A model generated the notes under the pieces. It was not told where the DNA came from and did not search any database. It saw only the letters and a list, made by a program, of their open reading frames with translations. Positions 1 through 64,000 of a stretch of DNA of 64,000 bases are shown piece after piece. How positions within the stretch are numbered: position 1 is the first letter of the stretch; the number at the start of each line of letters is the position of its first letter. The stretch comes from Verrucomicrobiota bacterium (GTDB taxonomy: Bacteria > Verrucomicrobiota > Verrucomicrobiia > Limisphaerales > Palsa-1400). Where the stretch lies: NCBI GenBank assembly GCA_049510745.1, contig JBEKYR010000010.1, positions 64,001 to 128,000 of the forward strand. The letters are read 5' to 3'. The position numbers were made by a program, and so were the translations under genes.

Positions 1-103
1 TTTTAATATTTTGGCGTTCACGCCGATTCGCCGATCCGCATAATGCCACGAGGACCAAGGCTGCCAGGCTTTGATACGTCCGATTCTTAACGTGTCTTTT
101 CAT
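1..103 (-). CDS. 5' part of a possible secreted protein running off the window edge
   Basis: ATG at 103, open to position 1: MKRHVKNRTYQSLAALVLVALCGSA... (basic N-terminus plus hydrophobic stretch); too short to be sure. Confidence 0.3.
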   Translation of the reverse strand, partial: MKRHVKNRTYQSLAALVLVALCGSANRRERQNIK

Positions 104-305
104 AGGGATTTTATGTGTTGTTTTCGGTTGATTCGTTTGCGGTTAACTCATTTGCAGTCGAGAACTTCTTGATGCTGTCCAAGGAGGAAAAATAACAACT
201 TGTTCCGCCGGGGCGACGGCTTCCGCAGTCAGCACCGGCCTTTTTGACGGGTTGGCGACGCCGCTTCAATTCGCATGACGAAAAGACGAATGCGGACATG
301 GGTTG

Positions 306-330
306 TAGTTTGTTTTCGGCGCGAATTATA
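306..330. promoter_or_regulatory. Possible ROK (NagC/XylR-type) operator
   Basis: TAGTTTGTTTTCGGCGCGAATTATA resembles ROK-family operators; lies between the ROK gene and the next minus-strand start. Confidence 0.3.
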
Positions 331-369
331 TCATGCCGAAAGGGGATGTCCAGAGTTTTTTTTAAGAAT

Positions 370-1593
370 TTAAACGCCAAACGGGGCGTCGAAATGCTTC
401 TGCAAGACCAGGGCGATTGTCCCCTGCAAGCGCGGCTGGGCTTCGGGGTCCGTGGGCAGAATGCGGGTATTGGCGTGGGTGAAACAGCGCGCCTGCACCA
501 CGCCGGTGACAATGGGGCCGACTCGGTTCCACGCCCGCGTGACTTCGCCCGCCACCAGCAGCACATCCGGTGCCAGCCCGGTGACAAGCATCGCAATGCC
601 GGCTCCCAAGTGACGGGCCATTTGGTCCAGCGCCCGCCCCGCCGTTTCATCGCCCTGTTCCGCCAGGCGCAAAACATCGCCAAACCGCGCACGGGCGGTG
701 TCGCTCTGGGAGCCGACTTCCCCTTTGCGAGCCGACGAGAATTCGGCGTAATAGCGCACGGCGGCGGCGTTGGAGGCCAGCACTTCCCAACACCCATAAT
801 TGCCGCAACGGCATCGCGGCCCCTCGCCTGTGAGCGAAACGTGTCCGAACTCGCCGGCGGCGCCGCTGGAGCCGCGCGCAAGCTGGCCGTTGACGATCAT
901 CCCGACCCCGATGCCATCCGAAACGGTGACCGTGACCAGGTTGGCAATCCCCTCGCCGTAACGCCCGGACCAGGCCTCGGCCAGGGCGCAGGCATTGGCG
1001 GCGTTTTCCAATTCCACGGCCAATCCCGTGGCCTGTTCCAGCGGGGTTTTCAAATCCACATCGTTCCAGCCCAGGTTGGGGGCGAAAATGAGCCGATGCG
1101 AGGAAGACTCAATGCGGCCGGGCAGACTGACGCCAATGCCCTCATACGATTTCTTCGGATAAGCGCGCATGAGGCCGATGACGCGGCGGCCCAGCCGGGC
1201 GATAAACTCGGCCGGATCGGCGTCGGTGGAAATCTGTTCCTGCGCCAGGAAACGGTTGTCCATGCTCGACACGGCCAGGGTCGTGATTTGAGGTTGGATA
1301 TCCACCCCGATGATGCCGGCCCGTTCGGAATTGAGATGCAGGAAGGTCGGTTTGCGGCCGCGCGGCAATTGGCCGACGGCGCCTTCCCTGACCCATTGCT
1401 GGGCAATCAACTGCTCGGTAATGGCGGAGACGGTGCTGCGTTGCATGCCCGAGCGCCGGGCCACGGCGGCGCGCGAGATGGGCTGGTGCCGGCGCACCAG
1501 ATTGAGCACAATGCGGCGGTTGATATCGCGGGCCGTTTCACTCCGGGCGACCCTGATATTGTTTAAATCTATTCTTCGCAGCTTGCTTTTCAC
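370..1593 (-). CDS. ROK family transcriptional regulator (NagC/XylR-like)
   Basis: N-terminal wHTH (ISRAAVARRSGMQRSTVSAIT), ENAANACALAE, GEFGH and CRCGNYGCWE zinc motif. Confidence 0.93.
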   Translation of the reverse strand: MKSKLRRIDLNNIRVARSETARDINRRIVLNLVRRHQPISRAAVARRSGMQRSTVSAITEQLIAQQWVREGAVGQLPRGRKPTFLHLNSERAGIIGVDIQPQITTLAVSSMDNRFLAQEQISTDADPAEFIARLGRRVIGLMRAYPKKSYEGIGVSLPGRIESSSHRLIFAPNLGWNDVDLKTPLEQATGLAVELENAANACALAEAWSGRYGEGIANLVTVTVSDGIGVGMIVNGQLARGSSGAAGEFGHVSLTGEGPRCRCGNYGCWEVLASNAAAVRYYAEFSSARKGEVGSQSDTARARFGDVLRLAEQGDETAGRALDQMARHLGAGIAMLVTGLAPDVLLVAGEVTRAWNRVGPIVTGVVQARCFTHANTRILPTDPEAQPRLQGTIALVLQKHFDAPFGV

Positions 1594-1601
1594 ACCATTT
1601 G

Positions 1602-1618
1602 TTAGTTATATTAACTAA
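1602..1618. promoter_or_regulatory. Palindromic operator, likely ROK autoregulation
   Basis: TTAGTTA-TAT-TAACTAA, a perfect 7-bp inverted repeat just upstream of the ROK GTG start at 1593. Confidence 0.5.
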
Positions 1619-1724
1619 TCCATTTGTTCCCTTTCGTCCAGCACAAACTGGCAATTACTTCATCTCTGCCGGCTCCCATTCGCTGCACCACTTGTCAAGT
1701 GTTTTGTTCCTTCGGAGAAGCGAC

Positions 1725-2162
1725 CTACTCAATCTTGCGATTGTAGGTCACGAGATAGAGCTGCGTGCCCGCAATGCTCTTGAACTCCGTGGGGCGTTTC
1801 GCGCCGGAAAGGTCGTAGCAGATGCGGAGCGTGTCGCCTTCGAGTTCGTAGATCGCAGGGAAAGTCTTGCCGCTGTTCGGTCCAGCCGTGCCGGTAATGG
1901 TCATACTCTTGGGCTTGGTGGCGGAATCGAGCGTGTAGGTGCCCCTGTCGGGATTTCCTCCGACGAAAACTTCATATTTTCCGTTGTTCAGCTTGAGGCT
2001 GATGCTCTTCAAGACAGCGTCAGTCATGGGCTGTCCGGCCAACTCGGCCTTGGCGGGTTTCCAATTTCCCTGAACTGCTTTGGCGTCGTCGTCGGGCGAG
2101 CCGGCAGCGAACGCGTTCAGTGAAGCGCCAACAGCGAGGCAGACGCAGAGAAGGTATTTCAT
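1725..2162 (-). CDS. TIGR03067 domain secreted protein
   Basis: Signal peptide, then VQGNW...AIYELEGDTLRICY...RPTEF, characteristic of this PVC domain. Confidence 0.85.
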   Translation of the reverse strand: MKYLLCVCLAVGASLNAFAAGSPDDDAKAVQGNWKPAKAELAGQPMTDAVLKSISLKLNNGKYEVFVGGNPDRGTYTLDSATKPKSMTITGTAGPNSGKTFPAIYELEGDTLRICYDLSGAKRPTEFKSIAGTQLYLVTYNRKIE

Positions 2163-2434
2163 AATGTCTGGAGTTGTGAATTATGGGACGCACACAAACG
2201 CCTGACGACTAATATACGAACCGCGGTTCATTTATTGAAACACAAAAAAACAGCCGCATCCATCCGATCCATCCGCATTTTCAAATCGGCTCTGACACCG
2301 TGCGGTCAATATGGCCGATCTGCGGCGAAAATCGAGCGTCTTCCATAATCGGTCAACAGCAGAGTAAAACGAGCAGAACCGGAAAGCGTCAAGGCTGGCC
2401 GAGGCCAGTGGATGCCCGCCACAAGGTGCGGAAC

Positions 2435-2465
2435 TTCATCCTTCTGCCTTCTTCCTTCCTCCTTG
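2435..2465. repeat. CTTC/GAAG-type short intergenic repeat
   Basis: TTCATCCTTCTGCCTTCTTCCTTCCTCCTTG; complementary GAAG-rich copies at 8961-8992 and 9355-9370. Confidence 0.45.
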
Positions 2466-2522
2466 CCCGTCACCGCTCCCCTCTTGCCTTCGCCTCAAGG
2501 CTCTCTACACTCGCCTGCGCTC

Positions 2523-4544
<2,022 letters not shown>

Positions 4545-4553
4545 GGCGCCGGG

Positions 4554-5288
4554 CTATCTACCTTCGCCGTTTTTGTTCAGGAGAAAATCGGGCGTCAGAT
4601 CGGCGGGTTTGGCCAGGTAGCGGAGATCGCCTTCGAACACGACCCGCTTTTTCTTGACTGTGAACTTGGTTTTCCCCGCCAGGGCCACAGCCCGGAGCGC
4701 GTCCCAGCCGTTCAAATCGAAGGCCGCCAGGCTGTGCCGGAAAAAGTGATAGGACTCATGCGTGCGCAGGCCCGGCGAAATATGGGTGTCCAGATCGAAG
4801 GCCAGGATCGGCTGCACAAAATCCCAGTCGCAATCGTTGAAGACGGCGTGTTTCTCGAACTTCTTTTTCTTGATCCGGTCCGCCGTGCGCTGGTCTTCCA
4901 CCGCCGCCTGCGGCTCCAGCGGGTCTTCCGCCGTGTGCAGGATCAGGAACGGCGGCCGCAGCGTGGCCTGGATGTGCGTCTGGTTGGTCAGGGCCGAGAC
5001 GGCGTCGAGCAGGGTCGGCGAGGCGTTGGTCAGCGCCGCGCGGGCGCGCCGGAAGAAATAGAACTCATCCGTCGCCCCCGGCATGAAGATGAGCGCCTGC
5101 ACCGCCGGGTTGCGCCGGAAGGAATCGAGCATGAGGCGCACGCAATTGTGCCGGTTCAATTCCGGGGCCTTCTCCGTCAGCGGCATTTTGGCGAATTCCT
5201 CCTGCCACGCCGGCTGCGCCGGCAGCGGCGCCGCCGCCAGGAGCAACGAGGCAACGGCCAGGCCGGAATGGAATCGCGGCGGCATCAT
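4554..5288 (-). CDS. Hypothetical secreted protein
   Basis: C-terminal part of ORF 4554..5957; MMPPRFHSGLAVASLLLAAAPLPA signal peptide begins right after the hscB-like stop. Confidence 0.7.
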   Translation of the reverse strand: MMPPRFHSGLAVASLLLAAAPLPAQPAWQEEFAKMPLTEKAPELNRHNCVRLMLDSFRRNPAVQALIFMPGATDEFYFFRRARAALTNASPTLLDAVSALTNQTHIQATLRPPFLILHTAEDPLEPQAAVEDQRTADRIKKKKFEKHAVFNDCDWDFVQPILAFDLDTHISPGLRTHESYHFFRHSLAAFDLNGWDALRAVALAGKTKFTVKKKRVVFEGDLRYLAKPADLTPDFLLNKNGEGR

Positions 5289-5290
5289 TA

Positions 5291-5908
5291 TCAAAACGAA
5301 AGTTGCGTGATCCGTTCCTGGAGTTGTTCGCTCCAGCGCGCCAGGTAGCTCAAGTCGCGCGCCATCTCCTCCAGCCGCCGCAAGGGCAGGGCGGAGGCGC
5401 GGGCGGGCGAGCCGGGGGGCGGCGCGGAGTTCCAGGCGGCGTTCATCTCCTTTAATTCTGCCAAAAGTTTCCCCTGCCGCAAATGGATTTCCTGTTGCAG
5501 CGCGCCCAGCTTTTCGGCCCAGGCCATCGCCGGCTCGAACCATTGCGCCTGCAACAGCGGTGACGGCGCTTTGGCCCTGGCCGCGACAATGCCGTCGGCT
5601 CCGCGGCAGAGAAGGCCGATTTCGACGAACAAATCCATCGTGTCGGGCGGGATGTCCTTGAGGTTGGCCGGCGGCGCGCCCAGTTCCAATTCCAGCAAAT
5701 GCAGCACGCGCGATTTGGCTTCGCGCAGGCAGTTGTAGGCGGCGTTCAACTCCGCGTAATGCCGCGTCGCCGCCGCCCGCTCCTCCCCGGTCGCGGTGTG
5801 GACGCGGTCGGGATGCGCCTGCGCGGAAAGTTCGAGGAAGCGGGCCTTGAGCGCGTCCAGATCGATCCACGGCTGGCGCGGCTGATCGAGCGCGGCGAAA
5901 GGGTCCAT
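5291..5908 (-). CDS. hscB: HscB-like J-domain co-chaperone
   Basis: J-domain HPD motif (AHPDR), LNAAYNCLRE, helical C-terminus; adjacent to an IscA gene. Confidence 0.72.
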   Translation of the reverse strand: MDPFAALDQPRQPWIDLDALKARFLELSAQAHPDRVHTATGEERAAATRHYAELNAAYNCLREAKSRVLHLLELELGAPPANLKDIPPDTMDLFVEIGLLCRGADGIVAARAKAPSPLLQAQWFEPAMAWAEKLGALQQEIHLRQGKLLAELKEMNAAWNSAPPPGSPARASALPLRRLEEMARDLSYLARWSEQLQERITQLSF

Positions 5909-5926
5909 GAAGGAGAGGCCGGGCGC

Positions 5927-6319
5927 TCAGGCGCTGAAACTTTCCCCGCACGAGCAACTGCTGGCCGCGTTGGGGTTCTTGACTTTGAAACCGCCGTCCT
6001 GCAAGGCATCCACGAAATCCAGTTCGCTCCCGGTGACATAGAGCGCGCTTTTCGGGTCCACCACCACCCGCACCCCGCTGCTCTCCACCAGAATGTCCCG
6101 GTTGGCCGGCTGGTCCTGCAAATCCATTTTATATTGCAGCCCGGAGCAGCCGCCCCCGACGACCGCCACGCGCAACACCCCGTTGGGCCGGCCCTGCCGT
6201 TGCAGGAGCGACGCCACCTTTTGCGCGGCGGCGGAAGTCACTTTGATGAGCCGCTCGTCTCCGACGCGAAAATTGGCGGGCGCGGGCGTCTCCGAAGCGG
6301 TTTGTCTGGCAGCAATCAT
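5927..6319 (-). CDS. iscA: HesB/IscA/ErpA Fe-S cluster assembly accessory protein
   Basis: GGGCSGLQY and NPNAASSCSCGESF motifs. Confidence 0.9.
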   Translation of the reverse strand: MIAARQTASETPAPANFRVGDERLIKVTSAAAQKVASLLQRQGRPNGVLRVAVVGGGCSGLQYKMDLQDQPANRDILVESSGVRVVVDPKSALYVTGSELDFVDALQDGGFKVKNPNAASSCSCGESFSA

Positions 6320-6447
6320 GGCGACTTCACAGTAGCCGCGGCGGCCGGAATCGGCAACGAGATTCGCTTGAATAAATCCGCCTGCCCGATAAAACTGGCC
6401 GGGCGTCATCCTGCGGCAAAAACAGCGGCGCGCCGCCGGCGAAGACC

Positions 6448-7776
6448 ATGAAAATCAACCAGCAAATCCGGCCAGCCGATTTGACGGGCAAAATCCGCCG
6501 GCTATGGGAGTTGTCCGCCGTCAAAATTCGCGCGCTGGACGCCGGCTACGATGTTGCCAAGGGTTCGCCGGTTTTCACCGTGCGCGGCCGTTACACGGCG
6601 CGCGGCTGGACGGAATGGACGCAAGGCTTTCAGGTGGGGGCGGCTCTTCTGCAATTCGATGCGACGGGCGAGGGGGAGTTTCTGGAAATGGGGCGAAGCC
6701 AGACGGTGCGCTGGATGGCGCCGCATGTCAGCCATTTTGGCGTGCATGATCACGGCTTCAACAACGTCAGCACCTATGGCAACCTCCTGCGCCTGATGAG
6801 CGAGGGCCGCCTGGCTGAGAATCCGTGGGAACGCGATTTCTACCGACTGGCCCTCAAGTTGAGCGGCGCGATCCAGGCGCGGCGCTGGACGGCGCTGCCG
6901 GAGGGCGGCGGCTTCATCTACTCGTTCAACGGGCCGCATTCGCTCTTTGTGGACACCCTTCGTTCGTTGCGCGCGCTGGCCCTGGGGCATCAACTGGGCC
7001 ACGTGTTGATGGAGGAGAACGACCGGCGGATATCGTTGCTTGACAGGCTTAAAGCCCACGCCACCGCCACCGCCGCTTATTGCGTCTGCTACGGCGAGGG
7101 GCGCGACGCCTACGACGTGCGCGGGCGCACGGCGCACGAGGCGATTTTCAACGCCAACGACGGCCATTTCCGCTGCCTCAATTCGCAGCAGGGTTATTCG
7201 CCCTTCAGCACCTGGACGCGCGGGCTGGCCTGGGCCATGTGCGGCTTCGCCGAGCAATTGGAATTCATGCGGGCCATCGGCGACGCCTCCCTCACGCCGT
7301 TGCTGCTCAAGGCGGCGCAAGCGACGTGCGACTTTTACCTCACGCACGCGGCCGCCGCCGACGGCATTCCATATTGGGACACCGGTGCGCCGCAGCTTTA
7401 CCGGCTGGGCGACTGGCAATCGCGCCCCGCCGATCCGTTCAACGCGCACGAACCGGTGGACAGCTCGGCGGCGGCCATCGCCGCGCAGGGGTTGCTGCGC
7501 CTGGGCCATTACCTCAAAAACAAACGCTATTGGCAGGCCGGCCTGACGCTGTTGGACGCGCTCTTCGACGAACCCTACCTCAGCACGGACCCAAAGCACC
7601 AGGGCCTGATTCTCCACAGCGTCTATCACCGTCCCAACAGCTGGGATTACATCCCCCGCGGCCAAAAAGTGCCGTGCGGCGAGTCCAGCATGTGGGGCGA
7701 TTACCACGCCCGCGAGGCCGCCCTTTATGTGCAGCGCATCGTCACTGCGGGCCGTTACCTGGCCTTTTTCTTATGA
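6448..7776 (+). CDS. Glycoside hydrolase family 88-like (unsaturated glucuronyl hydrolase)
   Basis: WTEWTQGF, HDHGF, QQGYSPFSTWTRGLAWA, DSSAAAIAA, WGDYH motifs. Confidence 0.82.
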   Translation: MKINQQIRPADLTGKIRRLWELSAVKIRALDAGYDVAKGSPVFTVRGRYTARGWTEWTQGFQVGAALLQFDATGEGEFLEMGRSQTVRWMAPHVSHFGVHDHGFNNVSTYGNLLRLMSEGRLAENPWERDFYRLALKLSGAIQARRWTALPEGGGFIYSFNGPHSLFVDTLRSLRALALGHQLGHVLMEENDRRISLLDRLKAHATATAAYCVCYGEGRDAYDVRGRTAHEAIFNANDGHFRCLNSQQGYSPFSTWTRGLAWAMCGFAEQLEFMRAIGDASLTPLLLKAAQATCDFYLTHAAAADGIPYWDTGAPQLYRLGDWQSRPADPFNAHEPVDSSAAAIAAQGLLRLGHYLKNKRYWQAGLTLLDALFDEPYLSTDPKHQGLILHSVYHRPNSWDYIPRGQKVPCGESSMWGDYHAREAALYVQRIVTAGRYLAFFL

Positions 7777-8570
7777 CCGCCGACCGCGCAAACGATCCGA
7801 AAAAACGCGTCGCGCTGGTGACGGGCGGCGCCCGCGGCATCGGCTTCGGCATCGCGCGGGCGCTGGCGCGGGAGGGTTTCGATTTGACTGTTTGCGGCGT
7901 GCGCGAAGGCGCGGCCGCCGAACCGGCCCTGGCCGTCTTGCGCCAATTGGGCGCCGCCGTGCTTTACGTCCAGGCGGACATCAGTGACAGCGCCGCGCGG
8001 CAACGGCTGGTGGAAGCGGCGCGGGAGAGATTTGGCCGCCTGCACCTGCTGGTCAACAACGCCGGTGTGGCGCCCAAAGTTCGGGCCGATATTCTGGAAG
8101 CGACCGAGGAGAGTTTCGAGTGGGTGCTGCGGGTCAATCTGCAAGGCCCTTACTTCCTGACGCAACGTTGCGCGCAATGGATGATCGCGCAGAAGAAGGC
8201 CGACCCAGCCTGGCAGGGCTGCATCGTTAACGTCTCGTCCATTTCCGCGACCGTCGCTTCCACCAACCGCGGGGACTATTGCGTCTCCAAAGCCGGGGTC
8301 GCGATGGCCACGCAATTGTGGGCGGCGCGCCTGGGCGAATTTGGCCTGCCCGTCTATGAAATCCGCCCCGGCCTCATTCAGACCGACATGACGGCCGCGA
8401 CGCAGGCCAAGTACGACAAACTGATAGCGGAGGGGTTGCTGGTGGAGCCGCGTTGGGGCGCGGCCGAAGACATCGGCAAAGCCGTGGCGATGCTGGCGCG
8501 CGGCGACCTGCCTTACGCCACCGGCCAGGTGCTCAACCTGGACGGCGGCCTGACCCTTCGCCGCCTGTAA
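7773..8570 (+). CDS. SDR family oxidoreductase (3-ketoacyl-ACP reductase-like, probably sugar-acid catabolism)
   Basis: TGGARGIG, NNAG, YCVSK catalytic motif; ATGA overlap with the GH88 gene. Confidence 0.9.
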   Translation: MTADRANDPKKRVALVTGGARGIGFGIARALAREGFDLTVCGVREGAAAEPALAVLRQLGAAVLYVQADISDSAARQRLVEAARERFGRLHLLVNNAGVAPKVRADILEATEESFEWVLRVNLQGPYFLTQRCAQWMIAQKKADPAWQGCIVNVSSISATVASTNRGDYCVSKAGVAMATQLWAARLGEFGLPVYEIRPGLIQTDMTAATQAKYDKLIAEGLLVEPRWGAAEDIGKAVAMLARGDLPYATGQVLNLDGGLTLRRL

Positions 8571-8761
8571 ACGGCGGAAATCCCGGGTCATTTTCCCCGG
8601 TCAATTGGGGCCTGCTCGCCGGCGGCCCCGACGTCAGGGCGAATTTTGCCAAAAAAAGGCCCTGAAAAAATTCCACTTTTTTTCCTTCCGTAGGTTTTTC
8701 GACTTTACCGGGTTGTGCTCAAATTGCGTCCGCGATGAAACGCAACGCAGACATGATAAAT

Positions 8762-8983
8762 ATGAAAACGAGCCGAATCCTTCCGGTTGCCGCCGCCGCC
8801 TTGCTCGCGGCCGGCTGCAAAAACCCCGTCAACCTCTCCGGCTCCTACGCCACCCCGGCGCAGGACATCACCGGGTCCGTCAGCGTCACGACCAACAGCG
8901 TGACGGTGGGGGGCACTTGCGCGAAGACCAATGAAACCGTCGGCGGCAGTGTCACCGTCGGGAAGGAAGAAGGAAGAAGGTAG
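8762..8983 (+). CDS. Small lipoprotein
   Basis: MKTSRILPVAAAALLAAGC lipobox, then a beta-rich S/T/V/G mature part. Confidence 0.7.
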   Translation: MKTSRILPVAAAALLAAGCKNPVNLSGSYATPAQDITGSVSVTTNSVTVGGTCAKTNETVGGSVTVGKEEGRR

Positions 8984-8987
8984 AATT

Positions 8988-9350
8988 ATGAAACTCACCT
9001 CCATCCTGGCCTTTCTCCTTCTGACTTCAGCCTTCGTCCTTTCTCCCGGTTGCGCTTGTCCGCGGCGCAAGGCGGAAACGACGCGCTCGGTGGAATGGTT
9101 CACGGGCCGCGATGACGGCTTGGTGCGGCGCGAGACCTGGCGCGACGCGGAGGGCGGCGGGGGACTGTTCCTGTTCACCGATCCGGCGGTGCAACAAATG
9201 TTCGCGCTGCACACCAACCAGACGGCGTTGGGAGGCGGAAGCCTCTTCAGCGCCGGCACGGCCACAATCACAGTCGATACCAACACCGCCGCCGTGGTCG
9301 GCGCCACGGGGACGGCCGCCGGCAACGTCATCGGCGCGGCGATGAAATAA
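8988..9350 (+). CDS. Putative lipoprotein / membrane protein
   Basis: MKLTSILAFLLLTSAFVLSPGC signal plus Cys; C-terminal glycine-zipper-like GATGTAAGNVIGAA. Confidence 0.65.
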   Translation: MKLTSILAFLLLTSAFVLSPGCACPRRKAETTRSVEWFTGRDDGLVRRETWRDAEGGGGLFLFTDPAVQQMFALHTNQTALGGGSLFSAGTATITVDTNTAAVVGATGTAAGNVIGAAMK

Positions 9351-9435
9351 AGCATGAAGGAAGAAGGAAAAAATCAATCAGCGGCCTCGCGGCCGGAACA
9401 CTCATGATTCTTGTTTCATCCATCTTGCTTTTCCC

Positions 9436-10287
9436 ATGAATCCGCCCGTGCCAAACATATTCGATCCCGCCAACGCCGCCCTGCTGGCGCGGATCAGCGC
9501 CGCGACGTACCAGGCCCAGTTCGAGAGGGAACGGTGGAACGCGGAAGTGGTCGAAGCACCCGACACCGAAACGCGCGTCATTATCCTGAGCGATGAGGCC
9601 GATGAGATCGTCGCTTTCCGGGGCACACGGAACATCCACAACTGGCTCATGGACCTGGAGTGCGAGTTGGCGGACGATCCGCCGGGCCGAATCCATCACG
9701 GCTTCCAAAGGGCGCTCGACTCGATTGAAGGCGAATTAGTCCGCGCGCTTGAGAACTTGAAATCGCGCCGGGTCTGGATGGCGGGCCACAGCCTGGGGGG
9801 CGCGCTGGCTGTGCTCTGCGCCCGCCGGCTGTTGCCCTTGAATTTGGCGGGTGTTTACACGTTCGGCCAACCTCGCGTTGGCGACTCCCCGTTCGCTCAA
9901 TTCTACAATTCACAACTCAAACCGCTGACTTGGCGAGTGGTTTACGCCGATGACATTGTGCCGCGCATCCCTTGGATGCCGGGTGGCTACCGTCACGCCG
10001 GCCACGAAGTTTTCTACCCGGCAGGGCGGCGCTCCCGCGGAGCCGGCCCGGCCGGAGCCGCACCCTACCAGATTGACCCGCCGTTGTGGCAAAAGCTCCC
10101 CAGCGATTTGCGCGGCCTGGCCCGCGAAGCCTGGCGCGGCAAACTGGCCCTGCTCAACGACCACCACATCGACAACTACGTCAAACTTTTTCCTAATCTT
10201 AATCCTTCTCCCAATCTTAATCTCCCCCCGGACGATTCTGAGGGCGGGAGGGGGATTAAGATCAGGATTACGATGAGGAGCCGATAA
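9436..10287 (+). CDS. Class 3 lipase
   Basis: VAFRGT, IHHGF, GHSLGG nucleophile elbow, YTFGQPRVG, DIVPRIP, DHHIDNY. Confidence 0.9.
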   Translation: MNPPVPNIFDPANAALLARISAATYQAQFERERWNAEVVEAPDTETRVIILSDEADEIVAFRGTRNIHNWLMDLECELADDPPGRIHHGFQRALDSIEGELVRALENLKSRRVWMAGHSLGGALAVLCARRLLPLNLAGVYTFGQPRVGDSPFAQFYNSQLKPLTWRVVYADDIVPRIPWMPGGYRHAGHEVFYPAGRRSRGAGPAGAAPYQIDPPLWQKLPSDLRGLAREAWRGKLALLNDHHIDNYVKLFPNLNPSPNLNLPPDDSEGGRGIKIRITMRSR

Positions 10288-10302
10288 AAACCCTTTCTTG
10301 AT

Positions 10303-10734
10303 ATGATGCTCAGCGAGATTTCCTCCGCCGATTTGGGCACCTGGATGTACGCCCTTGGCTCTGTCATCCAGATCGCCGCCACCGTCACCATCCTGGTCAC
10401 TATCAACTCCAAGCAAAAGCGCGAGGTTTCGTTCGCGGGCCAGGCGGTGGACCAGAAGGAATTCGACCGGCTGGTGGCGGAAAACGCGGCGGTCCACGAC
10501 CAGTTGTTCGCCAAGATCGGAGGGGTGGAAAGGGGCGTGGACAGCCGCCTGGCGGTGCGCCTGGACAAGTTCGAGGCCGAAGCCCATGAGTCGCGCCGCC
10601 TCATGCACCAAAACATCAGCGCCATCGGCAACGACGTGGCGGCGTTGAAGAAGGAAGCCGAGCTGGCCAACCAGCGGGCCTTCCAGATGGACGCAAAAAT
10701 CGACCGCCTGATTGAACGAGAAAGACTAGCATGA
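10303..10734 (+). CDS. Single-TM coiled-coil phage protein (Mu gp25/DUF2730-like position)
   Basis: N-terminal TM (WMYALGSVIQIAATVTILVTI) and coiled coil ending KIDRLIE; coupled to the next gene by ATGA. Confidence 0.6.
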   Translation: MMLSEISSADLGTWMYALGSVIQIAATVTILVTINSKQKREVSFAGQAVDQKEFDRLVAENAAVHDQLFAKIGGVERGVDSRLAVRLDKFEAEAHESRRLMHQNISAIGNDVAALKKEAELANQRAFQMDAKIDRLIERERLA

Positions 10735-11003
10735 TAACCGAGAACCAACTCGAGCTGTTTCGCGACGCGCTCTTGCGCGCCCTCAAAGCCGCCGGCTCGA
10801 CCGGCTTAAGTGTATCCACCCTGGAAATCGCGCTGCGCGCCTCCGGCTTCCGCCATTTCAACACGCAGGAACTGGAGGGGCAACTGCAATACTTTGGGGA
10901 CAAAGACTTCGCCGCCGAAGTGCCGAAATCGCACAGCGTGTCAAACAAACGCTGGCGGATCACCGCCGCTGGCATCGACGACCTGGAAGGGAGGGGGATG
11001 TGA
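10731..11003 (+). CDS. Winged-helix protein (Mu gp26-like)
   Basis: 90 aa: RDALLRAL...QLQYFGDKDF...WRITAAGIDDL; position before TerS/TerL. Confidence 0.6.
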   Translation: MITENQLELFRDALLRALKAAGSTGLSVSTLEIALRASGFRHFNTQELEGQLQYFGDKDFAAEVPKSHSVSNKRWRITAAGIDDLEGRGM

Positions 11004-11578
11004 ACAAGGACAAGACAGGGGCGCCAAGCCCGGCGCGCAAGCCTCTCAGCAATTCGTATTGGGACACGCTGAGCGAAGAGGAAAAGGAGTTGGTGCAATC
11101 GGTGTTGCGCAAGCCGGGGGTTTCCCTGCGCGAGGCGAGGGGGCTGGTCCCGCCGATGCGGGACGGTGAGGGGAAGGAGATAGGCCCGCCCGCCGTCGGG
11201 ACGCTCTCCAGGATTTCGCAGGAACTGCGGACGGAGGAAATGCTCTTGGAGATCGAGGCTGACACGGAGCTGGCGAAAGTCATTTGCGGGAAACTCCGGT
11301 CCGGCGCGCTCAGGTCACAGGTGCAGGAGCGGTTGTTGGATGAAATCATGGAAGTAATTGGCGAGGAGGTCAGGCACAAGAGCCTGCGCCGAATGGACCC
11401 CGCCATCCGGACGGCCTCCGCCCGCCTGTTGCTCAAGCGGGCCGACCAACGGCGGGCGGACCGGCGGCAGAAATTCCTCGAGGCGCGAGCCAGGAGAATT
11501 GAAGCCGGACCGACCCGGCCCCACTTGACCGAAGAAGACAAGCAACGGCGTCTAAAGGAACTCCTGGAAATTGCCTGA
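11000..11578 (+). CDS. Putative terminase small subunit (Mu gp27/DUF3486-like)
   Basis: N-terminal HTH-like segment (DTLSEEEKELVQSVL...SLREAR...GTLSRI), helical C-terminus; TGATG overlap with TerL. Confidence 0.55.
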   Translation: MNKDKTGAPSPARKPLSNSYWDTLSEEEKELVQSVLRKPGVSLREARGLVPPMRDGEGKEIGPPAVGTLSRISQELRTEEMLLEIEADTELAKVICGKLRSGALRSQVQERLLDEIMEVIGEEVRHKSLRRMDPAIRTASARLLLKRADQRRADRRQKFLEARARRIEAGPTRPHLTEEDKQRRLKELLEIA

Positions 11579-13119
11579 TGCCGAAAAAATCCAGATCTGT
11601 TTGGCCAGAGCCGCCCAGCGGCCCCAAAGGCCGTCTCCGCGACCGGCTGCTGAAATACCAGCAGCGGTGGGTGGACGATGAATCGCGCTGGAAATTCGGC
11701 CTGATGTCGCGCCAGGTGGGAAAAGATTTTGCCTCCGGGTACGAAGGCGTTTTCGATTGCATGCGCGCCGACGCGGTCGGGAAAAGAACCGATTGGCTGA
11801 TCGTAGCGCCGTCCGAGCGGCAATCGTTGGAATCGCTGGAGAAGTGGAAGTTCTGGGCCAAAGCATTCAAAGGCGTCCTCGAAGACTATGTGGAAAAGCG
11901 CGAAGGCGGCAAAGAAAGCCTGCTCAAATCCGCCACGATCACCTTCCCGTTCGGCAGCCGCGTGATTGCGGTGCCGGGCAAGCCGGACACGGTGCGCGGG
12001 TTCAGCGCGAACGTATTATTGACGGAGTTCGCCTACTTCGAGCAGCCCGACGCCACCTGGCGGGCGATCCTGCCCAGCATCACCAACCCGATTCGCGGCG
12101 GCGTCAAAAAGGTCCGCCTCATCACCACGCCCAACGGCATCGGCAACAAGACGCATGACATCTGGGTCAAGAACCACAAGCCAATCAGCGGACAATTAGT
12201 GAATGGAGGAATCAGTGAATCAGTGAATGCCGAATTCAACAATTCACTCATTCAAACCTCAACTATTGCCGGCGCGTCCGCGCCGGTCTGGTCGTGCCAT
12301 TTCGTCCCGATCCAGGCCGCGGTCGGTGACGGCCTGCCCGTCAACCTCGACGAACTGCGCCAGGCGCTGGACGACCCGGAAGGCTGGGCCCAGGAATTTG
12401 AGTGCCAGTTCATCGACGTTCAGACGGTCCTGCTTCCCTACGAATTGATCGCCGCTTGCGAGAGCAGCGAGGCGACGGCCGCCGCGCCGCCGGATTTCTG
12501 GCTGGGCGGCGGCGCGGGGTCCCCGCCGCTGGTCATGGGCATTGACTTCGGGCGTCGCCGCGACCTGACGGTCGCCTGGAGCAACGCGCAACTGGGAGAC
12601 GTCGCGCGCACGGTGGAGGTGCTGGAATTGGATAAGATGAGCACGCCCGAGCAAGTCGAGTTGTTGCGCCCGCGCCTGCGGCAGGCCCGGCGCGTCTGCC
12701 TGGATTACACCGGGCCGGGCATCGGGCTGGGCGATTACCTGGCGAAGGAGTATGGCGAATGGAATCCGAGTCAACACAAATTCGGGAAGATCGAACTCTG
12801 CGCCTTCACGCCGGGGTTGAAAGTGGAGATTTTCTCCAAGCTGCGCATGGCCTTTGAGAAACGTTCCGTGCGCGTGCCGGTCAGCCGGGCGATTCGGGAA
12901 GACCTGCACAGCGTCAACCGCGTGAGCGGGGCGGCCGGGCAGGTCAGTTACCGCGCGCCGCACAACGCCGACGGCCACGCCGACCGTTGCACGGCCCTGG
13001 CCCTGGCCTGGCGCGCCGCCGGCGCCTCCACCGCCCCGGCCGCCAGCGCCCCCGTGAAAGTCCCGCCCCGTGGCGGCAACCTGGGCCTGGGCAAGGCCGG
13101 CGGGGAGATGTGGCCGTGA
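11578..13119 (+). CDS. terL: Terminase large subunit, Mu gp28/FluMu-type
   Basis: LLKYQQRW Q-motif, SRQVGK Walker A, VRGFSANVLLTEFA Walker B region, ITTPNG, QEFECQF; nuclease domain GIDFGRRRD, LDYTG, HADRCTALALA. Confidence 0.9.
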   Translation: MPKKSRSVWPEPPSGPKGRLRDRLLKYQQRWVDDESRWKFGLMSRQVGKDFASGYEGVFDCMRADAVGKRTDWLIVAPSERQSLESLEKWKFWAKAFKGVLEDYVEKREGGKESLLKSATITFPFGSRVIAVPGKPDTVRGFSANVLLTEFAYFEQPDATWRAILPSITNPIRGGVKKVRLITTPNGIGNKTHDIWVKNHKPISGQLVNGGISESVNAEFNNSLIQTSTIAGASAPVWSCHFVPIQAAVGDGLPVNLDELRQALDDPEGWAQEFECQFIDVQTVLLPYELIAACESSEATAAAPPDFWLGGGAGSPPLVMGIDFGRRRDLTVAWSNAQLGDVARTVEVLELDKMSTPEQVELLRPRLRQARRVCLDYTGPGIGLGDYLAKEYGEWNPSQHKFGKIELCAFTPGLKVEIFSKLRMAFEKRSVRVPVSRAIREDLHSVNRVSGAAGQVSYRAPHNADGHADRCTALALAWRAAGASTAPAASAPVKVPPRGGNLGLGKAGGEMWP

Positions 13120-13298
13120 TGGAAGGGCAAGACCTGAGCGGCTCTACCAATTTTTGTCGCGCGCAAGACAAAGTTTGGCAAGGGCCTGATTGGAATTGTG
13201 GCTGGCGGGTTTTGGGGATTGATTTGTAGGATTTTCCCGGACAGGAAAACCGGTTGACTTGCGGGCCGGGTTGGCGATAATCGTCCTGCGCCCAAAAT

Positions 13299-13802
13299 AT
13301 GGCACGACTTGTAATTCTCAGTGAAGGGCTGACAGGAAAGGCTCACGAACTGGCGGTGGAGAAGACCACCATCGGACGCGTTGACGACAACATGTTCCCT
13401 ATCCCCGAAGGCTCGGTTTCCAGCCATCATTGCGAGGTGTTGTTGCGCGGGTCGGAGGTGGTGATCCACGACCTCCATTCGACCAACGGAACTTTTATCA
13501 ACGGCCATCAGATCACGGGTGAGGCTCCGATCAAGCCCGGGCAGATTTTGCGCCTGGGCCAGGTGGAAATGCGGCTGGAGGAGAGCGGCGCGCAAAAGGC
13601 CCCGCCCAAGAAACTGCCCGATCAAACCATGGTCATTCCGCAGGGCGTCAAGCTGGGTCAGGAACCGCCCACCGCAGCCGTGGCGTTCGATAAGACCGCC
13701 TTCACCAAGAAGAGCAACACCGGGACCAAAGTTTTCCTCGGGGTCGTCATCGCGCTGGCGATTGGAATTGGGATCATGCTCCTGTTCCTGTTCGTCAAGT
13801 AA
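13299..13802 (+). CDS. FHA domain protein with C-terminal TM anchor
   Basis: IGRVDDN, VSSHHC, DLHSTNGTFING; hydrophobic C-terminus. Confidence 0.9.
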   Translation: MARLVILSEGLTGKAHELAVEKTTIGRVDDNMFPIPEGSVSSHHCEVLLRGSEVVIHDLHSTNGTFINGHQITGEAPIKPGQILRLGQVEMRLEESGAQKAPPKKLPDQTMVIPQGVKLGQEPPTAAVAFDKTAFTKKSNTGTKVFLGVVIALAIGIGIMLLFLFVK

Positions 13803-13803
13803 T

Positions 13804-15729
13804 TCACCAGTCTTTGATCCTGCCGGTTCGGTTTTTAACGGGCTGGTTTTCCGGCGCGAAGATCAACACTTTTTCGTCGTCCTTCTGCGCCTCGAGCAGT
13901 TGGCGGGCTTCTTGCGGGGTCATGCGCGCCTCGGCCACTGCCGCCGGTTCGCCGTTTTCCTGGCCTTTGTCGTTCTGATCGCCCTGCCGGGCTTGTTGCT
14001 GTGGCTTCTCCTGGTCTTTCCCGGCTTGTTCCTGGCGGGCCTTCTCCTCGTCCTTCTTTTGCTGGCCGGATTTGTTCTCCTGCGGCTGGTCCTTCTTTTG
14101 GTCCTGCTGGGATGATGGCTGTTGCTGGTTTTGATCCTTCTTTTTGTCCTGGTTTTGCTGCTGTTGCCGGTCTTTCTGGTCCTGGTCCTTTTGATCCTGG
14201 TTTTGGTCCTTTTTCTGTTGTTGCTGTTGCTGCTTTAGCTCCTCCAACTTATGTTTGACGTAGGCGAGGTTGTTTTTGGCGTCGAGATCGTTGGTGTCGA
14301 GGCGGAGGGCGCGGATAAAGCTCTCCACCGATTGCTGCCAGCATTGTTTCTTCTTTTCCGGGTCGGGCAGCGGCTCGCCCAGGCGGAAGAGGGTGTTGCC
14401 GAGGTTGAAATAGGCGTGCTGCTGCGATTGCGGGTCGGCAACGATGTCCGCGGAATTGAGCGCGGCGTTGAATTGGTCGAGGGCGCTGTCCAGCTTTTTT
14501 GCCTTGTAGGCGGCCGCGCCCGCGTCGTAATGCAGGCGGTAATCGTTGGTTTTTTGTTGCGAGAGCCGGTTGTATTCGTCGAACGAATCCTCAAAGTTTC
14601 CGGATTGAAAATCGCGAAAGGCGCGGGAGGGCGAGCCGTGGGCCGCCGGCGCCGCCAGGAGCAGAACCAGGAGGGCGGCGGTTTGCGGCAGCGCGGCCCC
14701 GGCGGGGGCGACGTCGGTCCGGCGCGAGCGCGGGCTTTCGGGCAGCAGCACCTCGATCACCAGGCAGAGGACGGCGAAGCCCAGCGGCCAATGATAGCGT
14801 TCGCGATAGACGCGCGCCAGGCGGGTTGTCTCCTCGGTTTTGGGCAGCGGCGCCAGGCCGCGCGCATAGAGTGTTTCCATCGGATTGGCTCCTTGCAGCG
14901 GCAGGTAAAACCCGCCGGCCTCGGTGGCGATTTGTTGCAGCAAGGTTTGGTTCAAGCGCGATTTGACCGCGTTGTCGTCGTCGTCCTTGACGAAAACCGG
15001 GTTGCCCTGCTCGTCCGGGACGCGGAGCAGTTCGCCCTCCGGCGTGCCGACGCCGATGGTGAAGATGCGCAGGCCGGCCTGGGCGGCTTCCTTGGCCGCG
15101 GCCATCGTTTCCGCCTCCGCATCGTGGTCTTCGCCGTCGGTGAAGAGGACCAAAACCTTATGATTGTCGTTGCCCTTCTCGAAGGCGGCGAGAGCGGTCC
15201 TGATCGCTTCGGCCAGCGCGGTGCCGCCTTGGGGAATGATGCCGACGGAGACGGCATCGACCGCCTCCTGGAAGGCGGCCTCGTCGAGCGTCAGCGGCGC
15301 CTGCAAGAAAGCCGAGCCGGCGAAAGCGACCAGGCCGAGGCGGTCGGTTTTGGCCAGGCGCATGAGGTCGATAATGGCGAGCTTGGCCTTGTTCAGCCGG
15401 TTGGGCGCCACGTCCTGGGCCAGCATGCTGCGCGAGGTGTCGATGGCGACGATAATGTCCAGGCCTTGCTGTTTGGCTTCCTCCCAGGCGAAGCCCCATT
15501 GCGGCCGGGCCAGCGCCAGCAGCACGCCGGCGACGGCCGCCACCAACAAGGCCAGCCGTACTTTCTGCCGCGCCGCCGAAACGCCGGCCGTCAGGCTGGG
15601 GAGCAAACGGGCGCGGACGAACTGCAGGACCAACTTTTGTTTGACGCGCCACGACCAGCAGAGAAATCCAATGAGCGCCGGGAGGACGGCGAGCAGGACC
15701 CAAAGCACTTGTGGTTGCGCGAATTTCAT
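13804..15729 (-). CDS. BatB/BatC-like fusion (VWA + TPR + Q/K/D-rich tail)
   Basis: DTSRSM MIDAS, LFTDGED, TPRs (AYFNLGNTLF), low-complexity QKD linker, KDW C-terminus. Confidence 0.88.
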   Translation of the reverse strand: MKFAQPQVLWVLLAVLPALIGFLCWSWRVKQKLVLQFVRARLLPSLTAGVSAARQKVRLALLVAAVAGVLLALARPQWGFAWEEAKQQGLDIIVAIDTSRSMLAQDVAPNRLNKAKLAIIDLMRLAKTDRLGLVAFAGSAFLQAPLTLDEAAFQEAVDAVSVGIIPQGGTALAEAIRTALAAFEKGNDNHKVLVLFTDGEDHDAEAETMAAAKEAAQAGLRIFTIGVGTPEGELLRVPDEQGNPVFVKDDDDNAVKSRLNQTLLQQIATEAGGFYLPLQGANPMETLYARGLAPLPKTEETTRLARVYRERYHWPLGFAVLCLVIEVLLPESPRSRRTDVAPAGAALPQTAALLVLLLAAPAAHGSPSRAFRDFQSGNFEDSFDEYNRLSQQKTNDYRLHYDAGAAAYKAKKLDSALDQFNAALNSADIVADPQSQQHAYFNLGNTLFRLGEPLPDPEKKKQCWQQSVESFIRALRLDTNDLDAKNNLAYVKHKLEELKQQQQQQKKDQNQDQKDQDQKDRQQQQNQDKKKDQNQQQPSSQQDQKKDQPQENKSGQQKKDEEKARQEQAGKDQEKPQQQARQGDQNDKGQENGEPAAVAEARMTPQEARQLLEAQKDDEKVLIFAPENQPVKNRTGRIKDW

Positions 15730-15733
15730 GCGG

Positions 15734-16723
15734 TCAGGGCAGTTTTCTCCAGACGGTCTGGGCCAGGATCATTTCCAGGAGGAACACCGACAGCCCGGCG
15801 ATGGCCAGATGCCCGAACAACTCATCGTAATGCTGGTACTTTTTGACTTCCACTTCCGATTTTTCCAGCCGGTCGATCTCCGCGTAGATTTTTCGTAGGG
15901 TGTCCGCGCTGTCGGCGCGGTAATATTTTCCATTGGTCTTCTGCGCGATCTTCGTCAGCGTGTCCTCGTCCACATCCACATCAATGTACTGATAGCGCTT
16001 CTGTCCCATCGGATCAATGTACGGATACGGCGCCTTGCCCCGGATGCCGATGCCGATGGTATAGACTTTGACCGCGAGCGCCTGGGCGGCCTCCGCCGCA
16101 GTCAGGGGCTGGATTTTTCCCGAATTGTTCTGCCCATCGGTCATGAGAATGACGATCTTGCTTTTGTCCTTGAGGTCTTTGAGGCGGTTGAGGGCGGCCA
16201 TCAAGGCCGAGCCGATGGCGGTGCTGTTTTCATCGATCTTGCCGATGTCCAGGCGGTCGAGATTGCGCTGCAAAAAATCATGATCCAGCGTCAGGGGCGA
16301 GGCGATGTAGGCGTCCTTGGCGAAGGCGACCAGGCCGATGCGGTCATTGGGCCGGTTGTCGATGAATTTGCCCAGGACTTCCTTGGCCAGCTTGATGCGG
16401 CTGAGGCCCTCGCCGAAATCCTCCGAGCGCATGCTGCCGGAGAGGTCGATGGCGACGACGATGTCAATGCCGCTGGCCTTGATGTGGGATTCCCCGCGCA
16501 CCAGGCGGGGCTGGGCCAGGGCGACAATAAACAACGCCAGCGCCAGCCAGCGCAAATTGGCCAGGATGGCGCCGGCGCGGGATCGGCGCAGCCCGGATAT
16601 GGGGCGCACCAAATCGATCGACGAATAAACAAAGGAGGCGCTTTGGCCCAGCTTCCCCTTCAGCCACTCCAGCGCCGGCAGCAGAAGCAGCCCTGACAAA
16701 ACATAAGGATGGGCGAAGGTCAT
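15734..16723 (-). CDS. batA: BatA-like VWA domain protein
   Basis: MTFAHP N-terminus, DLSGSM MIDAS, TAIGSAL, MTDGQNNSG; ATGA overlap with the upstream gene. Confidence 0.88.
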   Translation of the reverse strand: MTFAHPYVLSGLLLLPALEWLKGKLGQSASFVYSSIDLVRPISGLRRSRAGAILANLRWLALALFIVALAQPRLVRGESHIKASGIDIVVAIDLSGSMRSEDFGEGLSRIKLAKEVLGKFIDNRPNDRIGLVAFAKDAYIASPLTLDHDFLQRNLDRLDIGKIDENSTAIGSALMAALNRLKDLKDKSKIVILMTDGQNNSGKIQPLTAAEAAQALAVKVYTIGIGIRGKAPYPYIDPMGQKRYQYIDVDVDEDTLTKIAQKTNGKYYRADSADTLRKIYAEIDRLEKSEVEVKKYQHYDELFGHLAIAGLSVFLLEMILAQTVWRKLP

Positions 16724-17322
16724 GGGGCGGTGGCGGCCGGCATGGCGGCGGCGGGTTGGGTTGGCTGGGGCGTCCAGACAGGTTCGGTTTCGTTGACCAG
16801 GCGCAGGGCGGCGTCGTGCAAGGCGCGCAGTCCGATCTCCGCCGGCTCGTATTTGGCGAACTTGATGAGATCGCAACCTTCCAGGAAATCGCCCAGGCTT
16901 TGTTTTTGAGCGGCTGTCAATAAATCGGTGCTTTGCAATTCGTAAAGAAACTCCTCCGTCGTGCGTTCGGGCGCGTGGAAATTGAACCGCTCCTCGAGAT
17001 AGGCCCGGACGGCGTCGGAAACGGCGATGGAAAACGGCTTGGGCTGGCTCAACAGGGAGAGCGCCTGATCGAGGCGGCGGCGCGCCCGCACGTGCGGCGG
17101 GACGGGCGGAACGAGCGGGACGGCGGCGGCCTTTTTGCGCCGGTAACGCCACACCAGCCAGGCCGCGGCCAGCGCCGCCAGGAGGGCGGCGATGCAGAAG
17201 AACCAAAGCCAGCCGTTGGGAATCTGGATGAGCGGTTTGAGGACGTCGTGAAAGACCAGCGGAGGCGCGTTGGTGGCGGCGGGCGATTGGGCGGGAATGA
17301 TGAGAGCGAAATTCGTGTTCAT
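16720..17322 (-). CDS. DUF4381-like single-TM protein of the Bat operon
   Basis: TM followed by PPHVRARRRL, ERTTEEFL, DLIKFAKY. Confidence 0.78.
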   Translation of the reverse strand: MNTNFALIIPAQSPAATNAPPLVFHDVLKPLIQIPNGWLWFFCIAALLAALAAAWLVWRYRRKKAAAVPLVPPVPPHVRARRRLDQALSLLSQPKPFSIAVSDAVRAYLEERFNFHAPERTTEEFLYELQSTDLLTAAQKQSLGDFLEGCDLIKFAKYEPAEIGLRALHDAALRLVNETEPVWTPQPTQPAAAMPAATAP

Positions 17323-18278
17323 GCTCGGCCGTGGCGCCGCCGCTTTTCGCGCGTTTCGAAGAACCGCCCCAGGGCCGCCGCATACGGTTCGCTGGCCCGC
17401 GCCTCGATGGTGTCGATCTTGGCCGAGCGCAACTGGCGGAACAGCTCGGACTGATGTTTGGCCCGGCGGAGGGCAAAGGCGCGGCGCTTGCGCGCGTCGT
17501 GCGTGTTGATCTCGATGGTTTCGCCGGTTTCGGCGTCGCTCAACTGCAACCGGCCCAGGGCGGGCAGTTCCAATTCAAAACGATCCACCACCTGGATGGC
17601 GATGACATCGTGGCGGCGGTTGGCCTGGCGAAGGGCCGGCAAGGTGCGCGGACCCAGCGTCGGCGAAACCAGATAGGCCGAGGCGCGGTTGGGATCATTG
17701 CGGGCGGCGGCGCCATGCTCGAAGAGGAAATCGGAAATAATCACGGCAATGGCGTGGCGGCGGGCCAAACGATTGAGCGCGTCGAGCGCCACGTTGAAAT
17801 TGGTGCCGCGCCGGCGGGGCTGGAAACAGAGGATTTCGCGAATCACGCGCAAGACGTGGCGCCGGCCTTTCCTGGGCGGGATGTATTTTTCCACTTCCTC
17901 GGTGAACAGGATCAGGCCGACCTTGTCGTTGTTGCGGATGGCGGAGAAGGCCAGGACCGAGCCGATCTCGGCCGCCAGCTCGCGTTTGGATTGGTCGCCG
18001 GAACCGAAGAGGCCCGACCCGCTCAGATCGACCACGAGCATGAGGGTCAGTTCGCGTTCCTCGACAAACTTCTTGACGAAGGGATGGTTCATGCGGGCGG
18101 TCACGTTCCAGTCGATGGAGCGGACCTCGTCGCCCGGCTGGTATTCGCGCACCTCCTCGAAATTCATGCCCTGGCCCTTGAAGACGCTGTGGTACTGCCC
18201 GCCCATCGTCTCGCTGACCAGGCGGGTGGTGCGCAGCTCGATCTGCCGGATTTTCTTGAGGATTTCGCGCGGGATCAT
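17319..18278 (-). CDS. DUF58 domain protein
   Basis: GQGMNFEEVREYQPGDEVRSIDWNVTAR, VDLSGS, ISDF. Confidence 0.93.
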   Translation of the reverse strand: MIPREILKKIRQIELRTTRLVSETMGGQYHSVFKGQGMNFEEVREYQPGDEVRSIDWNVTARMNHPFVKKFVEERELTLMLVVDLSGSGLFGSGDQSKRELAAEIGSVLAFSAIRNNDKVGLILFTEEVEKYIPPRKGRRHVLRVIREILCFQPRRRGTNFNVALDALNRLARRHAIAVIISDFLFEHGAAARNDPNRASAYLVSPTLGPRTLPALRQANRRHDVIAIQVVDRFELELPALGRLQLSDAETGETIEINTHDARKRRAFALRRAKHQSELFRQLRSAKIDTIEARASEPYAAALGRFFETREKRRRHGRA

Positions 18279-18302
18279 GGGGGGAATTGCATGGCTGCAA
18301 AC

Positions 18303-18331
18303 TTGCCATCCGTCCGGGTATCAGGTAAAGT
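18303..18331 (+). promoter_or_regulatory. Sigma70-type promoter of the TA cassette (leaderless)
   Basis: TTGCCA-17 nt-TAAAGT, with ATG 7 nt after the -10 box. Confidence 0.6.
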
Positions 18332-18338
18332 TCCTTGC

Positions 18339-18572
18339 ATGAGTGCGTCGGAAATTCTCGAAGCGGCGAAAGCTCTTCCGCAAGAAGAGCGGATCAAACT
18401 TGCGCAAGACTTTTGGGAAATTATCACGGAAGACGGATACGACCCCGATCTGACGCCGGAACAGGCGGCGGAACTTGATCGCCGTCTCGCTGACTTCGAA
18501 GCCAATCCGCACGAAGGAATTCCTTGGGAGCAAGTTAAGGCTGAACTCAGCCAGCGTTTCGGTTGGAAATGA
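18339..18572 (+). CDS. Addiction module antitoxin (TIGR02574-like)
   Basis: ALPQEERIKLAQDFWE...ELDRRLADFEANP..GIPWEQVK. Confidence 0.88.
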   Translation: MSASEILEAAKALPQEERIKLAQDFWEIITEDGYDPDLTPEQAAELDRRLADFEANPHEGIPWEQVKAELSQRFGWK

Positions 18573-18871
18573 GCCGCCGGGACATTTTCAAACGGGCGGC
18601 GCGCCTCGAATTCGTTGAGGCTACAGTTTGGTATGAAAAACAGCGCCCAGGATTGGGGCGGGAGTTCGTCTTGGAGGTCGAGCGCGCGCTGCAACGTGCG
18701 CAAGCCAATCCGGAACGTTTCCCAATGGTTCGGCGACAGGCCCGGAAGATTCGTTTGCGGCGATTTTCTCGTTACAGCATTTATTTCGCCGTCAAAGACG
18801 GAGCATTCTCCATTTTGGCGGTTTTTCACGGTTCGCGTGACCCGGAGGAACTCTGGCGGCGGCTGGGATGA
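18569..18871 (+). CDS. RelE/ParE family toxin
   Basis: WYEKQRPGLGREF, NPERFP, LRRFSRYSIYF, LAVFHGSRDP; ATGA-coupled to the antitoxin. Confidence 0.88.
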   Translation: MSRRDIFKRAARLEFVEATVWYEKQRPGLGREFVLEVERALQRAQANPERFPMVRRQARKIRLRRFSRYSIYFAVKDGAFSILAVFHGSRDPEELWRRLG

Positions 18872-19021
18872 AAACTTCGCGAGCGCTTCGGCCACAACGT
18901 GGTTCGTGTGAATCTCGATCTGCCGGACGTTGTTGGTAATCTCTTGAGGAATCATGGCTTGGAGAATGCACCTATTGGGTCGTTTCCAAATCGTAGAAAT
19001 GCCTCACGCATGGACTCCATC

Positions 19022-20014
19022 TCACGGCACGGGCAGTTCGTTGAAAATCTTGGTGATGATGGTCTCGCTGCTTTTTTCCTCGGCCTCCGCCTCGTAGGTC
19101 ACCGTCACCCGGTGGCGCAAGACATCCATCCCGATGCTCTTGACATCCTGCGGCGTGACGTAGCCGCGCCCGCGCAGAAAGGCATAGGCCTTGGCCGCGA
19201 GAGTCAAGGCAATGGTGGCGCGGGGCGAGGCGCCGAGTTGAATCAACCCTTGCAGGCCCGCGATTTTGTAGGCGGCCGGGTCGCGCGTGCAGCAGACCAG
19301 ATCGACGATGTAATCCTTGACCTTGTCGTCAATATAAATGTCGTTGAGCACCTGCCGGGCTTCGAGGACTTGCTGGGGAGAGACCACCCGGCCGGGGAAG
19401 GCCACGGCGCTGGTGCGGGCCATCAAATCCAGAATCTGCCGCTCCTCCTGGCGGGACGGGTAAACGATTTTGAGCTTCAACATGAAGCGGTCCACCTGCG
19501 CTTCGGGCAGCGGATAGGTGCCCTCCTGTTCGATTGGGTTCTGCGTCGCCAGGACCAGGAAGGGCTCCTCCAGTTTGAACGTCTGGTCGCCGATGGTGAC
19601 CTGCTTTTCCTGCATCGCTTCCAGCAACGCGCTTTGCACCTTGGCGGGCGAGCGGTTGATTTCGTCGGCCAGGATGAGGTTGGCGAAAATGGGGCCGCGC
19701 CGGGTGGTAAAAGCGCCGGTCTGCGGATTGTAGATTTGCGTGCCGATCAAGTCGGCGGGCAGGAGGTCCGGGGTGAATTGGAGCCGGGAAAACTTGACGT
19801 CGATGGCGGCGGCCAGAGCCTTGACGGAAAGGGTTTTGGCCAGGCCGGGAACGCCCTCCAAGAGGACGTGGCCGTTGGCCAGCAAGCCGATGACCAGGCG
19901 TTCGACGAGGTAAGTCTGGCCGACGACCACTTTGCCGATTTCGTTAAAGAGCGGGCGCGCAAAAGCGCTGGCCCGCTGCACTTGCTCGTTCAGGGCGCTG
20001 ATTCCGGTATTCAT
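19022..20014 (-). CDS. moxR: MoxR family AAA+ ATPase
   Basis: GVPGLAKT, QFTPDLLPAD, ADEINR, ATQNPIEQEGTYPLPEAQVDRF, GASPRA. Confidence 0.95.
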   Translation of the reverse strand: MNTGISALNEQVQRASAFARPLFNEIGKVVVGQTYLVERLVIGLLANGHVLLEGVPGLAKTLSVKALAAAIDVKFSRLQFTPDLLPADLIGTQIYNPQTGAFTTRRGPIFANLILADEINRSPAKVQSALLEAMQEKQVTIGDQTFKLEEPFLVLATQNPIEQEGTYPLPEAQVDRFMLKLKIVYPSRQEERQILDLMARTSAVAFPGRVVSPQQVLEARQVLNDIYIDDKVKDYIVDLVCCTRDPAAYKIAGLQGLIQLGASPRATIALTLAAKAYAFLRGRGYVTPQDVKSIGMDVLRHRVTVTYEAEAEEKSSETIITKIFNELPVP

Positions 20015-20083
20015 AGTCAAAAATTACGTATGCCAAAAAGACAACCCAAACCCAATTTTGTTCAGAAAAACCAAGGGTTTCGC

Positions 20084-20218
20084 TCAGGCGCACGTAAAAA
20101 CAGGAACCGTGATGGCAAGCTGGAATCGTTTCCTGGCCCAAAGCGCGAAACAGCGGCGGGACTCACCCGGCCAGAAAATGGCGGAAATGACGACGTTGGT
20201 GTCAACGACGACGTTCAT
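20084..20218 (-). pseudogene. Truncated PIN-domain toxin (N-terminal 44 aa only)
   Basis: Hand translation MNVVVDTNVVISAIFWPGESRRCFALWARKRFQLAITVPVFTCA*; ATGA-coupled to the AbrB gene. Confidence 0.75.
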
Positions 20219-20490
20219 CCCCGCTTCCGCCGTTTTTCGTCGCGATATTCGGCGACAACCTCTCGCACCATTTCTTCGTCTTCAGCCGTTTGATAGCGAG
20301 TGAGCGATCCGGCGGTGGCGATGACGGCCCGCAGTTCCCGTTCCGTTGGCTCGGTCAGGGGTGTGACATACAATCCATCTCCGACCTCCGTCACGCGCAG
20401 GGTGGCGCCCGGCTTGATTTTCTTTCGTCGGCGGAATTCTTCCGGCAACTCCACTTGCCCTGTTTGCGAAACACTCACTGTCGTTGTCAT
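20215..20490 (-). CDS. AbrB/MazE/SpoVT family antitoxin
   Basis: VSQTGQVELPEEFRRRKKIKPG swapped-hairpin signature. Confidence 0.85.
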   Translation of the reverse strand: MTTTVSVSQTGQVELPEEFRRRKKIKPGATLRVTEVGDGLYVTPLTEPTERELRAVIATAGSLTRYQTAEDEEMVREVVAEYRDEKRRKRG

Positions 20491-20520
20491 GGGCAAAGCT
20501 TACCTCATGGCTCGCCGGCT

Positions 20521-20871
20521 TTACAGTTCCAAAGTGTGTTTCAACGCCGCATCCACGGCTTTCATCCCCGGGAAGTTGCCCAGCACGGAATCAATTTCAG
20601 AATCCAGCACCGTCGCCAGATTGTCCGATATGATAACGGAGTCCAACCGCAGGCCGGTGGTTTTACCGTCCGCAGAATTGACGCCGACAAAAATCCGGCT
20701 TGAATGACCGCGCCGGGCAAGGTTGCTCGAAATCATGGCGACGATGGTTTGTGTCAAACCGCTGTCGAGGTTGTTCCGCTGAATGACCAACGCGGGACGA
20801 CGCTTAGCCGCGCGCAGATCGGAATTTGGGAAAAGCACCAGGACAACATCACCGCGCCGGGTCTTTGTCAT
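20521..20871 (-). CDS. PemK/MazF family toxin
   Basis: RRGDVVLVLFPNSD...KRRPALVIQ...GLRLDSVI. Confidence 0.9.
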   Translation of the reverse strand: MTKTRRGDVVLVLFPNSDLRAAKRRPALVIQRNNLDSGLTQTIVAMISSNLARRGHSSRIFVGVNSADGKTTGLRLDSVIISDNLATVLDSEIDSVLGNFPGMKAVDAALKHTLEL

Positions 20872-21082
20872 AAATGTCGGCTTCAGGTCGTTCCCAATCG
20901 TTGGCGAACGTCTTCAATCGCGCGCGCAGTTCGGCGGCTTGAGCCTCGTCAATTCCCCGCGCCCGCAAGTCAACGCCGCTGGTTTCAAGGAAGGTCACCA
21001 GCACGCGTGATTGGTTCACTTGCGGAGGTGTCTCGACGAGTTCCACTTTGCCGTTTCTATATGTGCCTTCGACAGTCAGCAT
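20849..21082 (-). CDS. Putative antitoxin of the MazF toxin
   Basis: MLTVEGTYRNGKVEL N-terminus, acidic C-terminus DWERPEADIYD; overlaps the toxin start. Confidence 0.75.
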   Translation of the reverse strand: MLTVEGTYRNGKVELVETPPQVNQSRVLVTFLETSGVDLRARGIDEAQAAELRARLKTFANDWERPEADIYDKDPAR

Positions 21083-21126
21083 AACTACGATAAAAATAGC
21101 ATGCGTGGCCGGCTTTGTGAAGCCGA

Positions 21127-22056
21127 TTATGCCGTGGTAAAATCTCGCGCTTGGGCCGCGTCTTGGGCGATTTGCGCGCGGAGGGCGGCGGCGGACGGGA
21201 ATTTTTGTTCGTCGCGCAGTTTTTTCAGGAAGGTCAGTTCCAATTCCTGACCGTATATGTCCCGGTCGAAATCCAACAGGTGCGCTTCGACTTGAAGCGG
21301 CGGGGCGGCGGATGACACGGTGGGACGATGGCCGATGTTGACGGCCGCGCGCCAGCGGTTCGCGCCGACTTGCGCCTCCGCGACATAGACTCCCGAGGGC
21401 GGAACAACGATGCCTGTGACGTCCAGGTTGGCGGTGGGGAATCCCAGTTTGCGGCCGAAGCGTCCGCCTTGAATGACGGGGCCGCGGAGCGAGTAGGGAC
21501 GGCCCAGCATCCGGGCGGCGGCGTCGAAATCCCCGGCGCGGACCGCCTCGCGAATGCGCGTGCTGCTGACCGGCTGTCCGTCCCAGGTCACGTCGGGCAA
21601 GGCGTGGACCTGGAAGCGCAACTCAGCGCCCAATTGCCGGAGCAGGGCCACGTTGCCCGATCGTTTCCAGCCGAACAGGAAGGTGTCGCCCACGCAAATA
21701 GTTTCGATTTGACGGAAGTCGCGCGCCAGGGAGCGGATAAACTGTCCGCCGGGAATCTGGCTGAACGGCTTGTCAAAACGAATGACGCAGGCGGCTTCGA
21801 GGCCAAACGCGGCCAGGACCTCCAGTTTTTTGGAAAGCGGATAGATCAAGGGCGGCACACTGGCGGGCGCGACGATGGCGTTGGGATGACGGTCGAAGGT
21901 GACCGCCACCGTCACCGCCCGATGCCGCGCGGCGTCGGAAAGGGTCTGGCGGAGGACCTGTTGGTGGCCGAGGTGAACGCCGTCGAAGACGCCGATGGCC
22001 GCGCAGACGGGGCGCGAGCCGGCGGGGAGATCGGTGGCGGCGGCGAGGACCTTCAT
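21127..22056 (-). CDS. ribF: Bifunctional riboflavin kinase/FAD synthetase
   Basis: IGVFDGVHLGHQ, VSSTRIR, LGFPTAN, EAHLLDF, LRDEQKF. Confidence 0.96.
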   Translation of the reverse strand: MKVLAAATDLPAGSRPVCAAIGVFDGVHLGHQQVLRQTLSDAARHRAVTVAVTFDRHPNAIVAPASVPPLIYPLSKKLEVLAAFGLEAACVIRFDKPFSQIPGGQFIRSLARDFRQIETICVGDTFLFGWKRSGNVALLRQLGAELRFQVHALPDVTWDGQPVSSTRIREAVRAGDFDAAARMLGRPYSLRGPVIQGGRFGRKLGFPTANLDVTGIVVPPSGVYVAEAQVGANRWRAAVNIGHRPTVSSAAPPLQVEAHLLDFDRDIYGQELELTFLKKLRDEQKFPSAAALRAQIAQDAAQARDFTTA

Positions 22057-22781
22057 CCGGGGGACATGTTTGACTGGGCCAGTTGCAAAAAGGGGATGAC
22101 GCGCTTTTGCAAATCGGCGGACGAAAGCTTGAGCGCCTCCTCGAAGGGGAGGGCGTTTTGGACGTCGAATTTGCCTGAGGCCACGCGGCGCAGAGTGGCC
22201 AGGTGCGCGCCGCACCCCATCTTGCGGCCCAGTTCGTCGGCCAGGGCGCGGACGTAGGTTCCCTTGGTGCAGGCGACGCGGAAACGGCCCAGCGGTTCGG
22301 CGTAGCCGGAAAAGCGGAAGCTGTAAACATGGATCAAACGGGCCTTGCGTTCGACCTCGATTCCCTTGCGCGCCATTTTGTAAAGGGGAACGCCTTTGAT
22401 CTTGACAGCCGAGACCATCGGCGGCGTTTGCATCAGGTCGCCCTGAAACGCGGCGGCGGCTTCGTTGAGTTCTTCCAGCGTCATGGGAGGCACCGGCAAT
22501 GACGACACCAGTTCGCCGTCGGCGTCAAAACTGTCCGTCGATTCCCCGAATTTGATCGTGCCTTCATAGACTTTGTCGTCGGACATGAGCTTTTCCGAGA
22601 GCTTGGTGCCTTTGCCCAGGACGATGATGAGCAGGCCGGTGGCGTTGGGGTCGAGCGTGCCGCAATGGCCCGCCTTTTCCAGGCGAAAGGCGCGGCGCAG
22701 GGCATCGACCACGTCGTGCGAGGTCGGCCCGGCGGGCTTGTCAATAAGAACCGCGCCGTCGAATGGATCGAATTCGCGCAT
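22053..22781 (-). CDS. truB: tRNA pseudouridine(55) synthase
   Basis: DKPAGPTSHD, GHCGTLDP, CTKGTYVRAL. Confidence 0.96.
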   Translation of the reverse strand: MREFDPFDGAVLIDKPAGPTSHDVVDALRRAFRLEKAGHCGTLDPNATGLLIIVLGKGTKLSEKLMSDDKVYEGTIKFGESTDSFDADGELVSSLPVPPMTLEELNEAAAAFQGDLMQTPPMVSAVKIKGVPLYKMARKGIEVERKARLIHVYSFRFSGYAEPLGRFRVACTKGTYVRALADELGRKMGCGAHLATLRRVASGKFDVQNALPFEEALKLSSADLQKRVIPFLQLAQSNMSPG

Positions 22782-22783
22782 GG

Positions 22784-23767
22784 TCAGCGGGCGGCGTCGA
22801 GGGCTTTTCTGACGGCGGCGATGACGCGGCGCTGGACGGAGAGCGGCTTGCCGGGGATGCGCGCCCCGGCCGCGGCGAGATGGCCGCCCCCGCCGAACTG
22901 GGCGGCGATTTCGTTGACATCGACGCGGGGGGACTTCGAGCGCAGGCTGATGCGCGTCAACTCCGGCTCGATTTCCTCAAAGACGCACGCCACCACGACC
23001 GGTTCGATGGCGCGGATGTGGTCGATGAGTCCCTCGGTGTCGCTGCGGTCGGCGCCGGTGCGGGCGAAGTCGCTTTTCTTGAGCCAGAGATAGGCAATCT
23101 GGTCGCGGTGGGTCAGGTGAAAATGATTATAGACGTGCTTGAGCAGGCGGACGCGGGAGAGGGAGAAGGACTGATAGACCTCGTGGCAGATCGTGTCCAC
23201 GTGCGCCCCCAGTTTCACCAACTGGCCGGCGGTGTGATAGGTCACCGGTTTGGTGGTCGGATACTGGAACGAGCCTGTGTCGGTGGAAACGGCGGTGAAG
23301 AGGCAGTCGGCAATGGCCGGCGTGATGGGCCAGCGGGCGGCTTGGAGGAGGCGGAAGATCAACTCGCCCGTCGAGGCCTCGCGGGCCGAAATCCAGTTCA
23401 AATCGCCGTAGCGCGTATTGCTCGGGTGATGATCGATGTTGATGAGGAACTTCCGCCGGCCGACGGCCGGCCCGACGTTGCCCAAGCGCTCGAAGGAGGC
23501 GCAATCGGCGGCGATGACCAGGTCGAATTCGCGCCCGTCGGCGGGCTTTTGCAGCAATTTGTCCGGGTCCAGGAAGGTGTATTTTTGCGGGGTGACGTCT
23601 TCGTTCCAGCAGGCGACCTCCTTGCCTTGCTTGCGCAGCGCCAGGGTCAGTCCGAGTTGGGAGCCGATGCAATCGCCATCCGGGCGGAGATGGCCGCCGA
23701 CGCAAATGGATTGGCTGTCGCCGATTTTTTCCAGGATGCGATCAATGATCTTCAAAGTGGGTTTCAT
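22784..23767 (-). CDS. nrnA: DHH family oligoribonuclease/PAP phosphatase
   Basis: RPDGDCIGS, NIDHH, TDTGSF, GGGGHLAAAG. Confidence 0.92.
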   Translation of the reverse strand: MKPTLKIIDRILEKIGDSQSICVGGHLRPDGDCIGSQLGLTLALRKQGKEVACWNEDVTPQKYTFLDPDKLLQKPADGREFDLVIAADCASFERLGNVGPAVGRRKFLINIDHHPSNTRYGDLNWISAREASTGELIFRLLQAARWPITPAIADCLFTAVSTDTGSFQYPTTKPVTYHTAGQLVKLGAHVDTICHEVYQSFSLSRVRLLKHVYNHFHLTHRDQIAYLWLKKSDFARTGADRSDTEGLIDHIRAIEPVVVACVFEEIEPELTRISLRSKSPRVDVNEIAAQFGGGGHLAAAGARIPGKPLSVQRRVIAAVRKALDAAR

Positions 23768-24117
23768 TCGGAGGACGGCGGAGGCTCCAGTTCATCGAGG
23801 ATGCGGAGGATGCGGTTGCCGCGCTCGACGGATTCGTCCAGAACAAAGCGCAGTTGGGGGGTGTATTTGAGGACAATGGCCCGGGCGAGCAGGCCCTGAA
23901 TGCGCTTGCGGTGGGTGTCGAGAGCTTCCATGGCCTTCTTTTTTTGGTCCGTGCCGCCCAGCACGCCGATAAAAACGGTGGCGTTGTGCAAATTGGGGGC
24001 GACGTCCACGTCGTTGACGTTGATCAAGCCGACTTGATCGACGGGCAGTTCCCGGCGGACGACCTCGCCGATCTGGCGCTTCAACAACTCGCGCACCCGT
24101 TCCAGTCTCAGGGACAT
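23764..24117 (-). CDS. rbfA: 30S ribosome-binding factor A
   Basis: RLERVRELL...LKYTPQLRFVLDESVERG; follows infB. Confidence 0.95.
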   Translation of the reverse strand: MSLRLERVRELLKRQIGEVVRRELPVDQVGLINVNDVDVAPNLHNATVFIGVLGGTDQKKKAMEALDTHRKRIQGLLARAIVLKYTPQLRFVLDESVERGNRILRILDELEPPPSSE

Positions 24118-24133
24118 AGTTCCGTGCTCCTTC

Positions 24134-26689
24134 TCAGGTCAGTTTGGGGGCGACTTTTTCGGTGCTATAGCACTCGATGAGGTCGCCGGTTTGCATTTCG
24201 TTAAAGCCTTCGATGCGGATGCCGCACTCCATGCCGGCGCGCACTTCGTTGACGTCATCCTGGAAGCGGCGCAAGGTCTGGATGATGCCTTCGTAAATGA
24301 GGCCCTTGCGGCGCAGGACGCGGGCTTTGCCGCGCACCATGCGGCCGGAGTTGACGAGGCAGCCGGCGACGTTGCCGCCCTTGGACAACTCGAAAATCTT
24401 CCGCACCTCCGCCGAGCCGATGATGATTTCCTTGATGACCGGTTCGAGGAGTCCGGCCATGGCTTCCTTGACCTGGTCGATCAGCTCGTAAATGATCGAG
24501 TAAAGTTTGATCTGCACCCCTTCGCGCTTGGCCAGGTCGGCCACGTCCACGTCGATCCGCGTGTGGAATCCCAGGATGATGGCCGAGGAGGCCGAGGCCA
24601 GCAGCACATCCGATTCGGTGATCGTGCCGACCGCGCTGTGAATGACCTCCAGAGAAACCTGGCCCGCCTCGATCTTTTTGAGCGCTTCGACAATGGCCTC
24701 GACCGACCCCTGGGTATCGGCCTTGACGACGACCTTGAGGATTTTCGCCTGGGTCGCGTCGAGGGTGGCGAATAAATTTTCCAGGGTGACCTTGGCGCGC
24801 GTTTCGTTCGATTGGGTGCGGGCCAATTCGGCGCGTTGCTCGGCCAGGTCGCGCGCGTTTTTTTCGTCCTCCAGGACGCTGAACTCCAGGCCGGCTTCGG
24901 GCACGCCGTTGAGGCCGAGAATTCTGACGGCGACCGACGGACCGGCATCTTTTTGGCGGTCTCCCTCCTCGCTGATCAAGGCGCGGACTTTGCCCCAGAA
25001 AGGGCCGCAAATGACGACGTCGCCGACGCGCAAGGTGCCTTTGCGGACCAGGACGGTGGCGGTGGGGCCGCCGGGTTCGAGGCCGGATTCGATGACGTTG
25101 CCTTTGGCGCGGCGGTTGGGGTTGGCCTTCAGTTCCAGGAGGTCGGCCTGGAGCAGGATCATTTCCAGCAATTTGTCCACTCCCTGCTTGGTCAGGGCGG
25201 AAACATCGACGAAGATGGTTTCGCCGCCCCAATCGTCCGGCGCCAGCCCTTTTTCCTGGAGTTGCTGGCGGACTTTCATAGGGTTGGCGTTCGGGTGGTC
25301 GCACTTGTTGACAGCTACGATGATCGGGGCCTTGGCCGCCTGGGCGTGGCTCAGGGCCTCCAACGTCTGCGGCATGACGCCGTCGTTGGCCGCCACCACC
25401 AGCACGACAATATCCGTCACCGTCGCGCCCCGCGCGCGCATGGCGCTGAAGGCGGCGTGGCCGGGCGTGTCGAGAAAGGTGATTTGTTGGAGCTCGTTTT
25501 TGCGCTCGGGATGCGGAAAGGAAATTGTGTAGGCCCCAATGTGCTGGGTGATGCCGCCGGCCTCGCCCGCCGCGACGTTGGACTTGCGGATCACGTCCAG
25601 CAGCGTCGTTTTGCCGTGGTCCACGTGCCCCATGATCGTGACGACGGGCGCCCGCGGTTTCATGTCTTCGGGCTTGTCTTCGACATCCAGCTCCACCTTC
25701 CTGACCGGGGTGTGGGCGCCGGCGCCGCGCTCGCGTTTTTCCACCTCGAAGCGGAAGCCGTATTTGGCGCAAATCCGCTGCGCCACATCCTCGTCAATCG
25801 ATTGATTGACGTTGGCGAAAACCCCCACTTCCATCAGATCGGCGATGATCTGGAATGGCTTGCGCTTTAATTGGTCGGCCATATCCCGCACGATGATGGG
25901 CGGCTTGAGGGTGATGAGTTGCCCGGTGGCCGGCGGGACAAATTTCTCCGGGGCCTTGGCGGATACGGGCGCGGGCGCCGCCGTTCTTTGGGGTGCCCTT
26001 TGTGCCGGCCTCTGACCGGACTGCGCTGGCGCGGCGGGAGCCGCAACGCCTGGCCCCCGGCGAATATCGCCGCGGCCAATAACGCCGGTTCGCCCGCCGG
26101 CGGACGCGCCTCGTCCGGCGCTTTTGTCCGCCGGCTGCCGCGGCGCGGGCTTGGGCGGCAGTTGCACCCAACCGACCTTTTCCCCGATCTTCGGCGTGGG
26201 GGGAGGCGGCGGCGGGGCGGGCGCTTTCGGGACTTCAACCGGGGCCGCTGGCGCCGGCGCTTCGGCTGCCGGGGTCTCAGAAATGGCTGGCGCAGAGGGT
26301 GTTTCGACGGCTGGCGTGACCGTTTCGGGAGCCGGCACGACAACGCTCACCGCCGGGGGAGCCGCAGTTTCGAGCGGAGGCGGCGCGGGCGGCGCGGGCG
26401 GGGTGATCGCTTCAACGGCCGGGGCCGCTTCGGTAATCAGGGTGATCGGAGGATGCGTTTCGACGGCGGCCGGAGCTGGGGCGGGAGGTTCAGGCGGCGG
26501 CGCGGCCGGGGCCGCGGCTGGCGGCGGAAGCAATTTGGCCAACTCGATTTCGAGGAATTCAGCGGTAATTTTGTCCAGGGAACTGGACGGCACTTTGGCC
26601 TGGGCAATGCCCAGGTCCCTGGCCTTGGCAAGGACTTCCTTGCTTTCGATGCCAAGCTTCTTTGCTAAATCGTAAATGCGAACAGGCAT
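24134..26689 (-). CDS. infB: Translation initiation factor IF-2
   Basis: [34 protein letters not shown]; Pro/Ala-rich N-terminal linker. Confidence 0.98.
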
Positions 26690-26767
26690 ATTCTTCTGTC
26701 TGCCAACTGGCCCGCGGAGTTTTCATGCGGTCAACATGTCAACAGGGCGGCCCTTCAAATCATCTGA

Positions 26768-28048
26768 TCAAGAGGCTTCCGGCTTCTCGCCAGCCTCGCC
26801 GCCGTTGCGCCGGGCAGCCTCGGACTTGATCGCTTCCATGATGGCGGGCACCTGGTCCTTGATCTGTTCGATCTGTTCCAAATCGCTCAATTCCGCCTGT
26901 AGCAAGGCGTCCACCGTCGAAAATCCCGCATGCACCAGGACACTGGCCACTTCGGGCGTCAAACCGATGGCCACGAAGCTCTGCACCGCCTGGGCCACTT
27001 TCTGCTCGAAGCCGACCGTCACCACCGCTTCCGGTTCGATGTCGATCTGCCAGCCGGTCAGTTTGGAGGTCAGGCGGGCGTTTTGCCCCCGCTTGCCGAT
27101 GGCGAGGGAAAGCTGGTCCTCCGCCACCATGATCTTGACCCGGCGCCGGGCCTCATCGACCGTAAAAGACTTCAATTGCGCCGGGGCCAGGGCGTTGGCG
27201 ATGTAGGTCTTGATGTTGGGGTCCCACTTGATGATATCGACCTTCTCGTTGTTCAACTCGCGCACGATATTCTTGACCCGCTGGCCTCGCAGCCCGACGC
27301 AGGCGCCGACCGGATCGACCTTGGGATCGCGGGTATGGACGGCCAGCTTGGTGCGGAAACCCGGCTCGCGCGCAATCCCCTTGATCTCGATGGTGCCGTC
27401 GTTGATCTCGGACACTTCCAACTGGAAAAGTTTGATGACAAATTGCGGATCGGCCCGGGACAGGATGATTTCCGGCCCGTGCGTCCCGGTTTCCACCGCC
27501 TTGACGTAGCAGCGGATGCGCTCGCCGATCTGGTATTCCTCGGTGGGAACGCGCTCGCGGTTGGGCAACAGCGCCTCGTATTTGCCCAGGTCGATCGTCA
27601 CGTCCGAGCGCTCGAAGCGGCGCACCACCCCGCTCATGATGTCGCCGATCCGGTCCTTGAACTCGGTGAAAATAAGTTGTTTCTCCGCCCGGCGGATGTG
27701 CTGCATGAGGGCCTGTTTGGCGTACTGTGAGGCGATGCGTCCGAACCCGGCGGGGGTCACCTCCACCTCCAACTCCTCGCCCAATTGCGCATCCGCCTTG
27801 AGGCGGCGGGCGTCGAAGACGGAAATCTGATCGTGTTTGGAGGCGACCTTCTCGGAGACGACCAGCCGGGCAAAAGCCTTGATATCGCCGGTTTTGGTGT
27901 CAATAGCGCAGCGCAATTCGCGGGCGGGGCCGACGGCCTTTTTAGCGGCGGACAGCAACGCCTCTTCCACCGCCTGAACCAGGACGTCACGGCTGATTCC
28001 CTTCTCGCGCTCCCAGAATTCCAACACTGCTAAAAAATCGGCGTTCAT
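26768..28048 (-). CDS. nusA: Transcription termination factor NusA
   Basis: FGRIASQYAKQ, S1 domain, AREPGFRTK, DPVGACVG, AIGKRGQNARL. Confidence 0.97.
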   Translation of the reverse strand: MNADFLAVLEFWEREKGISRDVLVQAVEEALLSAAKKAVGPARELRCAIDTKTGDIKAFARLVVSEKVASKHDQISVFDARRLKADAQLGEELEVEVTPAGFGRIASQYAKQALMQHIRRAEKQLIFTEFKDRIGDIMSGVVRRFERSDVTIDLGKYEALLPNRERVPTEEYQIGERIRCYVKAVETGTHGPEIILSRADPQFVIKLFQLEVSEINDGTIEIKGIAREPGFRTKLAVHTRDPKVDPVGACVGLRGQRVKNIVRELNNEKVDIIKWDPNIKTYIANALAPAQLKSFTVDEARRRVKIMVAEDQLSLAIGKRGQNARLTSKLTGWQIDIEPEAVVTVGFEQKVAQAVQSFVAIGLTPEVASVLVHAGFSTVDALLQAELSDLEQIEQIKDQVPAIMEAIKSEAARRNGGEAGEKPEAS

Positions 28049-28074
28049 AATCAAAATTTCCCCACACAGGGAAT

Positions 28075-28107
28075 AAAAAAGTCGGCAGAACCTGGGTCTC
28101 CGACTTG
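28075..28107 (-). promoter_or_regulatory. nusA/rimP-leader-type attenuator hairpin
   Basis: On the minus strand AAGTCGG...CCGACTTTTTT, a hairpin plus U-tract in the nusA 5' UTR. Confidence 0.55.
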
Positions 28108-28300
28108 CGCGCTGAAACGAGTCCAGCAAAACAAATTGTGCGACCCATATAATAGCCAGCCGCGCCCAATCGTCAACCGGAAAAATTTGCCGCCCAAAGG
28201 CCTGTCCAGCGCCGGTTTTGGGGTTGGCTGAAAGAGGCTGTGACCTGAGGTTTTAGCGAATCTGCATGGCCAAATCGCCGCGCCGGGCTAAACTGGCGGC

Positions 28301-29557
28301 ATGGAAATCTACGATCACCCGACGTTTCGCATGGCGTGCCGGCAATTCGATCTGGTCGCCGATCGGCTGCAAATGCCCGACGATGAACGCGGCCGCTTGA
28401 AGTTTCCCAAACGCTCCATGACCGTCGCCCTGCCCATTCACATGGATGATGGCAGCATCCGCGTTTTCACCGGCCATCGCGTCCAGCATCATTTGACCCT
28501 CGGCCCGACCAAAGGCGGGTTGCGCTATCACCCCGATGTCGCGCTGGGCGAGGTCGCCGCCCTGGCCATGTGGATGAGTTGGAAGTGCGCGCTGGCCGGG
28601 TTGCCCTACGGCGGCGCCAAAGGCGGCATTGCCTGCGATCCCCGCACGCTTTCCCCGTTGGAGTTGGAACGCCTGACCCGCCGCTACACCCAGGAAATGA
28701 TTCCCTTCATCGGCGACAAAGTCGATGTCATGGCGCCCGACATGGGCACCGACGAACAGACCATGGCCTGGATGATGGACACTTACTCCGTCCATACCGG
28801 CTATGCCGTGCCGTCCATTGTCACGGGCAAACCGGTCAGCATCGGCGGTTCGCTCGGACGCCGCGAAGCCACCGGGCGCGGCGTCGGCTACCTGATTAAC
28901 CGCGTCATGGATACCATCGGCCTCGAACCGACCGACTCCCGCGCCGTGGTGCAGGGCTTCGGCAATGTCGGCTCGGTCGCGGCGTTTTCCCTGGCCAAGT
29001 ACGGCGTGAAAATCGTCGGCATCAGCGATGTCAGCGGCGGCCTTTACAACGCGAAGGGAATTGACCTGTGGAAATTGGAGCAATACGCCGCCGCAAGACG
29101 CTCGGTGGCGGGCTTCCCGGGCGCGGAGCCAATCGCCAACGAGCAATTGCTGGTTTTGCCGTGCGAAATTCTGGTGCCCGCCGCGCTCGAGCGCCAAATC
29201 ACCGGCGACAACGCCGCCAGAATCCAGTGCCGCATCCTCGCCGAGGCCGCCAACGGCCCGACTACCCCGGAAGCGGACGTTATATTGGATCAACGTCCGG
29301 AGATCTTCCTCATCCCCGACATTTTGTGCAACGCGGGCGGGGTGATCGTCTCCTACTTTGAGTGGGTGCAGGATTTGCAGAGCTTTTTCTGGACGGAAAC
29401 CGAAGTGATGGACAAGCTCTTCCGCATCTTGGAGGGCGCGTTCATCCAGACGCTGACGTTGAGCCGGAAGCAGAAACTGTCGATGCGCGCGGCCGCGTTG
29501 GCCCTGGGGATCCAGCGCGTGCGGGAGGCCAAACGGATCCGCGGTTTGTTTCCGTAA
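28301..29557 (+). CDS. gdhA: Glu/Leu/Phe/Val dehydrogenase (glutamate dehydrogenase)
   Basis: GPTKGGLRYHP, GGAKGG, APDMGT, QGFGNVG, EAANGP, NAGGVIVSYFEW. Confidence 0.95.
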   Translation: MEIYDHPTFRMACRQFDLVADRLQMPDDERGRLKFPKRSMTVALPIHMDDGSIRVFTGHRVQHHLTLGPTKGGLRYHPDVALGEVAALAMWMSWKCALAGLPYGGAKGGIACDPRTLSPLELERLTRRYTQEMIPFIGDKVDVMAPDMGTDEQTMAWMMDTYSVHTGYAVPSIVTGKPVSIGGSLGRREATGRGVGYLINRVMDTIGLEPTDSRAVVQGFGNVGSVAAFSLAKYGVKIVGISDVSGGLYNAKGIDLWKLEQYAAARRSVAGFPGAEPIANEQLLVLPCEILVPAALERQITGDNAARIQCRILAEAANGPTTPEADVILDQRPEIFLIPDILCNAGGVIVSYFEWVQDLQSFFWTETEVMDKLFRILEGAFIQTLTLSRKQKLSMRAAALALGIQRVREAKRIRGLFP

Positions 29558-29721
29558 CCCAGGGCGGCGCGGCACCCGACCCGCCCCGCGAATTTTCAGT
29601 CCGGGACACCGCCGCAGCACGCAGGCGGGAGCGGTCCCTCCCGCCAGCCTCTCACCGGCGGAAATCAGGGCGCGGCGACAGGCACCATTTGGTGAACAGA
29701 GCGAGGGCATCGCCATGGATT

Positions 29722-29860
29722 TAGAGCGGTTTAAGAAATAGTGTAGCCGGTGTTCGACGGAAAATGTGTTCGGCGAGGCGCCGAACACGGCGGGCGAGGG
29801 CGCCCGCGCTCCCCAAAACCTCTACGCCTCAGCGGCTACAGTTTTCATGAAATTGCTCTA
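29722..29860. mobile_element. MITE-like element with ~28-bp imperfect terminal inverted repeats and internal REP-like hairpins
   Basis: Left TAGAGCGGTTTAAGAAATAGTGTAGCCG vs reverse complement of right TAGAGCAATTTCATGAAAACTGTAGCCG; internal GTGTTCGGCG-AGG-CGCCGAACAC and GCGGGCG-AGGG-CGCCCGC. Confidence 0.6.
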
Positions 29861-29876
29861 GGCGAATTCAGAAATG

Positions 29877-29912
29877 AGACTCCCCGCATTGAACCGGGAA
29901 TGCGGGGAGTCT
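29877..29912. terminator. 14-bp perfect hairpin (terminator or REP)
   Basis: AGACTCCCCGCATT-GAACCGGG-AATGCGGGGAGTCT. Confidence 0.45.
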
Positions 29913-30125
29913 AAATTCAAATTTCCCCTCTGTCGAGAAAAATGTGGAATCCGGGCGGGCCGACGGGCGTCTGTCGGTTTTTGGACCTCCTGCGACCCTG
30001 TCCGATCCCTGCCAAAAACTGAGAGGCGCGCGGCGTGAATTAATTCTCAATTTTTCACTTGCGCTCCGCGATGATTGCGTTATGATATCATCAAGATAGC
30101 AGTCAACCGTCAAATGAAAGGACCT

Positions 30126-31088
30126 ATGAATACCGAAAGAACAAACGCCAGCCGCGAGTCCGAAAGGTGCGTCAGCAGTGGCTGGATCATGCTTGGGGCT
30201 GACATCGTCTTGATCGTGGGCTCCGCAGCCTTGATGATTTACTCTGCGGTTCACGGCATCCGAACGCTGGGACATCCGATGTGGAAGTTTCTCATCATTG
30301 GGTTGCTGGCGGAAATTGTGAGCTGGATCCTGCTCAATGGCTTTTTCACATTGCAGCCCAATGAGGCGCGGGTCCTGCTTTTGTTCGGCGCTTACAAAGG
30401 AACGGTGCGAAAGAGTGGATTCCATTGGGGTAACCCATTCTATTCCAAAGACTTGAAAGCGGGCCGGCCTGAGCAGCCGGTTGCGATAACAACCGGGAGG
30501 GATAAAGTGTCCCTTCGGGCGCGCACCCTCAATGTGGTGAAACTCAAGGTCAACGACAAACGAGGCAACCCCATCGAAATTGCTGCCGTCGTCGTCTGGC
30601 GCGTGGCCGACACCGCCCAGGCGGTCTTCGATGTGGACGATTACGAGGGCTACGTTCACCTCCAAAGCGAAAGCGCCCTGCGCCATCTGGCCAGCGCCTA
30701 TCGCTACGATGACGGCGAGGAAAACGAAGCGACCCTGCGCGGCAACGTGGATGAAATTTCGCAGGCCTTGCGCCGGGAATTGCAGGAGCGGCTGGCCAAG
30801 GCGGGCGTCGTCGTTGATGAGGCCCGGCTGACCAACCTGTCCTACGCGCCCGAGATCGCCCAGGTGATGCTGCGCCGCCAACAAGCCGAAGCCGTCATCG
30901 CCGCCCGGCAAAAGATTGTCCAGGGGGCCGTCAGCATGGTGGACATGGCGCTGAAGGATTTGGCGCAGAAAGAGGTGGTGGCGTTGGACGACGAGCGCAA
31001 AGCGGCCATGGTGAGCAACCTGATGGTGGTGCTTTGCAGCGAATCGGAAGTCCACCCGGTCGTCAACACCGGCACGCTCTATACTTGA
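30126..31088 (+). CDS. SPFH/band 7 domain membrane protein
   Basis: Two TMs, [43 protein letters not shown]. Confidence 0.92.
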
Positions 31089-31091
31089 CGG

Positions 31092-31274
31092 ATGGCCTCG
31101 AGAAAACCCTTCCTGTTGCGGATGGACCCGGCGCTCTGGGCCGAATTGGAGGCCTGGGCGCAGGCCGAATTGCGCAGCGTCAACGGCCAGATCGAATATC
31201 TGCTCAGACAAGCCGTCGCCAAACGCAAAGGCCCCTCGTCCGTTCGCAAGGCGGACGATCAAAAGAGGGGTTGA
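31092..31274 (+). CDS. Arc-like ribbon-helix-helix DNA-binding protein
   Basis: [10 protein letters not shown]...[13 protein letters not shown]; usual partner of this SPFH subfamily. Confidence 0.85.
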
Positions 31275-31485
31275 TTTTCAGGGCGCAATTGAAAGTTTCC
31301 CGGCCCGGGACACCTTGGATTTCGTCGAAGCAGTTCTGTCTTTCGTGCAAGGACAGCCTTAGTAAACGTGTCCTCTGTTCAAGGACAAATGTGGAGTGTT
31401 GTGAACTCGCCACTGTTCGCAACGCTGACCCAACGAGCAGGACTTCCTGTTTGACACGGGCACCATCGCCTGTCATAGTGAGGCT

Positions 31486-32487
31486 GTGCGAACGGTACAA
31501 GACCAACTGTCCGTCAGCACGCTGCCCGCGAACGGCTGGCGGCGCGGAAGAAATCAGCTTCTTGTCGGGCAACGACTTTGCTCCTTGAGAACCCAGGGCC
31601 GCTGGAGGCATGGGCGCGCGTTCACTCTCATCGAACTTTTGGTGGTCATTGCGATTATCACCATCCTCGCGGGTATATTATTGCCGGCTCTGAGTCGGGC
31701 CAAGGAGCAGGGTTACACGACCGCTTGTAAGAGCAACCTGCGGCAACTGGGCATCGCCCTCGGGAACTACGCATCTGATTATAAAGCGTATCCATACGAA
31801 TCCTTGGGTCGGGCCGTGCCTGGAGCAACCAATTACTATTGGCAAGAGCTATTGCAACCCTATTCCGGCGCAACGTGGGATTTAAACACCTTTGAAGGCC
31901 AGGCGACTTCAACCGGACTGCTCTACTTGTGCCCAAGCTATGCTCACCTGACACTTTGGAATCCGGGCGGCGTGCAGCAATGGGACTTTGCGCACGTTTG
32001 GGGCGCTTACGGCTATAACTGGAGGGGGGTGTGGAATGCGAACGCCGATTGGTTTCTTGGTTTGGGAGGCACAGGACCAAATTATGGGGGCGTCAATCCT
32101 CCAACCCGGGAGTCCGCGGTCCTCGTACCCAGTCTCATGGTTGCCCTTAGTGACGCTCCCCTCGCGGCAACGACCACATTCACAACGCCCCCAAATGCCG
32201 TTTATGGGAATGCGGAATTTTCGTGCGAGGAAGGCTTCTATGACTACGAGGCCGAGTCTAGGCAGAGCAGCCCGGTCATGACTGGAGTCTGGGGTTCGAT
32301 CGGTGAGATAAATGTTCTGGCGGCAATTCACAAACGCCATTTCGGAAAATGGAACGTGGTTTTTTGCGACGGTCACGTGCGGGCCAATACGACGAAAGAA
32401 CTGTTTAATTTCAACGATAACTCGGTCTTGAGGTTGCGAAACTACGACCATCTTCCTCATCGGGAGCTTTTCGTGAGTCCGCCGTGA
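31486..32487 (+). CDS. Prepilin-type N-terminal cleavage/methylation protein with H-X9-DG domain (DUF1559-like)
   Basis: [30 protein letters not shown]...[23 protein letters not shown]; exact start uncertain. Confidence 0.9.
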
Positions 32488-32618
32488 AAGAGACCTCCGC
32501 GCGCCGATCATCCCCGCCGCACGTTTGGCTTTCGAATAAGGGTGAGCGAAATATTTGACCGGGCGGCTAAAGTATTTGACCGTTGGCCGGGCGAGGCATA
32601 CATGGGCGGCAATGTTGC

Positions 32619-34103
32619 TCATCTTGCCGCGTTGTGACAGACAAACCAGTGCAAGCCTGACAACGGAGCGCTTTGAAATGTCTTTACCCATTCATAGGTG
32701 TTGCCGGCGCCGTCCGTGTATTGCTCTCCCGGAGGCGCCGGGTCTTCAAAAGATTCCTTCTGAGAGATGAACCATTCCGGCCCGCCTTGCGGCCAGGAAT
32801 TTACAGGGTAGTATCTTGCCGTCTTGTTCCCCATTGCTTCCCTCGCATAGAACTGCAAGACAGTGTCAATGCGAAAATCATGATCGCCGCCGATTGTCAC
32901 GACCGGCGCTTTCGTATGTTCAGCTAGAAAGCGCGCGGCTTCGCCATAATGTCCCCGGCCGAACTTGAAGAGACTGATCGTGTGCCAGCCATTGAGAACA
33001 AAATAACCGGCCAGCAGAAGAACGCAGACTGTCCGGCCCCGCAAACCGCGTTGATAAAGGGTTGCCAGAACAAAACTGAAAAGAATCAGCAAAAAAGCCA
33101 TCCCGACAATGAAATGCCTGACATAAAGCACGTCCGAATGGCGGATGATCGCCAGCAGGATTGGAACCGCCAGAATCACGCCGATAAAAAATATCCACGA
33201 ATCGGATTTTTCACGCCGCAGAATCCAGATGCCTGCGATGAACAGCGCGACGGCCAGAAGGGAAGTTAATAGCATGCCGAAATGACCCGGCGGAGCGCCC
33301 AGCGTCCAGGCGAGGGAATCCGCATAAACTCCAGGACCGTTCTTCGCTCCACCACCAAAGGTCTGATGGCGGATATCAACGAAATAGAGCGCCGTCAAAA
33401 ACGCCGCCGGTGCGGCATGGCAGGCGAGCATGCCTTTGATCGTGTGCTTTAATCCGAGACCCGATTTGATGAACCGCCATCCCGACCAAAGAATGGCGGC
33501 GAACAGGAAATTGAGGAAGATCAGGTGCGAGGCGATTCCAAGAATCGAACTGATTGAAAAGAGGAGGGCGGACTGCCATCCCTGTTTTTCCAAATATGTT
33601 TCCAGCGCATAAAAAGAGAGGAATGAAAAAAACACGGCCTCCGAATAGCCCCTTGCTTCCGACGAGTAGAGAATCTGCACATACGAAAAAGCAACCAGCA
33701 GCATTGCAAACCAGGCGGCGCGCGTGTTCCGGCGGCGCCCGATCATTCCCGCCAGCATCACACTGCCGACCCCTGCCACGATGGATGGGATGCGATAGCC
33801 CGGCCAGTTGCCGTGAAACCCGCACCAGTAAAGCCACAGCGAATTCAAGTAATTGTTGTTATCGTGATGAATCTTTGTGAACACCTGCAAAGGCGATGAA
33901 ATGTTGCCGACCAGCCTCAGCGACCATATTTCATCCAGCCACAATTCATTCAAAGCGCCATAAATCCGAAGCGCCGCGGCGACAATGAGGAGCAAGCCCA
34001 ACAGCCAGCCCCGGACACGCGGAGAAAAGGGAGATTCCACACCCTCGTTTGCCGGCTGATCCCCTAAACGGGTTCCTGGCTTTGGTGCATTGTTGGCTGA
34101 CAT
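32619..34103 (-). CDS. GT-C fold membrane glycosyltransferase (GT39/PMT-like)
   Basis: LWLDEIWS, YSSEARGY, about 11-12 TM segments. Confidence 0.78.
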   Translation of the reverse strand: MSANNAPKPGTRLGDQPANEGVESPFSPRVRGWLLGLLLIVAAALRIYGALNELWLDEIWSLRLVGNISSPLQVFTKIHHDNNNYLNSLWLYWCGFHGNWPGYRIPSIVAGVGSVMLAGMIGRRRNTRAAWFAMLLVAFSYVQILYSSEARGYSEAVFFSFLSFYALETYLEKQGWQSALLFSISSILGIASHLIFLNFLFAAILWSGWRFIKSGLGLKHTIKGMLACHAAPAAFLTALYFVDIRHQTFGGGAKNGPGVYADSLAWTLGAPPGHFGMLLTSLLAVALFIAGIWILRREKSDSWIFFIGVILAVPILLAIIRHSDVLYVRHFIVGMAFLLILFSFVLATLYQRGLRGRTVCVLLLAGYFVLNGWHTISLFKFGRGHYGEAARFLAEHTKAPVVTIGGDHDFRIDTVLQFYAREAMGNKTARYYPVNSWPQGGPEWFISQKESFEDPAPPGEQYTDGAGNTYEWVKTFQSAPLSGLHWFVCHNAAR

Positions 34104-34160
34104 GAGCAGTAGTCGGCTCCCGGCGTGTTATCCGGGCATTTTTTGGGTTTTCATTTTTTG

Positions 34161-34220
34161 GCCCGATTTAGCCGGATTTACCCGGATTTGGCCGGATTTT
34201 TCCGGATTTGTCCGGGTTTG
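34161..34220. repeat. Six tandem 10-bp repeats NCCGGATTTN
   Basis: gcccgattta gccggattta cccggatttg gccggatttt tccggatttg tccgggtttg. Confidence 0.8.
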
Positions 34221-34374
34221 TCGATTGGTTTTCCAGGTTGGTTCCGGCTTCTTTGGCAGGTTTTCGGAGCAGATGCCGGTGCCGGCGAGGCATGGGCAGG
34301 ACAAATTTCTTCGTATAGTGCCGATCGGGGAATGGAGGGTTCCCGCTGCGTAAAAACGCTCCGAGCAGGATTAC

Positions 34375-34606
34375 TCGCGCAGAGGCGCATAGGGCGCAGC
34401 GCGGCAGCCGCAACCAAATTTTCAACCACGGATGGACACGGATTAACACGGATAAAACCATACAGATGAACCTATTCAAAACTTCGTGTTCTTCGCGCGC
34501 TTCGTGGTGGGAAAGTCTTCTCAGAAATGAGCGATTTTGGGATATTGCACTGTAGAGAGGCAGGAGGAAAACAGTTTTTCTCCGCGCGCTCCGCGCCTCT
34601 GCGCGA
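34375..34606. repeat. Nested palindromic repeat element
   Basis: Perfect 14-bp outer IR TCGCGCAGAGGCGC enclosing CACGGAT x3 (10-bp period) and TTCG x3 (9-bp period). Confidence 0.7.
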
Positions 34607-35100
34607 AAAGGCCGGTTTCCCCCGTTGGCCGGAACAGATTGCCGGGATGACCGCTTCGCGGCGCAGTCCGCGCCGGGGCGGGCGGACAGGGCCGCTGCCC
34701 GGCGACTCCACTTTATGTCAAGCGCGAGTTCACGCACGGCACCACTTTCCCATATAAATGAGGAAATGCAAGCATTTTGTTTAGAAATGTGACTGAAGCA
34801 GAAGGCCCGGAAGCGTGTCTCCCGATTTTTGGCAATGAGGGGTCATCGGCGGCGGCGGCGAAGCCGCGACAAATGGCAAGAGCCTGAGGCGCAATGAGTA
34901 ATGAATGGTGGCCGGCTGATTGAAGCGGCTGCGAGCCGCCCCTTCGTCATTGGGTGATTTTGGAATTCATTTATAGTTCTCATTAGGACATCGAAATTCG
35001 TCATTTACCCTCGGCGGATGGAGGCTGGCCACGCACCGCGAGGGGACGTGTCCAAAACAATGAGATGCGCCCCTAGTCCTGGTTTTTTTTCGGTTCAACA

Positions 35101-35340
35101 TTGAAATTCTTCAATTCAAGACCAAACAAGCAAACCACACTTGTTGTGGGCTGTGAAAAAGGTCGTCTTAAACCAAGCCTTTCCAACGTTGTCAGGAGAG
35201 GCGGTATATTCTTCAAAACACCGGACGTGCTTTCTCAATTGGGCAGAACAAACGAAGCTCTGCGAGAGCTTCAAATCCTGTGCCAGCAGCACCCAGACTT
35301 CCAACCAGCCCAGGACCTCTTACGAAAGCTGATGCACTGA
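35101..35340 (+). pseudogene. C-terminal TPR protein fragment
   Basis: DVLSQLGRTNEALRELQILCQQHPDFQPAQDLL resembles a final TPR; no convincing N-terminus. Confidence 0.45.
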
Positions 35341-35343
35341 TCT

Positions 35344-35988
35344 TCACACCGGCGATCCAGTACTCCCCTCACCCAATTGCAGCAGCTTGGTTTCGAGTTC
35401 GCCCACCCTTCGATTGGCCTGCAAGAGTTGGTCAAAAATCCCGGTGCGTTCCTTTTGAAGTTGCTCGATGAAAAAGTCTTTGCCTCGATTCGTAATCTTC
35501 AAATCCAGATTCTCCTTTTCCAGTTCCTTCACCCGTTCGCCAGATTCTGAGACCGGCGCGGAGGCCCCGCTTCGCCCTTCCGCATCTTTCAGAACCGTGC
35601 GGAAAGATTCAGGCGGTTGCGGCGTTTTCGAGGCGGCCCTTGCCTTTTCTTCCGCAATGGCAGTTTCCGCACTCTTGGGTGTGATGTAGTATTTTCGCTC
35701 GTTTGGATCGAAATACGAGTCCAAGCGCGGAATCCCCTGACGATTCGGCTGGCACCAGTTGACGATGCTCCGCTCCGTCCGGGCAACGCCGGCGCCTTCA
35801 AACAATTGTGCCACTTCCCGGACTGTCAGCGTGTGATTTTCTTTGCGTTCCGAAGATTGCGGAACGTTGCGGAAGCTTTCGGAAACGTGCGGAATCTTTC
35901 CGAAGGTTGCGGAATCTTTCCGCACGCTTCCGAACTCTGCGGAATCTTGCGGCACCTTGCCGGACGAGTTTTGGTTGTTTTGATCCAT
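35344..35988 (-). CDS. HTH + coiled-coil protein of plasmid/integrative-element type
   Basis: TLTVREVAQLF...RTERSIVNWC HTH, C-terminal coiled coil; N-terminus encoded by 10-bp repeats. Confidence 0.72.
   Translation of the reverse strand: MDQNNQNSSGKVPQDSAEFGSVRKDSATFGKIPHVSESFRNVPQSSERKENHTLTVREVAQLFEGAGVARTERSIVNWCQPNRQGIPRLDSYFDPNERKYYITPKSAETAIAEEKARAASKTPQPPESFRTVLKDAEGRSGASAPVSESGERVKELEKENLDLKITNRGKDFFIEQLQKERTGIFDQLLQANRRVGELETKLLQLGEGSTGSPV
35848..35967. repeat. About 12 tandem 10-bp repeats (TKCSGAANNT), iteron/centromere-like
   Basis: ttccgaagat tgcggaacgt tgcggaagct ttcggaaacg tgcggaatct ttccgaaggt tgcggaatct... Confidence 0.75.
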
Positions 35989-36069
35989 GAAGGTTTTTGA
36001 TGAGGACGGGGAAGTCCGGTTTATCCACATTTGGAGCTCGCCTGGACTTGTGAGATAATCATACCACAC

Positions 36070-36420
36070 ATGAAAACAATAGGGGAAATCCTCAAGGAGA
36101 AAAACCTGCAACTTGACACGGAAAATCCCGTGTTGCGGGGCGGCTTCACCCAGGTCCCGAATTTCATCCTCAAAGACTCCAAATTGTCCGTCGGCGCAAA
36201 GGTCGCCTACGCCATGTTCCTGAGCTACGCGTGGCACAATGAGTCCTGTTTTCCCGGTCAGGAGCGGCTGGCGACGGACATGGGCATGACCCGGCCTCGC
36301 GTCACCCAATTGCCCCAACAACGAGGGCTACATACATGGTATGTAGGGGCGCGGATCGCGCCGGCGACCGACGGGTGGCTCAACAGAGCCATACGACTTC
36401 CCCAACGTGTCGTCGGCTAG
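36070..36420 (+). pseudogene. HTH_36-type replication-initiator-like wHTH protein, truncated
   Basis: GFTQVPNFIL..SKLSVGAKVAY...CFPGQERLATDMGMTRPRVTQL; similarity ends mid-HTH near 36312. Confidence 0.7.
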
Positions 36421-36508
36421 CGCCCGACTTCGCGCTTTTTCCAGCAGGCTATCGGGATTCGTTCCGCCTAACCGGCGTCTCTCACCAAAAAGCGCGAAGT
36501 CGGCCGCT
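36419..36508. repeat. Long inverted repeat (21/22 match)
   Basis: AGCGCCCGACTTCGCGCTTTTT ... AAAAAGCGCGAAGTCGGCCGCT. Confidence 0.7.
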
Positions 36509-36646
36509 CCAGTCTGCCGCCGCCGCCGCCCCGCTCTCCGCGCGAATCAGCCAGACGTCAGACCATCGCGACCCCGCGCCCTGATCACGACGCCCGCCAG
36601 GATGGATTTGCCACCGCCGCCAATTGGCACTCGGGACCGGCCACAG

Positions 36647-37414
36647 CTACGATCCCCGCAAGCTCCGGGTCTGGGCTGTGGCTTTGCTCAGGGGCTGCTC
36701 AAGCGGCAGGCGGATGGTAAATGCGGCCCCGCCCGTCGCACGGTTTTCAGCGGTCACCTGTCCGCCGTGGGCTTCGGCAAAACCTTTCACGAGAGATAGT
36801 CCAAGACCGGTGCCCCCGGTCCGTGCGCTTGGCGCTCGATAGAATTTCTCGAACAGGTGAGGGAGGGATTCGGGAGGGATGCCCGGTCCGCGATCGGCCA
36901 CGATAAGGAGCAATGTTCCAGCTTCGACCTTCACGCTCAATTGAACCTCCGTGCCCGCGGGAGTGTGGAAGGCAGCGTTCGATAAAAGATTGGTCAGGGA
37001 ATGCAGCATCAACTCAAAGTCCATTGGAACCTGCGGCAAGTCCGGAGCGATCTCAATTGTCAACTTGTGTTGCGCCAGTTCCTTGCGGGTCTCGCCCTCG
37101 GCCATCTGAATCAAATCGTTGACTTCACAGGATTCGAATTTTGGTTTGACGTGGCCGGATTCCAGCCGGGTGATCTCGATCACCTTGCCCACCAGCCGAT
37201 TCAATCGTTCAGTCGCCTCTTGAATTTCCGCAATCATCGCTTTTTGGGATGCTGAGAAATCGGATTTCTCGAATTCGGCCATGTAGGCCGTGGCGCTCTG
37301 AATGACAGCCAGTGGCGTTCGAATCTCGTGTGAGATGGAGTCGAGCAGCGTTTTGCTCAGACGCTCCGATTCGGCCAGCACTTCCGCTGTTTTCTCGCGG
37401 AAATTCCGTTCCAA
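36647..37414 (-). CDS. kdpD: KdpD-like histidine kinase, transmitter part only (HisKA + HATPase)
   Basis: AESERLSKTLLDSISHEIRTPL, NLLSNA, DRGPGIP, FEKFYR, GTGLGL; probable TTG start with GGAG upstream; no TM, USP or GAF domain. Confidence 0.72.
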   Translation of the reverse strand: MERNFREKTAEVLAESERLSKTLLDSISHEIRTPLAVIQSATAYMAEFEKSDFSASQKAMIAEIQEATERLNRLVGKVIEITRLESGHVKPKFESCEVNDLIQMAEGETRKELAQHKLTIEIAPDLPQVPMDFELMLHSLTNLLSNAAFHTPAGTEVQLSVKVEAGTLLLIVADRGPGIPPESLPHLFEKFYRAPSARTGGTGLGLSLVKGFAEAHGGQVTAENRATGGAAFTIRLPLEQPLSKATAQTRSLRGS

Positions 37415-37439
37415 AGTTCTCCGAATTCGCGCCCGTGTT

Positions 37440-37456
37440 TTTATGGTTTTTTTATG
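37440..37456 (+). promoter_or_regulatory. KdpE box
   Basis: TTTATG-N5-TTTATG, 11-bp period, resembling the E. coli KdpE site TTTATACTTTTTTTACA. Confidence 0.6.
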
Positions 37457-37537
37457 CCCTTGACCGCCTTTTTGACTACGCGGAGCCGAGTCTCCGGGTG
37501 ATCCTGCTGTCGTGCAACATCCTGATGACTTAGCCGT

Positions 37538-38272
37538 ATGAAACCCTATCCGGTCGCACTGATTATTGACGACGACCGCCCCATCCGTCGTCTGCTGCGC
37601 AACCTCTTGGAAGCGGACCGCTACCGAGTTTTTGAAGCCGAAACAGCTCAACTCGGAATGAAGGAAGCCGCTGGCCGGTCTCCTGACGTCATCATTATGG
37701 AGTGGTCCTTGCCGGATATGGCCGGGCTGACTCTCTTGCAACGATTGCGCGAATGGAATCACGCTCCCGTTCTCATCCTCTCCAGCCGGGATGCGGGGTC
37801 CGACAAGGTGCTGGCCTTGGACAGCGGGGCGAATGATTATGTGACGAAACCTTTCTGCCCCGCCGAACTCATGGCCCGGCTGCGTGTGCTGCAACGCCCG
37901 CTGCCCGCGGAACCGGATGGCCCCATCTTCGTGCATGGCGGCTTATCGGTCGATGTCGTTGCGCGCACGGTGACTCTTCACGGGCGCAAGGTTGACTTGA
38001 CTCCGACCGAACAAGCCATCTTCTATACATTGGTTCGGCACGCGGGAAAAGTGGTGACACGCAAGCACCTCTTCCGCTGCGTATGGGGAACCGATTCCGA
38101 GAGCAAACTCCACGACTTGCATGTTTATATCGCAAACCTCCGCCAGAAACTGCGGGAAGCGTCCGGCCAGGTGCTTATCCAAACCGAAGGCGGCGCCGGT
38201 TACCGCCTGTTGGTTCCTTCATCTGATTCCACCGACGACAAACTTGTCGAGCCGAATCTGGCTGTAACGTAA
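37538..38272 (+). CDS. kdpE: KdpE-like response regulator, phosphoacceptor Asp replaced by Glu
   Basis: IIDDD, PDVIIMEWSLPD, GANDYVTKPF, OmpR wHTH (HAGKVVT, VYIANLRQKL, GAGYRL). Confidence 0.85.
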   Translation: MKPYPVALIIDDDRPIRRLLRNLLEADRYRVFEAETAQLGMKEAAGRSPDVIIMEWSLPDMAGLTLLQRLREWNHAPVLILSSRDAGSDKVLALDSGANDYVTKPFCPAELMARLRVLQRPLPAEPDGPIFVHGGLSVDVVARTVTLHGRKVDLTPTEQAIFYTLVRHAGKVVTRKHLFRCVWGTDSESKLHDLHVYIANLRQKLREASGQVLIQTEGGAGYRLLVPSSDSTDDKLVEPNLAVT

Positions 38273-38346
38273 CAAACCTGTCGGCGGCCTTTTTTTAAGT
38301 AATCTCTGATTATCTCGGCCAAAAACGGAGATGGCCATTGCCCTCT

Positions 38347-38363
38347 TTAATGCGATTTTTATG
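38347..38363 (+). promoter_or_regulatory. KdpE box upstream of kdpA
   Basis: TTAATG-N5-TTTATG, 11-bp period. Confidence 0.55.
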
Positions 38364-38579
38364 CTTCATCCGTTTCTTTGAGTCTCTTTTGTTTCAAATT
38401 GTCCGGCTTTGCTCACTTCGGCCACGGGCAACCCCGCCAATTCCGCGCCCTTCAGTCTTCCCCAAATCCCAGGCGCCTGACACGCAACGATTTGTGTGCG
38501 TTTTCGCCAGGCGGCATGGGCCTTGCTAAAGGGTGGGTGCGGTCATCGCTGCATTGAGTGACATGAGTTTTGAAACAAT

Positions 38580-40478
38580 ATGAAATCAATTGAAATTATT
38601 CAGATTGTCTTGTTCTTCGGTTTGGGCATCGCCCTCACGCCGCCGGTAGGCCGCTTCATGGCCCGGGTGTTCAAAGGCGAGAAGACCTTTCTCCACCCGA
38701 TTCTTTCGCCGGTGGAAAGATGGATCTATCGGCTCACGGGAGTTGATCCCAACGAGGAGATGACGTGGCTGAATTATTTTTGGGCTGTGCTGCTTTTCGC
38801 CACAGTCGGTTTCGCGGCGGACATGGCCATCTTCATGACCCAGCAATGGCTGCCGCTGAATCCGCAAAAATTGCCCAATTGCCCGTGGCATCTGGCCTTC
38901 ATGCAGGCCTGGAGTTTCACCTGCAACGCCGACTGGCAATCCTACGCCGGCGAAACGACCATGAGTTACTTCTCGCAGATCTTTGCCATCATGGTGCATC
39001 AATTCCTGAGCGGCGCGTCGGGCCTGGCGGTCCTGGTGGCGGTGGCGCGCGCCCTGCATCGGGCCTCGGTCAAGACCGTGGGCAATTTCTGGACGGACCT
39101 GACCCGCGGCCTCCTTTATTTCGTCATTCCGATTTCGGCGCTTTGGGCCATTCCGCTGGCCTGGCAAGGCGTTCCTCAAACCTTTCAGCCTTATCAAACC
39201 GCCAGCCTGATGGAGCCTTATACGACTCAGGTGCAGAAAACCGACGACAAGGGCAATAACGTCACGACCAACATCCAGGTGGTCGTGTCCATGCCGAAGC
39301 TCGACGCGGCCGGAAAACCAGTCCTGGCCAACGGCGTTGCCGTGATGGTGGATGTGCCGCAAGTCGATGCCAAAGGCGCGCCGATCATGACCAACGTCCC
39401 GGTCATGGTGGACGCCAAAGTGGATACCCAGCCGATCCCGCTGGGCGGGGTGGCGGCGTTTGAGTCCATCAAACAACTCTTCACCAACGGCGGCGGCTGG
39501 TTCAACGTGAACAGCGCGCATCCGTTTGAAAACCCCACGCCCCTGGCGAATTTCCTGGAGTTGCTAGCGATCATTATTGTGCCGATGGCGCAGGTTTTCA
39601 TGTTTGGTTTGCTCGTTGGGAACAAGAAGCACGCCTGGACTCTGTTCTACGTCATGCTCGCCATGTATGTGTTCTCCTTCGGTGTCGCCTGGTACTGCGA
39701 GGCGCAGCCTAATCCGGTCATGGCCGGCGCGATGCCCAATATGGAGGGCAAGGAACAGCGGATCGGCGTCATGAACAGCGTGCTGTGGGCCGCCTCCTGC
39801 ACGGCCATTGACAACGGGTCGGTCAATTCCATGCACGACAGTTACATGCCGCTGGCCGGCATGATGCCGCTGTGGAACATTCTGATCGGGGAAATGCTTT
39901 TCGGCGGCATCGGCTGCGGGATGTATTGCATGTTGTTCCACGTGCTCATCACCGTGTTCATCGCCGGGCTGATGATCGGGCGAACGCCGGAGTATCTGGG
40001 CAAGAAATTGGACGCCTGGACGGCGACCTGGGCGGTGATTGGAGTCCTGATTCCCAATGCCGCCTGCCTGCTGCCGACGGCCCTGGCCGTCATGCTGCCG
40101 CAAGGTTTGTCCAGCATCGCCAACCAAGGCCCGCACGGGTTGACCGAAATCCTCTACTGTTTCGGAGAGGCGGCCAATAACAACGGCAGCGCTTTCGCCG
40201 GCCTGAACGCCAATACGCCTTTCTACAATGTCGGCGCCGGCATTGTGATCTGGATTGGACGGTTCATCCCGATCATTGCCGCGCTGGCCATTGTCGGCCG
40301 CCTGGCGTCGCAAAAAACCGTCGAAGCCTCCTCGGGCACGCTGCCGACGCATGGCTGGACCTTTGGGCTGACGTTGACGGGCGTGATCGTGGTGGTCGCC
40401 GCGCTGACGTTCTTCCCGGTGTTATGTCTCGGACCCATTGTCGAGCACGGGTTGATGCTGGCGGGCCGCGGTTTTTAG
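38580..40478 (+). CDS. kdpA: K+-transporting ATPase subunit A
   Basis: WQSYAGETTMSY, TNGGG, NSAHPFENPT, MEGKEQR, GRTPEYLGKK, NNNGSAFAG, LGPIVEH. Confidence 0.95.
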   Translation: MKSIEIIQIVLFFGLGIALTPPVGRFMARVFKGEKTFLHPILSPVERWIYRLTGVDPNEEMTWLNYFWAVLLFATVGFAADMAIFMTQQWLPLNPQKLPNCPWHLAFMQAWSFTCNADWQSYAGETTMSYFSQIFAIMVHQFLSGASGLAVLVAVARALHRASVKTVGNFWTDLTRGLLYFVIPISALWAIPLAWQGVPQTFQPYQTASLMEPYTTQVQKTDDKGNNVTTNIQVVVSMPKLDAAGKPVLANGVAVMVDVPQVDAKGAPIMTNVPVMVDAKVDTQPIPLGGVAAFESIKQLFTNGGGWFNVNSAHPFENPTPLANFLELLAIIIVPMAQVFMFGLLVGNKKHAWTLFYVMLAMYVFSFGVAWYCEAQPNPVMAGAMPNMEGKEQRIGVMNSVLWAASCTAIDNGSVNSMHDSYMPLAGMMPLWNILIGEMLFGGIGCGMYCMLFHVLITVFIAGLMIGRTPEYLGKKLDAWTATWAVIGVLIPNAACLLPTALAVMLPQGLSSIANQGPHGLTEILYCFGEAANNNGSAFAGLNANTPFYNVGAGIVIWIGRFIPIIAALAIVGRLASQKTVEASSGTLPTHGWTFGLTLTGVIVVVAALTFFPVLCLGPIVEHGLMLAGRGF

Positions 40479-40511
40479 GAAGGCAAACCGAGTATTCAAA
40501 GAGAAACGATT

Positions 40512-42692
40512 ATGAGCACCAAAGTTGAATTCAAATACTCCGCGCTGTTTCGTCAGGCGCTGATCGACTCGTTCAAGAAGCTGCATCCGCGCGACGAGAT
40601 CAAAAACCTGGTGATGTTCGTCGTGTGGCTCGGCTCGATCTGGACGACGATCATTCTCTTCCTGCCGGGCCAGTTTAACCTGTTCAATGTCCAGATTTGT
40701 TTCTGGCTCTGGTTCACCTGCCTGTTCGCCAATTTCGCCGAGGCGATGGCGGAAGGCCGCGGCAAAGCCCATGCGGACGCCTTGCGCGCCCTGCGCACCA
40801 AAACCATGGCCCGCAAACTGGTCAGCGGCAAGGAAGTCTCCGTCAACGCCGTTGAACTGAAGCTTAACGACCGCTTTGTCTGCGAAGCGGGCGATTTCAT
40901 TCCCGCCGACGGCGAGATCGTCGAGGGCATCGCCACGGTGGATGAATCGGCCATCACCGGCGAATCCGCGCCGGTCGTCCGCGAAAGCGGCGGCGACCGC
41001 AGCGCCGTGACCGGCGGCACCAAAGTCATCAGCGACCGCATTGTCGTGCGCGTGACCGCCGAAGCGGGCAGTTCGTTTCTGGACCGGATGATTTCGATGA
41101 TTGAGGGAGCGCGGCGGCAGAAGACGCCCAATGAAATCGCCCTCAACATCGTGCTCGTCAGCCTGACCGCGCTTTTCATCGTGGTGGTTTTTGTGCTGCC
41201 GCCTTATGCCCATTACAATGAAAACGCCGCCGGCCAAAAGGGCGTCGTGCTCACTTCGATTCCTGTGTTGCTCTCGCTCATTGTCTGTCTGATTCCGACG
41301 ACCATTGGCGGATTGCTCAGCGCCATCGGCATCGCCGGCATTGACCGTTTGATGCGGCGCAACGTGCTGGCGACGAGCGGACGCGCGGTGGAAGCGGCGG
41401 GCGACGTGGACATTTTGCTCTTGGACAAAACCGGAACCATCACGCTGGGCAACCGGCAGGCGACGGAATTCATTCCCGCGCCGGGCGTCAAAGTGGAGGA
41501 CCTGGCGGATGCGGCGCAACTGGCGTCGCTGGCCGACGAAACGCCGGAAGGCCGTTCCATTGTCGCGCTGGCCAAGGACCGGTACGGCTTGCGCGGACGG
41601 GACATCGCGGAAACTTACGCGACGTTCATTTCGTTCACCGCGCAAACGCGCATGAGCGGCGTGGACCTTTACGACGAACGGCAGAACCCGCCGCCTGCCC
41701 AACGCACGCGCGAGATGGCCGTTGCCAAAGCGGGCGGAGGTGTTGCCCTGGCCGCGCCCCCGCAAGTGTCGTCGGATGCCAGGCCGATTCGGTGCATTCG
41801 CAAGGGCGCGGCCGAGTCGATTTCGAGCTTTGTGCGGGAAAACGGCGGCCGGGTTCATCCGAGTCTGATGGACAAAGTGGAGGAAATTTCGCGGCAGGGC
41901 GGAACGCCGTTGCTGGTGGCGGACCGCGGGCAGGCGCTGGGCGTCATCCAACTCAAGGACATCGTCAAAGGCGGCATCCGGGAACGGTTCGCCCAATTGC
42001 GCAAAATGGGCATCAAAACCATCATGGTGACCGGCGATAATCCGCTGACGGCCGCGGCCATCGCCGCCGAAGCCGGGGTGGACGATTTCATCGCGCAGGC
42101 CAAACCGGAGGACAAGCTGGCCCGCATCCGCAAGGAGCAGGAAGGCGGGAAATTGATCGCCATGATCGGCGACGGCACCAACGACGCGCCCGCGCTCGCC
42201 CAAGCCGACGTCGGGGTGGCCATGAACACCGGCACCCAGGCCGCGCGCGAAGCGGGCAACATGGTGGACCTGGACAGCAATCCCACCAAGCTCATCGAAG
42301 TCGTCGAAATCGGAAAACAACTGCTCATGACGCGCGGGGCGTTGACGACCTTCAGCATCGCCAACGACGTGTCGAAGTATTTTGCGATTCTGCCCGCGAT
42401 GTTCGGCCTGCTCTACGCCACGACCGCCGGTGGACGCGGCCCGCTGGACAAATTGAACATCATGTATCTGCACTCGCCGCAGAGCGCGATTCTGAGCGCG
42501 GTGATTTTCAACGCGCTCATCATTGTCGCGCTGATTCCGCTGGCCTTGCGCGGCGTCAAGTACAAGCCGCTCGGCGCCGCCGTGATTTTGCGCAACAACA
42601 TGCTCCTCTACGGCATCGGCGGCATTTTCATCCCGTTTGTTTTCATCAAACTCATCGACGTGTTGCTCGTCGCCCTTCACCTGGCCCCCTGA
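40512..42692 (+). CDS. kdpB: K+-transporting ATPase subunit B
   Basis: [50 protein letters not shown]. Confidence 0.98.
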
Positions 42693-42711
42693 ATAACTTG
42701 AAAGGAGATTT

Positions 42712-43329
42712 ATGATCAAGCTCATCATCCAAGGCATCCGCCAAACCCTCGTCTGGAGCCTGCTCGCAGGCGTGTTCTATCCGGTCGCCATCACCGTCAT
42801 CGCCCAACTGGCGTTCAAACACCAGGCCAACGGCAGTCTGGTGTACCGCGACGGCAAACTCGTCGGTTCCGCCCTTCTGGCGCAGCAATTCACCGGCACC
42901 AATTACTTCTGGCCGCGCCCGTCGGCCTGCACGTACGGCACCGGGCCGGGCGGCATTTCCGCCTCCAGCGGCAGCAACCTGGGGCCGACCAGCGGCGCGC
43001 AGCAGACCAACGTCGTCAATAATACCGCCGCCTTTCTCAGCGGCAACAACCTCCCCACCAACACCGTTGTGCCGGCGGACATGGTTTATGCCTCCGCCAG
43101 CGGCCTGGACCCGCATATCAGCCCGGAAGCGGCGCGGCTGCAAATCGCCCGCGTCGCCGCCGCGCGCGCCATGAAAGAAGAGGCCGTGAAGGAACTGGTG
43201 GAGAAATTTGTCGAGCCGCCGCAATGGGGATTCCTGGGACAACCGCGCGTGAACGTGCTGCTGCTGAACGTGGCGCTGGATCAGCTCGCCGCCCACAAGC
43301 CGGCCGGCAGCGCGGCCAAGAATGGATGA
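42712..43329 (+). CDS. kdpC: K+-transporting ATPase subunit C
   Basis: QANGSL, YFWPRPSA, SGSNLGP, SASGLDPHIS, VNVLLLN. Confidence 0.96.
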   Translation: MIKLIIQGIRQTLVWSLLAGVFYPVAITVIAQLAFKHQANGSLVYRDGKLVGSALLAQQFTGTNYFWPRPSACTYGTGPGGISASSGSNLGPTSGAQQTNVVNNTAAFLSGNNLPTNTVVPADMVYASASGLDPHISPEAARLQIARVAAARAMKEEAVKELVEKFVEPPQWGFLGQPRVNVLLLNVALDQLAAHKPAGSAAKNG

Positions 43330-44078
43330 GCCACCGCGCCGTGAGGCTCAGACCGACTGCGTTAATCGTTGACGGCGAACAGGGTATCCGGCGCTTGGCG
43401 CGCCTAGTGCTGGAGCAGGAACGCTACAAAGTGGTCGAAGCGGACAGCGGCCAGACCGGGCTGGTGGCCGCAGTGGAGCACCAGCCGGATGTCATTATTC
43501 TTGATTTGGATTTGCCGGACATGGACGGACTGGCCGTGCTTCGACGTTTTCGTGAATGGAGCCGAAATCCCGTCCTGATCCTTTCCGAGCGCGGTGGCAC
43601 GGCCGACAAGATCAACGCATTTAACAACGGCGCCGACGACTATCTGACCAAACCATTCGACACCGCCGAGTTGCTGGCGCGCCTGCAGGTGGCCCTGCGA
43701 CATGCGCAGCCCGCCACCGAGGAAACCATCTTTAGAAGCGGGCCTCTGACGGTGGACTTGGCCTCGCGCAGCGTCAAGGTGAACGGCAAACCGGTCAAGC
43801 TCACCGGCACAGAGTACGCCCTGCTCCGCCTCTTTGTCCGCAATGCCGGCAAGGTGCTCACACATCCTCAAATCATGGAAGCCGTCTGGGGGCCTGGGCA
43901 TCGTGAAAAAACCCACTATCTTCACGTCTATATGACTTATTTGCGCGAGAAAATCGAAGCCGTCCCCGCCAAGCCGGAATTACTGCTGACCGAGGCAAGG
44001 GTCGGGTACCGATTGAAGATGGACTCTTCCGTCCAGCCTGGCAGTGAGCGCACCGAACCCAAAGGCACCATGAACTGA
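43326..44078 (+). CDS. kdpE: KdpE response regulator (canonical Asp)
   Basis: PDVIILDLDLPDMDG, GADDYLTKPF, NAGKVLTH, HYLHVYMTYLREKIE. Confidence 0.9.
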   Translation: MSHRAVRLRPTALIVDGEQGIRRLARLVLEQERYKVVEADSGQTGLVAAVEHQPDVIILDLDLPDMDGLAVLRRFREWSRNPVLILSERGGTADKINAFNNGADDYLTKPFDTAELLARLQVALRHAQPATEETIFRSGPLTVDLASRSVKVNGKPVKLTGTEYALLRLFVRNAGKVLTHPQIMEAVWGPGHREKTHYLHVYMTYLREKIEAVPAKPELLLTEARVGYRLKMDSSVQPGSERTEPKGTMN

Positions 44079-44121
44079 ACGTGATCGGCGAAACGCGCCG
44101 CCGTCGGATTCTTCTCATTCT

Positions 44122-44775
44122 ATGAAATACAAAGCTGTCCTGATCCTACAGGTGCTGGTCGTTCTCGGATTGGGCGCGGCTTGGATTGTGCTTGAACACA
44201 GATCCGATGAACAACAGCGGATGGCCGCCAGCCAGGCCAGACGCGAGGCCGCCGCCGCTCAACTGGCCAAGGTCGAGGCCGACGCCAAAACCAATGCTGA
44301 AGCCACCGCGGCTCAAGTGGCCCGGCTTGACCAACAAATACAGGACCTCGAAGCCCACCACCAGAATCTCGACACACAATCCGCCGACCTGCACAATTCG
44401 ATTACGGAGCTCGATGCCCAAATCAAAGACATCAAGAGGAAACTGGCCGGTGCCATCGGTGACCGGGAATTGCTGGCCAATGAATTGAAACAGCTTCAGG
44501 CGAAAAAGGCCGCATTGGAAAAGGACTTTAATGACCTGGCCACAGTGCGCAAGCAACTCCGCAAAGTCAAAGCCGAGATCGTCGCCGCCCGCCAACGCGA
44601 TTGGATTCGTCGCGGCGTCTATGCCAGTTTTAATCAAAAAGGGGGCGAGAGATTGGTTCATCCCGTCGTCGTGCTGCCGCCCAACACCAATTCCACCTGG
44701 AACGTCGAACTCCAGCACGGTGGCAGCGTCACAGACACAACGCCGGACTCGGCCAACGCGCCGGCCCCGCAGTAA
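44122..44775 (+). CDS. Membrane-anchored coiled-coil protein
   Basis: N-terminal TM followed by long heptad repeats. Confidence 0.75.
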   Translation: MKYKAVLILQVLVVLGLGAAWIVLEHRSDEQQRMAASQARREAAAAQLAKVEADAKTNAEATAAQVARLDQQIQDLEAHHQNLDTQSADLHNSITELDAQIKDIKRKLAGAIGDRELLANELKQLQAKKAALEKDFNDLATVRKQLRKVKAEIVAARQRDWIRRGVYASFNQKGGERLVHPVVVLPPNTNSTWNVELQHGGSVTDTTPDSANAPAPQ

Positions 44776-44783
44776 AAGGAAAA

Positions 44784-45296
44784 ATGATCATGCCCGACCA
44801 AGTCGATCTCAAAACAGCCCTTCTTCAACCTCTTGAAACCGCCGTCGTTCCCGCCACCACCACGCCGGTCGTCATCCGGGATTTCTTCAAAAAGAACACC
44901 CGGGTGAAATTCTCCACAATTTTTGGCGAATTCAAGACCCGGTTCTTCGACAAAACCGAAAACCCGGCTGCCCAAGTGGCCTACCGCAAATACAAGCTGC
45001 TGCACATCTCGCCAGACGGCCCCATTATTGCGGAACTCGGCGGCGAAGCCAAAGTCGAAGGGACGGTTACTGCGGCCCTGGCCCTCCTTCAACGCCAGGG
45101 AGACGGGGAGGCGGGGTTTCTACAGACCAACGGCTATGCCAATATCTTCTACGCCAAGGATAAAAAGGGCGTGCTCTGCGCGATTCGCATCGGTTGGGCC
45201 GACGGCGGCTGGGTCATCGATGCCATTTCGGTGCAGGACCCCCTGGCGTGGAACGGCCAACACGAAATCTTCTGTCCAGTTTCAGTCGCTGGCTAG
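44784..45296 (+). CDS. Hypothetical protein
   Basis: 170-aa ORF with AAGGA RBS, co-oriented with the upstream gene; NGYANIFY...W motif. Confidence 0.7.
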   Translation: MIMPDQVDLKTALLQPLETAVVPATTTPVVIRDFFKKNTRVKFSTIFGEFKTRFFDKTENPAAQVAYRKYKLLHISPDGPIIAELGGEAKVEGTVTAALALLQRQGDGEAGFLQTNGYANIFYAKDKKGVLCAIRIGWADGGWVIDAISVQDPLAWNGQHEIFCPVSVAG

Positions 45297-45311
45297 ACCT
45301 GGATCCGATAT

Positions 45312-45600
45312 TTATCTACGCTGGCCGGAGAATTGGGGGCTGGAAAGTCTGTAGCTGAAAAGGCCTTCGAGGACCAGTTGTCCAGCCGGCTCATCAATGG
45401 TGACGCTGGCGAACTGCGAAAGCAAGCCAGCCCCCAACAGTCCTGCTTCTCCCGCCAGCAGCTTCTCTGGATGCAGTCCGGTCGCGATGTTCTTGAGCGT
45501 GAGGCGGCCAAGGCGCACGGATTGGGTGTTTTGCCGGATTAAAACGCTGCTGACGCCCACTGCGAGTTCCTGGGAGGAGCACTCGCCGGCAGCAGCCCGT
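45312..45600 (-). pseudogene. C-terminal fragment of a retropepsin-like aspartyl protease
   Basis: SVRLGRLTLKNI...AGLLGAGLLSQFASVTIDEPAGQLVL matches the GxLG/D-x4-L end of retropepsins; no DTG-bearing N-terminus. Confidence 0.6.
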
Positions 45601-45950
45601 TCACGGGCCGAACAGTTTCGCCATCGTCTTCAAAATCACGTTGAAGAGTTCTTGATTTGATAAAACTGATGACTTGGCGCCGGAGTCCAGATCCGCCTGC
45701 CTTGCCGGTGTGTCCACTCAGCATCGGAATTCTTTTTCTCGCGGCGGCGGTTTCAGCAGCCCCCTACACGCTTGCGGTTTTGCCGTCCAGGCCGGCTGTT
45801 CCGGCCCCGTTGCCAGCCGACACCGTGCCGATGGGCGATCCGGCGAGTTTTCCAGAGACGAACATGGCCGTCGTCTTTAAGATCTCGTTGAACAACAATT
45901 GAGATCGCCATTCGCAAGCGAGACATAATGGCTCTATGTTCATCAAAGAG

Positions 45951-45980
45951 ACGAGGGTTCGATTCCCTTCACCCGCTCCA
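45951..45980 (+). other. 3' fragment of tRNA-Gly (T-arm, acceptor strand, CCA): att site
   Basis: ACGAGGGTTCGATTCCCTTCACCCGCTCCA; no pairing 5' GCGGGTG strand upstream; integrase starts 66 nt downstream. Confidence 0.85.
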
Positions 45981-46045
45981 ACAACCACAAGGACTTACGC
46001 ATATTTCCTCGATTTTAGTGTCAGTTTAGTGCCAAACTTTCAATT

Positions 46046-47410
46046 ATGGCAGCAACCATGCAACAGCCGAAGGGAACCCGTCGCAAACCGGCAAGGCGCC
46101 CTTCATTCGATGTAAAGCGAGATTCCGTGCGGGTGCATGTGCGCTTCAGCCCGCAGAAAATCGGTCGTTACTGGTACGAATCTTGGATCGTCGAATATTC
46201 CTTCCGCGGTGAGCGGATTCGCGAACGATGCAGCACCGAGCGAAAGGCAAAGGCGTGCGCCGACGCAGCCGCCACCAAGCTGGCCCATGGCGACATGCAA
46301 GCCTTGGAACTCCGGGGTGAGGACCGTCGCATTTATCTGGCGGCCGTGGCCCAGTTGGAGGGTTTGCAGATCCGGTTGGATGTGGCCGCCCGCGAATATG
46401 CGGAAGCCAAACGGATCGCCAAAAACGCCGACCTTCGGAACGTGGCCGGCTTTTACCAGAAGTATGCGCGCACCAAACTCAAGCCCGTTACCGTTCCCGA
46501 GTTGGTTAAAGAAATGATCACGAATCTGGAGTTGGACAAGCGTGGCGATTATCACGTTCGGGATTTGGAAGTTCGCCTGGGCCGATTTGCCACAGATTTT
46601 CCCTGCCAGATCACCGACATCGTCACGGACCAAATCGAAAACTGGCTGCGAGGGTTGAAATCGCTGGCCAAGGGTGCTCGCCGGGGAGGGGCGCTCAAGG
46701 GCCGGTCACGGAACAATTACCGGAATGCCATTGTCGAATTATTCAACTACGCCAAGAAGCACGGATACCTGCCCAAAGACTTATCCACCGAAGCCTCCAG
46801 CGTCAACCGCGTCTCGGAAGCAGACAAACGGGAGAATGAGATTTTCCTGCCGAAACAGATTGACGAACTCCTGTCGCTCGCGCCACTGCACTTGATCCCT
46901 TCCATGGCGATCAAAGCGTTCAGTGGGGTGCGAACAGAAGAAATCGCATTTATGGAATGGAAACACGTCCACTTCCGGCGAGGCAAGGGATACATTATTC
47001 TTCCCAAATCAATCACGAAGAAAAGGCGCCGCCGTATCATGCCGATCCTGCCGAATCTCCGAAAATGGATTGATCCCTTCGAAGGTTTAACAGGGCGGAT
47101 CTGTGCGCAGTGGTCAACGCCGCAGGGCGTGTTTCAGGCATGGGATCGTTTTGCCAAGAAGCGGAATATCCCTGCGGGTGCAAACCGGTTTCGCAACAGC
47201 TACATCTCCTACCGGGTCGCACAAACCTCTGACTCCAAGAAGGTCGCGCTGGAAACCGGCAATTCGGAGGAGGTGATCATGGAGGATTATCTGGAATTGA
47301 CGACACCCGAAGACGCGGCGCGATGGTTTAAGACAAGCCCATCGGTAAAACGGATTGCGGCTTTGACAGTTTATGCCAGTAAACTAAAGCGGGCGCAGGC
47401 GTCCGACTGA
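46046..47410 (+). CDS. Tyrosine recombinase/integrase
   Basis: SRNNYRNAIVELF core-binding region, FSGVRTEEI (R), NRFRNSYISY, ETGNSEEVIMEDY (Y). Confidence 0.9.
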   Translation: MAATMQQPKGTRRKPARRPSFDVKRDSVRVHVRFSPQKIGRYWYESWIVEYSFRGERIRERCSTERKAKACADAAATKLAHGDMQALELRGEDRRIYLAAVAQLEGLQIRLDVAAREYAEAKRIAKNADLRNVAGFYQKYARTKLKPVTVPELVKEMITNLELDKRGDYHVRDLEVRLGRFATDFPCQITDIVTDQIENWLRGLKSLAKGARRGGALKGRSRNNYRNAIVELFNYAKKHGYLPKDLSTEASSVNRVSEADKRENEIFLPKQIDELLSLAPLHLIPSMAIKAFSGVRTEEIAFMEWKHVHFRRGKGYIILPKSITKKRRRRIMPILPNLRKWIDPFEGLTGRICAQWSTPQGVFQAWDRFAKKRNIPAGANRFRNSYISYRVAQTSDSKKVALETGNSEEVIMEDYLELTTPEDAARWFKTSPSVKRIAALTVYASKLKRAQASD

Positions 47411-47494
47411 CCTGCATCGTTTTTCTCCATCCGGCGGATTTCATTTCCCGAGTACAAATAACCTGGCCACTTTCGGACCCCTCTAATTTGCAAA

Positions 47495-47575
47495 CATGTC
47501 GTCACCACCACCCAAAATCAAGCCCTTAATGCAGTCGTCTTTTTCTGCAAGGAGGCCCTCGCCTTCGATCTATAA
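47495..47575 (+). pseudogene. Fragment of an integron-integrase-like N-terminal SAM domain
   Basis: Hand translation HVVTTTQNQALNAVVFFCKEALAFDL* resembles the IntI motif STQNQALxALLFLY. Confidence 0.6.
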
Positions 47576-47837
47576 AACAGCCACGTTTTGGGGGCCAGCC
47601 CAGGGTCATTCCCGGCTCTCGCGGTGGCCAGGGCCATCTCACGGCTACGTTAGCGGCCTCCACAAATGTGCGACCGCTCCCCTCCGGGCCTTTCCGGCTG
47701 AGTGACCGACATCGCGGCCCCCGCGTGCCCGGTTGCCGGACCGCTCAAGCAGCAAGTTTGTGCCGAAGGCGAATTGGGGGAGAAGATTGTTGGTGCATAA
47801 ACTTGGCCAAGGCCAATGCCCCTATCTCCTCTTGGAT

Positions 47838-48692
47838 CTATCGAAGTTCGACATCTCTGATGCCCGCACATTTCGTCTCCGCAAACGTCGAGCAACCCCA
47901 AAACTCTCGGCCGGCGTGTTGCCCCGTCCTGGCCCGTCGCAGCACCATGTCGCTGCCACAGCGCGGGAATTTTGGCCGCGCCGGAGCAGTGTCAGGCAGC
48001 GATATTTGAGTCGGCATTGAAGTCGTGGATTCAGATGGAGCTGAAGCCTGCTTCATCATTGATTGAACCCGCCGTAACATTTCCGCCAGTTGTGCGCCAT
48101 CCACAAGTTCGATTGGTTTGCCCTGGGCGAATCGTACAGCCTCGTCGGTGCAAATGCCACTGGTGATAAAAATGGCCCGGTCGGCTTTTTCCGCCGCCAT
48201 TACCCCGAAAAGCTCCCTGACCGGCTTGACACCGACCTGGTAGGTTTTCCACCGTTTACACTGGACGATGGAAGTCATGCCGTCGCGTTGAAGTCGGAGG
48301 TCAACACCGCCGTCCGGGCCGCCTCCGCCGGTTTCTGCCACCCGATACCCGTGATGCCGATGTACCTCGGCAACCTGCCGTTCAAAGTCTTGCCAACTGA
48401 GCCTGTTCAGCCAGTCGATGTCCAGATGTTGCCGTAGGAAGGCAACCCTTTGCTGGCGGAGCTTCCAGCCAGCCACACCGGCAGCGAGGCTGACAATGGC
48501 AGCAAGGGCACTCAGCAGGGCCCCGAGCATCTGAACGCTCGGAATATTGATGGCGCGCTGGAACCAAATCACAGGGATGAAGAAGACTGCCATGGCAACC
48601 GGGATGCACCATGCCGGATGAACCACGGAAAACAGCCAGCGCAGGATTTCAAAAAGATCGTCCCACAAATCAGTTCTGCGTCGTCGAGACAT
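47838..48692 (-). CDS. Mrr-like restriction endonuclease with N-terminal TMs and topoisomerase-type C4 zinc ribbon
   Basis: LSWQDFE, GPDGGVDL, VQCKRW, ELVDG; C-terminal (F)PRCGSDMVLR...FWGCSTF...C. Confidence 0.88.
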   Translation of the reverse strand: MSRRRRTDLWDDLFEILRWLFSVVHPAWCIPVAMAVFFIPVIWFQRAINIPSVQMLGALLSALAAIVSLAAGVAGWKLRQQRVAFLRQHLDIDWLNRLSWQDFERQVAEVHRHHGYRVAETGGGGPDGGVDLRLQRDGMTSIVQCKRWKTYQVGVKPVRELFGVMAAEKADRAIFITSGICTDEAVRFAQGKPIELVDGAQLAEMLRRVQSMMKQASAPSESTTSMPTQISLPDTAPARPKFPRCGSDMVLRRARTGQHAGREFWGCSTFAETKCAGIRDVELR

Positions 48693-48813
48693 TTGGTCAG
48701 CCTCTCGATTCTTGCTCCCATGTTATTAACGGGTAGGTTGAAAGGGGCGCGCTCAATTCACAATGCCGCAGCTCTTACTCCTTGGTTCTGACCGCCAGTT
48801 TAATTGTCGGCCC

Positions 48814-48905
48814 TTTGGTTTTTGAAACCAAATCACATGGAATTCTTCAGTTTTAAAGCAAGTCATGTGCCACCGCAGCACATGAATATGGTTTCAAAAA
48901 CCAAA
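48814..48905. repeat. Perfect 17-bp inverted repeat of a self-palindromic site
   Basis: TTTGGTTTTTGAAACCA (48814-30) and TGGTTTCAAAAACCAAA (48889-905); inner CATGTGC/GCACATG stem. Confidence 0.75.
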
Positions 48906-49056
48906 TTTCCAGCGGTTACATTGGCCGCCAAGACCAAAGATTGAGAGGCTCGGTTACCACACCAGCCGGGATGACTTATGCATTCGCCGCTCCGGCCAGC
49001 GCACGCCGTCGGAGTCTTCATCCGAAATTTCCGTCATCTCCGCCTTCCTCCTCGCC

Positions 49057-49980
49057 TCAATCATCTTCGTTGCGCATATTCCTGATTTTTCCGCACTTTT
49101 CCAGCCACCGGTATGCGGTGCTGAGTGAAATCTCAACGTGCCGGTTTTTATTGAACCAGCCGACCGCCTTGGGGCCCGTGTCCGCCTCGCCGCTTTCGAA
49201 TGCCGCCTTCAGGGCATCAAACACCCCGGGTTGCCACAATTCTGATTTAATCGACGTGGCGGTGAAAAGATTCAAGTCGCCCTCCACCTCGCGATATCGT
49301 TCCACCCAGCGGTACAGCGATTTTACCGGGCAGCCCAAGGCCTCAGCGATGTTTTTGATCTCATAATCAGGATTCACGTCCCCGCCGCGCCCTTCCTCCA
49401 AGGCCCGGCTGCGCTCGTCCAGCCACAGAATTGCGTCCAATCTCTTCTCAACCTCCAGAAATGGCGACTTGTCACGCGCCTCTTGCCACGCTTTCGGGTC
49501 GTCTAATTGGAGGGCCAGCACGCTCTCCGTGTTATGGTTCGCATGCGTTTCTTCTTTGCTACCGGGATCGTGCCGCGGACAGGCGAACCCTAGCCGGCGG
49601 CGCCAATAGTAAATGTTGCATTTCCTCAGCCCAATCCCCTTTTGGGCCAGCCAAGCCTGCACTTCACTCGCTGTCATGTTGGCGGCAAATTGCTTCTTGA
49701 GGCCGGCCAGGATTTCACCTTCGATGGCAGTTTTTTTGCCGCCGCCGTGGCGGCGTCTTAAAAGGCCGGTTAGGCCTTCTTGGTTTAGATGTCGCATCCA
49801 AGTGAAGAAATGTTGGCGGCTGATGCCAACGCGCTGGGCGATTTGGGCGGCGTTGAGTTGCCTCTCCAACGCAAGACGAACGGCGGCGAGCTTTTTGGAC
49901 TGCAAGGGCATCGCGTGGAGATCTGCGCTCTCGATGTCCTCCAGCCTTAATCCCCTCGGTAAACGAATTCGTCGTGTCAT
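49057..49980 (-). CDS. DNA-binding protein with two tandem IS630-type HTH + winged-HTH modules, no DDE domain
   Basis: AQIAQRVGISRQHFFTW...GLTGL...NIYYWRRRLG, repeated as KNIAEALGCPVKSLYRWV...ISLSTAYRWL. Confidence 0.7.
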   Translation of the reverse strand: MTRRIRLPRGLRLEDIESADLHAMPLQSKKLAAVRLALERQLNAAQIAQRVGISRQHFFTWMRHLNQEGLTGLLRRRHGGGKKTAIEGEILAGLKKQFAANMTASEVQAWLAQKGIGLRKCNIYYWRRRLGFACPRHDPGSKEETHANHNTESVLALQLDDPKAWQEARDKSPFLEVEKRLDAILWLDERSRALEEGRGGDVNPDYEIKNIAEALGCPVKSLYRWVERYREVEGDLNLFTATSIKSELWQPGVFDALKAAFESGEADTGPKAVGWFNKNRHVEISLSTAYRWLEKCGKIRNMRNEDD

Positions 49981-50103
49981 AACCTATCTTAACCCCCGCG
50001 CCGTAAAAATCAACATACGAACTATAATATTTCTATATGTGTCATTAAAAGACAATACACCCATAAACAAGATAATGAAAGCACGGACTCATTGTCCGGC
50101 TTT

Positions 50104-50406
50104 ATGCGCAAGAACCGCCAAAGTTACAGGTCGAAGGCCCGGAAAGGGCGGGCACTTCTCCAGCCGGGAGGATCCGACAGCATTGCACTTGAACCGCAAT
50201 TGCTGAAAACGCGCCACCAAATGGCGGCACGGTACCAGGTCAGCGTGCGCACGATCGGTTATTGGGTGCAAGACGGAACGCTTCCGGTGTACCAACGCGG
50301 CGCGGTCGTGCGATTCAATCCCCACGAGTGTGACGAGGCGCTGAAAGCATTCCGTCGCAAGTCCCGCTGGGAGGCATCTGCCGAGGAAGAGGGCGGCAGC
50401 GTATGA
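50104..50406 (+). CDS. Excisionase-like (MerR/HTH_17) protein
   Basis: LKTRHQMAARYQVSVRTIGYWVQDGTLP...VVRFN; divergent from the HTH gene. Confidence 0.75.
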   Translation: MRKNRQSYRSKARKGRALLQPGGSDSIALEPQLLKTRHQMAARYQVSVRTIGYWVQDGTLPVYQRGAVVRFNPHECDEALKAFRRKSRWEASAEEEGGSV

Positions 50407-50878
50407 ATCCCGCCTGTCCAGACCATCCACTTCCGCCCGCCATGGGCTGGTACGCCTTCGGTGCCGCAGCCGCCATCAGAGCCATGTCCACCCCTGTCGG
50501 CCATGTCCATGGTACGGAGGGCCATGGTGCCGCTGTCGGCGGTGTTGAGGGCCACGGCGGCGATGGCTGCGGCACCCATGGAGCCGAGGCGGGGTCTTGG
50601 GTGCAATCTTCCCGCTGCGGGAAGGTTTCATGGGTGTGCTCGCGGTTAAACCCCAAGATCAGTCTAAAGTGGAAGGGAGACCCCATACCCGAGCCGAGAG
50701 CGGGACTTGCAGCAAACCCAGTCGATAAAGCAAGGCGGCTCCCCGAACCGGAAAGGATAATCGCCGCGGGTGCCCATTGTACGTAGTTGCAGAATGTTAC
50801 TACGCCCAGATGTAATAACAATCTGCAGCAGTCTGGCATCCTTACGATTAAGAACTGGGCGAAACAAGAGTTCGCATT

Positions 50879-52900
50879 ATGAGTTGGAAGGATCGTAAGA
50901 GGAACGGAGCAGCAGCGGGCTTCATAAGCCTCGATTTCAAGGCTATTGAACGGGTGATGGCCGAACTCGGCGAGTGGGCTCCAAGCCACATTGATGCTCC
51001 AGTCCGGTTCAGTTCTGTGAAGCAGCAGGAGGGCACTTCAGAAGCTCGGCAGGTCGCGAACATTGAGAGCATAATTCAGAAGTACTGGCCGGGGATTAAA
51101 CCGAACTGGCTCAGAGACCTTGCAACTTCCGCCTTTAAGTATTCCGCAAAAACGGGGCTTCCTCACTGTCTAGATGAGGACAAAGAGCTTGGGAAGTACG
51201 TTGCTCGCGCCAGGCGTGGCGGAGTTCCTGCCGGCACGCTCATGATCGTTGATAATTTAGACCGGTTCAGTCGGGCGAAAATCGATGACTCCTTTGACGC
51301 GGGAATGACGCTCTTGCGCCATGGCATTACAATCCTGGTTTTACACCCGCGGCCTCTGCTCCTCCGTCCTGAGGATCGTAACAACCCGGAAAAACGAGAT
51401 GCGTTCGAGAGTGAGCTTAATCGCGCGCACAATGAATCGGCAACCCGCAGCAAGTACGTGCTGTCATCTGTCGAAGAACGAATCAAGGCAGCCCTGGCTG
51501 GTGAACAGGTTAGCTTCGGTGGATACGTGCCGAATTGGGTCCAGTGGAATACCCAACTCGAAAGGTACGTTCCCAACGAGAAGTTGTTCCCAATCATTGA
51601 GCGCATCTGCAATGAAGCTGCCCGCCACAAAGTGCTCTTCCAGATCATCCAAGATTTGAATGATGAGCACCAACCCACCTTGCAGAACGCGAAATGCTGG
51701 CAACCTTGCACTCTTTATGATGTGTTGCGAAACGAAGCCCTGCTTGGAACCTTAATCATAAAAGGCGTGAGGATTGAGAACTACCTTCCTCCAGTGATCA
51801 AAGACAAGTCCAAATGGGATGCCATTCAAGCACGGCTTGGTATAAAGCAAAAGAAGGGCGGCGGAGGGAAGGCCAATAGCCTTATTCAAAGTTTGTTTCC
51901 GGGGCGAGTCTTTTGTTATCACTGTGGGCTGCCAATGAGGTCGTCTTCTCACCCGGGCTATTTCGAAAGCCGCATCTATATATGTACGGGTCATCGGGAC
52001 CACTGCACCAAGACTGGAACAGTCTGTGACCAGACGCGAAACATTATGATTAAGGCGATCGAGTTAGACCTGTTTGGCATGATTCTCACAAAACTACCAT
52101 CTGAGATACTGGACCCGAATCGAGACGTTGAACGTCGCGCACAGCAGACAGAAATACAAGCTCAGATCGGCAGACTCGAAAAGCAATTGCGCAAAGCGGA
52201 GCAATACCATATCGAGAATGATGATGAATCGCGCGATGCCGAACTCAAGAAGCGGGCTGACGACATCAACGCAGAGATCAAGGGACTTCGCGCACGGATC
52301 GCTGAACTTGCCGCAGAAATTGGCCCGGAAACCGCGTGGGCGGATGTCGTTAAAATACTTACCGGGCAAAAGCCTGGCACACTAAAAGAGGTGAAGGAAG
52401 CAGTTGCTCTGCTCCAGGCTCAACTCTCGGATCAGGAGAAACGCAGAAAGCTCATTGGCCCTCTCAAAATGGTGGTGGCAGGCATAGAGATTGACATGCG
52501 CTGCAGTACCCTCGGTCGCCTTGATCCGGCTGGGGAAATGTTAGCACGCTATCGAGTGACACTGGTGGGGGGTGCGGTGCTCGATTGGAGTGATATAACG
52601 ATTCTTTACAAAGACTTGGTGAGGGCGAATTTCGCGGCGGCCGTGACCGAGGATCGCGAGCGCCGTCGCCTGGCCAGATGGAAAGCGACTCGCGCTGCCA
52701 AACCCTCGACCCCGGAGCAAGAACAACGCCGCTTCGAAGCGATACGTAAGGCTCTCAGAACTCCGGAAAGGCGTGCTGCGATGCGGGATCGTATGCTACG
52801 GCGCTGGGAAAACGTGCGCAAAGAAAAGGAGTTGCTCAAAAAAGACGCACAACAGCAAACCACGTTGCCTCCCAGGGCAGAGGGCAATCCGAGCAAGTGA
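50879..52900 (+). CDS. Large serine recombinase
   Basis: VRFSSVKQ..GTSEARQ catalytic Ser motif, DNLDRFSR, RAHNES, recombinase domain, CYHCG...YICTG zinc ribbon, coiled coil; start may be a downstream ATG. Confidence 0.88.
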   Translation: MSWKDRKRNGAAAGFISLDFKAIERVMAELGEWAPSHIDAPVRFSSVKQQEGTSEARQVANIESIIQKYWPGIKPNWLRDLATSAFKYSAKTGLPHCLDEDKELGKYVARARRGGVPAGTLMIVDNLDRFSRAKIDDSFDAGMTLLRHGITILVLHPRPLLLRPEDRNNPEKRDAFESELNRAHNESATRSKYVLSSVEERIKAALAGEQVSFGGYVPNWVQWNTQLERYVPNEKLFPIIERICNEAARHKVLFQIIQDLNDEHQPTLQNAKCWQPCTLYDVLRNEALLGTLIIKGVRIENYLPPVIKDKSKWDAIQARLGIKQKKGGGGKANSLIQSLFPGRVFCYHCGLPMRSSSHPGYFESRIYICTGHRDHCTKTGTVCDQTRNIMIKAIELDLFGMILTKLPSEILDPNRDVERRAQQTEIQAQIGRLEKQLRKAEQYHIENDDESRDAELKKRADDINAEIKGLRARIAELAAEIGPETAWADVVKILTGQKPGTLKEVKEAVALLQAQLSDQEKRRKLIGPLKMVVAGIEIDMRCSTLGRLDPAGEMLARYRVTLVGGAVLDWSDITILYKDLVRANFAAAVTEDRERRRLARWKATRAAKPSTPEQEQRRFEAIRKALRTPERRAAMRDRMLRRWENVRKEKELLKKDAQQQTTLPPRAEGNPSK

Positions 52901-53440
52901 CTCAACTCCTGTTGTAAGATCGCCATCGCTAGTTTGGACAGCAGTCATGCCGATCTGGTCGTCAAACTGTCCTTTCACCCCTCGCGATTGGTCGATGGCC
53001 GAACCTTGGATAATGGCTTCCTGGACCTTGATGGCCTCCAAGGCGACTTTGCCCGGAACTCGCCCGTGAATGGTCAGTCAGTTTTTCAGTGTGCTTCTCT
53101 TTCTTTGACCCTTGGGTGGGGGAGCACTTTTAATCAAGTCGCGGTGTACAATACTGCTTTTTAAACTCACAAAGCAAGTCACCATGCAATAGACAGAATC
53201 AAGAATGGAACGTGTCGCTTCGGCCGACATGCGCGGCGGTGAAACCGGGACGAACCCCTAATCGCCGACCACGGAACCACCCGAACTTTGACAAAGCCCC
53301 AGATGGGGTCCACCTCAGTGCGCCGTCGTCACCGGCCAGGGGTCATTGGTTAAATGCAAGAACGACGTAGGTTGTTGGCAGCAAGTTTTATCGCAAGTGC
53401 GGTTACGTGTCCCCCAACAAAGCGATCTTAATCCTACAGG

Positions 53441-53698
53441 ATGAGCTTCCTGATCAATTTTGCAAAAGGCGCCAAACAAAATGGCATGATGTCTGAAGCG
53501 CTGCAAGAAGCCCACTCTGAGGCAGTTATTCTCCACATGTTGGCTAAACTGGGAAAGCTCAGGGTCCTCCGCCCTCCAGGGGAGCCACCCCATTATGAGG
53601 AGGAAGAGGCCAACGAGATCAGAAAACTGTTAACCGAGACGCGAACCGGGTTTTGCGGACCGGAGTCCCCTCCATACAAATGGCGCACGTCCAAATAG
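53441..53698 (+). CDS. Hypothetical protein
   Basis: 85-aa ATG ORF; no recognised motif. Confidence 0.3.
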   Translation: MSFLINFAKGAKQNGMMSEALQEAHSEAVILHMLAKLGKLRVLRPPGEPPHYEEEEANEIRKLLTETRTGFCGPESPPYKWRTSK

Positions 53699-54003
53699 TT
53701 TGGGGCTCTGTAAATGGCGAATTTATAATCTCAGAACGCAGAAATCCGCCGTGTTGGATCGTGTGTTCTTCATTGACGAAGGGTGGCAGCAAGTGCGCCG
53801 TTTTTGAGGCATGGCGAGGGTAAAAACGTGTCCCAACCGGCGGGAAGCTACTCGCCCTGGGCCAATTGACCTGCTATGGCCAGACCCCGCAGGTCAGGAT
53901 ATCGACGTCCAGAACGTAAACATCGACAACGACGCCATTCGGGGCGGCTGGTGGTGGTTAATGATGACCTGGCCCAGGGACGGTTACAGGGGGGCTTTCG
54001 GAG

Positions 54004-54423
54004 TTGACGCCAACGACGACGCCGCCCTCGCCCTTGCGCACAGCGTCGCTATGCAATCGCGGCGAAAAACTCTACGAAATGCGCCGGATGGACCAAGCTT
54101 GGGAAAATATCGGGGCGGCGATCCTCATCTATGAGCGGCTGGCCAAAATCCGACCGGAGGCTGTTGAGCCGCATTGGGCGAGAGCCATGTCGCTGAAGGG
54201 GCGTTGCTTAAAGGCAACCGATTCTCCTCAAGCAGCGGCAGCCTCAACCGCAACGGTGAAACTTTTGTCGCGCCAGTTCCTGCAACATCCCCAGGTTTAT
54301 GCCTCCCTGATGGCTTGTATGGTTCAAGATTACTTGGCAGACATGAAGACGACGGGCCAGGAACCGGACAGAAAACTTCTCGGCCCGATTCTTCAAATCT
54401 TGAACAGAGTCAAGAAGACTTAA
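54004..54423 (+). pseudogene. C-terminal fragment of a TPR protein
   Basis: IYERLAKIRPEAVEPHWARAMS...QVYASLMACMVQDY...EPDRKLL resembles the end of ATPase-TPR proteins; N-terminus missing. Confidence 0.5.
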
Positions 54424-54609
54424 CGCATTCTCCATTCGCTTTTGGCAACGCTTCATCATTTGCATATAAATGATGGGGCATTGCCAGCCGCGCGGATTCC
54501 TCGGCACATGCTCATTTCATCCACGGCGCTTTGACTGTCCGGCTTTCCCCTCCTGCCCTCGAAAACCGTGCAGACAAAGCGCCGTGACAGCGAACATCCA
54601 TGCGGGTTC

Positions 54610-54713
54610 CGCACTCAACGCCTGAGCCTCAGCCACGCTCCACTTCACGCCGCCCCCTTGCTTCCCCGGCTTCGTTACGTTCTGCTTTGGCTTCGGGTCA
54701 GGCGTTCAGTGCG
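54610..54713. repeat. Long imperfect inverted repeat (22/26)
   Basis: CGCACTCAACGCCTGAGCCTCAGCCA ... TGGCTTCGGGTCAGGCGTTCAGTGCG. Confidence 0.7.
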
Positions 54714-54758
54714 TTGAACATAATCCTTTGAATCAATGGACACCATAGACTGTCTTTG

Positions 54759-54995
54759 ATGTTGATGAACGAACTCAATCCGTTGACGTGTCCATTATGC
54801 GCCGAACCGAATCACTGCGGTTTTGCCCAGGGCCTCACTGACTGCTGGTGTCGGCATGTCCAAATCCCAATTCGTCGTTTGATGCAGATTCCGCCCGCCT
54901 TTATCAACAAGGCTTGTATCTGCCAGACGTGCGCAATGGCACCATTGCAGAACCGTTCTCCATTGCCGCATTCACATCCGCGCACATCCGCATAA
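54759..54995 (+). CDS. Cysteine-rich CWC family protein
   Basis: CPLCAEPNHC...CWC...ACICQTC. Confidence 0.8.
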   Translation: MLMNELNPLTCPLCAEPNHCGFAQGLTDCWCRHVQIPIRRLMQIPPAFINKACICQTCAMAPLQNRSPLPHSHPRTSA

Positions 54996-55006
54996 ACTGC
55001 GTCACG

Positions 55007-55105
55007 GCTCCCCGTGGAACCGAACGCGATGACGTGGCGGGTCAAGTCGTCCGGGCTTAACTCCAAAACGCGCCCCGCAGGCTCGTAGCATGGCAGTTGA
55101 ATCAT
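55007..55105 (-). pseudogene. N-terminal stub of a VirD4/TraG/HerA-like P-loop ATPase
   Basis: LSPDDLTRHVIAFGSTGS, then the sequence breaks where GKT is expected. Confidence 0.6.
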
Positions 55106-55412
55106 GGCGGTGAAAACGGTTAGAATGGAACGGCCTTTCGGGCTTCCTCCGGGTCCGGCGTGGCAGATTCATTCGGTCCAGCGCCGTTTGGCTTGGATGC
55201 TGGCAGGATGAAGTGAACGGACTCGGCGATCAAAACAAGCCGGGAATGGTTCGCCCCATCCTGTTCCCACGTTTCCGTTCGCAGGCGACCGGTTGCCAGA
55301 ACGGGATCGCCCCGATGCTTTTGGGCCAGATGCTCTGCCGTGCGACCGAAGGCGGAACACGGAGCATATGCCGCCTCGTCCTTCCATTGGCCACCTTTGC
55401 TCTGATATCAGT

Positions 55413-55436
55413 GCAATAGCACAAATGTGCTATTGC
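55413..55436. promoter_or_regulatory. Palindromic operator (copy 1)
   Basis: GCAATAGCACA-AA-TGTGCTATTGC, perfect 11-bp IR. Confidence 0.7.
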
Positions 55437-55466
55437 GCTCAGGGGCATTTCAAAGACAATGCCAGC

Positions 55467-56723
55467 GTGAACGAAGCCGCCAGCCTGTCGACGTCTCCCA
55501 ACCAACCGATCCCGAAACGCTTGATCTCCCTGGACGCTCTGCGCGGTTTCGACATGTTTTGGATCATCGCCGCCGACCCGCTGGTCGCCGCCCTCAACAA
55601 GATGGCTCATGCCGGCGGGCACAGCGGCGGATTCTCGTTCATCGGCCTGGTGGCATACGAATTGTGCCACGCGGAATGGGAGGGGTTTCATTTCGAAGAC
55701 CTGATTTTTCCGCTCTTCATGTTTATGGCGGGAATGTCGATTGTTTTCTCGCTAAGGAAGACCATTGAGCGGGAGGGCCGCGCGGCGGCGGTTCGGCGTG
55801 TCCTCCGGCGCGGAATCTTGCTCTACATTCTCGGGATTTTTTACTACGGCGGCTTCTCGAACCCATGGCCGCATATCCGGTTGTTGGGGGTGCTGCAACG
55901 GATCGGCCTGTGCTATCTGTTCGCCGGCCTGATTTTCTGTTTCTGCAATCTGCGAACGATGATCGCGATTGCCACGGGGTTGTTGATCGGCTACTGGGCA
56001 TTGGCCACGTTTGTTCCGATTCGGAACATTCAATTGCAGAAGGAGGCCTTGGAGCAATTGGCGGCCAAACGCGGCGTGGCGGATGATCCGCAGGCGCTGT
56101 TCCAAAGCACGACGGAGCGGGTCACCGGCCGTTTCGAACCCGGATTGAATCTTCCCAACCACATCGACTTTCAGTACCTGCCCGGGTTGAAACGGGAAAC
56201 CTATTTTGATGCTGTGGGGTGCCTAAGCACGTTGCCGGCGATTGTCACGTGTCTGTTCGGCGTTTTCGCGGGGTTGCTGTTGCTCAATCCTTCGAGCAAC
56301 GATCCGCAAAAGGTCGTCTGTCTTCTGGCGGGCGGATTGGTGCTCGCGGCCCTGGGATGGGCCTGGGGCGCGCAATTCCCCGTAATCAAGAAAATATGGA
56401 CGTCCTCGTATGTCCTGGTCGCGGGCGGCTATAGCGCGGTGCTGTTGGCGGTGTTTTACCTCGTGGTCGATATGTGGAAATGCCAGAAGTGGTGCCAGCC
56501 GTTTGTGTGGATGGGAATGAACTCGATCACCATCTATATGACCGACAACATCCTGGGAGGATTCGGCAAGCTGGCCGCCTGGTTTGTTGGCGGGGACATC
56601 AGCGCGTGGTTCAACCATCATCTTATCGGCAGCGGAGACCTTTTGGCGGCCCTGGTGGAGATGGTTCTGTCCTTTTGGTTCGTCCATTTCCTCTACCGCA
56701 GAAGGATCTTTCTGCGTCTGTAG
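55467..56723 (+). CDS. DUF5009/NagX, heparan-alpha-glucosaminide N-acetyltransferase-like membrane protein
   Basis: RLISLDALRGFDMFWI, HAEWEG, DLIFPLFMF, GVLQRIG, IKKIWTSSY, GMNSITIY; GTG start inferred. Confidence 0.88.
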   Translation: MNEAASLSTSPNQPIPKRLISLDALRGFDMFWIIAADPLVAALNKMAHAGGHSGGFSFIGLVAYELCHAEWEGFHFEDLIFPLFMFMAGMSIVFSLRKTIEREGRAAAVRRVLRRGILLYILGIFYYGGFSNPWPHIRLLGVLQRIGLCYLFAGLIFCFCNLRTMIAIATGLLIGYWALATFVPIRNIQLQKEALEQLAAKRGVADDPQALFQSTTERVTGRFEPGLNLPNHIDFQYLPGLKRETYFDAVGCLSTLPAIVTCLFGVFAGLLLLNPSSNDPQKVVCLLAGGLVLAALGWAWGAQFPVIKKIWTSSYVLVAGGYSAVLLAVFYLVVDMWKCQKWCQPFVWMGMNSITIYMTDNILGGFGKLAAWFVGGDISAWFNHHLIGSGDLLAALVEMVLSFWFVHFLYRRRIFLRL

Positions 56724-56899
56724 TCAGGGTTCTGGTTGCAATTCACATTTTTGCGCAGCCGCACTTTTTTGCGCAGCCGCACTTTCCCAAGGGCAATCAC
56801 AGCCGACTCCCACCGGCCTTGGGAGATTACGATTGGCGCTCCGGTGAAGGATAACGATGTGCCATAGCAAATGCTGGATGGGTGGTTTCGCGATCGAAG

Positions 56900-57901
56900 T
56901 CACGCGTCAAAGACCTTGAGGTTGCTCAGCCTGTAGTCAGCCGCATTCCAATCCGCAGTTACCCGGCCGGATGTTTGAACCCCGAGATACTTCGCCGGCT
57001 GGCTGGAGGCCATCGGCAGGATTTCCTCCAGCGGCAAACCGGTGAATTTTACAGTGTTGGCCACAGTCCGGTCCAAAGTTATCGCTGATCCCGCCAGCCG
57101 TAGTGTGCCCGGACGGGAAACCCGTCCGTCTTCACTCAACACCACCTGCTCTCCATTCAGTTCGTAAATGCCGGGAACACATCCGGCTGCCGCCACCGCA
57201 TCGGTCACCAATAAAGTGCGTTGAGGCGTTTTTGCGCGGACCATTGCTTTGACAGTCGCTGGCGGCAGGTGATGCCCGTCCACAATAAAACTGGCAAATA
57301 AATCATCGGTCGCGAGTTGTTCCCAGATAAGATTCGGGTGTCTTGGCAACTGATTCTTACAACCGTTGCCCAAGTGCGTCGAAAGCGTTGCCCCCGCCTT
57401 TACCGCCTCGCGAATCTGTTCGGGCGAACCTGCCGTGTGTCCGATGGCCGCGCGAACACCCAAACCCACGAGATGCTCGATTAACTCGATCGCTCCATGT
57501 GCTTCAGGCGCCAATGTCACCAATTTTATCTGCCCTGCAGCAGCTTCCTGTCGCCGCAAAAAGTCATCAATTGAAGCGGCAACGACATGCTTGCGCGGAT
57601 GCGCCCCGCGCGCGCCATCTTCGGAGGAGATATACGGCCCCTCCATATGAAGGCCAACAATCGCGGCATGCTGTGTCCGGGTTAGTGTCTTTGCGCACTT
57701 GGCAAAGCATTCAAAAGATGACGTGATGAGCGTCGGCAGAAAACGCGTCACCCCCGTCATGCGCATTTTCTCAATCGCGCGCAACACATCTTCCGGCGTG
57801 GCGAAATGGTTGTTGAAGTCCACGCCGCCAAAGCCGTTGACCTGGAGATCAAACAATCCGGGAAATTCAATTGGGTTCATCCGGTCCATTTTACGGATCA
57901 A
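56900..57901 (-). CDS. nagA: N-acetylglucosamine-6-phosphate deacetylase
   Basis: PGLFDLQVNG, HMEGPY, TLAPE, IGHT, THLGNG, DGHHL, VTDA, LAGS. Confidence 0.9.
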   Translation of the reverse strand: MIRKMDRMNPIEFPGLFDLQVNGFGGVDFNNHFATPEDVLRAIEKMRMTGVTRFLPTLITSSFECFAKCAKTLTRTQHAAIVGLHMEGPYISSEDGARGAHPRKHVVAASIDDFLRRQEAAAGQIKLVTLAPEAHGAIELIEHLVGLGVRAAIGHTAGSPEQIREAVKAGATLSTHLGNGCKNQLPRHPNLIWEQLATDDLFASFIVDGHHLPPATVKAMVRAKTPQRTLLVTDAVAAAGCVPGIYELNGEQVVLSEDGRVSRPGTLRLAGSAITLDRTVANTVKFTGLPLEEILPMASSQPAKYLGVQTSGRVTADWNAADYRLSNLKVFDA

Positions 57902-60242
57902 TCAATATTTTCGCCGCCTGTCCACCCTGCGAATGGGGAGCCACCCACACCGTCAGTTCGCCCGGTTCGACCATTTGGTGCATGTCAATATTCCAAAAAA
58001 CAAGTTCCTTTTTGGCCAGCACGAATCGAACGCGGCGCGCTTCACCGGGGGAAAGCGTGACTTTCTGGAATCCTTTCAATTCGCGGACCGGGCGGGCGAC
58101 GCTGGTGCCACGCTGGTTAACGTAGATCTGTACGACTTCCGAACCTGCGCGCGGCCCGGAGTTCTTCACCGTGGCTTCAACTGTGATCCCGCCATCTTTG
58201 TTCAACTCCGCAGCACTGATCCTGGGTGTTGTGATCCGGGTGGTTGAATAATCGAACTTGGTATAAGACAGTCCCCAGCCGAATGGAAACAAGGGTGTGT
58301 TACGCTCGTCGGTGTAGCCCGTGGTGAATCTGTCGCCGGGATTTGTTTCGAGCGAGGGGCGACCGGTGTTGAGGGTATTGTAATACAGCGGCATCTGGCC
58401 GACAGATCGCGGGAAACTCGCCGTGAGCTTGCCGGCGGGATTCACTTCCCCATACAAGGTCCGCACGAGGGCTGGTCCTGTTTGCACGCCGGGAAACCAT
58501 GCCTCCAGAATCGCCGAAACGTGTTCGGCTTCCCATGGGAGAGCAAGTGGGCGTCCGTTGAACAGCACGAGCACGACCGGCTTGCCGGTGGCGGCCACCG
58601 CCTGCAAAAGCTTGAGCTGTTTGCCGGGCAAATCCAATCGCGAGCGTGAGGAGGCTTCACCGGTCATGTTGCCGGGTTCGCCCAAGGCTATTAACACCAC
58701 GTCGGCTTTGTTTGCCGCCGCGAGTGCTTCGGCAAATCCAGCCTCGGACTCCTCCCCCGCATGAATGCCCTCGGCGTAGATGAGCTTTCCCTTCAGACGC
58801 TCGGATAACGACTGCCGGAGCGGCACGACATCCTGCCATCTGCCCCGTAAAGTCCACGCGCCCAGCATATCCGCTCTGTTGTCGGCAAGCTGGCCGATGA
58901 GAGCCACGATCTTGTCGTCGGGCAGTGGAAGTATCGGCGTGCCTTTGAACGGGTCGTTCTTTAGCAACACGAACGATTCTTCGGCGGCCTGCCGGGCTAC
59001 TGCAAGGTGCTCCGGTTTGATCATGGCCGAGTCGCTCAACTTCTCGTCGGCATAGGGCTGGTCGAACAAGCCGAGAGCGAATTTGAGGCGTAAGACGCGG
59101 GTGACGGCCTCATCAATGGTTTCTGTCTTCACCTTGCCGCTCTGAACGAGGGCGGGAAGCTTCGTGTTGTAGAGATTGCCCTGCATATCCATGTCCACAC
59201 CCGCAGTCAGCGCCTTCAGCGCCGCGCCGCTGCCATTGAGCGCAACCCCCTGCGGGATCAACTCACCGATGGAATTCCAGTCGCTCACCACGAAGCCGCG
59301 AAAGCCCCATTCCGTTCGCAGAATGTCGGTCAGCGTATGGCGGTTGGCGGAAGCCGGCACGCCTTGCAGGGTGTTGAACGCGCTCATGAAAGTGCCCACA
59401 CCCGCGTCCACAGCGGCCTTGAAGGGTGGCAAATAGGTTTCTCGCAGAACTCGCTCGGACACATCGACGAGGTTGTAGTCTCGTCCCCCCTCGGCCCCGC
59501 CGTAGGCAACGAAGTGTTTGGCGCAAGCCAGCATCGAGGCGGGATCGGACAAATCATTCCCTTGATAACCACGAACCCAAGCGGCGGCCATGACTTCTCC
59601 CAAGTAAGGATCTTCGCCGCTGCCTTCCGTGATCCTTCCCCAGCGCGCATCACGAGCGACATCCACCATGGGCGAGAACGTCCAGCGAATGCCTTCTGCA
59701 GTCGCCTCGACCGCCGCCATCCGCGCACACCGTTCAGCGATTCGAGGATTCCAAGAGGCCGACAGTCCAAAGGGGATCGGGTAAACCGTGCGATACCCGT
59801 GGATCACGTCCAAGCCGAAGAGGATCGGGATTTTCAGCCGCGATTTCTCGACGGCCTGTCGCTGCAATTCATTGCACGCGTTTGCACCGGAAAGGTTGAG
59901 CATGGAACCGATGCCGCCCCGTGCGGCCAATTCGCGTTGATCAATCCGGACGTTGTCCGGGCCAGTGGCACGACCATCAGAGAACTGGGACAGTTGGCCG
60001 ATTTTTTCCTCCAGCGTCATCCTCGCGAGCAACGCGGCCACCTTTGTATCAATCTCTTTGCTCCCCGCGAACCCGCTTTTCTCCACGGCCCAAACATCCA
60101 CCGTGGCGCCGTCCGCATCAAGGCGCATACTTGGAACGGCGGAGGCGGCATGGAATGTGTCGGTCGCCGCAAAAGACCTGCCTGCGAGCGCAAACACGCC
60201 AAGGGCAGCGCACAAGAACTTGAGGGAAGTTTGGTGTTTCAT
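57891..60242 (-). CDS. bglX: GH3 beta-glucosidase (BglX-like), secreted
   Basis: MTLEEKIGQ, DVIHG, RDARWGR, CAKHF, VVSDW, GEASSR, FN3-like C-terminus. Confidence 0.93.
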   Translation of the reverse strand: MKHQTSLKFLCAALGVFALAGRSFAATDTFHAASAVPSMRLDADGATVDVWAVEKSGFAGSKEIDTKVAALLARMTLEEKIGQLSQFSDGRATGPDNVRIDQRELAARGGIGSMLNLSGANACNELQRQAVEKSRLKIPILFGLDVIHGYRTVYPIPFGLSASWNPRIAERCARMAAVEATAEGIRWTFSPMVDVARDARWGRITEGSGEDPYLGEVMAAAWVRGYQGNDLSDPASMLACAKHFVAYGGAEGGRDYNLVDVSERVLRETYLPPFKAAVDAGVGTFMSAFNTLQGVPASANRHTLTDILRTEWGFRGFVVSDWNSIGELIPQGVALNGSGAALKALTAGVDMDMQGNLYNTKLPALVQSGKVKTETIDEAVTRVLRLKFALGLFDQPYADEKLSDSAMIKPEHLAVARQAAEESFVLLKNDPFKGTPILPLPDDKIVALIGQLADNRADMLGAWTLRGRWQDVVPLRQSLSERLKGKLIYAEGIHAGEESEAGFAEALAAANKADVVLIALGEPGNMTGEASSRSRLDLPGKQLKLLQAVAATGKPVVLVLFNGRPLALPWEAEHVSAILEAWFPGVQTGPALVRTLYGEVNPAGKLTASFPRSVGQMPLYYNTLNTGRPSLETNPGDRFTTGYTDERNTPLFPFGWGLSYTKFDYSTTRITTPRISAAELNKDGGITVEATVKNSGPRAGSEVVQIYVNQRGTSVARPVRELKGFQKVTLSPGEARRVRFVLAKKELVFWNIDMHQMVEPGELTVWVAPHSQGGQAAKILIDP

Positions 60243-60568
60243 TCGGCAGGTTGGCAGATCACTGGGCGCATTGTGATCGATTTGCTAAACTTCAACAGCC
60301 AAACGCAAATGAAGCTGCCGCCGTTCGCTTCAAGATACTTCATCCAAGTTTCCATGCCGGACAACCCTTCGCCGGCCGGAGGCGCAATCATGTTCAACCC
60401 TATGGGAATGTAAGGTCGGCCATCGGACAACTCGAAATAGCGCGAATCGCGCGGGCTGACGCGGACGAAGACATCATTCGTCGGCGAAAGCGATCCTGCA
60501 GCAGCTCCGCTCATTCCAATCTGCAACATGAGCGCTGACACTACGGCAAAGCGGCGACGATCCATCAT
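60239..60568 (-). pseudogene. Truncated secreted glycoside hydrolase N-terminus
   Basis: Signal peptide + FVRVSPRDSRYFELSDGRPYIPIGLNM...LEANGGSFICVW (start of a TIM-barrel GH), ends at 109 aa. Confidence 0.6.
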
Positions 60569-60601
60569 TCCCTTACGCTAGCAAATCCTCCCACCGTGCA
60601 G

Positions 60602-60621
60602 AATAACACATATGTGTCATT
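60602..60621. promoter_or_regulatory. Palindromic operator (copy 2)
   Basis: AATAACACA-TA-TGTGTCATT in the divergent promoter region. Confidence 0.65.
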
Positions 60622-60721
60622 GTGCAGCCAAATCCGTCCTGATAAAGTATTTACAAAATGTTGTTGCATGTTTCGCAAAAAAGAGTTTTGAAACTCCAGG
60701 GCAACGGAGTATTCTGCGGGC

Positions 60722-62884
60722 ATGAGCGGCTGTCATCAGCATCAAAAGCCGGCTGGCCGAAGCAGAGGGCCAAAGCATCTTTCCACAAATCGCTATCGGT
60801 TTGTTTGTTGGGTAGGGATCTTCGCCTTAATACTGGCGGTAATGCTTCCCCTCCAGACTGCGGCGCAGAATCTGACCGTTTCCACCCCTAATGGCGCGGC
60901 GTCACTGCTGGTTCTCACCAACGCCGGAGAAATCAGGCGTCTGAAACGGGAGGAAGCTTTGCGCGGCTATCCGGTCAAAATACGTGGCGTGGTTACCTGC
61001 ATCCAGCCGGAATGTCAAGCCATGGTCATCCAGGATTCCACGCTGGGAATTTACGTGAAAAACTGCTCGTTCCAGGATTCCGTCCCCGCGCAGGTGGGTG
61101 AGGATTGGGAAGTCGAAGGGGTCACCGACGCCGGTTTCGCACCGATGATCCGTCCCCAACGGGTAACCCGGTTGGGTAAGGGACTCTTGCCGGAGCCTGT
61201 GCATCCCACCTGGGATCAACTCATGAATGGCAGCCTAGATAGCCAATATATGGAATTGCAGGGAATCGTTACGGCCGTTCAGCCCGGAGAAGTGATGCTG
61301 CTCACTCGCGGAGGCAAAATTAGAGTTCACTTGCCTGGCTTGAAACCCGAGGACATCCAACACGATGAAGGCGCCCTCGTCAGTCTGCGTGGTTGTCTCT
61401 TCGCGAAGCATGAGGACGAAAAAATCTCACTACAGGTCAAACTGGGCGAAATTGAGATTCATAATCCGTCCATTAGCGTCGTCAAACCCGCGCCGGCGGA
61501 CCTGTTCGCCACGCCATTAAAGCGGGTTGCCGACCTCTTGCTCTTTGACCCGGAAGCCGGAGCATTTCAAAGGGTCAGAGTCGCCGGTCAAATCGTCCAG
61601 ATGCGGGACGAAACAGGCTATCTGATGGATGGCACCAACGGCCTGCGGTTCATTCCCAAGGAGATGGCGGAGCTGCAAGTGGCTGACTTGGTGGAAGTCG
61701 TCGGTTTTCCAGAACTCGGTGGCCCTTCGCCCGTGCTGCGCGAGGCTGTGGTGCGCAAGCTCGGCCAAGCCCCTTTGCCGGCCCCCAAAACGCTGACGCC
61801 CGATAATCTGTTTCGCAACGATTACGATTCGACCCTGGTGTGCGTCGAAGGATTGTTGCTCAATCTGGCCAATAACGGCGCCGGGCAGGTTCTGGAGCTG
61901 CAGGCCGGGATGCGCAAGTTTGTCGCGCGGTTGAAGGCCAAACCCTGGTCCGCCTCGGCCATACCCATCGGCAGCCGGCTACAGTTGACCGGGGTCTATG
62001 CCGCCCAGAGCGGGAATCGGGAGATTGGCCGCGACACTGATTCCTTCGAGCTTTTGCTCAATTCCCCATCGGACCTCCGCATCCTGGCGCAGCCTCCCTG
62101 GTGGACGCTGGAGCGCCTGCTGGCCATTGTGGGTGTCCTGGCGGGGCTGCTGGCGCTGGCGTTGGTCTGGATTACCCTGCTCCGCCGTCAAGTCGAGCAG
62201 CGCGCCGCTCAACTGAAACAAGAGATTCAGGAATGCGAACGCGCTGAATATCGGCACACCCTCGAAGAAGAACGCTCCCGCATCGCCCGCGACCTGCATG
62301 ATGACCTTGGCTCCACCCTCACCGAAATCAGCATGCTGGCGGAAACCGGCCGCGATCAGCCGGCCCCGGCCGTAGATCTGCGGAAACGCTTTGATCGTAT
62401 CTTGGGCCGGACCCAAACCCTTGTGTGGACCCTCGATGAGATCGTTTGGGCCGTTGATCCCAACAAAGACACGCTGCCGGCCCTGATCCGTTACCTGGCC
62501 GGTTACGCCGAGGAATATGTGACTGCCGCCGAACTCGCTTGCCGTGTGGAGCTGGCCACCGCCGTCCCGGAAAGCCCCCTCTCCGCCCAGGTCCGGCATC
62601 ATCTCTTCTTGGAAGTCAAAGAGGCCCTCAATAACGCAGTCCGCCACGCCCAGGCCAGCGAAGTGGTCTTCCGAATCAATCTGCCGGGGAATGAATTGCA
62701 TATCTGCATCACCGATAATGGACGCGGGTTCGATCCTGCAGCGCACTTTGAGGGCAACGGCTTGGCCAATCTCCATCAGCGCTTGGCCAGCCTGCGCGGG
62801 CGTTGCGAAATCCATTCTCAGGCCGGTGCCGGCACTACCGTGCTGCTGGTTTTGCCCCTCGACCACAACCCCCCTTCTCTATGA
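60722..62884 (+). CDS. Sensor histidine kinase (HisKA_3) with repeated extracytoplasmic beta domains
   Basis: PPWWT + TM, ERSRIARDLHDDLG, EALNNAVRHA, DNGRGF, GNGL. Confidence 0.93.
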   Translation: MSGCHQHQKPAGRSRGPKHLSTNRYRFVCWVGIFALILAVMLPLQTAAQNLTVSTPNGAASLLVLTNAGEIRRLKREEALRGYPVKIRGVVTCIQPECQAMVIQDSTLGIYVKNCSFQDSVPAQVGEDWEVEGVTDAGFAPMIRPQRVTRLGKGLLPEPVHPTWDQLMNGSLDSQYMELQGIVTAVQPGEVMLLTRGGKIRVHLPGLKPEDIQHDEGALVSLRGCLFAKHEDEKISLQVKLGEIEIHNPSISVVKPAPADLFATPLKRVADLLLFDPEAGAFQRVRVAGQIVQMRDETGYLMDGTNGLRFIPKEMAELQVADLVEVVGFPELGGPSPVLREAVVRKLGQAPLPAPKTLTPDNLFRNDYDSTLVCVEGLLLNLANNGAGQVLELQAGMRKFVARLKAKPWSASAIPIGSRLQLTGVYAAQSGNREIGRDTDSFELLLNSPSDLRILAQPPWWTLERLLAIVGVLAGLLALALVWITLLRRQVEQRAAQLKQEIQECERAEYRHTLEEERSRIARDLHDDLGSTLTEISMLAETGRDQPAPAVDLRKRFDRILGRTQTLVWTLDEIVWAVDPNKDTLPALIRYLAGYAEEYVTAAELACRVELATAVPESPLSAQVRHHLFLEVKEALNNAVRHAQASEVVFRINLPGNELHICITDNGRGFDPAAHFEGNGLANLHQRLASLRGRCEIHSQAGAGTTVLLVLPLDHNPPSL

Positions 62885-63558
62885 CTACCATTGCAATTGT
62901 TGAAGACAACGATACCGTTCGCCAAACACTGCGCGAGTGGGTTGACGGCGCTTGCGGCTGCCGCTGCGTCTGCGCCTGCGCGACCAGCAACGAAGCTCTG
63001 GCCGCCATTCCGCGCCATAGCCCCGACGTGGTTTTGATGGACATCCATTTGCCGGGCGGAGAGTCGGGCATTGCCTGCACCGCCCGTTTGAAAGAGTTGC
63101 TGCCCCAGCTGCAGATCATCATGCTGACCGTGTACAAAGACCACGACTTGATCTTTCAGGCGCTACAGGCCGGCGCCAGCGGCTATTTGTTGAAACGCTC
63201 CAGCCGCGAAGAGATCCTTCGCGCCATCGCCGACGTGCATACTGGGGGCGCCCCAATGACGGGAGAAATTGCCCGGATGCTCGTGGAAACCTTTCAAAAA
63301 TCTCTCCCCAAACAATCCGAAGGCGGGTTGTCTCCGCGCGAAACGGAAATCCTGCTGCTCCTGGCCAAGGGATTGACCAACAAAGAGATCGCCAGCCAGT
63401 TGAGCATCAGCTTCGAAACGGTTCGCAACCATCTGCGCCATGTGTACGAAAAACTCCACGTCCACTGCCGGGTCGAAGCCGTCGCGAAATACATCCACGC
63501 GAGCGGAGGCGGGACGAGCAAGGCGCTGCCACTGCATCAACAAGCGCAAGAGTCTTAG
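62881..63558 (+). CDS. NarL/LuxR family response regulator
   Basis: IVEDN, VLMDIHLP, GYLLK, LSPRETEIL...NKEIA...TVRNHLRHVYEKL; ATGA-coupled to the kinase. Confidence 0.94.
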   Translation: MTTIAIVEDNDTVRQTLREWVDGACGCRCVCACATSNEALAAIPRHSPDVVLMDIHLPGGESGIACTARLKELLPQLQIIMLTVYKDHDLIFQALQAGASGYLLKRSSREEILRAIADVHTGGAPMTGEIARMLVETFQKSLPKQSEGGLSPRETEILLLLAKGLTNKEIASQLSISFETVRNHLRHVYEKLHVHCRVEAVAKYIHASGGGTSKALPLHQQAQES

Positions 63559-63618
63559 CATTACACTGTTTTCCATTTCATGACGCACAGCCCATCCACT
63601 TGAGCAGCCAGATCCAGG

Positions 63619-63638
63619 TATGACACATTCATGTCATA
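63619..63638. promoter_or_regulatory. Palindromic operator (copy 3)
   Basis: TATGACACA-TT-CATGTCATA upstream of the GH130-like gene. Confidence 0.6.
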
Positions 63639-63761
63639 TCATGGCGCGCGCCGGTCTGATATGATCCGTCTTACGAAAAAATGGTTGCACTAAAGCCGAA
63701 AACACCCTCGCGGCCCGCCGTTCCGCCATTCAATTGAAATCATGATCACCAACATCAACAA

Positions 63762-64000
63762 ATGAAACCCAACCCCTCCTCCGGCCAGGTTCGCGAATGC
63801 GACGCCACCAGAATTCTCAAGCGCCATGCCGCCAACCCGATCCTTCGCCTGGACGACTACCCAGGCGTTGCCCAGATTTATAACCCGGCCCCGGCTCAAC
63901 TCGGCGGCGAAACGATTCTACTCGTCTCGGTAGTGGACCATGCAGCCACGCGGGGATACGGGCGGGACGTCGGCCAGACGCGGATTGCCCGCAGTCAGGA
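63762..64000 (+). CDS. GH130-like glycosidase/phosphorylase, 5' partial
   Basis: Hand translation MKPNP...LKRHAANPILRLDDYPGVAQIYNPAPAQLGGETILLV...IARSQ, typical of GH130 N-termini. Confidence 0.7.
   Translation, partial: MKPNPSSGQVRECDATRILKRHAANPILRLDDYPGVAQIYNPAPAQLGGETILLVSVVDHAATRGYGRDVGQTRIARSQ

Follow-up and report, generated by a model that had tools for sequence, protein, structure and literature searches.

Results

The window analyzed here is a 64-kb stretch of DNA, positions 64,001-128,000 of contig C10 (JBEKYR010000010.1) from Verrucomicrobiota bacterium GCA_049510745.1 (G000). Between genes that match SDR and FHA profiles lies a block of seven open, co-oriented reading frames on the forward strand, just as the preliminary description had reported. 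The first two encode predicted lipoproteins, assigned solely from a signal-plus-Cys sequence: a small one (73 aa, 8762-8983, alternative start at 8735) with counterparts in relatives, and a second of 120 aa (8988-9350, dN/dS 0.15-0.39). A class 3 lipase follows (9436-10287; Lipase_3, E = 3e-29; GHSLG, Asp and His motifs) in the slot of the B3/Mu lysis genes; phage relatives in IMG/VR carry the lipase too, and it is missing from G004 and frameshifted in G002. The next protein has an N-terminal transmembrane segment and a coiled coil (10303-10734, dN/dS 0.09-0.21) and takes the position of Mu gp25 (releasin), with no match to DUF2730. A 90-aa wHTH protein (10731-11003) takes the position of Mu gp26, with only a weak match to phrog_436 (E = 1e-3). 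The label "lysis" given earlier to the front of this operon is positional, because no endolysin, holin or spanin family (Pfam, PHROG) matched.

The candidate small terminase, a gp27-like, TerS-like frame (11000-11578), has no match in Pfam or PHROG. Its nearest Atlas cluster is unnamed (0.95); in the two that follow (0.94), the Mu gp27 label is found on 12% and 28% of the members. Its last 17 residues are identical in an orphan gp27-like paralogue on contig C8. The block closes with a large terminase, TerL, of the B3/Mu gp28 type (11578-13119; Terminase_6N/6C; phrog_2, E = 1e-32) that keeps Walker A GKD, Walker B hhTE and the acidic residues of the nuclease. Changes in the Walker motifs are not decay, because phage contigs in IMG/VR (two fully and two partly scored) have the identical swap. 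A variable loop of TerL holds an in-frame insert of a host repeat (approximately 12177-12275, forward strand). The insert is real: its 13-mer occurs in 43 clusters genome-wide, only three of them inside long genes, all terL paralogues and all in the same loop, which in each genome is filled by a different sequence. PDB sequence searches with TerL and with the capsid and tube proteins described below give nothing under E = 0.09.

The overlaps ATGA, GTGA and TGATG that join the last four frames are present in the letters, and codon usage is host-like (GC3 0.74-0.83 vs a genome median of 0.79). In four DNA runs the long pieces listed agree fully with the block and show no credible joint skipping it, which says little. 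The block does end cleanly after terL, and three portal queries find nothing better than E = 0.13 in the window. The operon had for this reason been called an orphan, which is correct for these 64 kb but not for the genome, where another contig holds a Mu-type portal cluster.

The search proposed for head and tail genes elsewhere in the genome succeeded. The one Mu-type portal of G000 heads a cluster of about 16 kb on contig C23, which starts exactly at the portal and continues with protease I, gp36, a capsid protein of HK97 fold (Foldseek E = 2e-7 on a predicted model, pLDDT 59) and a tail tube resembling T5 pb6 (E = 1e-9 on a predicted model, pLDDT 78). A third locus encodes a repressor, a truncated MuB (205 aa) and Gam, and there is an early promoter with two operator-like dyads. 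The system is thus dispersed over C10, C23, C3 and possibly C9, and its loci are also separate in G012, an assembly of five contigs. MuA is not found in G000 (94% complete), either with phage MuA queries or with a profile built from the closest IMG/VR phages, which has strong matches in two of 31 genomes, G000 not among them. PF02914 matches nothing anywhere, controls included, while phrog_310 is unspecific (27 of 31 genomes, 6 of 14 controls). Generic DDE fragments in G000 are unlinked to the modules, no mobility gene lies beside any module, and a phrog_296 match on C14, considered as MuB, is actually an ExeA-like AAA gene among host genes.

A Mor/C activator was not found in any of six genomes. 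An XRE and HTH_17 pair, fixed beside ilvE-mcsA, is a regulator candidate only. The gpF, gpG and tape-measure proteins of the phage relatives have no match in G000; the one tape-measure candidate is a possible remnant of 187-253 aa, short in a way that parallels RcGTA, the gene transfer agent (GTA) of Rhodobacter capsulatus. ComEC is present in G000, but is common (10 of 14 controls).

Upstream of the block lies a predicted element resembling a late promoter (8667-8730, forward strand): an A/T tract, an 11-bp imperfect dyad (8684-8694), a T tract, then TG and a weak -10-like hexamer (8716-8724). A sigma-70 consensus scan does not pick it up. The same dyad element precedes the portal cluster on C23 (27 of 29 nt match) and stands at 24 further sites in G000. 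Its sequence is specific to each genome and common to the block and portal loci within it, so that in eight of eight genomes (one tie) the best match to the block promoter is the portal promoter of the same genome. Copies number 2-79 per genome, often ahead of extra terS/terL genes, and are embedded in intergenic mosaics rich in repeats; G024 has exactly two, one at the block and one at the portal. In G016, G025 and G028 terL still overlaps the portal gene, with no promoter between them. Relics of these copies contain the 3' part of the terS-like gene, and the gene downstream of a promoter relic, considered as part of a possible regulon of neighbors, is co-oriented in 17 of 26 cases (five placed approximately). 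One promoter-less relic of the scattered terS-tail repeat lies within the window (34130-34295, reverse strand; 84% identity over 167 nt to a full copy).

The same cut block recurs in relatives. Across genera g1, g3, g5 and g8, 11 genomes out of 13 have it; the portal is in 12 of those 13, single copy in each and 68-83% identical. Matches to a tube profile occur in seven of eight genomes of the family vs 12 of 292 genomes in the rest of the order. The synteny suggested in the preliminary description (SDR...FHA) fails, as the site is not conserved: only G002 has the FHA side in common, and the flanks of the block differ between most genomes. Comparison with the host tree gave a divided answer, in that the head-tail genes largely follow it while the TerL tree is mosaic. 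The head-tail tree has 5 of 8 splits in common with RpoB (0 of 10,000 label shuffles), and the Mantel rho is 0.39 with G001, which is misplaced in that tree, and 0.72 without. The dN/dS check gave values well below 1, mostly 0.05-0.3, with dS near saturation in most genome pairs. For G000-G002 dN/dS is 0.18 for terL, 0.15 for portal and 0.06 for capsid, at dS 0.76-0.91 (RpoB 0.79). Of the 145 gene-genome cells detected, 139 are still open after a dS of about 0.8.

Exceptions occur. In G002 the lipase and capsid genes are frameshifted, the tube gene is interrupted by a stop and the block lacks terS; in G017 the capsid gene is frameshifted. G009 (95% complete) has the head-tail genes without the block, and G022 (89% complete) neither. 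The portals and capsids of genera g10 and g7 are of other types. Stages of the presumed domestication stand side by side in the family: G016 is contiguous without MuA, G001 has gained a promoter at the portal, G000 and G012 are fully split, and G002 is decaying. Related phages that do have MuA and MuB are represented in IMG/VR, and relatives contain such phages as separate prophages; a prophage in G011 has a similar dyad before lipoprotein 1.

Discussion

The block belongs to a remnant split over at least three loci, without a detectable transposase. We favor, with modest confidence, the reading that it serves packaging, and likely also release, in what remains of a B3/Mu-like prophage, likely domesticated as a GTA-like system whose putative short-tailed particles would carry pieces of the host chromosome. 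In support are which genes are present, the break between terL and portal and the promoter-like element ahead of both halves; the system is also nearly fixed in four genera, its dN/dS is low and its tree largely resembles that of the host. Against it are the missing activator and lysis family matches, the lack of gpF, gpG and tape-measure matches, the decay in G002 and G017, the variable sites, the loss in one or two genomes, the differing portal and capsid types of g10 and g7, the misplaced G001 and the mosaic TerL; dS is close to saturation in most pairs, and low dN/dS can also be the heritage of a phage past. Recent deletion of a whole prophage, the alternative raised at the outset, is rejected, because relatives carry the same cut and the missing genes lie elsewhere in the genome.

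In such a system the conserved HTH protein would repress the early promoter through its two operator-like dyads, and an activator would bind the 11-bp dyad and turn on both late loci, as with Mu C. TerS-TerL, its ATPase and nuclease motifs intact, would then fill heads of HK97 fold with chromosomal DNA: no replicated phage genome is available for packaging, and Mu-type phages take up their DNA while it is still integrated. Lipase and lipoproteins could help release, and the additional gp27-like genes, whose products share the C-terminal helix, may broaden the choice of packaging starts. A bolder extension, which we consider quite improbable, is a GTA of transposable-phage descent that remodels the chromosome of its host: the late-promoter/terS cassettes would act as packaging start sites, enter recipients at the front of the packaged DNA and re-insert there, so that each lineage accumulates start sites by the tens, all specific to its genome, together with variant TerS and TerL genes that determine which stretches of the chromosome are transferred.

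Domestication need not be for gene transfer. The genes could make killer or decoy particles, as PBSX-like elements do, or terminase subunits that spoil packaging by incoming Mu-like phages. Without gpF, gpG and a long tape measure, delivery of DNA would be impaired; four full terL genes and five gp27-like orphans stand beside a single portal in G000, one terL-terS pair lies under a copy of the early operator-promoter, and g4 and g7 have no Mu-type portal, yet keep terL copies. We nevertheless find this unlikely: portal, protease and capsid are conserved alongside the catalytic motifs of TerL, which fits DNA filling, and constraint is weaker when orphan terL genes are paired with each other (dN/dS 0.42-0.45) than when one of the two is the block copy (0.19-0.26).

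An old cryptic prophage in slow decay, or several related ones, with low dN/dS as a phage legacy and with pieces and promoters scattered by host repeat machinery without benefit, would account for the broken and lost genes, the variable sites, the head modules that differ between genera, the MuA- and MuB-bearing relatives and the repeat-rich setting of the promoter copies. We consider such decay distinctly unlikely. Many frames are open at that dS, four genera are split at the same point, the portal has gained a promoter, motifs are concerted within genomes, the tree is host-like, GC3 is at the host level and the repeats inserted into terL preserve its frame. It is very improbable that the remnant depends on a helper, an incoming Mu-like phage that activates it and borrows its heads and terminases while the remnant moves its own promoter-terminase cassettes. 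The lack of an activator gene, the similar dyad of the G011 prophage and evident module swaps with phages speak for such a helper, but a dyad with a sequence of its own in each genome, fixed there in as many as 79 copies, better fits a resident binder, and the modules have no mobility gene beside them.

Few independent origins of GTAs are known. Particles carrying host DNA would make this a GTA of new ancestry; a Mu/B3-derived GTA fixed in a peat/soil family of Verrucomicrobia would add a new ancestor and a new phylum, in a family that shows the stages of domestication side by side. The mapped promoter copies (2-79 per genome) offer a direct test: particle DNA starts there or it does not. We found no description of this system in the literature, where GTA candidate tables in supplements or subscription papers could list these genomes.

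The order gp26-gp27-gp28, portal, protease, capsid and gp36 is also that of transposable phages such as Pseudomonas phage B3 (Beetrevirus), among them the uncultured IMG/VR relatives L170-L174 and L250-L256. The closest cultured TerLs belong to this group (29-34% identity), and the IMG/VR relatives reach 61% for TerL and 63-65% for capsid. Mu-type late genes (gp27/28/29, I, gp36) are shared, as are repressor, MuB-like and Gam genes. Unlike these phages, the system has no MuA, no full MuB, Mor/C, endolysin, gpF, gpG or long tape measure, and no contiguous genome with terL abutting the portal; it is split, single-copy and near-fixed in its host clade. The late promoters of Mu combine a -10 with the lack of a typical -35, and the binding site of C is an imperfect dyad centered at -43.5 (PMC2582627, in excerpt); the dyad here would have its center at about -42 if the predicted hexamer is the -10 box. 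Its 11 bp, in contrast, are of genome-specific sequence, no Mor/C protein was found, and a promoter precedes the portal, a position that none of Plys, PI, PP and Pmom occupies in Mu.

For P22 in Salmonella, an excerpt of PMC11260489 describes host sites that resemble the terS-internal pac site and direct packaging of host DNA. The relics here likewise hold the 3' part of a terS-like gene, a pac role being an analogy; the P22 sites as excerpted are nine short, chance-like motifs, compared to tens of near-identical promoter-plus-terS copies per genome here. GTAs keep phage structural genes in several chromosomal operons and lack replication genes (PMC12946183, in part). The present system, known from its genes, agrees: terminase, portal, capsid and tail genes of phage origin that lie in the host chromosome, in several dispersed operons, no replication or transposition genes detected, and vertical inheritance under purifying selection, with G001, the mosaic TerL and the decay in G002 as exceptions. 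RcGTA-like TerLs are closest to the headful terminases of P22-like phages (PMC7947584, in part). With a TerL and portal of B3/Mu type, the present system probably falls outside the RcGTA family, and it differs further in its phylum, in its retained phage repressor and Gam, and in the multiplication of its TerS/TerL genes and promoter copies.

The packaging block

All seven co-oriented reading frames at window positions 8762-13119 are open and overlap as described, and the block's GC3 stands at the host level, in line with the host-like codons reported for it. Of the gene names in the preliminary description, those of the lipase and the large terminase subunit (TerL) stand, having clear family matches in searches of the block proteins; TerS and the gp26 and gp25 counterparts are named from position relative to phage B3 and from weak or feature-based matches. 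A lysis function had been claimed, and no block protein matches any lysis family. Mu gp25 is described as a membrane-tethered releasin occurring in transposable phages (PMC9239132); the transmembrane protein here resembles it in position and topology only. In uncultured Mu-like phages from IMG/VR (L255, L250, L173) the retrieved stretches contain a class 3 lipase or what by eye looks like a patatin-like gene, and no endolysin was noticed there; these phages possibly use lipase-based lysis.

The nearest cultured relatives of the block TerL belong to transposable phages (29-34% identity). Within the family clade the nuclease aspartates are retained, and in 18/18 rows Walker A reads GKD and Walker B hhTE, apart from one paralogue with hhSE; the two nearest outgroups have GKS/DE. 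This reciprocal swap (window 11710-11725 and 12010-12030) is characteristic of a TerL clade to which uncultured phages also belong; since it is present in IMG/VR phage contigs too, the family TerL is probably a working ATPase. Elsewhere in the window, a 214-aa repeat-rich frame with a small HTH replication-like gene (35344-36420) and an integrase-like gene accompanied by mobile debris (46127-50406) show no visible tie to the block.

The other parts of a split element

The block is not an orphan, as had been thought: a single-copy Mu-type portal lies on another contig of the same genome (G000, contig C23), with host genes 5' of it, and opens a gene cluster of about 16 kb. This cluster encodes protease I and gp36, a capsid protein whose model resembles HK97-fold capsids (pLDDT 59, E = 2e-7) and a T5 pb6-like tube with two domains (pLDDT 78, E = 1e-9). 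An HTH repressor, a 76-aa gene, a 205-aa MuB-like fragment and Gam are on contig C3. No match in this genome (tblastn, E<0.01) was obtained with MuA, MuB, gpF, gpG or tape-measure proteins from the nearest IMG/VR phages. A search with the capsid protein matched 15 genome records, nine at 88-92% identity (eight titled Verrucomicrobiota-type MAGs, one Ca. Baltobacteraceae). Three more full-length terL paralogues and one fragment (C8:64550, C22:41212-42780, C70:13843-15300, C3:93947) sit amid host genes; the paralogues are 61-68% identical, and in two the order is reversed, a gp27-like gene following terL.

Among 31 family genomes surveyed, 13 belong to genera g1, g3, g5 and g8. The C23-type portal occurs in 12 of these, one copy each, and the block in 11, where the DNA 3' of terL is non-portal in eight, a contig edge in two, and in G001 a 2.2-kb gap followed by the promoter and portal. 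In g10 (G016, G025, G028) the block overlaps a portal which, like the capsid, is of a different type, and in G016, which lacks a transposase, the genes from repressor to tail are contiguous. In G014 (g7) a related tail accompanies a portal and capsid of HK97 type; no Mu-type portal is found in g4 or g7. The tube profile hits 7/8 family genomes versus 12/292 others in the order. The repressor is present in 26/31 genomes, its tree grouping genera, and the MuA profile is strong in 2/31; the G012 match is accompanied by MuB and early genes of its own, apart from the modules. G009 and G022 appear to show loss. The block is thus real and forms the packaging half of a B3/Mu-like element that is split, lacks a transposase and is conserved in a bacterial family; the gene content, the split, the shared motif and the conservation are observed directly.

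Several relatives carry further pieces. A second block in G010 (contig C135, locus L168), with a distant TerL type (29%), reads repressor, Gam, lipoprotein, lipase, terS, terL, then host genes, possibly an independent cut at the same junction. The one-contig g4 genome (G005; L164, L163) has seven distant terL matches, one amid core genes, and lacks the Mu-type portal. In G020 a 698-aa frame (L169:9505-11601) at a match to the phage-transposase-like phrog_310 also has a gp27-like N-terminal domain; similar overlaps are seen in G002, G022 and G026.

Descent and selection

A nine-gene head-tail tree (11 genomes; G026, without RpoB, left out) has 5/8 splits in common with RpoB, where two RpoB trees agree between themselves in 6/8; G001 is misplaced. 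The TerL tree, proposed for comparison with the species tree, is mosaic, and insertion sites proved unstable among relatives where synteny was to be checked. The proposed dN/dS check came out as predicted, with values mostly 0.05-0.3 (Nei-Gojobori) and dS close to the RpoB figure; for a few tail-tip and lipase comparisons the ratio rises to 0.4-0.8. In G025-G028, the pair with the least saturation (RpoB dS 0.23), it is 0.20 for terL and 0.14 for the tube. The 180 gene-genome cells comprise 139 open ones, 35 in which the gene was undetected (many of them at contig ends or outside retrieved DNA) and six broken or partial ones, four of these in G002; the G009 protease scored open, yet is not callable as one frame.

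Shared and scattered predicted promoters

The 29-mer upstream of lipoprotein 1 reappears before the portal with two mismatches. Within it is an imperfect dyad of 11 bp whose predicted centre lies near -42; the target of Mu C is a dyad centred at -43.5 (PMC2582627). The dyad sequence varies by genome, and the best match of the block promoter is its own genome's portal promoter in 8/8 (one tie); those of G015 also agree. No Mor/C gene was found in six genomes searched. Two operator-like dyads lie in the early promoter and are kept in the six relatives compared; one G000 terL-terS pair has a copy of this promoter upstream. A candidate regulator is an XRE gene with a divergent HTH_17 gene (C9:127471-128871; loci L313-L322), adjoining ilvE-mcsA-mcsB-clpC in most g1/g3/g5/g8 genomes examined; the small gene of the pair has homologues among Mu-like phage early genes.

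The promoter is also scattered. With up to 7 mismatches allowed, the 29-mer occurs at 26 sites in G000, and its 14-mer core matches 27 times, against one match for the reversed core. In about 17 copies the promoter is fused to the 3' end of a gp27-like gene as a 470-bp unit, these units being 80-88% alike. Others lie upstream of an orphan terL and of two gp27-like genes that are likewise orphans. A degenerate pattern occurs 2 times in G024, 5 in G017, 48 in G012, 79 in G006 and, with palindromes counted twice, 53 in G004, against 0-1 in controls; 4 of 20 retrieved copies lie before gp27-like genes. In g10 a different block-upstream motif is likewise scattered (19, 13, 4 and 3 copies), upstream of orphan terS-terL pairs. 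The orphan gp27-like family, in 26/31 genomes, has its C-terminal helix in common with the in-block TerS. For the scattered copies as a whole, passive copying in repeat mosaics has about an even chance; an activator sink or regulon is a weaker prospect, and packaging start sites are unlikely. These weights are judgements, not results.

A proposed GTA-like role

Mu packages from integrated DNA, and SPP1 gpF/gpG counterparts aid DNA delivery; PBSX kills. In a GTA-like system a phage-type repressor would hold expression off, the late loci would be co-activated, heads would fill from the chromosome, and particles would be released and their DNA then taken up. This role is the best reading, somewhat favoured, for a system known here from its genes. 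Counted against it are the reduced tail, the decay seen in G002, apparent loss from G009 and G022, unstable sites, swapped head modules and the mosaic TerL tree; neither an endolysin nor an activator was found. GTA-like elements are described as hard to separate from defective prophages (PMC12946183). Among the papers listed in a literature search there was no Mu-derived and no verrucomicrobial GTA. By genomic criteria the system would work like a GTA, as a candidate member of that class; it is neither a transposable prophage nor an RcGTA.

Follow-up and report, generated by a model that had tools for sequence, protein, structure and literature searches.

A 64,000-nucleotide stretch of Verrucomicrobiota DNA (the window) carries, between moxR and a DUF58 gene, a toxin-antitoxin pair on the strand opposite to the operon, and the operon-strand reading frame that crosses this pair up to the DUF58 start is free of stop codons, as it is in each of the 33 antisense pairs found at the same junction. 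We propose, with a probability of about 0.8, that this frame is kept open to protect the expression of the genes downstream.

The 743-nt insert is wholly explained by a remnant ORF, a displaced copy of the DUF58 start (the arm), the toxin, the antitoxin and a linker (Table 1), with no transposase in it. A preliminary description of this DNA had traced an unbroken minus-strand relay from moxR to DUF58, and its coordinates all hold: the moxR stop (19024-19022) is followed by one base and the 22-aa ORF (19020-18952), and ATGA overlaps form both joints, between the 22-aa ORF and the bridge ORF and between the bridge and DUF58 (start at 18278). The bridge lies in the register of the toxin and is shifted relative to the antitoxin. 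The minus frames over 18275-18955 contain 0, 9 and 4 stops, and the bridge product matched no family in Pfam and NCBIfam.

Table 1. Features of the moxR-DUF58 junction and its neighbourhood, in positions of the window
Feature	Position	Strand	Basis or remark
moxR-type AAA+ ATPase, host gene upstream	19022..20014	-	PF07726, PF17863, ORF
22-aa relay ORF	18952..19020	-	1 nt past moxR stop; ATGA on displaced start
Displaced copy of first 28 DUF58 codons (84-nt arm), gives bridge ATG	18872..18955	-	Base identity to true start
226-codon bridge ORF over arm, toxin, antitoxin and promoter	18275..18955	-	ORF; openness probably under selection
ParE/RelE-superfamily toxin, 100 aa, intact	18569..18871	+	PF05016 over cut-off
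Addiction-module antitoxin, 77 aa, ATGA-coupled to toxin	18339..18572	+	PF09720; TIGR02574 over cut-off
Promoter-like site, 7 nt 5' of antitoxin ATG	18303..18331	+	TTGCCA-17-TAAAGT
60-nt linker, antitoxin start to DUF58 start	18279..18338	.	Length divisible by 3
DUF58/vWA gene, intact	17319..18278	-	PF01882, PF13519
Downstream operon genes: DUF4381-like, BatA-like, BatB/C-like	13804..17322	-	ORFs, profile matches

The cassette had been described as an antitoxin and a RelE/ParE toxin with a promoter of their own. Both families were matched, the toxin scoring 30.2 bits against PF05016 (cut-off 23) and overlapping the antitoxin by an ATGA, and the promoter-like TTGCCA-17-TAAAGT box (1 found vs 0.3 expected) has a similar counterpart 5' of the antitoxin in 32/33 junction pairs. 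Transcripts from the site at 18303-18331 would be leaderless. By family (TIGR02574/PF09720 with ParE) and by its coupled toxin the pair is a type II addiction module, with putative toxicity and neutralisation. A terminator-like hairpin on the operon strand (18660-18644) was not counted (2 found vs 1.4 expected). The gene order MoxR, DUF58, DUF4381, BatA, BatB/C is that of a Bat-type MoxR operon, the Bat and DUF4381 model matches scoring here under their curated cut-offs. An SD-like motif precedes 5/111 DUF58 starts, the start in the window being without one, and the organism bears Rho.

The displaced and the true DUF58 starts are identical at 50/78 and 51/84 bases. In a genome-wide anchored test the displaced start scored 21, and only 3 of 2991 permuted comparisons reached 20. 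A recent local duplication was rejected as the origin of the window arm, which matches the local start at 40/57 bases and is matched better by the starts of 37 other genomes. The 22-aa ORF, which the preliminary description had treated as a relay element, does have the position and the ATGA junction given there, but its identity must be corrected: by tblastn, 12/15 residues match cargo genes of L353 and L185, whose ends fall on the same ATGA position, and its last 18 codons are what is left of the 3' end of a sense cargo gene of ~280 aa, now deleted. Erosion of cargo to remnants was noted both here and at L006.

Among 100 complete moxR-DUF58 junctions of Limisphaerales-type Verrucomicrobiota, 39 hold inserts and 61 are without cargo, moxR and DUF58 being adjacent in the latter; in the window, opposite-strand genes stand between this co-directional pair. 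The preliminary description had staked its proposal on relatives showing variable cargo between duplicated starts, and such cargo is present. The junction accepts sense cargo and duplicated moxR 3' ends as well as the 33 antisense PF09720/ParE pairs. Cassettes stack, with unit ends that are, on inspection, copies of the gene start, and in L351 a start unit of 272 nt has been amplified in tandem. A paralogous DUF58 with its own start shows the same design in L212, its toxin stop also lying at +84; paralogous junctions hold this one antisense pair only, and their relays are looser (9/16).

Junction toxins have a median identity of 40% and fall into 11 clusters at 60% identity. Their tree is discordant with host family, as same-family toxins in one clade were rejected (p-AU 7.5e-5), while a single clade of all junction toxins lies in the accepted range (p-AU 0.38), which leaves several independent toxin recruitments unsupported. 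Since the junction toxins may share one old lineage, the 33 pairs are not counted as independent origins; what they offer is evidence of long maintenance.

The preliminary description had extended the cassette type to the 5' ends of conserved genes in general. This did not stand, for it is mainly at moxR-DUF58 junctions that the design occurs. In genome G000, gene starts or ends are often found partially copied around small cargo, and among the partial 5' copies a bridge ending at the true start was found only at moxR-DUF58. A scan of G000 for further bridged antisense genes listed 24 candidates; two looked real, moxR-DUF58 and one AbrB-type gene (contig C42), the latter with no relay from the upstream gene, and a genome-wide bridging rule was rejected.

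Evidence for stop avoidance comes from the comparison of junction pairs with the same modules elsewhere. An open bridge frame that ends in ATGA had been predicted to exceed controls, and it does so by far: the operon-strand frame is stop-free in 33/33 junction pairs, against 1/12 controls, 16/68 in a wider set of the same modules elsewhere and 0/24 homologous modules (from a profile search of a phylum sample, plus three other G000 sites), and in a second, later set 14/14 antisense units were bridged exactly to ATGA. Stop triplets are absent in the bridge phase only, with 0 seen against about 47 expected from synonymous recoding. Junction antitoxins contain no bridge-phase stop triplet in 2566 codons, compared with 16 in 939 codons of controls; junction toxins use TTA, CTA and TCA 0 times in 3372 codons, their own antitoxins 21 times in 2566. 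The linker, too, has a length divisible by 3 in 23/25 junction pairs, over a spread of 15 lengths, and of these 23 linkers 22 contain no stop (shuffle 0.41). Heptamer repeats were seen in 15/25 linkers when tested loosely and with no control, weakly in the window genome, and might act as frame tuners.

The preliminary description had let the start homology and the ATGA junctions of the window carry the argument. The junctions are indeed exact, but DUF58 begins ATGAT, which makes ATGA the end of every frame in that phase (a prior of 1 in 3), and stops are naturally scarce in the antisense frame of the toxin register: synonymous recoding keeps it open with a mean probability of 0.245 per pair, and control pairs hold a mean of 2 stops in it. 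For these two reasons a single copy is weak evidence, and the case rests on the comparative counts. An automatic ATGA test was failed by 9/34 units, each of which showed a covering frame on inspection. Among inserts >400 nt, a full relay with gaps of <=15 nt was present in 23/32 vs 5% of shuffles, a test that sense cargo inflates, real genes being open anyway. Short empty junctions (30-120 nt) gave no relay excess (17/30 vs 57% in shuffles), which indicates that DUF58 can dispense with strict coupling.

The same data bear on what else could have left the frame open. Were it a by-product of GC-rich codon use passed on from one lucky founder without selection, a stop-poor antisense frame (open in 24.5% of recodings), the prior for ATGA and a tree test compatible with one toxin origin would all be accounted for; such a founder does not, however, explain zero stops confined to the bridge phase despite the divergence of the toxins and ordinary synonymous drift, nor why the out-of-register antitoxin and linkers of 15 lengths also obey, nor why no homologous module elsewhere is open. 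Barring a mutational cause, the phase-specific absence of stops already refutes this account, to which we give next to no chance. It is also improbable that the bridge is a true overlapping gene encoding a functional protein, which might, for instance, regulate DUF58 or the toxin or act as a decoy for either. In favour of this, both its ATG and its frame are conserved, such ORFs are predicted by gene callers (1888 profile hits) and functional antisense overlapping genes exist, as far as the available text of PMC9936078 describes them, but divergence at fourfold sites is 0.55 and 0.57 at the junction against 0.52 and 0.51 in controls. These sites of the cargo thus drift as freely as in controls, which argues for selection on the frame and not on the peptide. 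Bridge products, besides lacking a family match, are 26-67% identical to that of the window with 4 invariant columns, and vary from 186 to 494 aa with repeat insertions among them; fourfold sites and invariant columns gave no sign of purifying selection on a bridge protein.

Small, too, is the chance that antisense control is what is selected, the operon and toxin-antitoxin transcripts silencing each other as in a noncontiguous operon or excludon and the bridge being secondary. Both transcripts would overlap completely, and such operons are known, some with toxin-antitoxin genes, as described in the accessible part of PMC11034616. Silencing of this kind predicts no phase-specific stop avoidance, though, and it sits poorly with the cargo-free majority of complete junctions, the many with sense cargo and the turnover of cargo. 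An RNA look-up yielded one run that held 5% of words, and only short contigs of other strains.

Under the reading that we prefer, protection of downstream expression by an open frame, the moxR-DUF58 junction would be the site of an accordion-like array of cassettes, with the locus as one of its units. Each unit would comprise a DUF58 start copy of ~28 codons, cargo and a short linker, after which the next start copy follows. Ribosomes coming off moxR would restart on the 22-aa remnant and again at the displaced start, translate the strand opposite to the toxin-antitoxin pair and its promoter, halt at the TGA in the true ATGA and restart on DUF58, with the bridge peptide as a by-product. Selection would purge any cargo change that places a stop in the bridge frame, because over an untranslated stretch of 700 nt the operon mRNA would become accessible to Rho or nucleases and because DUF58, without a ribosome-binding motif, would lose its source of ribosomes. 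The toxin-antitoxin pair, with its own promoter, may persist as an addiction module, and units would be gained, stacked, swapped between lineages and lost via recombination between start copies or flanking core genes.

As to the route of insertion, homologous recombination is what we somewhat favour. In agreement with the preliminary description, no transposase or integrase family was matched among the cassette proteins, nor among 38 proteins picked from 385 candidate cargo ORFs. Gene-restoring integrative elements, among them phages and islands, are a known class using replacement gene ends, and a trans-acting site-specific recombinase could similarly cross near DUF58 base 84, a circle bringing the replacement start while the host start is displaced. 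The toxin stop does lie 84 nt from the arm ATG in 14/18 and 11/14 units of relatives and at the same offset in the paralog, for 10/22 arms the local start ranks first or second in similarity, and the arms of L358, L368 and L212 match the local start up to base 81-84, which a fixed crossover or gene conversion fits better than a random crossover. Against such a recombinase, besides its absence from the scanned cargo proteins, stand other arm breakpoints at about 56-71 and 76 nt and the displaced copies of the window's family, which look foreign where the true starts do not; one founder would also predict a fixed offset. We hold this route to be unlikely. An exact-pattern search gave 0 matches of the arm in viral contigs, and a phage carrier was rejected. 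In the flank, the last 150 nt of moxR are 92% identical to those of a cassette-sharing other genus vs 89% and 86% within the genus, a difference too small to count as mosaicism.

Tentatively, and at somewhat less than even odds, these units may form a class of recombinase-free mobile cassettes in which the unit itself is a frame: a 28-codon start copy would serve as recombination handle and ribosome entry, an addiction module would occupy the reverse strand, and its toxin-antitoxin lineage would have lost stop-making codons through long dual coding. Should this hold widely, many of the 'shadow ORFs' that face small inserted genes would be spacers whose translation makes the interior of an operon a safe place to land, and the coupling of transcription to translation would decide which foreign DNA stays in an operon. 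The locus itself gives a clean natural case in which an open frame is selected and its product is not. It also yields a rule for annotators, since predicted 'proteins' in their hundreds (482 profile hits, E <1e-10) may be spacers of this kind.

Our literature search, with subscription journals mostly outside it, found no account of inserted antisense genes bridged by a stop-free frame, nor of moxR-DUF58 cassettes. Several known systems share parts of the design. In the noncontiguous operons and excludons of Staphylococcus aureus an opposite-strand gene likewise interrupts co-directional operon genes, with insertion into an operon as the proposed origin (PMC11034616). The available part of that paper names the problem of RNA polymerase passage over an untranslated antisense gene and answers it only for Gram-positives, in which uncoupled ('runaway') transcription would cross the untranslated region. 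Unlike the operons described there, the region here is an open, coupled frame in a Rho-bearing host and belongs to a mobile cassette that carries a gene start in duplicate. The moxR-DUF58 locus would be a sequence-level answer for a Rho-bearing organism, testable by one synonymous change.

Comparable small islets are known in Neisseria as 'minimal mobile elements'. Toxin-antitoxin islets on chromosomes spread through homologous recombination in the core genes that flank them (PMC13617665), and the cassettes resemble both in having small variable cargo, conserved flanks, no recombinase, a patchy distribution and erosion to remnants; for the islets, the available text of that report gives no duplicated gene start and no reverse-strand constraint, their duplications being palindromic res-like sites. 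Integron cassette arrays are also stacked, carry toxin-antitoxin cargo and, in the portion of PMC11511950 at hand, show translation-dependent polar effects that tie downstream mRNA to translation of the preceding cassette. The present units differ in that no integrase family was found (window cassette and the 38 scanned proteins), in being bounded by copies of a host-gene start and in having the protective frame on the reverse strand of the cargo. With gene-restoring integrative elements they share a displaced partial target copy at one end and an intact gene at the other, but the unit is without a recombinase and the displaced copy keeps its ATG and would head a selected open frame.

Antisense overlapping genes, which reportedly include Pseudomonas olg1 and olg2, also present a long open frame opposite a gene. 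Their products, as for olg1/gene 10 of phage Fc02 in the available part of PMC9936078, are described as functional or under purifying selection, whereas the bridge peptide shows no constraint. What the locus itself contributes is a core operon on a chromosome, a large number of divergent cassettes for which there are matched controls, and a start-copy architecture.

The moxR-DUF58 locus has the anatomy that the preliminary description gave it: moxR, a 22-aa ORF, a 226-aa ORF and DUF58 follow one another with two ATGA joints, opposite a plus-strand antitoxin and toxin, and the coordinates are as claimed (see table). A promoter-like site lies 7 nt from the antitoxin ATG on the plus strand, and the displaced copy of the DUF58 start (the arm), whose ATG opens the 226-aa frame (the bridge), is identical to the true start at 50 of 78 bases.

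Features of the window and start or end copies elsewhere in its genome (G000; C, contig)
Feature	Position	Strand	Remarks
moxR end	19022	-	
22-aa ORF	19020-18952	-	ATGA overlap with next ORF
Bridge ORF, 226 aa	18955-18275	-	ATGA overlap with DUF58 start
DUF58 start	18278	-	
Antitoxin		+	upstream member of pair; PF09720/TIGR02574 match
ParE toxin		+	family match
Two further toxin-antitoxin loci directly upstream of moxR	20215-21082 (-); about 20110-20218		sense orientation throughout
Upstream-of-moxR locus: small gene, PemK/MazF toxin			PF02452
Upstream-of-moxR locus: AbrB/MazE antitoxin, then putative truncated PIN toxin			PF04014; PIN toxin by eye
513-aa ORF, putative phage terminase large subunit	11578-13119	+	by eye; converges on operon's downstream end
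Gene-end copies, G000	C4 (54587, 59560), C1 (186027, 125885), C14 (94639), C22 (22267), C23 (28776), C7, C77, C29, C62, C48		
5' copies, G000	C41, C59, C1 (280851), C24, C23		

Relatives were Verrucomicrobiota, mostly Limisphaerales/Pedosphaera-type MAGs; 150 loci were picked by DUF58 similarity, and after 5 without a start were dropped and duplicates merged, 111 remained, G000 included. The variable cargo between duplicated starts that had been predicted for relatives was found: the moxR-DUF58 interval (the junction) carries varied cargo in 39, is empty (≤120 nt) in 61 and has no moxR in reach in 11. Cargo families, established from 38 proteins scanned out of 385 candidate ORFs, are DUF4160/DUF2442, PIN and UPF0175 pairs, T5orf172, KilA-N, VanY, HEAT, protease and hydrolase genes in sense orientation and PF09720/ParE in antisense. 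Copies either of the moxR end or of the DUF58 start border the units (arm, cargo and short linker); in 22 arms the similarity to the DUF58 start is detectable over 56-82 nt. In locus L351 a 272-nt unit stands in tandem. What remains in the 22-aa ORF is the 3' end of a sense cargo gene of about 280 aa, which recurs at the junction (L353:1176-2012, L185, L031, L121), encodes several His-rich motifs and has no match in NCBIfam or Pfam; in L353 and L185 it ends at the same ATGA. In the window the gene has been lost and the relay, the chain of closely joined ORFs from moxR to DUF58, retained.

Several repeats were also observed. REP-like palindromes (labelled by eye) lie just behind the displaced start in L032, L033, L034, L040, L351 and L370, with the bridge frame still open. 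Tandem 7-nt repeats, which presumably resemble cyanobacterial heptamer repeats, directly precede the start codon in linkers (e.g. L039, L040, L117, L191) and empty junctions (L065, L141, L143, L323, L346); every repeat unit displaces the reading frame by a single base and could in this way bring a newly arrived insert into the phase that terminates at ATGA. In L127 (341-2466 of the junction) and P0006, antisense pairs are bridged by frames starting at duplicated starts of a nucleotidyltransferase-like sense cargo gene instead of DUF58, which is the same device one level down.

An open frame in one copy is unremarkable because every DUF58 start includes a TGA and the toxin-register frame is stop-poor, and the test therefore had to rest on relatives. 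Across 34 antisense units from 28 loci (7048 codons), the frame that terminates in the following ATGA is stop-free in 25 and the other two in 1 and 3, with 35 stops against 183 and 171. The nine failing units were inspected individually: L078 and L130 are start-calling offsets, the frames of L098, L123 and L092 stop 4-15 nt short of the start, L086 is interrupted once, by a stop in a toxin fragment at its far end, two units of L035 lie within a common 494-codon frame running 23 nt into DUF58, and in L127 the relay passes through sense cargo. The prediction that bridges stay open and end in ATGA more often than controls held. Among 45 complete antitoxin-toxin pairs the frame is open in 33/33 at the junction (25 labelled by motif, 8 reassigned by hand as moxR-DUF58 intervals after the stop counts were seen) and 1/12 elsewhere, kin not being independent. 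In a wider control that accepted an open frame in any phase, 17/17 junction pairs and 16/68 others were open, the latter including one pair from a paralogous DUF58 junction. A later set, picked only for having at least two start matches when 301 genomes were searched (28 regions analysed, two genomes already seen), gave 25 units, of which antisense-pair units were bridged exactly to ATGA in 14/14 and other units in 5/11. Searching 151 genomes of the phylum with a bridge profile gave 25 matches; the window's lacks a stop, and each of the remaining 24 contains between one and six. The bridge phenomenon is real and selected.

The absence of stops is phase-specific. Junction antitoxins, which are out of register with the bridge, hold no stop triplet in the bridge phase over 2566 codons (controls, 16 in 939), against 21 and 56 in the two other phases. 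Junction toxins, at a median identity of 40%, have no TTA, CTA or TCA codon in 3372, with 149 and 112 such triplets in other phases; synonymous recoding would give 47 stops. Linker length is a multiple of 3 in 23/25 pairs, over 15 different lengths, and 22 of these 23 linkers are stop-free (shuffle 0.41). Fourfold-site differences between close junction pairs are 0.55 for toxins and 0.57 for antitoxins (controls 0.52 and 0.51), and bridge products share 26-67% identity with the window's and had no family match in protein-family scans. Selection acts on the frame, not on the peptide.

Complete relays with gaps of ≤15 nt occur in 23/32 loci with inserts >400 nt against 5% of shuffles, a figure inflated by real sense genes, and in gaps of 30-120 nt relays are no more frequent than in shuffles; long untranslated stretches would therefore be what is avoided, presumably by keeping the bridge frame open. 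That the frames end precisely at ATGA suggests an additional benefit from reinitiation. Few starts carry a Shine-Dalgarno-like motif: 14.7% of 1290, with a background of 8-9.5%, and 5/111 DUF58 starts. G000 has Rho and a second, near-complete homologue; of the two Rho-like genes (C1:14150-15388 and C1:180548-181636), one passes the TIGR00767 cut-off and the other falls just below it. A report on integron cassettes shows reduced downstream mRNA with untranslated or poorly translated inserts (PMC11511950). Bridging as the proposed mechanism is well supported by sequence.

Homologous recombination between arms and in flanks would explain the stacking, clean loss and swapping of units, and we put this route at slightly better than even (about 0.55); it has been proposed for recombinase-free toxin-antitoxin islets (PMC13617665). 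Movement by a fixed crossover, through a recombinase acting in trans, is the less likely alternative. In 14/18 and 11/14 units, 84 nt separate the toxin stop from the arm ATG, and the same offset is found in the paralogous operon L212, where the arm is a copy of that operon's own DUF58 start, which differs from the main one. For 10/22 arms the local start is the best or second-best match; the window's arm is not among them, agreeing with its local start at 40/57 bases, with 37 other starts matching better. Junction toxins may form one lineage (p-AU 0.38); for toxins of the window's family this was rejected (p-AU 7.5e-5), a pattern suggestive of either transfer between families or uneven loss from old arrays. 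In G000, the start or end of about 20 genes recurs as a 25-90 nt copy at a distance of 0.4-4.7 kb. Small cargo lies in between, often a toxin-antitoxin-like pair. A permuted control contained almost no such copies of 3' ends, and duplication of gene ends seems to be a frequent scar of insertion in this genome.

The bridge profile matched 1888 predicted proteins. In the best 150 of these, scoring identified the main DUF58 arm in 78, the arm of the paralog in 3 and neither arm in 69; several of these 69 have visibly decayed arms. The paralogous junction is also a cargo hotspot: among 80 metagenome loci, 78 were classed (28 cargo, 29 empty, 21 unresolved including L212), and no antisense pair was found beyond that of L212. 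At other sites a stop-free frame spans 3/4 pairs flanked by opposite-strand genes, without a convincing relay. The bridging rule is therefore firm at the moxR-DUF58 junction; for other sites in these genomes it is unproven. Outside the junction, L155, L161 and L170 hold another addiction-module family in units bounded by direct repeats ending GTGA, an open antisense frame spanning each repeat to the next. In G000 (C42:10048-10600), an antisense AbrB-type gene and toxin fragment ahead of a prephenate-dehydrogenase-like gene are partly covered by a 179-codon open frame, uncoupled from the upstream gene.

A literature search returned no account of a selected bridging frame, which is apparently undescribed in print. 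An S. aureus atlas describes opposite-strand regions within noncontiguous operons as untranslated, which its authors call intriguing (PMC11034616). By the features tested, the window locus is neither an integron cassette nor an insertion sequence; it shares the layout of a noncontiguous operon, and its junction shares the cargo turnover of a minimal mobile element.
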